Positions 1 through 64,000 of a stretch of 64,000 nt of DNA are shown one piece after another (the first letter of the stretch is position 1; each line of letters opens with the position of its first letter). Source of the stretch: the human T2T-CHM13v2.0 reference genome, Homo sapiens; NCBI RefSeq assembly GCF_009914755.1, contig NC_060929.1; one strand, written 5' to 3'. The position numbers were made by a program, and so were the translations under genes. Under the pieces are notes generated by a model, which worked only from the letters and a program-made list of their open reading frames with translations, searched no databases and had not been told where the DNA came from.

Positions 1-225
1 GCCTGGCCAACACAGTGAAACCCAGCTCTACTAAAAATACAAAAAATTAGCCAGAAGTGGTGGCGGGTGCCTGTAATCCTAGCTACTAGGGAGGCTGAGG
101 CAAGAGAATCACTTGAACCTGGGAGGCGAAGGTTGCAGTAAGCCAAGATCGAGCCACTGCATACCAGCCTGGGTGACAGTGTGAGACTCTGTCTCAAAAA
201 AAAAGAAAAGAAAAAGAAAAGAAAA
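1..225 (+). mobile_element. Alu (partial, begins before window)
   Basis: Alu linker and right arm (ctactaaaaatac...gagactctgtctc) with A-rich tail. Confidence 0.95.
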
Positions 226-239
226 CTGAGATTTAAAAA

Positions 240-2738
240 AATTAAGGTTAATTAAGGTTATTATATCCATGTAACTTTCTGTATTTCTTTTAAAGTTCTT
301 GTGCTACTAATTTTCAGGGCTTTGACTCCTGAGTCTAAAAAGGTCACTAACTCCCGCTAAATTGAGAGCAATTGAAGCCTCATCTTCAGATCTAGGAGAA
401 GATGAAAATCAGAATAAGCTGCAGTCATGAGACATGGCGCCAGAAATTAAGACTATTCAAACCCTCTAGTCCCAGGGACTATTGAAGAAGAAGTGGGTGT
501 GTAAGCTTGTAAGGACCTATTTTAACAGATAAAATTAGTTCAGTTTCTGTATAATTTATAGATAATTTAATTTAAAGAGTTTTTTTTTTTTTTCCAGATA
601 AGGTCTAGATCTGTCACCCAGGCTGGAGTACAGTGGCATAGTCCTAGCTCACTGCAACCTCCACCTCCCAGGCTCAAGTGATCCTACCACCTCAGCCTCC
701 TAAGAAGCTGGGACTATAGATGTGCACCAACACGCATGGCTAATTTTTGTATTTTTTGTAGACACCGTGTTTCGCCATGTTGCCCAGGCTGGTCTCAAAC
801 TCCTGAGCTCAAGCAGTCTGCCTGCCTGGACCGCCCAAAGTGCTGAGTTTACAGGTGCGAGCCACCACAGCCAGCCTATAAAGTAAACGTGAATATCTAA
901 GGAACACTGATGCAAGACCAGCATGTGGGACCCCATGTAAGATTAACAATGTTTTCATGGATCATTAACCCATTCTTATTAAAAAAATTATGAAAGATTA
1001 TGAAAAGGTTTACAAAAGTTGTATCTTATGGTCAAGATGATTAAAATTTATTAGATTTGTCTATAATATCTGAGAAAGATTTGATTGGCTTCATGCTGTC
1101 TTTATTAGCTCTTATTGTTTGGGAAAGCAAGTCTCAAAGAGTGAAAGGTTTTGGCTTTTAGTTTTTGAAAACTTTGAGTTACTGCTTAACTAAATGAATG
1201 ACTTATTTTTTACAATGACCTGTTGTGGGAAGTCAGGGACCCCAAACGGAGGGACCGGCTGAAGCCATGAAAGAAGAACGTGGATTATGAAGATTTTATG
1301 GACATTTATTAGCTCCCCAAATTAATACTTTTGTAATTTCTTATGCCTGTCTTTACTGCAATCTCTAAACATAAATTGTAAAGATTTCATGGACACTTAT
1401 CACTTCCCCAATCAATACCCTTGTGATTTCCTATGCCTGTCTTTACTTTAATCTCTTAATCTTGTCAGTTGAGGAGGATGTATATCATCTCAGGACCCTG
1501 TAATAATTGCGTTAAGTACACAAATTGTACAGCATGTGTGTTTGAGCAATATGAAATGTGGGCACCCTAAAAAAAGAACAGGGTAACAGCAATTGTTCAG
1601 GGAATAAGAGAGATAACCTTAAACTCTGACCGCCGGTGAGCCGGGCAGAACAGAGCCATATTTCTCTTCTTTCAAAAGCAAATGGGAGAAATATCGCTGA
1701 ATTCCGTCCCTGAGAAAGAGAATGCGCACCTAGGGGTAGGTCTCTGAACTGGCCGCCCCGGGGCGTACCTGTCTCTTATGGTCGAGATTGCAGAGGTGAA
1801 ATAAACTCCAGTTTCCCATAGCGCTCCCAGGCTTATTAGGAAGAGGAAATTCCCGCCTAATAAACTTTGGTCAGACCAGTTGATCTCAAAACCCTGTCTC
1901 CTGATAAGATAATATCAGTGACAATGGTGCCAAAACTTCATTAGCAATTTTAATTTCGTTTCGGTCCTGTGGTCCTGTGATCTCGCCCTGCCTCCACTTG
2001 CCTTGTGATATTCTATTACCCTGTTAAGTACTTGATGTCTGTCACCCACACCTATTCGCACACTCCCTCCCCTTTTGAAAATCCCTAAAAAAACCTGCTG
2101 GTTTCGGTGGCTTGTGGGGCATCACAGATCCTACCAATGTGTGATGTCTCCCCCGGACGCCCAGCTTTAAAATTTCTCTCTTTTGTACTCTGTTCTTTTA
2201 TTTCTCAAGCCAGTCGACGCTTAGGAAAATAGAAAAGAACCTACGTGATTATCGGCGCAGGTCCCCCGATAACCTGTGATCCTGTTTTGTGATATCAAGT
2301 GTTTTAAGTCTTTGATGTTTGACAAACTTTCCAAAATCCAATTCTAAATTCAGTCATTTTCATCTCATTAGTTTTTTTGACATTGAGTCCCCTGAAATCC
2401 AAAGAGACATATTTGGCTTAGTTGGTATAATCACACAAGAAGTATTATCAAATATAAAATGATATGTAACCATCTTTGCATTGTATTTATGTAAATGTGT
2501 TATTAGTGTTTTAAAATTGTATGAGATTCTTCTGATTGTGATATGTCTTAGTATATGTTTTCAGAACTAATTATGATTATTATATTCAAATGTTATATAT
2601 CATAGATATAACCACATTTCTTTGTCAGTTGTGTCTTAAACCATGGCTATTGTAAGACTTTTGTCATCTACAATTATTGTTTTACTTAGATCCTTTCGTA
2701 GAGTGGTTTATAATCAGTTATAGAGCTCTGAGACTACC
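240..2738 (+). mobile_element. MER4-group ERV1 internal sequence fragments, interrupted by an Alu (580-876, -) and a MER11 LTR
   Basis: AT-rich ERV-internal-like sequence resembling MER4-group internals; subfamily not resolved. Confidence 0.55.
1221..2271 (+). mobile_element. MER11 solo LTR (HERV-K11/HML-8)
   Basis: Starts tgttgtgggaagtcagggaccccaaacggagggaccggctgaagcc, ends gcaggtcccccgata; internal ~80-bp duplication typical of MER11; acctgt at both junctions. Confidence 0.9.
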
Positions 2739-2739
2739 C

Positions 2740-4082
2740 TTTTTGTTGTTGTTGTTGTTGATGTTTGCTTTTTGAGACAGGGTCTCAATCTGTCACCTAT
2801 ACTGCAGTGTGGTGGCATAATCACTGCTCACTTCAGCCTTAATCTCCTAGACTCAAGCAATCCTCCCACCTAAGCCTACCAAGTAGCTGAGGCTACAGGC
2901 ACGCACCATACACTCAGAGAATTTTAAAAATTTTGTAGAGATAGAGTCTCCCTCTGCTGCCCAGGCTGATCTCAAACTCTTGGGCTCAAGCAATCCTCCC
3001 ACCTCAGCCTCCCAAAGTGCTGGGATTACAGGCATAAGCCACCACACCCAAGATTTTAATACATTTATCATGTCTTCATTAACAAATACCAAGTGTCTAT
3101 ATTGTACTACATAGTGAACAAGGTCCCAGAGATAAGTAATCAACAAGCAGACATGGACTTGGCCATAAAGTGTTTGACACCTTCATGGATTGTAAAAAAA
3201 AAAAAAAAAAAAAAAGCATGACAACAAATAAATAAATAAAACCGTGTTTATATGATAAATGTTATCAAGAAACTTAACGCAACTTAGTTGAAAAGGTAAC
3301 TAGGAGGATATTATATTAGCTACTATAGTAAGGATAGAATTGTCACAGATACTTCCACTTCGATATGAGTAATGCAATGAACAACACCAAAAAACAAACA
3401 AACCAACCTAGGCTGGGTGCAGTGGCTCGCACTTGTACTCCTAGCACTTTGGGAGGCCAAGGCAGGCGGATCACTTGAGGCAAGGAGTTCAAGACCATCC
3501 TGGCCAACATGGTGAAATGCCATCTCTACTAAAAATATAAGAAAATTTGCTGGGCGTGGTGGCCCACACCTGTAATCTCAAGTTACTCAGTAGGCTGAGG
3601 CGAGAGAATCATTTGAACCCGGGAGGCAGAGCTTGCAGTGAGCTGAGAACACACCACTGTACTCCAGCCTGGGCAACACAGCAAGACCCTGTCTCAAAAA
3701 AAAAAAAAAAAAGGTGGAGTTACCATCATGAGAGAATATAAAGTACAAAGATTCTAAGACTAGAAAACTTTATTATGGGCCGGGCATAGTGGCTCATGCC
3801 TGTAATCCCAGCACTATGGGAGGCTGAGGCAGGAGGATCACTTGAGGCCAAAAACTCAAAACTAGCCCAGGCAACATAGTAAAATACCATCTCTAGTAAA
3901 AAAAAAAAAAAAAAAAAAAATTAGCTGGATGTGTTGGTGTCTGCTTGTAGTCCCAGCCACACAGGAGGCTGAGGCAACATAATTGTTTGAGCCCAGGAGT
4001 TCAAGGCTGAAGTGAGCTGTGATGATACCACTGCATTCTAGCCTGAGCTACAGAGTGAAACCTTGCCTCCAAAATAAAAATA
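2740..4082. mobile_element. Three Alus (2740-3050 -, 3411-3712 +, 3777-4082 +)
   Basis: Alu arm consensus and poly(A)/poly(T) tails. Confidence 0.9.
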
Positions 4083-4530
4083 AACGTTTGTTACAGCCAT
4101 GGACAAAGAGAAAGCAATTAATGGCTTTCAGTGAACTAAATGGGAGGTATCTAGACTAAAAAAATCTTGTAGTCTTCTGCCCAAGATGGCCTGCTGGCCT
4201 CTAGGCAAAAATGATACATGATTAGATAAAGGTGGAAGTTTTGATTTAGTTTTGATTGAATTGTTAAACTACTGATGATACAGTGCCCACGTATATGATA
4301 TTGACTCCATAAATTATCAGGTTGGCCAAAGATGTAGCAAAGGCATTTGTAAGAAAGCTGTAACTGATAACGCTTGATGGTATATTTCTACATTTTCTTC
4401 CTAAGTTTATCAGATTAGTTGACCCCTATATCAGCTGAGTTCTTTATTCTCTAAGTTATGACACGCTAATTCTTGGAGGATGTAACATAATATAAATAAC
4501 ATGTAAAAGCAAAATACTATACGCAATCAT

Positions 4531-4608
4531 TTAACCCATTTCCCATTTGTCCTGAGAATACTTGCAAGTGGGGCTTGCAGCTGCAGCATTTACCCTCAGA
4601 TCACTTGC
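4531..4608 (+). mobile_element. MER75 (piggyBac-family DNA transposon) 5' terminal fragment
   Basis: TTAA followed by cccatttcccatttgtcctgagaatac...gcttgcagctgcagcatttaccc, matching the MER75 left end. Confidence 0.75.
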
Positions 4609-4769
4609 AGATTTCTTTTTTTTCAGATAATATTATAATTGCAGTATGTGTAAATCAACATTCCCTGAGAAAGTATCACCTGCCTTAACAGTTTTTGTCT
4701 GGGGAAGTTGAAAAGAAATAGTACATTCCTTTGCACATGTTGGAGGGAGAAGTATGTCTGCATAAGAGT

Positions 4770-4930
4770 CTGGACAGCAGGTCTCTGCCTGTGTGACATG
4801 GGTCTCCTTTGGGAATGGTCACTACTCTGTGTGTTATACCCATGCAGAGCACTGCCAACTCTCTACAATGAAAGGTTCCATCCACTGTTCACATCTGGAG
4901 AGACACATCCAGGCTACATACTCAAAGAAA
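4770..4930 (+). pseudogene. ANXA2R-like relic A (C-terminal fragment)
   Basis: Ungapped [23 protein letters not shown] vs ANXA2R VCDSGCLLERRHPPALQPWRHLP (10/23 identical); GACAGCAGG shared just upstream. Confidence 0.55.
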
Positions 4931-4939
4931 TGCTAAAGA

Positions 4940-5243
<304 letters not shown>

Positions 5244-6086
5244 CTAAAGCTAGTTTTCTGGGATCACCACTGGTACTTCTCGAGTAATACTGGCATGTAG
5301 GAGTTGCTCCTGCTCTCAGGATTCATTCTCCAGACACCTAGAGTCCATAAACCTTTCACCTAACAAGAGCTTTCAATCTTCTGCCTTCTGTATCTATTCT
5401 GTCATTCTCATTCTGTTTCATTTTTTTCACTTCCTGTTGTATAGTTGCATATTTTCCTTTTTTCTAGTAAAAAGAAGCATGGCTTTGAAGGGAAGCTTCA
5501 ATTCAGACCTTTTCTTTCTGGTCTTCAAATCAGCTCCTGGAATAAACAGAGTTAGCTGTGTTCTGAATGATCTCCTGACAGAGTCTTTATTCTCTCATTA
5601 GTAAGAGTTGTGAAAACTGCAGCCAACTCCTCATCTTTGTATTTGTGGCTCCCTTTATAGCCCCTGGAACACAGAAGGATATCAAAACATGCTTGCTAAA
5701 TGTTGGGATCAATCAGATTTTACCATAGTAAACAATAATGTTTAATTAGGTAATTCTATAATTGTATCCATTGATGCTTTCCAAATAGCATGTTTAACTC
5801 AGACAAATTCCAGTTTCACAGAGGATATGAGAAGGAAAAAAAATCCACAGCAAGAATACAACAAAGAAGGATTCATTTTACATTCGTTCTGATTAAGAAT
5901 ATCTTTCAGTTTATGATAAAATCAACGATAATATTGTTAAAAACTGACCTAATTACTTTCAACCAGATACTGTCCAAACATTAACTTTTTCCATCAAAAG
6001 TATCCCTGATAGTTACTTTGTAAAATGAAAGCACATTTGGCTTCCATTTCTGAGGTGGTTAAAATAAAGGCTACCGGGTTGGATAA

Positions 6087-6785
<699 letters not shown>

Positions 6786-7285
6786 AAAATCTTTTTAATA
6801 CAGCAATTCAGCAGAAGACAAAACTGGGAGAGTGAAAGACCACATTAACAATTGGGCAACTATGCTTACCCAGCTCCTCAGTAACACCCCATATCTGCTT
6901 TATACATTAACCCCAAGCTTTTCTCCTGGTAGAAAGGATTCTAGTCTCTGCTCTAGGACTAGCAATGTGATTTGGGGGCAATAATGAACTTTCTAAAGCC
7001 AGGCACCATAAAAACAGCTTTTCCTCCACAGACATGGTAGTACTTTTTCCTTTCATCTGCAAAACCAATCTGTCCTAATCTAGATAATTTCACCCCAGAC
7101 GGTAGGATTTTATGTTAGTATCATTAATTCTATCTCCTAAGGAAATTTGCTTCTAAGACTGAAGTTATCATCCAGTTTCTTGTTATCTGGTTAGAACCAC
7201 CCAAGAGAGCAGAAGAGTATAGAAACACAAATGCTGGAGATTTCTAAGTTCCAGATACTCTGTCACCAATTGTGAGATGGATGCC

Positions 7286-7440
7286 ATGAAGCAGCACTTT
7301 CCTCCTGGGGTGCAGCAGGGGCAGGACTTTCCTCTGGGGTGCATCAGGCCTGGGATTCAACAGACTAGGCACCAGGACTCCAGAGGCCACCAACCCTGAG
7401 CCCAGGGGATTGTGTGCCCTGTCAGCTCCATTGTATATTA
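7286..7440 (+). pseudogene. ANXA2R-like relic B (5' fragment with internal 30-bp duplication, frameshift and stop)
   Basis: gccATG then MKQHFPPGVQQ ~ MEQHFLGCVKR; after the duplication HQAWDSTD*APGLQRPPTLSPGDCVP ~ KRAWDSAEVAPEPQPPPIVSSEDRGP; TATAGAA at 7218. Confidence 0.8.
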
Positions 7441-7540
7441 TTGCACACATACAAACAAATTCTGCAATACTTTAAATTTAGCAATTCAGCAGTAGAAGAC
7501 AGTACTGGGAGAGTGAACGACCACATTAAGAACTGGGCAA

Positions 7541-7762
7541 TGACCAGCCTGGGCAACATGGTGAGACCCTATCTTTACAAAAACAACAGTAAAAAAAATG
7601 AGCCAGGTATGGTGGCACAAACTTGTATTTCTAGCTACTCTGGAGGCTGAAGGGGGAGGATCACTTGAGCCTGAGAGTTCGAGGCTGCCAAGGCCATGCC
7701 AGTGCATTCCCATCTGAGTGAAAGAGCAAGACCCTGTCTCAAAAAAAAAAAAAAAAAAAAAG
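7541..7762 (+). mobile_element. Partial Alu
   Basis: 5'-truncated Alu with poly(A). Confidence 0.9.
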
Positions 7763-7779
7763 AATTAGTCAAGTAATAG

Positions 7780-10318
<2,539 letters not shown>

Positions 10319-10685
10319 GTATTTTTATTTTAAAAATGGGCGACTACCCTGGCCTGCTCCTCAGTAACATTATGACCCATCAGGCATCTGACAAGCATTG
10401 CTCTGGGGTAGAAAAGGATCCAAGTCTGCTCCAGTACTAGTAATGCATTTGGGGGCAATAATGAATTTTCTAACCAGGGTCCCCCAAAACAGATTTCCCT
10501 GCACCAGATAGTATTTTTTCTTTTCAATCCCTAAAGCAAACTATTTAACTAGATAACTTCATCTCAGATGATAGGACTTTATGTAAATCTCATTAATTCC
10601 ATCTCTTGATGTAATTTGCTCCTAAGATTAAGGTTTCCACCCACCTCCCTGAAATCTGATTTGGACCCCCAGGAGGCCAGAAGAG

Positions 10686-11230
10686 TATAAAAACGCAAAA
10701 GATGTTGACTTCTGAGTCCCACATACCCGGCGTCAGCTGGTGAATGAAAGACACGAAGGAGCTGCTGTGGAGCTGCTGTCTCCCCTCGGAGTTTGGCAGG
10801 CCCGGGATTCCGCAAAGGAGTTGGCGGGGCCAGATGCCTCCAGCCCTGAGCTCAGTACATTCGGTGTCCTGGATGCTCCCTTCCTTTCCTTATCACTGCG
10901 AGCTCTCCTGGGACGGCCTAGATTTCCACTGGGACCTACTTTCGGCTCCCTGCGTGCTTCATTGCTGAAACTGCCGGCGAAAAGATCTCTTTCTCAAGCC
11001 TCAGAGCACCTTGAGGCGGGGCGCAGAGTCGCCCGCTCTGGATCCCGCGCCAGAGACCCAGGAGGATCCGCAGGAGCCCTCGGGAGAGCAGGAGGCTGCA
11101 TAGGGTCTCAACGTACTCCCGTCCCCGCAGCCTCCCTCGCAACTCGCCCCTCGCTCGGTAGGCAGACAACTCCAGCCGGACAGGTCCGTCCGAGGAGACC
11201 TTTCAGAGTGTCAGCCTACTGCTGACCTCG
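10686..11230 (+). promoter_or_regulatory. TATA box (TATAAAA 10686-10692) followed by a small CpG island
   Basis: Canonical TATA; dense CpG from ~10720 to 11230. Confidence 0.6.
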
Positions 11231-11360
11231 GAGCCACCAACCAAAGTTCCAAGACTGCTGGCTGCAGATTGCATGCTCTTGGGGCAGACGCCCTAAGAAT
11301 GTGTCCACCGAGTCCAATGTGTCTTTGGAGTCCTGAGCCCTGAGATTTCCGCTAAGACCT
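10767..11360 (+). pseudogene. ANXA2R-like relic C (near full length; ATG>GTG, frameshift, internal stops)
   Basis: VELLSPLGVWQARDSAKELA ~ MEQHFLGCVKRAWDSA-EVA; WMLPSFPYHCELSWDGLDFHWDLLSAPC ~ WPLPLYPVLGEYSLDSCDL--GLLSSPC; shared DNA GGGATTCCGCA, CAGAGCACCTTG, CAGACA, AGACTGC; AATAAA at 11473. Confidence 0.88.
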
Positions 11361-11844
11361 TCCATTGGACGATCTCTTGTAACAGATGTTGTTACAGTAA
11401 CACGTGAGTTCGCTCAAATGCGATGGAAGTTTTGCCTTTCGATCATTTTGTGCCTTTGTCTTTCCCCTTCTCAATAAAATCGTACACAAATGTGAAATTC
11501 TTGTTGCCTGTGTTCCTGTTGATGTTGGGTAAGGATGAGCCTCAGGGGCGGGGTGGCTGGTTGCTGGTGCCAGGACTATCACGGGGACCCTGAATCCCCT
11601 AGGTTTGCTGGTTGCAGGGCAAACAAAAAGTACAAGAAGTGTGTGTCTTATGCAGAGATTGGAGGGGAGAATAGGCCAGGGGTCGTGCATGGCTGGTGAC
11701 TCACAGGCTGAGCCTACAGGAAATCCGGTGAACAGGCAGCAGACCTGAGAACTTACTGCAGGAAATTCTCCTGTTCTGAGGCCCTGGAACTTTTTCCCTC
11801 TGAAGGTTTGCACCTTTCTATCTTGAGGCCTTGTTAAACTCATA

Positions 11845-12760
11845 ATTTCTGGAAGTTTTCTTCTAGACTCTTTAAGATTTTCTCCATAGGCTCATGTTCT
11901 GCATGTATGAATAGTTTCATTTTTTCACTTCCAATGTATATGCTTTCTTACTCCTTTTCTCACCTTATTGCACTGGCGAACAATTCCAGTACCTTGTTGA
12001 ATAGAAATGGTTGGAGCGACTATCTTGGCCTTGTTCCTGATTTCATGAGAAAAGCATTGAGTCTGTCACTATTACATACAATGTTGCTACAGGTTTTTGT
12101 CGACGTTCTTTGCACGGTTGATGAAAATCCCTCTATTCCCACGTTGCTGAGAGTTAGTTTTTAAATTTTAAATCACGAATGCATATAGATTTTCTTAAAT
12201 GCTTTTTGTGCATCATTTGACAGGATTATACAGTGTTTCTCATTGAGCCTACCAATAGGGTGAAATATACTGATTGACTTTTGAGTATTAAACCAGACTT
12301 ATATATGGAATAAACCTTACTTGGGCATGGTATTGTTCTTTAACATACATTTCTGATTTCTATTTGTTAGTATTTTGGTGAGGATTTCTGCATCTATGTT
12401 TAGGTGCAATCTTGGTCAGTAGTTTTCTCTTAGTGTCCTCGGTTTGCCAGGAAAATGCTGATCTCATAAAATAAGTTGGGAAGTATTCCATATTCTTTTA
12501 TTTTCTAGAATAAATTGTGTAGAATTTGTTATTTATTCTTTGAATATTAGGTAAAATTAGTCAGTGAAATGGTAAGAACCTCTAGGTTTTTTGTTTTTGT
12601 TTTTGTTTTTTTTTTTGGAAGATTTTTGACCATGAATTCAATATCTTTAATAATTGCAAAAATTTACAGATTATTTTTCATGAGTTGGGTAGACTGGATC
12701 TCGCAGGATTGATGCATTTTATCTAATTTGTTGAAATTATGAGTACAGAGTTGTTGTTAG
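11845..12760 (-). mobile_element. Old L1M ORF2 fragment
   Basis: Antisense L1 RT-region motifs (ccttattgcactggc...accttgttgaatagaaatggt...ccttgttcctga). Confidence 0.85.
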
Positions 12761-12784
12761 ACCATTTTTAAAAGTTACCATTGT

Positions 12785-15400
<2,616 letters not shown>

Positions 15401-15419
15401 TGAATAAGTAGTCTTTTCA

Positions 15420-15707
15420 ATTATTTATTTATTTTGAGACAGGCTCTCGCTCTGCTGGAGGGCGTTGGTGCTATCCGGCTCACCGCAGCCTCGACCTCCT
15501 GAGCTCAAGCAACCCGCCCACCCCAGCCTCCGGAGCAGCTGGGACTACAGGTGCACACCATCTCACAGGGCTAACTTTTGCATTTTTTGTAGACACAGGC
15601 CTCACCCTGTCGCCCAGGCTTTTCTCAAACTCCTGAGCTCAAGCAATCCGCATGCCTCCGCTGCTGAAAGTGCTGGGATTACTGCCGTGAGCCACGCTGC
15701 CCCGCCA
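15420..15707 (-). mobile_element. Diverged Alu (AluJ-like) that retains many CpGs
   Basis: Alu consensus; TSD gaataagta. Confidence 0.88.
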
Positions 15708-16249
15708 GAATAAGTAATATTAAGAACTGGTCATCTGTGAAGTTGTATTAATATAAGTAATTGCGTGGTCCTTCCACGAGAAATAGCAAAGATTGATAAA
15801 CCTCTCAGTCTTATGATCGTGAATAAAATTCCTGAGTGTAAAACAATGAATCGATATACTGAAAAAAAGAAAGACCGCTGTTAAAAATAAAATTAACAAT
15901 TAAAATTAAAAAGACGTTATAATAACGTAAAAGACATGATATAAAATTAAATGTAAACAAACAATACATTTAAAAAGCAATAATTAGAAAAATAGTAGGA
16001 ATAAGATTTTAAAATACAATGGAAAAAAACAAATTTTAAATTTGCCAAAAACTCTAAGAATTCTACAATCGTAAAATAGATTTCTCAAAGTGAAAACAGA
16101 TACGAATGAAATATTTAATGAAATAAATACAAATATTTAAAATACAAGGAAACTGAAAGTAATAAGCGACGCGAAACAAGAAAGAAACATAAGGGAAAAA
16201 GAGAATTTAAAAACTGACAACCAGCAATGAAAGCACATCTTAATGTATT

Positions 16250-16255
16250 TTTATT
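16250..16255 (-). terminator. Probable ANXA2R polyadenylation signal (AATAAA)
   Basis: TTTATT on + strand ~70 nt past the stop codon, with U-rich sequence downstream on the - strand. Confidence 0.65.
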
Positions 16256-16326
16256 TTCTAGGTGGAGACGTTTGGTAACTGAGAATCTTTTCAAGGAGGA
16301 GAATCCAAAAAGCCTTCTGCTGCTAT

Positions 16327-16908
16327 CTAAGGCTGCTTAGCTCCACAGATCCGTGAACAGCACGCCCAGAGTACAGAGAACGCGGCAAAACCAACGCGAA
16401 GAATCCACTCCAGGCAGTCTGAGAAACCCGGGAGGTGGCGCCACGGCTGGAGGGCAGGAGGATGGCGGCGTTCCAAAAGGCACCCGCTGTCACAGACCTC
16501 GGTGTCCTGCTGTCTGTCCCAGGGATGGAGAGGACTGCTCCAGGGAAGCTGCTGGAGCCTGAGTCTGTCGGGTTCCTCTGCCTGCCCCACCTCTTCTACG
16601 GGTGCCTCTTGCTGCTTCTGTGTCCCCGGCCAACTGAACTCAGTGGGCTTCGCTGTACTTGGTTCCAAGGTGCTCTGGACTCCAGGAGAGAGTCCGTTTT
16701 GCCAGTAGACTCCGGGCAGCCGCCAGCAAGGGCTGGAAAGCAGTCCCAAATCACAGCTGTCCAGTGAGTACTCTCCTAGTACTGGATACAAAGGAAGAGG
16801 CCACGGCCCACGATCTTCTGAACTCACAATAGGTGGAGGCTGGGGCTCTGGCGCCACCTCTGCGGAATCCCAAGCCCGCTTCACACAGCCAAGAAAATGT
16901 TGCTCCAT
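16327..16908 (-). CDS. ANXA2R: Annexin A2 receptor (C5orf39), 193 aa, single coding exon
   Basis: Intact ORF MEQHFLGCVKRAWDSAEVAPEP...WACCSRICGAKQP recognised as human ANXA2R; strong Kozak (gggATGG); hydrophobic C-terminal segment. Confidence 0.93.
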   Translation of the reverse strand: MEQHFLGCVKRAWDSAEVAPEPQPPPIVSSEDRGPWPLPLYPVLGEYSLDSCDLGLLSSPCWRLPGVYWQNGLSPGVQSTLEPSTAKPTEFSWPGTQKQQEAPVEEVGQAEEPDRLRLQQLPWSSPLHPWDRQQDTEVCDSGCLLERRHPPALQPWRHLPGFSDCLEWILRVGFAAFSVLWACCSRICGAKQP

Positions 16909-16977
16909 CCCTCAAGCCTCAGACCAACGTTTGCGCTGATCAAGGAGGGAGAGTCTCTGCACTACCATCAGCCTGAG

Positions 16978-17009
16978 TATTTATGCTCTGCAGAGCCCGT
17001 GGGCGGAGG
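16978..17009 (-). promoter_or_regulatory. Candidate ANXA2R proximal promoter (CATAAATA TATA-like element and GC box)
   Basis: Minus-strand CATAAATA 70-77 nt upstream of ATG; GGGCGGAGG at 17001-17009; same spacing seen in paralogous relics. Confidence 0.45.
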
Positions 17010-18699
17010 CCAGTCAGATATTAAGAAACTCAGTAGTAACAAATGCACGAAAATTAGTAGACAAATGAAAAACGATAACATTTTAGAGAGTACATAGAAC
17101 CAAAACGAACCGTAATTCCGACAGAAAAACATGGCGAGAAAAGAAACCGAAATGAAATGACACTAAGCAAATCTTGAAGAGAACTAGCGCTACAGAACGC
17201 AGGTATTCAAGAGCGCGCAAGGGCCAAGAACCACCCGTTTCCGGGAAATGAGCGTTGCTGCCACCGGAAAACTGTCTGCTAGGGCTCTGCCCTAACCACC
17301 TTGCAAACGAGAAACTGGCGCGTTGAACTTAGCAAGCGCCGGCACCTAGCGGATAGCGCTGGTATTGCCAAACAAATATCCGTTTTGGCGCCGTAAAGGG
17401 TGCTGCTAAAGAGAAACAGCATGCTCTTAGAACTAAGAGCGGTGCTTCCACACCTAAACAACCTGTTTGGAGGAATGAACCAACTCTGTTTCAATGTGTT
17501 GTACCAGAAAAATGTGTTGCGGCATTTAATGTGTTTTAATCCGTTCAATGTGTTTGATAGGTTTAATATGTTTTAACCCGTTTTAATGGGTTGTGACAGA
17601 AAAAGCGCCGGCTAATGGTACCACACAATTACTAGTGCGAACAGCGGCTCGGTGCAATCACCGTTCTGCACGGCAAAACGGGGTTCAGGAAGTTCCTAGG
17701 AGATACTAGCGGTTGTAGGAGCGAAAAAGTGACAGCACTGAGAACCTAAGGACCCCGCGAACGGGAAATGTCACGTTGGGTGCAGCAACTGAGAAAACGC
17801 CCAGTGGGCGCCACTGGCAAACGTGCTGATACAAAACCGCCAGCTCTGCATAGGAAGCGGAGCCTCCAGACAGAACCCGGAACCTGATACCAGCGAGGCT
17901 AAGACCGAGCTCGGCTCCCCGGCTCCTGAGAGAATGAAAGTCAAGAAGCACGAATCTGAGACGCTCAAAATTAGAAGAAAAAAAAATACATAATTTAAAA
18001 TAATGAAAGTCTGAAATGCAAGTAAAAATGAAAAACACATCGGTAACATTGTCCTCAGAGCAAGACACAAAAATAATTTTAAGGTAAGCAAAAGTTACAG
18101 AGAACCAACCCTACAAAGAAGAAATTACAAATATGGCTAAGCGATGCAATGCCTACCATTAGAATATTTCTGTCAGATCTAAACCCCTGCAGGTTGCTCC
18201 TGTCATAATTTCCTACGAGAAAAAAAACAAAAATATCCACGGTTAAACGTGTTTAGCTACGTCTAAAAAATCGTAGTAGCTGGTACATCCCGATTTGGTC
18301 TACAAGAGGAAAAAGTCTCGATGGGCAGGACTTGCTATTGTCAAAGGGAGCTTGGTAAAACTGAGACATCGCGATCGCCGGCATTTCCTGACTTCCACGG
18401 GAGTTTTAAAAACACACAAGCATAGCTAAGACAGGACTCGATATTGCGAAACCAAACTTGGTATAAGAGCTCCCAACACTGCTAAACTGGTCATCGCTAA
18501 ACCTTTAAAAAAAAAAAAAAAGCATTCGCTGGTACCCAGATTTCCACAGGAGTTAAACATTTCCTGCGCAGCTAAAGCAAGTCTTACCAGTAGGAAACCG
18601 GAACTTGCTAGGACTAAGAAACTTGAGGCTAGGCTGACCCCATGGTTGTTATGATTAGAAATCCGAGGCCACTGGAAACCCGGAGCTGCTGACCAACGA

Positions 18700-20290
18700 G
18701 TCACAGGGTAACTTCGCCTTCGCATGGGGAAACGGGTGAGTTCCTACGGCCTAGATATCGCAGCCAGGGCTAGACCGGTGTTTGTCTTAAGTCAGGACTT
18801 GCTTGGGCTGAGAAAATACATTTTGGCTATTCCCCTACTTGGACAGAGGGTGGAAATCCCAGGCACCGCGAAATCGAAACTTGCTAGGACTAAGAAGCCA
18901 ACGACGCGCGAAACCGTGGGGTCCTGCGACAGAGACGCCGGCGGCGCCGCCACAGGACTGCGTTCTGGAGGCCGAGCCGGAACCCGTGCGGCGGCGCTGG
19001 GAAGAGACTGTGCCCCTGCAGCTCCCCTGTCACCGGCTCCAAGGAGCGTCGGGCTCCCCCCGCCCAGCCCTGCAGCACCCATCCGGCAACGCCAGACTCG
19101 GCGCAACGGGGGCAGCTGCGACTTTAAATCTCTCAGATCCGCGGCCTGAGGGCTGCCGCCACCGAGAAATGGAGGCACAGAGCTGTGAACAAGAGACCAC
19201 GGCTCGCCGAAATGGCGGTGCCAGGAGCCTGAAAGGGAATGCAGCCGGCGGGGTTGTCAAGGACAACATTTGTTTTGGCGCAACCAGCGGTGCCGTCACC
19301 AAGAAACCGTCGACTCTGAGAAAAAAAGAGAAGTTCGGCTACCGAGAAACTCCGTGCAGCAAGTGCTGTGACAGCAAAACCGCCGGCTTCGCGCCGCTGG
19401 CGAAAGAGCCAACGGAAACGCCGGGTGCTGCGACCGCGAAGCCGGCACTAGAGGGCCTCGGATGGAGAAAGCCCCGCACCGAGACGAGGAAACTGTGCAC
19501 AGCACGACTAGCAGTTGACACAAACAGAAAAGTGTCTCGTCTGCTCTCTGGGAGAAAGCGTGGATCAAAACCAGCAACTCAGTGGAGAGAACCCCGCAGC
19601 CACTGAAGAAGTTGCCCACGTGGCGGTGGGGCCAGAGAAACACCGCGATTTCGACGACAGCCGTAGGGATACCACAGAGAAACATGCGCGGCCACAGAAG
19701 TACATCCAGCTCCGCGCAATCAGTGGTTCTGCGATCCAGAAACCGCCAGCTGGGCTAGACTAGAAACTTCTAAAAAACTGTCGTCCCATAGCAGCTTTCC
19801 TAACCACGACAGACAGTCGCCTTTAGAGAGCACCTAACGGTGCTGAGACCGGCCTGGGCCAGCAAAAGCGCAGAGCGGTGCCAGTGCCAAGAAACGCCCG
19901 ACTTGGTGAAACCAACCTTGTGACCACCGATTCCACTGGCTTCGCAGGACGCAACGGGCGAAGGCGCGGCGGAGAAACCGCAGGCTCCCTTCACCGATTA
20001 TGCTGCGGGCTGGGGATGGTGGGGGGCACCCGCGAAATTGTGAAACCAGCGGCGCTGGGACCCAGCGATCAGCTGCCCGTAGCAAATGTCTGTGCAGTTG
20101 CAAAAGATAATTTTTGGCCGTGAGAAGGTTGCCGCCAGAGAGCGTCCGATAACGCTGACAAAGGCGTGGCGTTGCCAGTGAGAAACAGCCGGCGCTGGGA
20201 AAGGAACGGTGCAGCGACCGACCAACTGCGCGCTCGGTGCCACCAAAGTGCTACTGGCTCTACCCACTCTGTCCCCCACGGGCTTAGGGA
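18700..20290. promoter_or_regulatory. Core CpG island upstream of ANXA2R, probable (bidirectional) promoter
   Basis: Very high CpG and GC density; I recall lncRNAs annotated at this locus, but exons cannot be defined from sequence. Confidence 0.75.
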
Positions 20291-20299
20291 AGTCTGATG

Positions 20300-21163
20300 T
20301 CTTTTTCTTTTCTTTTTTCCTCTGTCGCCTAGGCTGGTGCAGTGGTGTCATCTTGGCTCAGTGCAGCCTCGACTTCCTGGGATCCAGCGATCCTCCCGCT
20401 TCAGCCTCTAGAGTAGCCGAGACCACAGGTGAGTGCTACCACCCCCGTCTAATTTATATATATTTATATATATAAATATATATATTAAAATATATATTTT
20501 ATATTTATATATAATATAAATAAATATATAAATATAAATATATATTTTTATATATTATATAAAATATATAAATATATATTTATTTATATATTATATAAAA
20601 TATATATATTATATAATATATATATTATATAAAATATATATAATATATAATATATATATTATATATAAAATATATTATATATAATATATAATATATATAT
20701 TATATATAAAATATATTATATATAATATATATAATATATTATATATTATATATAATATATATAATATATTATATATAATATATAAAATATAGTATATAAT
20801 ATATAAAATATATAATATATAATATATAAGATATATAATATATTATATATAATATATTATATATAATATATTTTATATAGTATATAAAATATAAAATATA
20901 TATTATATATAAAATATATATTATATATAAAATATATATTATATATGAAATATATATTATATATGAAATATATATTTTATATGAAATATATATTATATAT
21001 AAAATATATATTATATATGAAATATATATATATAAATATATATATATTAGTGACGGCGGTCTCGCTATGTTGCCCAGGCTGGTCTCGAACTCCTGAGCTC
21101 AAGCGATTCGCCCGCCTGGGCCTCCCAAAGTGCTGGGATCACAGGCGTGGGCCACCGAGGCCC
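20300..21163 (-). mobile_element. Alu with ~600-bp AT expansion (20454-21048) in its linker
   Basis: Alu arms flank the (TA)-rich tract; absent from duplicon copy B. Confidence 0.9.
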
Positions 21164-22427
21164 GCAGGAAGTCTGTATTGTTCTTGCATTCCACCCAGTG
21201 CATTACGCAGGGGGAGAGTAGTGGGCTTATGCGCCGAGAACCAAGCAGATCCTGTTGGTCCCAGGAACAAAGTATAAACCATTCTGGTCGCCAACAGCTT
21301 CCTACGCAGGAAACAGCCATCCACCCTCTGTGACTGGGCTTTTCCAGGTCACCCCTCGCTGCCAGGCTCTCTTCCCGGTCCAGAGCCCACAGGATCCTAC
21401 AGGAGGGGCCAACAACTGCTTGCCTTTGAAACTTGAAACTCTCGGTCTAAGGTTCCTTAGGAGCGTAAAAGGCACAGCGTTTTCTGATCGCAGCTTCAGG
21501 TCTCCCGCCCCTGTCCCGGTACCTCTCCTGCAGGACGGAACTCTGTGGGAACCGCTCGTTGATTCTGATGGTTAACTGTCAGATATCCTTGATATTGGAC
21601 ATAGGATTTGGAAGAGGGCAGGAGAGAAAAATGAACTGCAAGACTCCAGCACAAGAGGTGGGATTGCTGGCAGATGTCTGCTCCCTCTCCAAACCTAATG
21701 AACATCTCAAAGTGCCATCCACTTTCCTATACCCTTGATCTGTGAAATGGATCACTGACGCTTTCTCTGTCTTTCCGGAAATGCAAAACAGGTGAATTTT
21801 CAAGCGCTTGAATTGTCTCTCACACTTTTCAGTCAAGAGTGGGGCTATAAACTCCTTCCTCATAGGAAATAAGGAACTGCCACTGCTTGGAAGTAAAACG
21901 TATTTTTCCCATAAGCTTTCACATTTCCCAAAAAAAATTATACATCCAGATGTAATCCCCCTAAGAGGCTTACAGACCCTACCAGGAGCGTTCCCACGCG
22001 AACGCATCATCTCCCAATCGGATCCTGAAAACACCATGCAACCAATTCCATCCTTTTCTGGATCAACCTGGGCACAGGACAGGTGCAGAGGAGCCCAGAG
22101 AAGGGCCTTGACAAGTCAGGAGACCCAATTTGGGGTCGCAATTGTCACTCACTCCCCAGGCGTTTGCTTTGATCTTCCCCTCCCACCATACTACTTCTTC
22201 TGCTACCTGGTTTCTCCCTGGTATTTGAGGATCCTCCAATTGCCTTCTGGTCTTACAGACGGGAGAATAAAGGAAAAATGGCATCGTTTCCACCTTAAAA
22301 GTTACAAGCACTTCACCAGATGGTACAGTCTAGGTAGAGCCTTTGTAAAACAAATGCCCGCCCACTGCTTCACCCTCCTCATTTCCACCTCAGCAAAGCA
22401 TTTTAGCAGAAAAGCTGACCCAGAGCA

Positions 22428-24580
<2,153 letters not shown>

Positions 24581-24599
24581 CGAGATGAGAGAAAACCTT

Positions 24600-25376
24600 C
24601 ATCTGTACTGTACTGCTATACTCCTTACTCCTCTTTATGACAGAATACAGAAAGATAAAGACAAAGAAAAGACTATTCTGGGAGGAAAGGGGATGAAACA
24701 ACATGATTCATACTACAAAGTACCAAAAAGTACACCAGAGTCGATACACCAGCACTAGTCACACAAATCCTTTTCTCCCATCAGTCAATATTTTGGACAG
24801 GAAAAATAGAGAGTGATTTTTACTGTCTACTTCACCAGATTCCACAGAGTGGGGCCTGGAATCTGGCTGGTAAAAATTCTTTATCCTTATGCTGGCTGAT
24901 CAGCTCCTGGTTTCCCTCAACTGTGGGCTTCCAAAAGAGCCAAACTTTGGGTTCCTGCTCACAGCACCAAATTTTCAGGGGCCAAGGGAAATCTTTCTCT
25001 GCGCACTCTGAAAGTTTGCTCTAAAATCGACTCACAGAGGCAGATTAATAGGAGAAAACACATAGAAAATGTATGATTGCTCAGCCCCTCAGTGAGGTGC
25101 AGGAGGTTATATACCATCTTGAGGTTACACAAAAAAGTGCATCATGCCAAAACAGGTTATAGGAGAGAGAAAACTTGTAAGGGTTCAGACTCTGTTAATC
25201 CTTCCTAGATCCAGACAAGAGAAGGCCTGTATGAATCAATGCAGATTTTCTACAGATGCAAATTTTTCCCACAAACGAAAGCATTGCAGGACTACTTATT
25301 TTGCTGGTTCTCTGGCAGCCATCTGAAAATATTTCAAATAAATATATTTTGGGGTTAAACATTTTTATTTCTTTCA
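24600..25376 (-). mobile_element. MER4-group ERV1 LTR plus 5' internal sequence
   Basis: PBS-like tttggtgctgtgagcagga on the - strand next to an LTR-like segment. Confidence 0.6.
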
Positions 25377-25379
25377 AGG

Positions 25380-25760
25380 TGGAATATTAACTATGTATGT
25401 CTCTTATAGATATAGTTTTAAATAAATAAGGGAATCCACTTTTTCTAATTTGTTAAGATATGTTTTGTTTTAAGAATGACAAGGGGTTAAATTTTTAAAA
25501 GATTTTCTGCATCTACTGATATTATCACATGGTTTACTTCCTTTTTAATGTTAATGTGTTGACTAATATTAACTGATTTTCAAGTGCTAAACCAATATTG
25601 AGTTCATGGAATAAATCCCACTGGATCATGATGTATTTTTTAAAACATATATTGCTGGATTCAATATGCTAATACATTATAATTTTTATCACCTGTGATC
25701 ATGAGAGCTCTTGGCTAACCAAAAAATTGGGGGATTGACAAGAGTGATATACAAAATAGG
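25380..25760 (-). mobile_element. Old L1M fragment
   Basis: Antisense L1 ORF2 motifs (ggaataaatcccactggatcatg...ttgctggattc). Confidence 0.7.
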
Positions 25761-26154
25761 CATATAAATATTCATACTTGCTTGATATTTAAAAGGGCCT
25801 TTTAATTTTTCTGCCCTGCTCAGGCAGACTTATTAAATACTGGCATCATGTCTCATTCGGGGCCCTTCAAAGGTCAATAGTGACCTGAATCATTCTATTT
25901 TTGTAGGCATCCTCATAATCTTTTCAATACAGATTGAATTATTTAGGATTCAGTCTGCAGAAGAAAAAAGTCAAAGCATATAAGGTAAACAGAGAGGCAT
26001 ATTTTATTGGCCTGGCTTCCACAGGAAGCATTAGCTAAAGTGAAAACTTATGTGCCACTTTTTAATTCAAAAGTGGTTTTTTTAAGAGAGTGGGAGTTAA
26101 AAGACAGGGTAATTAGAATAGGAAGGAGTGAGAGACAATTCAATGGTGTGCTAC

Positions 26155-26715
26155 TGAGGCAGAAAATTTAAAAATAAATACGCATTCATTCACTCCAAGA
26201 AAAGTAACAGGCAGGGCAAGGGTTAAAAAGAAAAGAACAAGTTCTCCTCTGCCTAGCAAGCTCACTTCAAAGACAGTTATAAGATACCCCTGTCCGGAAA
26301 GCCAAGTCCAAAGGAATGGGCTCCAGACACCCGCCCCTGCTCCAGAGCAAGGTTGAATGAAAAAAAAAAAAAAAGAAAGACAAATTCTTTTACTGTTACT
26401 CCTCTCCCAGGCTTCTTAAGCGAGATTATGTTTTACAAATGTCTGTATTTAGCCAGTTCTTGTTTTTCTTTCAATGCAGGCACAAGACCACCGACTATGC
26501 AAGGCCACAAGTTATGCTATGCTATAGATTATGTGACCTATCATATGATTAGCTGCTTTTGTTTTACTTTTGTAAGCCAGCTTATAAAAACCCCACTCTG
26601 TCTTTGTTCTAGGCTCAGCTTTTTGGATGCAAATCCACTGAGCCGGTGCGTACCTAAAATAAACAATCCTCCTGTTCTCCATATCAGTCTCTCTGGTCCT
26701 CAGTTTCCTGCAACA
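26155..26715 (+). mobile_element. Solo ERV1 LTR (LTR6-like)
   Basis: TG...CA termini with perfect 4-bp TSD ctac; internal TATA and AATAAA; subfamily from memory. Confidence 0.8.
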
Positions 26716-27449
26716 CTACCTTATTGGCCCATACTGGGTATCACGCAGGGTCAGAGGCGAATTTACCATGCAGCTAAGGAAGCTTAGCTTTTAGGATCCG
26801 TTTGAACAGGTCTGTAATTTTGTACTCAAAATTTTTATTCTTTTTTTTAAAGAGAATCCCCCACTACTTTTATGAACATTGGGTACTATTAACTGAACCT
26901 ACCTTGAACACAACAGTTTGCTTGATCACATGGAACCATCTTCTAGGAAGCCCTATCTAAGAATAATCCACTTAGGATAAGCTTCTAAGAATAATCCACT
27001 TAGGATGAAAGAAAGGGGAAGAATATATCCACTGTGGGAGAAATAAAACAATCCTGACACAAAAAGACCCCTGTGTACCCAACAGAAGAGAGACAGAACA
27101 CTAGTATTGAATTAGCCTTAACAGATTTACATGCATGTAAGGTAGCATGACAATAACTATAAAGCTGGCTCATATCTCATATGCTTTGAACAAAGAATGG
27201 GGAAGAATGAGAACTGCTTTTACTGCTTCAAAAGAAAAGAGGGTACACCTTGTGACAGTTTCCCCTATACTGAGAAACCCTCAGCTCGTCCTTGTAGGTG
27301 CTGTTAAAAAACATCTGGATGTTATTTTCCTATGGCCCGGGTACATTCTGGAGACCGGGCTTAATCCCTAGAGATATTATATTTCCACTGTTAGAACAAA
27401 GATTCAGAGTTGTTACCACGTTGAATGTAATATCACTGTTTTCTTTCTT

Positions 27450-29921
<2,472 letters not shown>

Positions 29922-30228
29922 AATAGACACTGTTAGTAACTGGACTCTACCCTCCCATGGAATTTCCCTCACTTCTTTTCTTGCCTGATTCAATCATAAC
30001 AACCCTGCTGACTTTCAATTGTGCCTACAATTTTCACCTTAATCCTACCAGGTCCTGAAGAAATTTTTCCAGATGAATTAGTGATCATCTCCCAACTATT
30101 TGGACTTTGGTGTCTGCCATTCTGTATATAACAGAACATACTATAAAAGCACAGTCTGTACTGTACAGAATCATTTACTCCCTTTCCTAGACCAGCCACG
30201 TAGCTTGGCCTGATCTGGAGGCTAAAAT

Positions 30229-30543
30229 ATGGAGCCCCATTCATCATCTTTGGAAGAGCTGTCTTGAAGGCAGCATGTCCAGAGCCCCACATGCCACCTG
30301 ACTTAAGCCTAAAGTAAGCTGGGATTGGGCAATGGACAACTTCACTGCACTGAGCCACCACTGCCAATGTCCCCAGTTCTGTGCACATATGAAGTACAGT
30401 GCATTCAGGCTGCCATGCTGGGCTTACATAGGCTAGAGTCATTTCTGAAGTTTAAAGGGGACAAAAATGTTGTTGAGACCCACACTCTGGGGCCAATGGC
30501 TGAAACCACAGAAGAGCTACACTCACTTGAAAAATAAGTGTAT
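30229..30543 (+). pseudogene. ANXA2R-like relic D, 5' half (cut by L1 insertion)
   Basis: ATG MEPH ~ MEQH; ccagagccccacatgccacct vs CCAGAGCCCCAGCCTCCACCT (17/21); PLPMSPVLCTY ~ PLPLYPVLGEY; TATAAAA at 30142; 5' leader similarity. Confidence 0.75.
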
Positions 30544-32945
30544 GCTGAGATCGTTCGAAGATGGCTGAATAGGAACAGCTCCAGTCTAAAGCTCCCAGCG
30601 TGAGCAACACAGAAGACAGGTGATTTCTGCATTTCCAACTGAGCTTTGAAGAGAGCAGTTGTTCTCCCAGCATGGAGTTTGAGATCTGAGAACGGACAGA
30701 CTGCCTCCTTAAGTGGGTCCCTGGCCCCCGAGTAGCCTAACTGGGAGACACCTCCCAGTAGGGGCCAACTGACACCTCATACAGCCGGGTGCCCCTCTGA
30801 GACGAAGCTTCCAGAGGAAGGATCAGGAAGCAACATTTGCTATTCTGCAATATTTGCTGTTCTGCAGCCTCCACTGGTGATACCCAGGCAAATAAGGTCT
30901 GGAGTGGACCTCCAGCAAACTCCAACAGACCTGCAGCTGAGGGTTCTGACTGTTAGGAGGAAAACTAACAAACAGAAAGGAATAGTATCAACACCAACAA
31001 AAAGGACATCCACACCAAACCCCATCTGTAGGTTACCATCATCAAAGACCAAAGGTAGATAAAACCACAAAGATGGGGAGAAACCAGAGCAGAAAAGCTG
31101 AAAATTCTAAAATCAGAGCATTTCTTCTCCTCCAAAGAATCACAGCTCCTCGCCATCAACGGAACAAAGCTGGACAGAGAATAACTTTGACGAGGTGACA
31201 GAAGTAGGCTTCAGAAGATCGGTAATAACAAACTTCTCCGAGCTAAAGGAGGATGTTCAAACTCATCGCAAAGAAGCTAAAAACCTTGAAAAAAGATTAG
31301 ACGAATGGCTAACTGGAATAAACAGCATAGAGAAGACCTTAAATGACCTGATGGAGCTGAAAACCATGGCACAAGTACTACGTGATGCATGCACAAGCTT
31401 CAGTAGCCGATTTGATCAAGTGGAAGAAAGCGTATCAGTGATTGAAGATCAAAAGAATGAAATGAAGTGAGAAGTTAGAGGAAAAAAGAGTAAAAAGAAA
31501 TGAACAAAGCCTCCAAGAAATATGGGACTATGTGAAAGGGCCAAATCTGCATTTGATTGGTGTACCTGAAAGTGACAGGGAGAATGGAACCAAGTTGGAA
31601 AACACTCTTCAGGATATTATCCAGGAGAACTTCCCCAACCTAGCAAGGCAGGTCAACATTCAAATTTAGGAAATGCAGAGAATGCCACAAAGATACTCCT
31701 CAAGAAGAGCAACCCCAAGACACATAATCGTCAGATTCACCAAGGTTGAAATGAAGGAAAAAAAGGTTAAGGGCAGCCAGAGAGAGGTCAGGTTACCCAC
31801 AAAAGGAAGCCCATCAGACTAACGGTGGCTCTCTCAGCAGAAACTCTACAAGCCAGAAGAGAGTGGGGGCCAATATTCAACATTCTTAAAGAATTTTCAA
31901 CCCAGAATTTCATATCCAGCCAAACTAAGCTTCATAAGTGAAGGAAACATAAAATCCTTTACAGACAAGCAAGTGCTGAGAGATTTTGTCACCACCAGGC
32001 CTGCCTTACAAGAGCTCCTGAAGGAAGCACTAAAGGAACAACCGGTACCAGCCACTGCAAAACATGCCAAATTGTAAAGACCATTGGTGCTAGGAAGAAA
32101 CTGCATCAACTAACAAGCAAAATAACCAGCTAACATCATAATGACAAGATCAAGTTCACACGTAACAATACTAACCTTAAATGTAAATGGGCTAAATGCC
32201 CCAATTAAAAGACACAGACTGGCAAATTGGATAAAGAGTCAAGACCCATCAGTGTGCTGTATTCAGGAGACCCATCTCACCTGCAGAGACACACATAGGC
32301 TCAAAATAAAGAGATGGAGGAAGATCTACCAAGCAAATGGAAAACAAAAAAAGCAGGGGTTGCAAACCCACTCTCTGATAAAACAGATTTTAAACCAACA
32401 AAGATCAAAAGAGACAAAAGAGACAAAGAAGGCCATTACATAATGGTAAAGGGATCAATTCAACAAGAAGAGCTAACTATCTTAAATATATATGCACCCA
32501 ATACAGGAGCACCCAGATTCATAAAGCAAGCCCTTAGAGACCTACAAAGAGACTTAGACTCCCACACAATAATAATGGGAGACTTTAACACTCCACTCTC
32601 AACATTAGACAGATCAACAAGACAGAAAGTTAACAAGGATATCCAGGACTTGAACTCAGCTCTGCACCAAGTGGACCTAATAGACATCTACAGAACTCTC
32701 CACCCCAAATCAACAGAATATATACATTCTTCTCAGCACCACACTGCACTTATTCCAAAATTGACCACATAGTTGGAAGTAAAGCACTCCTCAGCAAACG
32801 TAAAAGTACAGAAATTATAACAAACTGTCTCTCAGACCATAGTGCAATCAAATTAGAACTCAGGATTAAGAAACTCACTCAAAACCGCAAAACTACATGG
32901 AAATTGAATAACCTGCTCCTGAATGACTACTGGGTACATAACTAA

Positions 32946-33600
<655 letters not shown>

Positions 33601-33603
33601 TAG

Positions 33604-33798
<195 letters not shown>

Positions 33799-33801
33799 TG
33801 A

Positions 33802-34407
<606 letters not shown>

Positions 34408-34618
34408 TGAGTGAACTCCCATTCACAATTGCTTCAAAGAGAATAAAATACCTAGGAATCCAACTTACAAGGGATGTGAAGGACCTCTTCAAGGAGAACT
34501 ACAAACCACTGCTCAATGAAATAAAAGAGGACACAAACAAATGGAAGAACATTCCATGCTCATCGATAGGAAGAATCAGTATTGTGAAAATGGGCATACT
34601 GCCCAAGGTAATTTATAG

Positions 34619-34921
<303 letters not shown>

Positions 34922-35038
34922 GGTAATTTATAGATTTAATGCCATCCCCATCAAGCTACCAATGACTGTCTTCACAGAATTGGAAAAAGCTACTTTAAAG
35001 TTCACATGGAACCAAAAAAGAGCCCACATTGCCAAGAC

Positions 35039-36015
35039 TGTGGGGGAAATAAAGAGAGATCAGGCTGTTACTGTGTCTATGCAGAAAGAAGAAGACATAA
35101 GAAACTCCATTTTGTTCTGTAGTAAGAAAAATTCTTCTGCCTTGAGATGCTATTAATGTGTAACGCTAGCCCCAACCCTGTGGTCACAGAAATATTTGCT
35201 GTGTTGACTCAAGGTTTAATGGATATAGGGCTGTGCAGGATGTGCTTTGTTAAAAATGTGTTTGCACGCAGTATGCTTGGTAAAAGTCATCACCCTTCTC
35301 TGGTCTCAAGTACCCAGGGACACAATGCACTGTCGAAGGCCACAGGGACCTCTGCCCAAGAACGCCTGGGTATTGTCCAAGGTTTCTCCCCACTGAGACA
35401 GCCTGAGACATGGCCTCGTGGGAAGGGAAAGACCTTACCGTCCCCCAGCCCGATACCCATAAAGGGTCTGTGCTGAGGAGGATTAGTGAAAGAGGAAGGC
35501 CTCTTTGCAGTTGAGATAAGAGGAAGGCATCTGTCTCCTGCTCGTCCCCGGGAATGGAATGTCTTGGTGTAAAACCCGAACGTACATTCTATTTACTGAG
35601 ATGGGAGAAAACTGCCTTATGGCTGGAGGTGAGACATGCTGGCGACAATACTGCTCTTTACTGCACTGAGATGTTTGTGTAAAGTCAAACATAAATCTGG
35701 CCTACAAGCACATCGAGGCACAGCACCTTTCCTTAAACTTATTTATGACACAGAGTCCTTTGTTCACATGTTTTCCTGCTGACCCTCTCCCCACCCTGCC
35801 ACATCCCCCTCACCAAGATAGTAGAGATAGTGATCAATAAATACTGAGGGAACTCAGAGACCAGAGCCGGTGCGGGTCCTCCATATGCTGAGCGCTGGTC
35901 CTCTGGGCCCACTGTTCTTTCTCTATACTTTGTCTCTGTGTCTTATTTCTTTTCTCAGTCTCTCATCACACCTGATGAGAAATACCCACAGGTGTGGAGG
36001 GGCTGGCCCCCTTCA
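35039..36015 (+). mobile_element. HERV-K(HML-2) solo LTR (LTR5A/5B-like) inserted in L1 ORF2
   Basis: tgtgggggaaataaagagagatcag...ggctggcccccttca; TSD aagac. Confidence 0.93.
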
Positions 36016-36249
36016 AAGACAATCCTAAGCAAAAAGAACAAAACTGGAGGCATCATGCTACCTGACTTCAAAGGATACTACAAGGCTACAGTAACCAAAA
36101 CAGCATGGTACTGGTACCAAAACAGAGAGATAAACCAATGGAAGAGAACAGAGCCCTCAGAAATAATACCATACATCTACAACCATCTGATCTTTGACAA
36201 ACCTGACAAAAACAAGAAATGGGGAAAGGATTCCCTATTTAATAAATAG

Positions 36250-36420
<171 letters not shown>

Positions 36421-37573
36421 TGACTTCATGACTAAAACACCAAAAGCAATGGCAACAAAAGCCAAAATTGACAAATGGGATCTAATTAAACTAAAGAGCT
36501 TCTGCACAGCAAAAGAAACCACCATCAGAGTGAAGAGGCAACCTACAGAATGGGAGAAAATTTTTGCAATCTACCCATCTGACAAAGGGCTAATATCCAG
36601 AATCTACAAAGAACTTAAACAAGTTTACAAGAAAAAATCAAACAACCCCATCACAAAGTGGGCAAAGGATATGAACAGACACTTCTCAAAAGAAGACATT
36701 TATGCAGCCAACAGACACATGAAGAAATGCTCATCATCACTGGTCATCAGAGAAATGCAAATCAAAACCACAATGAGATACCATCTCACACCAGTTAGAA
36801 TGACGATCATTAAAAAGTCATGAAACAACAGATGCTGGAGAGGATGTGGAGAAACAGGAACACTCTTACACTGTTGATGGGAGTGTGAATTGGTTCAACC
36901 ATTGCGGAAGACAGTGTGGTGATTCCTCAAGGATCTGGAACTAGAAATACCATTTGATCCAGCCATCCCATTACGGGGTATATACCCAAAGGATTATAAA
37001 TCATGTTACTATAAAGACACATGCACATGTATGTTTACTGCAGCACTATTTACAATAGCAAAGACTTGTAACCAACCCAAATGTCCATCAATGATAGACT
37101 GGATTAAGGAAATGTGGCACATATACACCATGGAATACTATGCAGCCATAAAAAAGGATGAGTTCATGTCCTTTGCAGGGACATGGATGAAACTGGAAAC
37201 CATCATTCTGAGCAAACTACCACAAGGACAGAAAACCAAACACTACACGCTCTCACTCATAGGTGGGAATTGAACAATGAGAACACTTGGACACAGGGTA
37301 GGGAATATCACACACCCAGGCCTGTCATGGGGTGGGGGGAGGGAGGAGGGATAACATTGGGAGGAATATCTAATGTAAATGATGAGTTAATGGGTGCAGC
37401 ACACCAACTTGGCACATGTATATGTATGTAACAAACCTGCACATTGTGCACATGTACACTCGAACTTAAAAGTATAATAAAAAAATTTAAAAAAGAAAGT
37501 AGCATTTTAGAAAACAACTTCTCAATAAATAGCCTATAAACAAAAAAAAAAGTAAAAAGAAAAATAAGTGCAT

Positions 37574-37880
37574 CCTATAGACAACACAACACAATGGGCC
37601 ATGACCCAGCCAGGACATGCCAACCTGTGAAGCTGGACAGATAGATGCCTAGAGCAGAGCCCAGGCTGCCCACAAGAAATTGCTGAAAACTAAGGCTTAG
37701 GACAGACTGGAACCCAGAAAAGAAAGGAACCCCGGTCTTGGTCATGGTTCATGGCACCACTCCTTTATAACAATGCCCTAGAAGAAGCCCATGCACCTCA
37801 GTGGGAGCACTCATGCTGTTCTTGGGGAACCTTCATAGGACTGTGCCCTGCCTTGAGCTGGAAGTCTCTGCAGTAGACAT
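37574..37880 (+). pseudogene. ANXA2R-like relic D, 3' half
   Basis: Anchors to the ANXA2R 3' half: ggacagac, catggcaccactcc ~ CGTGGCGCCACCTCC, catgctgttc ~ CGTGCTGTTC; contiguous with the 5' half once the L1 is removed. Confidence 0.55.
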
Positions 37881-39453
37881 CCTTCCATATTTTGTTCTTC
37901 ATCTTCTGAACGCCTTCAAGGTTTTTCAATTGGAAAAATTCTATCTGCATAATCAACAATGTGCTAAGGAACTCTACTTTTAGATCTTCTTAGAATTCAT
38001 AGTTCTTTGTACATGAGGATTAAAGCATTCTTCTGTATTCTCCACTTGTGAAATAGATTTGAGGTTGGTGGAGTCAGGATTGGAAACACATACAGGTGGG
38101 CAGGGGCATGAAAGGGACTGGGACCCAGATCAGAGCTGGAGGCTGAACTCCAGGGAGCCTTTGAATAGCTATGGATATCACCAGGGTGGGAAGGGACAGT
38201 GCTCCACTGTCCTGGGATTCTCTTGAAACTGAGCTTGGCCTCCCTGCTGAGAGCAGAGAACAACCATCAATAAATATTCCTTCAATGGTCTGAAGTTTAC
38301 GTTTACAGGGTGGAGGTGGAAATTAAATTTAGGGAGCCATGAGGAAGACCCCCAGCCCTGTGCCTTTTGAATTGACAACCATGGCATTTCAGGGCATCAG
38401 CTCCAGGTCAGGCATTCTCAGGCAGTTGCATAATTCTGCCAATGTGGGGCCCGCCCACCTCAAAAATCCACATGGATTGGATCCAGCAAAACCAAATATT
38501 CAGCAAAACTTCAAGATCTAGCAACACTGAAGGCTCAAGTACATCACCGGTGCATACTTGGCCCAAGGAGGCTATTCTCTCACAATCTCTACCCAGCTCC
38601 GGGCCTGCAGCATCTGAGACTCACTCCTTCAAGCTGCAGGTATCCCAGGAAAAAGATTTATGCATCCTCATAGCTTCAACATGCAGTGTGTCAGGCACAG
38701 AAAAATGGTTGTCTTCAGAAAGTGATAAAAAAAACATGCAGTAGCAATCACCCTTTGGACTTTGAAACTTTTCTGTCACCTTAGATGTCAGAAACTAAAA
38801 CCCAGAAACTTGGTGTTGGCATTAATTTGGTCTAGCTATGAAGACTTTTTTTTTTTTTTTTTTCACACAGTGACAGTTCTGAATTTGAATATAAAGGAGC
38901 TTAGGTGCTATAATCTGAATGGAACGTGGGAATAAAACTGTCTTTGCCTTGTACTTCTTGTTAGATTAATTAAATACCAATTATCAGTATAAGAAAATGG
39001 CAATAAATTGTCAAAGTGGAATTGGAAAGTGTTTTTAGGATTTGGATATGAAGCAGGCTTCCCATGTGACCATTCTCACTTCTTATTCTGAAGTCTAACA
39101 CTCTGCTTTTCTTTCTCTCCCTCTCTTCATTGATTCTTCTAGTGGCTGGTGTTTGGGTATTGTGGGAACTGAGCTTTCATCTCCTATGTTAGCCATAGAG
39201 ATGAGGGCTTTGAGGGCACCATGGAATCCGATTGCTGGAAATAAATCAATCTTAAAGGAAAGGAAAATTTAAAAATCAGGTGCAACAAAAGCAAAATGAG
39301 AAAACTGCTAAACTCTACAATTCTATAAAGAAGAATTGCATAAAAAGGAAATAACAGGAAAAGGTAAGAAAATTTAAAAGGATATCAGAAAATATAGCAT
39401 ACAGGGTCAGAAAGATTTGAGAATATGACGAGATGGTTTTAGAAGGCAGGATG

Positions 39454-40056
<603 letters not shown>

Positions 40057-40060
<4 letters not shown>

Positions 40061-40093
40061 AGAAAGAAAGGAAAGAAAGAAAGAAAGAAAGGA

Positions 40094-40157
<64 letters not shown>

Positions 40158-40241
40158 AGGAAGGAAGGAAGGAAGGAAGGAAGGAAGGAAGGAAGGAAAA
40201 AGAAAGAGAGAGAGAAAGAAAGAAAGAAAAGAAAAGAAAGG
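40057..40241 (+). repeat. Pure-purine (GAAA)n(GGAA)10 microsatellite derived from an Alu tail
   Basis: Direct reading; (GGAA)10 at 40159-40198. Confidence 0.97.
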
Positions 40242-40828
40242 TGGCAGGATGGAATTTGGAAAAAATTAACATTTTAAAAATAGAAATGTAAAGGCGGATG
40301 GAAGGAGAGAAATTGAACAACAGGAAATGGATACCATGCATCTCTGAAATAATAACTGTTGAAAATTAGTGTGTCAATTTTAGGGTTTAATGCATTATTA
40401 TAAACAAGTGGATAAACAAATATAAGTGCATATACCAGTTATGAAAACATGTCTTAAGGACTATGATTAGGACTTATCTATTACTCAGTGTCATGCTTCT
40501 AATGGCCGGTTGTGTTTTTTTTTAAAGAAAGAAAAGCCCCTATAAATGTGGCTCCTAAATATCCAGCCCTCGAGGTTGTTCCTTTGCAGGAGTCTGTTCC
40601 TTTTGGCCGGCTGCTGAACCTAGGGAGGCAGCGTGGGATGGAGTTGGCAAACATCCTGCAAGTCCACGACCCATGAAGAGCCGCTATGGTACCACTAGCA
40701 GTGCTAGGACCCAGAAACTAGCGAAACTGTTTAGGAGAAGCTGCGGGCTGGACCCACCAGCGGTGCTGCCACGGAGGTCAATCCTGCTTTGACAAGTGAG
40801 CGGTGCTGCAACTGAGAAAGTTACAGTC

Positions 40829-41588
<760 letters not shown>

Positions 41589-42786
41589 TCACACTGAATA
41601 GCGGTGTGTCCTGTGGCAAACTTTATTTTTGGCGCAGTTAAGGCATTGCTACTAAGAAACTCGTCTCTGAGAAATATCGGTGGTTGGAAGGTTGTAGGGT
41701 GCTTCCACCGAGAAAGCGCCTACCCAGTGAAATACGCCTGTGACAGAAAAACCGAGGCCAAGCCCTGCCAGCAGTCTTGCCCAATCACGGTGCTGAGACA
41801 GTGAGACAGCCAGCCCGGGGAAAGTAGCCGTGCTAGGACACAGGAAGCGATACCACAAAGAACATGTGAGTCTTGTGAACAAGGAATGTTGTTTTGTTCA
41901 GCGCTACCAAGAGCGCGGCAACCGAGAAAACACGGAGTCGCCCCTAGTGGCGAAAGTGCGGATGCGAAACCGCTGGCTCGGCGTAAGAGCAGAGCCGCGG
42001 AAGAGAACCCTAGCGGCGGGGAACTAGCTCGCCTTCAGTGCTCACGGGAGAAGGCAAGTTAGAAAGAACCTGAGACGTGACACTGAAAATCAGTAGAAGA
42101 AATACGCCACATTTATTCTACCGGGGAAGACAGTGGGTAAGAAAAAAATACCGTAACATTTAAATTAAAAAATAATTAAAAATTTAAAAGCAAATAGAAA
42201 TTAAAACAAAATACACTGATAACCTCGCTGCCAGAACAAGATACACCAAAAAAAAATTTTTTTTTTGATTATACAAAACATACAAAGCATCCTACAAACA
42301 GAAAGAAATTGCAAACAGGGTCGAATGGTGAGATCCTACCATTATATTTGTCAGCACTAAACCCGTGCCTCTTGCGCCTATCCGAAGTTTCCTCGGATTA
42401 AGAAGAAACAGCCATGGTTAAACCGGTATTTGCGACACCAACAATTATCTGTAGCCGACGTACCCCAACTTCTACATGAGTGAAAAATCGCCAGCATAGC
42501 CAGGGCGAGACTATTGCGAATTCTAACTTGGTATGATTTAAAAATTCCAGACACTGCTAAATTTTTTTAAATTGCATTCTTCAGTACCTAGATTAATACA
42601 GGAGTTATAAACCGCACGCATGGCTATAATGGGGGCTCCTATTACGGAACAGGAATTTGCTACTACTAAAATTATGTAGGCATGGTTAAAGCCAGAATTG
42701 TTACAACCAGAAATCGCAAACTGGAATAACTCTCAACTTGCTACGGTAAGAAATAACTAAACTCTGACTTGGTCAGACTAAGAAAT

Positions 42787-43055
<269 letters not shown>

Positions 43056-45653
43056 TTAAGTCTGCCTTGCTACAGCTAAACAGTGACTTCCTAGGACCAA
43101 GAAATCGCAGCCAGGGCTAGACCGATGCCCTAAATCGGGACTTGCTTAGGCTGAGAAATCACATTTTGGCTAGTTATTTGGACAAGAGGTAGAAATAGCG
43201 GGCACCGCGAAATCGAAACTTGCTAGGACCAAGAAGCCAACGACGGGCGAAACCGCAGGGGCCTGCGATAGAGACGCCAGCGGCGCCGCCGGGGGACTGG
43301 GTTCAGGAGGCCGAGCAGGAACCCGTGCGTCGGCGCTCGCGGCGCTGTGAAGAGACGGCGTCCGCGCAGCTCCTCTGCCTCTGGCTCGGAGGAGCGGCGG
43401 GCTCCCCCGCCCAGCGCCGGCGTCGCCCGGGAACCCCAGACTCTGCGCAACTGGCTGCGATTCCAAATCCCTCAGATCGGCTACCAGAGCGCTGCCGCCA
43501 CCGAGAAAATGGAGGCACCGAGGAACAAGATGTGCCGCGACCAAGAGAACTCGGCTTGGCGAAATGGCGGTGCCGGGACCCTAAGAGTGACGCCAGCCGG
43601 AGGAGTTCCCAAGGACAACATCCATTTTGGCGGAACCAACGGTGTTGTCACGCAGAAAATGTCGACCCTCGGAAAAGAGAGGTTCTGCGACCGAGAAATT
43701 CGGTGCAACAAGTGCTGTGACAGAAAACCCCCCGCTCGGCGCTGCTGGCGAAAGAGCCAACAAAACGCTGGGTGCTGCCACCGTGACACCGACTTTAGGA
43801 CCCCGGCCTCGGATGGAGAAAGGAGGGTACGGAGCCACCACATAACTTCCTAATGTCTTCAAATAGCGAAAGTGCTAGCCGGAAACTGCCGGCTGGGTTT
43901 ACCTATTGGTGCTCGTGTGGGACTAGCAGATTCGAGAAACCAGCGGGACTGGAACCTAGTACACTTCGGCAGTTGAGAAATGACTTACCAGGACAAATAC
44001 TGCTTCTGGCTCGATGGTGCTGCCCATGAACATCCGCCGGCTCTGAGAAACGAGCTGCACTGTCAGTGAGAAACCGTGGGCACTGAGAAACGAGCGGACT
44101 GCAACTGATAACTGCCCACCCAGTGCCACTACGACAAAGTGCTGCTGGCACTACTCCCACCCTCCGTCCTCAAATCAGTCCCCTCCCGCCTAAGAAGACC
44201 TTTATTTTTCCTAGCGAAGTCATACTGAGGGCCCCATCAACCGATCCCTTGCGATGCGCATGGGAAAAGGAGGCAGTATAGGGACCGAGAATCGGGCGGA
44301 TTGGGCTGGCCCTGGTAACAAAAGCCATCCGGGTCGCCAACCGTCTTCCACTGCAAGAAACAAACCTTCCAGTGGCTGGGCTCCGCCCTTCTCCTTGGTC
44401 AGAGCCCTCCAGGCTCCTAAGGGCGAAGCCGACACCTCATCCCTTTGGAACTTGAAGTTCTCAGTCCAAGACCTCCGTGGAGAGTGAAAGACTCAATGCC
44501 TCCTGACCGAGGCTTCAGGCCTGCCCCGGCAGCTAGGTACCTCTCCAGGGGATGGAACTCTGTGGGAACTGCTATTTAATTCTGATGGTTAACTCTGTCA
44601 GATGGCCTTGATATATGGGAATAATCGTTGCAGGAGGGTAGGGGAAATAAGAATCGCAAGACTCTAGCACAGGACGTGTGGATTGATGGTGAGGCCTTTG
44701 CTCCCTCTCCCCTTGAAATCCTCAAAGGGCAGTTCCCGATTTCTATCACCTTTGAAATTCATCCCTGATGTCTTCTCCATCTTTGGGAAGTGCAATGCAA
44801 TTTCAAGCTCTTGAATCTTCCCTCTCCCACATTTGTCAAATATACTGACGCTACAAACTCCTTTCTTACAGGAAACCTGAAACTGCCATTGAGCAGAAGG
44901 AAAACATCCCTTTCCAGAACCTTTCTCGTTTTTCTAAAAATCTGCACTTTTGGAAGTGATCCCCCAAAGAGACCTCCAGACTCTACCATGAGTGTCTCCA
45001 GCTGAACTCATCGTGTCTAATCCTCACCCTAGCTTATCCTGTTCAAATCATTTCCATCTTTTTCTGGATGAACCTGGGCGGATGTCAGACCAGAGAAGAG
45101 CACAGAATGTACCAGAGAGGTAAGAAGACCCATTTTGGGCTCTCACTTCTCACCCACTCCCAAGATGGTCACCTCCAGTCTTCCCCCCTATACCTTACCC
45201 TTTCTTCAGCTAGCCAAAACCTGCCCTGGTACTTGAGGCTTCTTCAGTTGCCTTCTTTTGCAGGCAGTAGAATAAAGGAAAGAGGGCAGTGTCAATAGAA
45301 GAAAAGTTACAGCCACTTTATCTAATTGAAGATACTGTGCAGAGCCTTTGAAAAAACAAAATATCTCACCCACCATTCCTCTCTCCGTTTCCACCCTAGC
45401 TTCCTATTTTAGCAAAAATGGTGGGATCAGCACCTCTGGAGGGAAGGGGTCACTCTTCCAGGTTAGGAATGTGGACAGGAGTTATGGAGCTTACTTCCCT
45501 AAAGGAGGAGGCATTCTAGTTCCGGCATTCAGATTCTGTCTGATTCCAATATGGTGTTTGTGTGGGGTGGTCAGAGAAAGGGCAAGTCGGCAACTGTATA
45601 TTCCTCAGCAAGAGACTATAAGACATTTGCATTTGGAAAATCAGGAGAGATGC

Positions 45654-46008
45654 TGATATGGTTTGGCTCCGTGTCCCCACCCAAATCTCACCTTGAATTG
45701 TAATAATCCCCATGTGTCAAGGGTGAGACCAGGTGGAGATAATTGAATCATGGGGTTGGTTTTCCCCATGCTGTTCTCGTGTTAGTGAGTGGGTCTCACG
45801 AGATCTGATAGTTTTATAATTGCCTGGCATTTTCCCCTGCTGGCACACATTCTCCTGCGGCCCTCTGAAGAGGTGCCTTCCATCACGATTGTAAGTTTCC
45901 TGAGGCCTCCCCAGCCATGCAGAGCTTTGAGTCAATTAAAACTTCTTTCTTTATAAATTACCCAGTCTTGGATATTTCTTCATAGCAGTGTGGGAACAGA
46001 CTAATACA
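45654..46008 (+). mobile_element. THE1 (MaLR) solo LTR
   Basis: tgatatggtttggctccgtgtccccacccaaatctc...gactaataca; TSD gatg(c/t). Confidence 0.95.
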
Positions 46009-46171
46009 GATGTGGTAGAGTTGGGTGCTGGGTGGCAATGCTAAGTGTATGCAGGTTCTAGGCACCAGATCAAATCTGGAATGCAAACTGTGGGACACAA
46101 ACCACAAATGATGCCCAGCCTTTAATACTTTCTTTCATTGTTTGTCATATAGAAGAAGAAACAAAGAATAA

Positions 46172-47443
<1,272 letters not shown>

Positions 47444-47542
47444 AAGTTTTTTAATGTTTAATCTAATGTGCATGGAGGCATCATAGAAAGAACTGAATAT
47501 CCAAAAGTGTGGTGAAATTTGAGACTTTAGATACCATCTTAA

Positions 47543-48640
47543 TGATAGTGGCAGGAGGCAGACAAATCCTAGGGAGACAAGGGTGGGTCCCTGGTGAAAC
47601 CCCACCTTCAAACCAAAGACAGTTTAAAGCATGAAAGCCAAGCTACAAGTCTCCAGTAAATCCACGGACCGGATTAAGAATCTCTCTTCCCCTTTAGCAC
47701 ACTTCCCTCTGATTGATCCACACACTTCACTTAGTGCACTTTCCTCTGATTGATCCCCACACTTCACCTATTTTACATATACCTGCCCTTCCCTAATTGT
47801 TTTTTTACACAGTTGTGCCCACCTTTGAGTGGTGCTTTTGTTTTAGCCTTTTTTGCATATGCACAAACCAATCAGCATGCACTCCCCCATTCTGAGCCTA
47901 TAAAAGCCCCAGACCCTGCCACATTGGGAGAGAGACCACCCAACTTCTGGTGGGGAACCATCCTCGAATCCCCTCTCCACTGAGAACTGTTTTGTGGCTC
48001 AATAAAACTCCTCTCTGCCCTCCTCACTTTTTGATTTTCAGCATAACCTCATTCTTCTTGGATGCAGGACAACAACTCGGGATCCACCTAACACGGGTAC
48101 AAAGAAGGCTGTAACACGGGAAGCAGCTGTTGGGCCAAACCAGCCCTGGAGCTGTAGGCCAGAGCAAGACCACAGGACTGACAGAGCTGTTAACACGCTG
48201 ACATCTTTCGGGCTGCAGAGGGCGGGACTGAAAGAGCTATTAGCATGTTGTAACACCCACTCTGGGGCTTTGGGGTCACGGGCATCCCTGTTTGGGTGCC
48301 ATCACATTCCCCTCATCTGGATGCCAGAGTCCACCATAGGAGTCACTTGCAACATGCCTGGTCCAGCCACAAGTCCCACACAGAGCCTGCTCCTGTGCTG
48401 GTGCTTGGAGCTACCAGTGGAACCCCACACTCACTAGCTCACACACCCCTCCTGCCAGGGGCTGAGTGCACAGTCATGGTGGCCACAGGATCTGCACCAG
48501 AGGACATGCCAGGCACAGCCCAGCAAACCGAGTAGATGGGGCATCTCCTGTGGTTAGCCTGGGCTCCAGCAAGGCCTAGGTAGGGCATCGCCAGCCAGAG
48601 GTCTCTGGCTGGCAAAGTTGCTGAGAAACATCCTATGTCA
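47543..48640 (+). mobile_element. Solo ERV1 LTR (LTR27/LTR28-like) nested in an older antisense LTR
   Basis: TG...CA termini, TSD ttaa; CCAAT, TATAAAA and AATAAA in order. Confidence 0.8.
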
Positions 48641-48684
48641 TTAAGGAGATGGGGAGGGGCAGAGGGGCACTTATGGAAATATGA

Positions 48685-49545
<861 letters not shown>

Positions 49546-49619
49546 CTGAGAATTCTTAAGACAGGATTTTTTAAGGATAGTTTGGTAAGCATGGGGCTAG
49601 GGGATGGGTTGATGTGTTG

Positions 49620-52165
49620 GGTACTATGGGGAACGTGGAAGTGGAGAATAGTGTGGACTTTTGAAAGGATGTCTGCCTAGGAGTGGAGTTGGGCATGAGG
49701 GCAGGACTAAAAAAGAGTGAGTGAAGGAAAAGGTATGCAGGGAGCAGAAGAGTGGAGGGGTGGCTCGGGGTTTGGAGACTTGCCCGTCAATTCCCACAAC
49801 AGAAACTTGGGAGGACTGGGTGGGTCCTGAAAAATTAGGTAAAGCAGAGTAGGTTGCCCGGTATTAAATAAGAAAAAATACTGGCCTACCTGCCACCATC
49901 AGGGTTACCCTTGTCTTAGATGAAGCAATGGTAGTTGCCGGGGCGTCCATTCCAGGGCCCCATCAGTCTTCAGTGGCAAGGCCAGTGAGATCCGAGTAGG
50001 AGGTTTTGGCCAGCTCAGGAAGGGATGGGAGTGGTCCTTGTGGGGGCCGCTCACAGTCCAACTTCCAGTGGGGTCCTCTGCAGAGGGGGCATGGCCTGAT
50101 GGGCTTACCTGGGTTTGGGCATTGTCTAGACCAGTGGCCTTCATTGCCATACTTGAAACATGCGCCAGGTGGAGGTGGATTGCTAGGAGGCTTCTGTGTG
50201 GAGCTGCGGCCCTGTGGGCCTGCAGGGCCCCTGATGGCGGAGTCAAGCATTTGAAACTCTGCATGTTTTTGCCTTTTATTTTCCTCATCACGATTGTTAA
50301 AGACTTTGAAGGCTAAATTAAGAAGGTCTTGTTGTGGGTTTTGAGAGCCATCATCAAGCTTCTGTAGCTTACGCCGAATATCGGGGTGGATTGGGACATG
50401 AACTAAAGGTTTAAAATAGTGGTTCCTTCTGGGCTGGTTGGGTCTAGGTTGGTATATTTTCTCATGACTTCAGTTAAACAAGAGAGAAAAAGGGCTGTTT
50501 TTTCGTCAGGATCTTGGGGGATTTCTGAAAGTTTTTCATAGTTTATCGCTTTATGGGCACCCTTTTTGAGTCCTGCAAGGAGACACAATTGTGGTCTCAA
50601 TGGTAGCGTCCAGAGGCCCTGTCTTGATAATCCCAGTGGGGGTCCTGGTTGGGGACTGCCTGTGCGCCAGTAGGCTGGGCAGGAGCTTGGTGATAAATTG
50701 ATCAGCATGCCCCTGAGCTAGGGTCCAGATATGGTCCCGGTCTTCTGGGGTGAGGGTGGAAGAGAGGATAACGTAGAGGATATGCCAGATTAGTTCATAA
50801 GACTGGGTAAGGTACTGAAACTCCCTAATATAAGAGGTCAGGTCTTCTGGAAATGAACCCAGTCTTTTGTTAATTTGAGAGAAATCAGTGAGGGAGAAGG
50901 GAACATGAACTCTAACAATACCTTCAGTTCCTGCTACTTCCTGAAGAGGGCACTCTAGCACAGGCACTAAAGTAAGGGTGGGGCATGGCCAAACATGGCA
51001 CCTGAACAAGTGTGGATGGGAGAGAAGGAAGAACCTGGAAGTGGTTCCTGCTGAGTGTTTGAAGGGGAAAGGGGGATTGAGTTAACAGGCAGTGGAGGAT
51101 AGATAGGGGCGTAAGGTGGTGGGATGGGTTTACAAGCCTCAGGAGAAGGCAGTAGGGGAGGAGAATGGGTACAGGCAATACTAGAATTGTCCTGAGGAGG
51201 GGGCGGTGTAGGTAAAGAAGCAGATACTGCTGACTGGGAAGATGGTGGCTGGGAAGATGGCGGTTGAGAAGACAACGAGGAGGCTTGGGCTAAAGAAGAC
51301 GATTGAGAGGAAGAGGTAGGGGTTGGGAGGGGTGGACAGCAGTCTGCTGGATCTAACGAGGAAAAAGAGGTAGGGTTGGGAGGAGAAAGACAATCAGGGT
51401 GGCAAGAATGGAGGAGAAGGATTTGAACAGGTGAGCAAGAATTGCAGAGGTCGGGTTGTGATCTGAGTGCAAAAAGGCCTGGACATAAGGAATTTCTCCC
51501 CATTTCTCTAGTCGTTGTCAATAATTGCTTAACTCAGTTAAAACTGTAAAGTCGAATGTTCCATTTGCGGGCCATTTGGACCCATTATCCAATTCGTATT
51601 GTGGCCAGACTGAATTGCAAAAAAAGACAAGGCGCTTAGGGTGGATATTTTGCCTGAGGCCTAAGGTTTGCAGGTTTTTTATGGGGCAGCCTAGAGGGCT
51701 GTTTTTTGGAAGGGAGGACCGGGAGTTTCCCATAACAGAGGGTAGGCTCAGGAGAACAGGGAAAAAGGAGACCGTCCTGGACGGCCAGAGGGAGACAAAA
51801 GGAGCAATCATCATCACCGCTGCCTTTTTCATTCCTGGAACGGGATCAAATGGATTAGAGGCGTCTCCCTAAGACCAGGTGATGGGATGATCAGCGAGTA
51901 CCTGGCACACGCCGGAGCCTTGCTGGACCGACATTGGATTTTTGGACCGTAGACACCAAGAGAGGCCATGTGGCTTTTCCCTTGTTAACTGGGCTCCTAG
52001 GGAAACTTACCAATAGGCAAGGCCAGTGACCAATGTGCATGCACAGAGAGGCAACTGGAGGCTGAGGAGCTTCCTTTGTCCTGCTGCTGTGGCCTGTTCT
52101 CCAGGGTGGAGGGGTAGGTCCATGGGGGATGTGGACCAGAGCCCCTCCCCGGTTTCGGCACTAGA
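49620..52165 (-). mobile_element. HERV-H48-family internal region (leader, frameshifted gag, protease); 3'-truncated
   Basis: tRNA-Phe-type PBS (52146-52163); MA start MGNSRSS; PPPY late domain; capsid peptide; degenerate zinc knuckle CFKYGNEGHWSRQC; protease-site relic FLFNTG. Confidence 0.9.
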
Positions 52166-52574
52166 TGTAAGGTTCTTGTGTTGGTTCAAACCCTGAGAGC
52201 ACGCCAAAAGACAACACGAAGTGGTGTGGAGCAGCAACATGCTGTTTTAATGAGCACGTGAGTGCAGGTGGGCTGAGGCCTAAAATGGCATCAGCCCCAA
52301 GTGAGGACGGTACAGGGGGTTTATAGTCCTCTGTAAACAGGAAGTGTCCCAGTCTAACATGACTGCTATGTAGTACGCGACGGCCTCTTTCTCGATCTTC
52401 AGGGGTACGTGTCTTCTGGCCAGGGAATGTGTCTTCCGGCTGGCTCTCTTCCTGCTTCTGCTATCTTGCTGACACACGCTGCTGGTGCAAGTGGCGTTGT
52501 GCCTTGGGACTGGGCCTGAGAAGGGGGGAGTTACTCATCCCTTCAAGCTTTGGGTCCCCGGGGAGAATCTTTCA
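52166..52574 (-). mobile_element. MER48 5' LTR
   Basis: Minus strand begins tgaaagattctccccgggga...; directly abuts the PBS. Confidence 0.9.
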
Positions 52575-53411
52575 AGTATGAACCTGGCCTTGTGAAAGCA
52601 GAGCTCCAGTTACACAGTGTATCCCGAATCCATGAATGTTATGATGGTGCTAATTTGAACCACTAAGAGGCCTTGTGAGAGTCTCTTCTTTCCCAGAAAA
52701 TGTGGGGAACACAGAGAGTGTCTTTCTGGATAGACATACCCAAGAAACTTCTGCTGAGGAAAGTGAAAGCAAAGATACAACTTATCCCAGAAAGGGGAGT
52801 GCATATGTAGATGGTGATAAGTAATATAGCCTGAAATATTCACATGGATATAATTAGAGTTAGGGTTATAGTTAAGGAGGAAGGGAAGGGAGACAGAAAG
52901 AAAGCAAGTAAGAAAGGAAGCAAGAAAAGATAAAACTGTGTCCAAGTTTCTTACTTGTATTAAACAGAGTGTTTTTCTAGATATTGTTAACCAAGATAAG
53001 GAATCCCTAAAGAGAGGCAGGCTTGATTTAGAGCTGTCTGAGGGCTTCCAAAAGAGCTGTTCAGTGAATAAGAAGGAATCCAACCATGGAGCATCAGAGT
53101 CTAAGTTGGATGTATAGGTTTGTGTGTCTTCAGTATTGTCTTGTATTTTAAGACAGAATTAGATGTGCCCATCAGAAATGAGTGTATGGCATGAAAAAGT
53201 TGCAGATGGTAGGCCGCAGTGAACTCCAATTGTTTGGAAGGCTTAACTTGAACCTTCCTAGGCTAGAGAATTTTAAATGACTGAGATGTTTCTAATGTGC
53301 CTAGAGCTTCTTTTCTAATGAGCCCAGGGAGGGCTAGAATCTCTATCAGAGTTAGTCTGGGATGTAAAGGGGATCAGGATGTGCCACCCCAATATATGCC
53401 ACTTTAGCCTA

Positions 53412-53861
<450 letters not shown>

Positions 53862-53922
53862 TTATAAAAGCTTCCACCTCTCCCCTACCTGGAAGAGAAG
53901 GAAACTCTTCTACTCTAATACT

Positions 53923-54907
53923 TGAAGGGGGCCTGCCTCTCCACACCTGTGGGTATTTCTTGCAAGGTGGAGACGAGACACTGAGAAAAGAAATAAGACA
54001 CAGAGACAGTATAGAGGAAGAAAAGTGGGCCAAGGGGACTGGTGCTCAGCAAGTGAGGACCTGCACCAGCATTGGTCTCTGAGTTCCCTCAGTATTTATT
54101 GATCACTATCTCTACTATCTTGGCGAGGGGGATGTGGCAGGACTATAGGGTAATGGTGGCCAGAGGGTCAGCAGGAAAACATGTGAGCAAAGGACTCTGT
54201 GTCATAAATAAGTTTAAGGAAAGGTGCTGTGCCTGGATGTGCACATAGGCCAGATTTATGTTTGACTTTACACAGACATCTCAGTGCAGTAAAGAGCAGT
54301 ATTGCCGCCAGCAGGTCTCACTTCCAGCCATAAGGCAGTTTTCTCCTATCTCAGTAAATAGAATATATGATCAGGTTTTACACTGAGACATTCCATTCCC
54401 AGGGACAAGCAGGAGACAGATGCCTTCCTCTTGTCTCAGCTGCAAAGAGGCCTTCCTCTTTCACTAATCCTCCTCAGCACGGACCCTTTATGGGTGTCGG
54501 GCTGGGGGATGGAGGTCTTTCCTTTCCTACAAGGCCATATCTCAGGCTATCTCAGTGGCGGGAAACCTTAGACAATACCCAGGCTTTCTTGGGCAGAGGT
54601 CCCTGTGGCCTTCCACAGTGCATTGTGTCCCTGGGTACTTGAGATTGGAGAATGGTGATGACTTTTACCAAGCATACTGCCTGCAAACATTTTTACCAAG
54701 GCACATCCTGCACAGCCCTAAATCCATTAAATCTTGAGTCAATATAGCACATGTTTCTGCGAGCACAGGGTTGGGGCTAGGGTTACAGATTAACAGCATC
54801 TCAAGGCAGAAGAATTTTTCTTAGTACAGATCAAAATGGAGTTTCTTATGTCTTCCTTTTTCTACATAGACACAGTAACAGTCTGATCTCTCTTTCTTTC
54901 CCCCACA
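53923..54907 (-). mobile_element. HERV-K(HML-2) solo LTR (LTR5A/5B-like)
   Basis: Reverse complement of LTR5; TSD at(a/g)ct. Confidence 0.92.
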
Positions 54908-55220
54908 ATGCTTGTTTGAGGACATGTATTATCACCAGAGAGGACTTGAAACTGCATAACAAACTGTACTTGCCAGACATTTCCTAATCACCTTCTCACT
55001 GTTTACTCCCTCCCCCGATAATCGATAATCGCAAAGCTTCCTTTCCCTTTGACTATTCTATTCTCTTCACAATTTATCACCCCTTGTTAAATGGTATATA
55101 AGCCCCCAGCCCTAAACTCCTACTTGGGTTTTCACTTCTCTTTTGTGAAGCCTCATTATGTATGCAAAATAAAATTTTTCTACTGTTAATCTGTCGTTTA
55201 TCAGTTTAAGTGACAGGCTG

Positions 55221-55857
<637 letters not shown>

Positions 55858-56102
55858 TTAAGAAGGTAGAGGTCGGGTTTTTTCATCATCTACAAAGGTA
55901 TTCTGCTTCTAAAATGAGTTAGAACAATGGATTTGACCACAATCAGATGGACATTAAGGGTAAGAAAGAAAAGTGGCTCAAAGCAGCCTGAGGAATGTAA
56001 AGTATGCAAAATTTATCAGGCTCAGAGAGACTTGAGCAAGAGCCTTCAGTCATATCCCTCTCAGCCATACCCAGGAATAACTGTTTCAAGGCATTTTGAC
56101 AG

Positions 56103-57265
<1,163 letters not shown>

Positions 57266-58236
57266 ATTTTATATATATATGGTGAATTCACCTTTACCAT
57301 ATCTTTTATGTATAAGCAATGGGATTGATTAGCAAGTAATGGGACTCTGAAATCAAAGGGGTAAATTTGGGTATATCTTTATAAATATAATAACCTTGAA
57401 CCCCACAAATCTCTCTAAGCGTCCTTTAAAAAATAGACTTTCTGTCTGAGTAGGTGAGTCCTTTTTTTTGTTTGAAGATACTAGAAAGCTCTTACTTGAG
57501 ACAGCTCCTAAAAGAATGTCAATTCAACAGAAGTCTCATAGCCAGTATAACTAATTCTAACCCCCTAACTAGAGTCAGATACTAGGATACCCCTAAGGGA
57601 CAACAATGAAATCTGAATTTGGGTGTCATTGCTTACATATCAAAACAGTTGCAAGAGACAGTTAATTTATATTTGCAGAAACCATATGAATTTGTATGAA
57701 AATGATTTTTTAAAGTGCTATATCAAGAAAACTAGAACATAATGCAGAACAAATAAAATTTACTTATATGGGTGCCAAGAATAGAAATTCTGGGTTCCGC
57801 ATACATCAGCATCTAGAAGAATCTGCAGTAGGTATGGATGGTTGATTGAGGCCTTTATTCAATGGTAGTCTACAAAGAATAAGACAGAAGTAAGAACTTT
57901 CCTGTTAAAATGGAAAGATAGAGTAAACAAGTTTAGGAATATCTCATAAGCCACTGATTCCATTCTTAGGTCTATATCCAAGGGAAATTCTTGCACATGC
58001 ACACAAGGAAACATGGAAGAGAATGTCCATATATGTACTGTTCACAGTAACAAAAATTTGCTGAGGAGGAAGGAACTAAAACTCCAACAATAGGAGAGCG
58101 GATAGAAAGGAACATATTATATTCACAGAACGGAATATTTTACAAAAATCAGAATAAACTACAACATTACTCAAAATCATGGCTGCATTATAGCAACATA
58201 ATATTCAGAGAAAAAGTTTAAAAGACTACATAGAAC

Positions 58237-58750
58237 TGTCAATTGAGGAAAATGACAAGATAAGTCTCAATCATTTTAGGAGGTTTATTTGCCAAAGTTA
58301 AGGACATGCCTGGGAGACAGGTCTATGCCTTTCTCTGATGATGATTTTGAGGGCTCCAAATTTAAAGGGGAAAGGGCAGGATATTGAGAAGCGCACAGTT
58401 TTCACATAAACCAAAGGGGCAGAGGAAAAATATGGGGAATCTGCATTTTACATAAGATAACAGACAAAATGGGGTAGAGGGAACAATCAGATATGCATTT
58501 GTGTCTGGCGAGCAGGGTGACTGCACATGTAAAGATAAGCTATCAATTTGCATTGCCATGGTGAAGTTTTAACAGCTCACCAGGAATTTCCCTGTGGGCA
58601 AAATATGGGAGAGGCATGTAGCTTTTCATCTTGTAGCCATCTTATTTAGGAATCAAAAGCGGGAGGCAGGTTTGTGTGACCCAGTTCCCAGCTTAACTTT
58701 TCCCTTTGGCTAAATGAGTTTGGGGTCCCAAAGTTTAATTTCCCTTCACA
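58237..58750 (-). mobile_element. MER4A-like solo LTR inserted in an old L1M fragment
   Basis: TG...CA termini with TSD gaac; MER4A-type sequence. Confidence 0.85.
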
Positions 58751-59719
58751 GAACACAGTTTTATTTTATAAAATTAACAAAAACACACAATATGTAGATA
58801 CATATTGATAAAAATAAAACTATGTAAAAAGGTAAACAACAGAATATTCAATTTAGTAATAAAATAACCAACTGTGGATGGTTATCTTGAATTGAAGGGT
58901 TGGAAATAAGGGATACAGGAAAATCACACACAATAAACTAAATTGGAAGATGGGCCTAATGCTAACACCAAAAATGGACCTCTTGACGGCAGAATTGCAT
59001 TTATCTATCCAGCCTCAGGAAGAGTTACACAACCTCAAGTTTCCTCAAGTGAGGCTGTGTGTCTATGAAATGTGGGGCATGGAGAAGCAAGCATAGCACA
59101 GTTTTCCAGGAGGCGCTGGCTTAATAAAAGAGGGTGGAATGTGAGGGGCCAAACTTTTCATGTGTAGATCCCCTCTCAAACTCTACAACCAGATAATTCA
59201 TTAGTTTAGTGGTGAGAACTAAAAGATGAGACATGAAACTAAAGTTATTCAGGTATAATTGTACCTTATAGAAACTGGACAAGGGGGATGCCACTTTTCC
59301 CACTTATACAATCATTCAGTGTATTGAACTACCCTGTGAAAAGATAAGTACAATTGCATTAATAGATTAAGTAAACTACAACAAGGTATGGGGTCACACA
59401 CCTGTAGTCCCAGCTACTCAGGAGGCTGAGACAGGAGGATTGGTTGAGCTCAGGAGTTAAAGGCTGTAATGAGTTATAATCATGCCACTGCACTCCAGTA
59501 TGCGTGACAGAGTAATACTTCATCTCTTGAAAAATAGAGAAAAGAGAGAAAGAAATTATAGCTTCAAACTCTATGCTATTTTGAAGACATAAAGTAAAAT
59601 GATAAAAAGAGTTGAAAATAAAGGAGTGGACAAAGATACATCTGAATCTAATCAATTTTTTGAACTTTTATTTTAGGTTCAGGGGTACATTGGGTATATT
59701 TTAGGTTCAGGTGGGTGGA

Positions 59720-63204
<3,485 letters not shown>

Positions 63205-63420
63205 TTTTTTTTTTTTTTTTTTTGTTGTGTTCTAGGAAAACTTTATTTATAAACACAGGCAGCCAATAGTTTGCCAACTCCTATTTTAGAACATGAGTGA
63301 GAATCATCAATAAAACTACAAATCTTTGCAACAGTCAGAATAAGAAAATAGTGAATTAAAGACTATTAGCATTTCAGCCATCTAGGACAGTGTTCTTCTC
63401 ATTATCATACGTAAATATTT

Positions 63421-64000
63421 GTTTTGTTGTTTTTTTTTTTTAATTGATCATTCTTGGGTGTTTCTCGCAGAAGGGGATTTGGCAGGGTCATAGGACAATA
63501 GTGGAGGGAAGGTCAGCAGATAAACAAGTGAACAAAGGTCTCTGGTTTTCCTAGGCAGAGGACCCTGCTGCCTTCCGCAGTGTTTGTGTCCCTGGGTACT
63601 TAAGATTAGGGAGTGGTGATGACTCTTAACGAGCATGCTGCCTTCAAGCATCTGTTTAACAAAGCACATCTTGCACCGCCCTTAATCCATTTAACCCTGA
63701 GTGGACACAGCACATGTTTCAGAGAGCACAGGGTTGGGGATAAGGTCACAGATCAACAGGATCCCAAGGCAGAAGAATTTTTCTTAGTACAGAACAAAAT
63801 GAAAAGTCTCCCATGTCTACTTCTATCCACACAGACGCGGCAACCATCCGATTTCTCAATTTTTTCCCCACCCTTCCCGCCTTTCTATTCCACAAAACCG
63901 CCATTGTCATCATGGCCCATCCCCAGTGAGCCGCTGGGCACACCTCCCAGACGGGGTCGTGGCCGGGCAGAGGGGCTCCTCACTTCCCAGTAGGGGCGGC
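63421..64000 (-). mobile_element. SVA retrotransposon 3' end (SINE-R and start of VNTR), continues beyond window
   Basis: ttgatcattcttgggtgtttctcgcag...acctcccagacggggtcgtggccgggcagaggggctcctcacttcccag. Confidence 0.96.

What the first reader, a model, noticed from the sequence alone, without database searches (positions are those of the whole stretch)
10686..11500. Relic C still looks like a complete transcription unit and may encode a 74-aa remnant
It has a perfect TATAAAA (10686), a retained CpG island, the ancestral start changed to GTG (10767), and AATAAA (11473) with a GU-rich downstream tract. The first ATG after the predicted TSS (10744, weak context) opens a 74-aa ORF. Because of the frameshift, that ORF reads into the best-conserved ANXA2R block (WMLPSFPYHCELSWDGLDFHWDLLSAPC). 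The unit is convergent with ANXA2R 5 kb away. Expression is inference.
Basis: partly seen in the sequence, partly recalled or inferred. Interest (0 to 1): 0.75.

Follow-up and report, generated by a model that had tools for sequence, protein, structure and literature searches.

The report
Dead sister gene of ANXA2R/RESIST
This stretch is the broken remains of a second, ancient copy of the interferon-regulating gene ANXA2R (RESIST) that some other mammals still keep intact; its promoter and poly(A) signals survive, but the 74-codon reading frame is most likely a leftover and not a working gene.

Summary
The stretch is a real relative of ANXA2R: Pfam PF15721 gives E 1.2e-5 on the 74-aa ORF and 44 bits on the read-through.

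Three points need correcting:
- The relic is not a decayed copy of the neighbouring ANXA2R. It is the human remnant of a separate, old paralogue clade that is annotated as protein-coding in hippopotamus, camel and a horseshoe bat.
- The ancestral start most likely corresponds to ACG 10753. The GTG at 10767 straddles the junction of a perfect 11-nt tandem duplication.
- That +11 and a net -2 near 10812-10830 cancel each other. This is why the ATG-10744 frame re-enters the conserved block.

From 10831 one frame follows the family profile, but it is broken by TGA 10966 and TAG 11101.

The TATA box is homologous in all three local copies. The AATAAA has a strong GU-rich tract downstream. CpG content is island-like only by lenient criteria.

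The 74-aa ORF is one of 63 ORFs of that size in the window. It keeps 8 of 14 alignable conserved residues and lacks the C-terminal region that RESIST needs.

Expression and primate conservation could not be tested. Verdict: an unannotated unitary-type pseudogene, of moderate interest.

The parts
10686..10692 (+). TATA box (TATAAAA), inherited core promoter element
   Evidence: It aligns with TATAGAA of relic B (7218-7224) and CATAAATA of ANXA2R (16985-16978). The local alignment ending at this motif gave z 4.9, 0 of 300 shuffles, for ANXA2R vs relic B, and z 2.5, 10 of 300, for ANXA2R vs relic C.
10716..10721 (+). predicted transcription start; CCCACA at 10718-10723 fits the recalled initiator consensus BBCABW with A at 10721
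   Evidence: Sequence. The spacing rule and the consensus are recalled. No experimental data.
10744..10968 (+). 74-codon ATG ORF with a weak Kozak context. Codons 1-3 lie upstream of the old start, codons 4-29 are partly out of the ancestral frame, codons 30-74 are in the ancestral frame.
   Evidence: Pfam PF15721 on residues 30-70, E 1.2e-5, 26.3 bits. An ATG at the same -9 in-frame position is present in relic B at 7277.
10753..10755 (+). ACG, most likely homologue of the ancestral ATG
   Evidence: Relic B ATG AAG (7286-7291) aligns with relic C ACG AAG. The distance from TATA to start is 67 nt in C and 68 nt in B.
10758..10779 (+). perfect tandem duplication of GGAGCTGCTGT (+11 nt, shifts the frame). 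The GTG at 10767-10769 straddles the junction.
10812..10830 (+). net -2 nt relative to ANXA2R (6 codons + 1 nt where ANXA2R has 7 codons). Together with the +11 it restores the frame.
   Evidence: and codon reading. The exact site within this stretch is not resolved.
10831..10965 (+). conserved N-terminal block of the family, in the ancestral frame
   Evidence: 19.1 bits alone, profile positions 23-63, only in this frame. 52% identity over 79 aa without gaps to the hippopotamus clade-II protein P0061.
10966..10968 (+). first premature stop (TGA) in the ancestral frame; ends the 74-aa ORF
11101..11103 (+). second premature stop (TAG) in the ancestral frame
10969..11340 (+). rest of the old coding region. 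The same frame is supported to 11100 (16.1 bits); beyond that support is weak (3.6 bits).
11341..11343 (+). probable ancestral stop codon (frame ends ...SPEP*, family ends ...SKEP*/AKQP*)
   Evidence: Suggestive only.
11473..11478 (+). AATAAA poly(A) signal, 130 nt behind the probable ancestral stop
   Evidence: There are 76 AATAAA on this strand in 64 kb.
11491..11530 (+). GU-rich downstream element
   Evidence: 77.5% G+T, rank 5 of 119 AATAAA sites.
10781..11320 (.). CpG-rich domain over the gene body (GC 0.61, o/e 0.64)
   Evidence: In the stretch shared with relic B, relic C has 9 CpG and relic B has 1. All 9 lie at or after 10694.
6914..7432 (+). relic B: partial 5' copy of the same paralogue type (about 370 nt upstream plus about 50 codons), CpG-depleted
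   Evidence: 365 matches, 118 mismatches, 17 gap events. Own family profile 21.3 bits, 7339-7428. CpG o/e 0.04-0.05.
16233..17181 (-). ANXA2R (RESIST), the intact clade-I paralogue, convergent with the relic
   Evidence: Hub table. Pfam 311.8 bits.

Best explanation
Relic C (about 10686-11500, + strand) is an unannotated pseudogene. It is not a retrocopy or a recent worn copy of ANXA2R. It is the human remnant of a second, old paralogue of the ANXA2R/RESIST family, here called clade II.

Inferred history: the family duplicated before the human-hippopotamus split. The clade-II copy stayed coding for most of the time since. In the lineage to humans it was then disabled by five lesions:
- loss of the start codon (ATG to ACG at 10753);
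- an 11-nt tandem duplication (10758-10779);
- a net 2-nt loss (10812-10830);
- a TGA at 10966;
- a TAG at 11101.

The TATA box, the short leader, the poly(A) signal with its GU-rich tract, and much of the CpG content are inherited parts of the old single-exon gene that have not yet decayed. The 74-codon ORF is what is left of the old reading frame between an old in-frame upstream ATG and the first nonsense codon.

Shown: homology, the lesions, clade placement, and homology of the TATA element. Inferred: the order and date of the lesions, and the lack of function of the ORF.
For: Homology:
- Pfam PF15721 gives 26.3 bits on the ORF and 44.1 bits on the read-through with X at the two stops. Residues 30-170 match profile positions 22-162 in one frame.
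- My own family profile gives 50.1 bits over 10831-11265 without gaps.
- The frame is supported separately for 10831-10965 (19.1 bits) and 10966-11100 (16.1 bits), with no comparable score in the other frames.

Clade:
- The best relatives among 125 family proteins plus human ANXA2R are P0061 (82.8 bits), P0043 (62.6) and P0114 (50.5). The chimpanzee ANXA2R isoform scores 21.2 bits, and human ANXA2R is not among the 40 best.
- A clade-II profile scores the relic 74.7 bits, against 50.1 for the ANXA2R-type profile.
- In a tree of 105 rows (22 of 127 dropped for length) the relic sits in a clade of 34 rows with SH-aLRT 98. That clade excludes the 10 primate ANXA2R rows.
- P0061 is NCBI 'annexin-2 receptor-like [Hippopotamus amphibius kiboko]'. 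It lists the same 69,697,670-base contig length as the hippopotamus ANXA2R-type protein P0018. Other named clade-II members come from Rhinolophus ferrumequinum and Camelus ferus.
- Relic vs P0061 is 52% over 79 aa with no gaps. Human ANXA2R vs P0018 is 50% over 197 aa. Relic vs human ANXA2R is 34% over 86 aa.

Lesions.

Not a processed copy: homology to relic B runs about 350 nt upstream of the ORF. The TATA region aligns with ANXA2R.

Relaxed constraint: the relic keeps 8 of 14 alignable clade-II conserved columns, second lowest of 34 rows, most of which keep 0.9 or more.

ORF length is ordinary: 63 ATG ORFs of 74 aa or more in the window.

Annotation: RefSeq lists no gene here (hub table). 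PMC12310523 (passages) says human ANXA2R 'is encoded by a single gene'.
Against: - The AU test does not formally reject a tree that joins the relic to the primate ANXA2R clade (lnL 34.9 lower, p-AU 0.0565). The group was named after the tree had been seen.
- The tree was built with the 'quick' method, and the relic is a long branch (0.77).
- Many clade-II rows come from unnamed records. Some may themselves be ORFs called on pseudogenes; P0088 keeps only 10 of 23 conserved columns.
- Several features could mean that the unit is still used. The TATA box is a perfect 7 of 7. The poly(A) site is better than ANXA2R's own. CpG o/e is 0.62-0.77, against 0.49 in the ANXA2R CDS and 0.05 in relic B. RefSeq 'enhancer' features at 10575-11114 and 11115-11652 tile the unit (hub table). 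The two frame-shifting length changes cancel (+11, -2), which keeps the conserved block readable from an ATG.
- dN/dS against human ANXA2R is 0.67 (bootstrap 0.39-0.97) and 0.39 in the ORF part. This mixes both lineages and rests on a protein-guided alignment.
- No primate or other mammalian genome could be examined. The date of death and the orthology to P0061 are inferences.
Confidence: 0.8

Rival explanations
1. The dead gene has been taken over as a regulatory element. Either its body acts as an enhancer or its old promoter still fires and makes a roughly 780-nt unspliced non-coding RNA. The region stays unmethylated in the germ line, which preserves its CpGs. This is compatible with the pseudogene reading; it adds present-day activity.
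For: - RefSeq functional-element 'enhancer' features at 10575-11114 and 11115-11652 cover the unit almost exactly. Features of the same class also cover the ANXA2R gene body (hub table).
- CpG o/e is 0.64 over 10781-11320, against 0.05 in sister relic B. In the shared stretch there are 9 CpG in C and 1 in B, and 4 of the 9 align to TG or CA in B.
- The TATA box is intact and the poly(A) signal is strong.
- Annotation pipelines often leave out single-exon RNAs (my knowledge).
Against: - No transcript is annotated on the + strand here (hub table).
- The CpG-rich stretch may simply be the old GC-rich coding sequence that died recently.
- The lenient island criteria are met by 26 stretches of the window, Alus among them.
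- The kind of assay behind the RefSeq features is not known to me.
Confidence: 0.3
2. The unit encodes a working small protein: the 74-aa product, or 44 or 31 aa from the in-frame ATGs at 10834 and 10873. It would keep the family's N-terminal block.
For: - It is the first ATG after the predicted start, with no upstream ORF. A single exon means no exon-junction-dependent decay (established knowledge).
- The frame is restored by compensating length changes.
- The block still scores E 1.2e-5 against Pfam.
- C-terminally truncated mouse RESIST still co-precipitates with CCR4-NOT (PMC12310523, passages).
Against: - All three ATGs have weak contexts.
- The leader would be only about 23-28 nt.
- The ORF length is ordinary (63 in the window).
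- The first 29 residues do not read the ancestral frame, so the conserved CV.EAWDS motif is lost. That accounts for 8 of the 22 clade-II conserved columns. Of the other 14, 6 are changed.
- The C-terminal region that the same paper found essential for Ifnb1 mRNA stabilisation lies behind two stop codons.
- The two peptide strings searched are in none of the papers held.
Confidence: 0.04
3. It is a decayed duplicate of ANXA2R itself, made within primates. This is the reading implied by 'relic of ANXA2R'.
For: - It lies 5 kb from ANXA2R.
- The AU test leaves this grouping just unrejected (p 0.0565).
Against: - Nucleotide identity to ANXA2R is only 58%. Protein identity is 34%, against 52% to the hippopotamus clade-II protein.
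- phmmer gives 82.8 bits against 21 or less.
- It shares clade-II signatures absent from all primate ANXA2R proteins (LSWD..DF.W.LLS.PC, QSTLRRGAE.PALDP.PET).
- It carries the two residues that primate ANXA2R lacks in the block.
Confidence: 0.05
4. Chance resemblance, with no homology.
For: Ordinary blastn finds nothing.
Against: - E 2e-17 (DNA).
- 1.1e-16 and 4.5e-24 (profiles).
- 4.1e-11 (Pfam).
- 8e-23 (BLASTP to P0061).
Confidence: 0.01

Closest known systems
Human ANXA2R (C5orf39; renamed RESIST in PMC12310523), window 16327-16908 minus strand
   Same: - Same Pfam family, PF15721.
- Single-exon layout.
- A TATA-like element about 70-80 nt before the start codon.
- Same order of protein blocks.
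- Same chromosomal neighbourhood.
   Different: - ANXA2R is intact (193 aa); the relic has lost its start and carries two nonsense codons and two frame-shifting length changes.
- Identity is only 34% protein and 58% DNA.
- They fall in different clades.
- The 3' flanks cannot be aligned.
Clade-II 'annexin-2 receptor-like' proteins of other mammals: P0061 (Hippopotamus amphibius kiboko), P0064 (Rhinolophus ferrumequinum hypothetical protein), P0126 (Camelus ferus)
   Same: - Closest sequences: P0061 gives 82.8 bits, 52% over 79 aa without gaps.
- Shared signature motifs.
- In hippopotamus the protein coexists with an ANXA2R-type paralogue, apparently on the same scaffold.
   Different: - Those are open reading frames of 163-179 aa annotated as proteins; the human copy is broken.
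- One-to-one orthology was not shown, because no genomic context was available.
Lineage-specific copy-number change in this family: mouse Resist1/Resist2 tandem paralogues (PMC12310523, passages) and the ANXA2R expansion in horseshoe bats (Tian et al. 2025, seen only as summarised in PMC13500052, passage)
   Same: The gene family gains and loses copies in tandem at one locus, as expected of a fast-evolving immune gene.
   Different: - Those are gains of working copies. The mouse pair differs by one silent base.
- Here there is an old copy that was lost. No paper I could search describes a human pseudogene.
Unitary pseudogenes in general (genes lost in one lineage with no working counterpart of the same clade; my knowledge)
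   Same: - Stays at the ancestral locus with its own promoter.
- Few disabling lesions.
- Intact relatives in other species.
   Different: A paralogue of the other clade (ANXA2R) is still active next door, so family function is not wholly lost.

Membership tests
ANXA2R/RESIST protein family (Pfam PF15721) | Sequence match to the family profile above the curated cut-off (27 bits) | tested here: met
   The read-through with X at the two stops scores 44.1 bits, E 4.1e-11. The 74-aa ORF alone scores 26.3 bits, just under the cut-off.
ANXA2R/RESIST protein family (Pfam PF15721) | Uninterrupted ORF of about 170-200 codons from ATG to the family's C-terminus | tested here: not met
   The start homologue is ACG. 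There is an 11-nt duplication, a net -2, a TGA at 10966 and a TAG at 11101. It is a pseudogene member, not a gene.
ANXA2R/RESIST protein family (Pfam PF15721) | C-terminal region (helix, needed for Ifnb1 mRNA stabilisation in mouse RESIST; PMC12310523 passages) | tested here: inconclusive
   The last third scores only 3.6 bits in the ancestral frame. The W.WI.RAV-like motif is not recognisable. In any case it lies behind both stop codons.
ANXA2R/RESIST protein family (Pfam PF15721) | Binding to CCR4-NOT (CNOT1/CNOT9) | not testable with these tools
   No human CNOT sequence is open to the complex tool. Structure prediction was not accepting jobs.
Clade II of the family (as against the ANXA2R clade) | Groups with clade-II proteins in a tree and scores higher on a clade-II profile | tested here: met
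   SH-aLRT 98 for a 34-row clade. 74.7 against 50.1 bits. 82.8 against 21 or fewer bits. Caveat: AU test p 0.0565.
Clade II of the family (as against the ANXA2R clade) | Retention of the clade's strongly conserved residues | tested here: not met
   8 of 14 alignable columns are kept, and 8 further columns are lost to the frame-shifted N-terminus. Second lowest of 34 rows.
RNA polymerase II TATA-type transcription unit | TATA box about 30 nt before an initiator, and a poly(A) signal with a GU-rich downstream element | tested here: met
   The initiator consensus is recalled.
RNA polymerase II TATA-type transcription unit | Observed transcript 5' and 3' ends | not testable with these tools
   No expression data can be reached. 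RefSeq has no + strand gene here (hub table).
CpG island | At least 200 bp, GC at least 0.5, o/e at least 0.6 (lenient); at least 500 bp, GC at least 0.55, o/e at least 0.65 (strict). Both sets of criteria are recalled. | tested here: inconclusive
   10781-11320: 540 bp, GC 0.61, o/e 0.64. It passes the lenient criteria and just misses the strict ones.
Processed (retrotransposed) pseudogene | Homology stops at the mRNA ends; poly(A) tail; no parental promoter | tested here: not met
   Homology with relic B runs about 350 nt upstream of the ORF. The TATA region aligns with ANXA2R. There is no A-run behind 11495.
Translated small ORF / micropeptide | Ribosome footprints, peptides, or ORF conservation under purifying selection | not testable with these tools
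   Only indirect evidence: ordinary length, weak start context, loss of conserved residues.

The most novel reading that the evidence does not exclude
Relic C is still a live single-exon unit. It would be transcribed from its inherited TATA promoter, polyadenylated behind 11473, and translated into an N-terminal RESIST-like fragment of 74 aa (or 44 or 31 aa from the in-frame ATGs at 10834 and 10873).

C-terminally truncated RESIST still binds CCR4-NOT but no longer stabilises Ifnb1 mRNA (PMC12310523). A product of this kind could therefore be a natural competitor of ANXA2R/RESIST at the deadenylase, tuning interferon-beta output in humans.
Probability: 0.04. Interest if true: 0.65.

Novelty: new member of a known kind. 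Interest (0 to 1): 0.36.

Why it matters
ANXA2R has recently been recast as RESIST, a CCR4-NOT-binding stabiliser of interferon-beta mRNA. The paper states that humans have a single gene (PMC12310523, passages).

The window shows more than that. The human locus also holds the remains of a second, old paralogue (relic C) and a further partial copy (relic B). The same paralogue type is annotated as a protein in hippopotamus, camel and a horseshoe bat.

This fits a picture of repeated gain and loss of copies in an antiviral gene family. It also gives a concrete gene loss on the human lineage to date and test.

There is a practical lesson as well. Searches with human proteins will hardly find the relic: tblastn E is 0.005 even in 64 kb. 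Gene callers, on the other hand, make a spurious 192-aa out-of-frame protein from a near-identical copy (P0132).

Tried and rejected
- Ordinary blastn of the ANXA2R mRNA against the window found only itself. Sensitive settings were needed.
- The GTG-frame ORF (152 aa) has no Pfam match. The same is true of the two later stop-free segments on their own.
- A six-frame scan of the whole window with both profiles found no further family members besides ANXA2R, relic C and relic B. A weak out-of-order hit at 26281-26772 (E 0.0085) was set aside as chance.
- The 3' flanks of ANXA2R and the relic do not align (z -0.3, 227 of 300 shuffles as good), so homology of the two poly(A) signals cannot be claimed.
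- Distal upstream similarity to ANXA2R around an IRF-like T-rich element is not significant (z 0.2 and 0.9). A proper ISRE core is present only at ANXA2R.
- dN/dS against ANXA2R (0.67, 0.39-0.97) was judged uninformative. The sequences are near saturation, with identity 0.51/0.47/0.49 by codon position.
- A search with the read-through protein for intact close relatives of 109-349 aa found only P0132. That is an out-of-frame ORF of a near-identical copy from an unnamed record. No intact close orthologue turned up, but proteins under 109 aa were not searched, and candidates need shared 5-residue words.
- Rfam: two chance-level matches, nothing at gathering score.
- Literature searches gave nothing: ANXA2R + pseudogene (5 unrelated papers, listing only); 'annexin-2 receptor-like' and variants (0); ANXA2RP and variants (0); two peptide strings of the ORF (0).
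- Structure prediction accepted no jobs, so no fold of the family or the remnant was obtained.
- Complex prediction was not used. The partner of interest, human CNOT9/CNOT1, is not among the sequences it accepts.
Full report
**Observation.**
- TATAAAA 10686-10692;
- ATG 10744 (T at -3, A at +4);
- GTG 10767;
- AATAAA 11473;
- a G+T-rich tract at 11491-11530;
- a 74-codon ORF, 10744-10968.

Taken one by one, these motifs are common in this window. TATAAAA occurs 36 times and AATAAA 119 times on both strands, and there are 63 ATG ORFs of at least 74 codons, only one of which is a known CDS. What makes them worth a look is their placement around a stretch that is truly related to ANXA2R.

**Homology.**
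- Default blastn of the ANXA2R mRNA finds only itself.
- With sensitive settings, 10796-11258 aligns to the mRNA at 58% over 477 columns (E 2e-17). A second piece, 7318-7436, aligns at 66% over 122 columns (E 2e-8). tblastn gives E 0.005.
- Pfam PF15721 (Annexin-2 receptor) matches residues 30-70 of the 74-aa ORF at E 1.2e-5 and 26.3 bits, against a cut-off of 27.
- I built a profile from human ANXA2R and 25 of the 28 relatives found, leaving out three partial sequences. It matches one frame of the relic from 10831 to 10265+1000 (that is, 10831-11265), profile positions 23-167, at 50.1 bits. There are no gaps, and the only breaks are two in-frame stops.
- Scored in pieces, that frame alone is supported for 10831-10965 (19.1 bits) and 10966-11100 (16.1 bits). 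Beyond 11101 the support is weak (3.6 bits).
- Read through with X at TGA 10966 and TAG 11101, the frame scores 44.1 bits on Pfam.
- The frame ends ...SPEP-stop at 11341, where the family ends ...SKEP or ...AKQP. This is suggestive only.
- The block that the ORF reads into is the family's best conserved part.

**The start and the 'frameshift'.**
- Relic B (6914-7432, + strand) is a partial sister copy of relic C. It covers about 350 nt of upstream sequence and about 50 codons, with 365 matches, 118 mismatches and 17 gap events.
- In that alignment relic B's ATG AAG (7286) lies opposite relic C's ACG AAG (10753). An in-frame ATG nine bases further up is present in both (7277 and 10744).
- Relic C then carries a perfect tandem duplication of GGAGCTGCTGT at 10758-10768 and 10769-10779. 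The GTG at 10767-10769 is the last two bases of copy one plus the first base of copy two.
- The GTG is therefore more likely a by-product of the duplication than a mutated ATG.
- Between 10812 and 10830 the relic has six codons plus one base where ANXA2R has seven codons, a net -2.
- +11 and -2 add up to +9. The frame of ATG 10744 and ACG 10753 leaves the ancestral frame at the duplication and re-enters it at 10831.
It also means that the first 29 residues of the ORF do not read the ancestral frame.
- A second length change restores a frame one time in three by chance, so this alone says little about selection.

**Which gene is it a relic of?**
- A profile search of 1.84 billion representatives gave 103 family proteins.
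- I compared relic residues 30-199 with the 125 family proteins then held plus human ANXA2R. The best matches were P0061 (82.8 bits), P0043 (62.6), P0114 (50.5) and P0064 (46.4). The best ANXA2R-type primate row scored 21.2 bits, and human ANXA2R was not among the 40 best.
- These relatives share motifs with the relic that primate ANXA2R lacks: LSWD..DF.W.LLS.PC and QSTLRRGAE.PALDP.PET.
- In a maximum-likelihood tree of 105 rows (22 of 127 rows left out for being under 120 or over 320 aa), the relic sits in a clade of 34 rows with SH-aLRT 98. That clade is separate from the 10-row primate ANXA2R clade (100) and from the ANXA2R-type rows of other mammals.
- A profile of the 33 other clade members scores the relic 74.7 bits.
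- Named members are 'annexin-2 receptor-like' of Hippopotamus amphibius kiboko (P0061), a hypothetical protein of Rhinolophus ferrumequinum (P0064) and 'annexin-2 receptor' of Camelus ferus (P0126).
- The hippopotamus also has an ANXA2R-type protein (P0018) with the same longest-contig length, 69,697,670 bases.
- The relic is 52% identical to P0061 over 79 aa without a gap. Human ANXA2R is 50% identical to P0018 over 197 aa. The relic is only 34% identical to its own neighbour ANXA2R.
- This is the pattern of two orthologous pairs that arose from a duplication older than the human-hippopotamus split.
- Against it: an AU test of a tree forcing the relic into the primate ANXA2R clade gave lnL 34.9 lower but p-AU 0.0565, which is not a formal rejection.

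**How long has it been dead? (inference)**
- In the non-coding part of the B/C alignment there are 11 gap events per 79 mismatches.
- At that ratio, the roughly 113 mismatches between relic and ANXA2R in 10831-11100 would come with about 16 gap events if both copies had drifted freely. Half of that would be expected if only the relic had drifted.
- The profile alignments show none that breaks the frame there.
- Together with the intact clade-II genes elsewhere, this argues that the copy was coding for most of its history and died late.
- Two frame-breaking length changes and two nonsense codons in about 600 nt would fit a few per cent of neutral divergence, that is tens of millions of years at recalled primate rates. 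The error is wide.
- On the other hand, the relic keeps only 8 of 14 alignable clade-II conserved columns (Y>F, L>H, G>C, G>V, L>H, H>L). It is second lowest of 34 rows, where most rows keep 0.9 or more. So constraint on the block has been relaxed for some time, or the lineage was evolving fast before it died.

**The transcription signals.**
- The TATA box is inherited. It aligns with TATAGAA in relic B and CATAAATA in ANXA2R (16985-16978). Local alignments that end at this motif beat dinucleotide shuffles (ANXA2R vs B: z 4.9, 0 of 300; ANXA2R vs C: z 2.5, 10 of 300).
- The distance from TATA to start codon is 67 nt in C, 68 nt in B and 76-77 nt in ANXA2R.
- The poly(A) signal cannot be shown to be homologous to ANXA2R's, because the 3' flanks do not align. 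It does lie 130 nt behind the probable old stop, and its downstream tract ranks 5th of 119. It is probably the old gene's own signal.
- CpG: 10781-11320 has GC 0.61 and o/e 0.64. The ANXA2R CDS has 0.49 and relic B 0.05.
- In the stretch shared by B and C there are 9 CpG in C and 1 in B. All 9 lie at or behind 10694.
- This could mean germ-line hypomethylation of a still active element, or simply a GC-rich coding sequence that died recently.
- The hub's table lists RefSeq enhancer features at 10575-11114 and 11115-11652, which tile the unit. I do not know the assay behind them.

**The ORF as a possible product.**
- ANXA2R is handled as an interferon-stimulated gene with antiviral activity (C5orf39 in PMC3353916, passages).
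- In 2025 it was renamed RESIST, a protein that binds CCR4-NOT and stabilises Ifnb1 mRNA.
- Its C-terminal region is needed for that effect. A C-terminal truncation still co-precipitates with CCR4-NOT. The paper states that human ANXA2R is encoded by a single gene (PMC12310523, passages).
- The 74-aa ORF lacks everything behind family position about 66 and also the conserved N-terminal motif. At best it would be a docking fragment.
- With weak start contexts, a leader of about 25 nt, ordinary length and eroded conserved residues, I put a working product at a few per cent.

**Limits.**
- No eukaryotic genomes, expression data, methylation data or ribosome profiling can be reached here.
- Many clade-II rows are unnamed predictions that may include pseudogene ORFs.
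- The horseshoe-bat expansion of ANXA2R (Tian et al. 2025) was seen only as a one-paragraph summary in PMC13500052. That paper and its supplements may already describe the two clades.
- Searches for a described human pseudogene found nothing, but subscription papers and database annotations other than the RefSeq table given were not searched.

**Verdict.**
The object is an unannotated pseudogene of a lost ANXA2R/RESIST paralogue, with inherited promoter and poly(A) signals. It is not a demonstrated transcription unit and not a likely micropeptide gene.

Noticed in passing
window 6914-7432 (+): Relic B is a partial 5' copy of the relic-C type. It keeps the ATG (7286) and a TATAGAA (7218) but has almost no CpG left (o/e 0.04-0.05). 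It carries its own tandem duplication of about 29-30 nt in the first codons (7291-7319 / 7321-7348). Homology ends near 7432, before Alu-like sequence.
   Followed up: partly
window 16978-16985 (-): The TATA-like CATAAATA of ANXA2R, homologous to the relic's TATA box, lies inside the RefSeq 5' UTR. It is 76 nt before the ATG and about 195 nt behind the annotated start at 17181. ANXA2R may have, or have had, a second start site about 30 nt behind it.
   Followed up: no
window 17138-17152 (motif on + strand, i.e. antisense to ANXA2R): An ISRE core GAAANNGAAA flanked by further GAAA half-sites lies about 235 nt upstream of the ANXA2R ATG. This fits its use as an interferon-stimulated gene. Relics C and B have only GAAANGAAA at a similar distance (10525, 7054), and that similarity is not significant.
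   Followed up: partly
protein P0132 (unnamed record, 914-nt contig): A 192-aa predicted protein that is the out-of-frame (GTG-frame) reading of a near-identical copy of relic C. It is joined to the ancestral frame near the end. It has no Pfam match. It shows that gene callers can turn this pseudogene into a spurious protein.
   Followed up: partly
window 11352-11843 (-): A 163-codon ATG ORF on the opposite strand overlaps the 3' end of the relic. It has no Pfam match and is one of the 63 ORFs of this size class.
   Followed up: partly
proteins P0082 (1558 aa) and P0125 (1394 aa): Two very long representatives carry 14 and 7 separate matches to the family profile. The best matches fall on profile positions 22-61 and 59-102. 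They may be read-through predictions across tandem gene arrays or true repeat proteins. I did not look at them.
   Followed up: no
tree: Besides the ANXA2R-type rows and clade II there is a third group of 19 rows (with P0023, P0028 and others). The family is therefore more diverse than a single gene per genome. No names were available for most rows.
   Followed up: no
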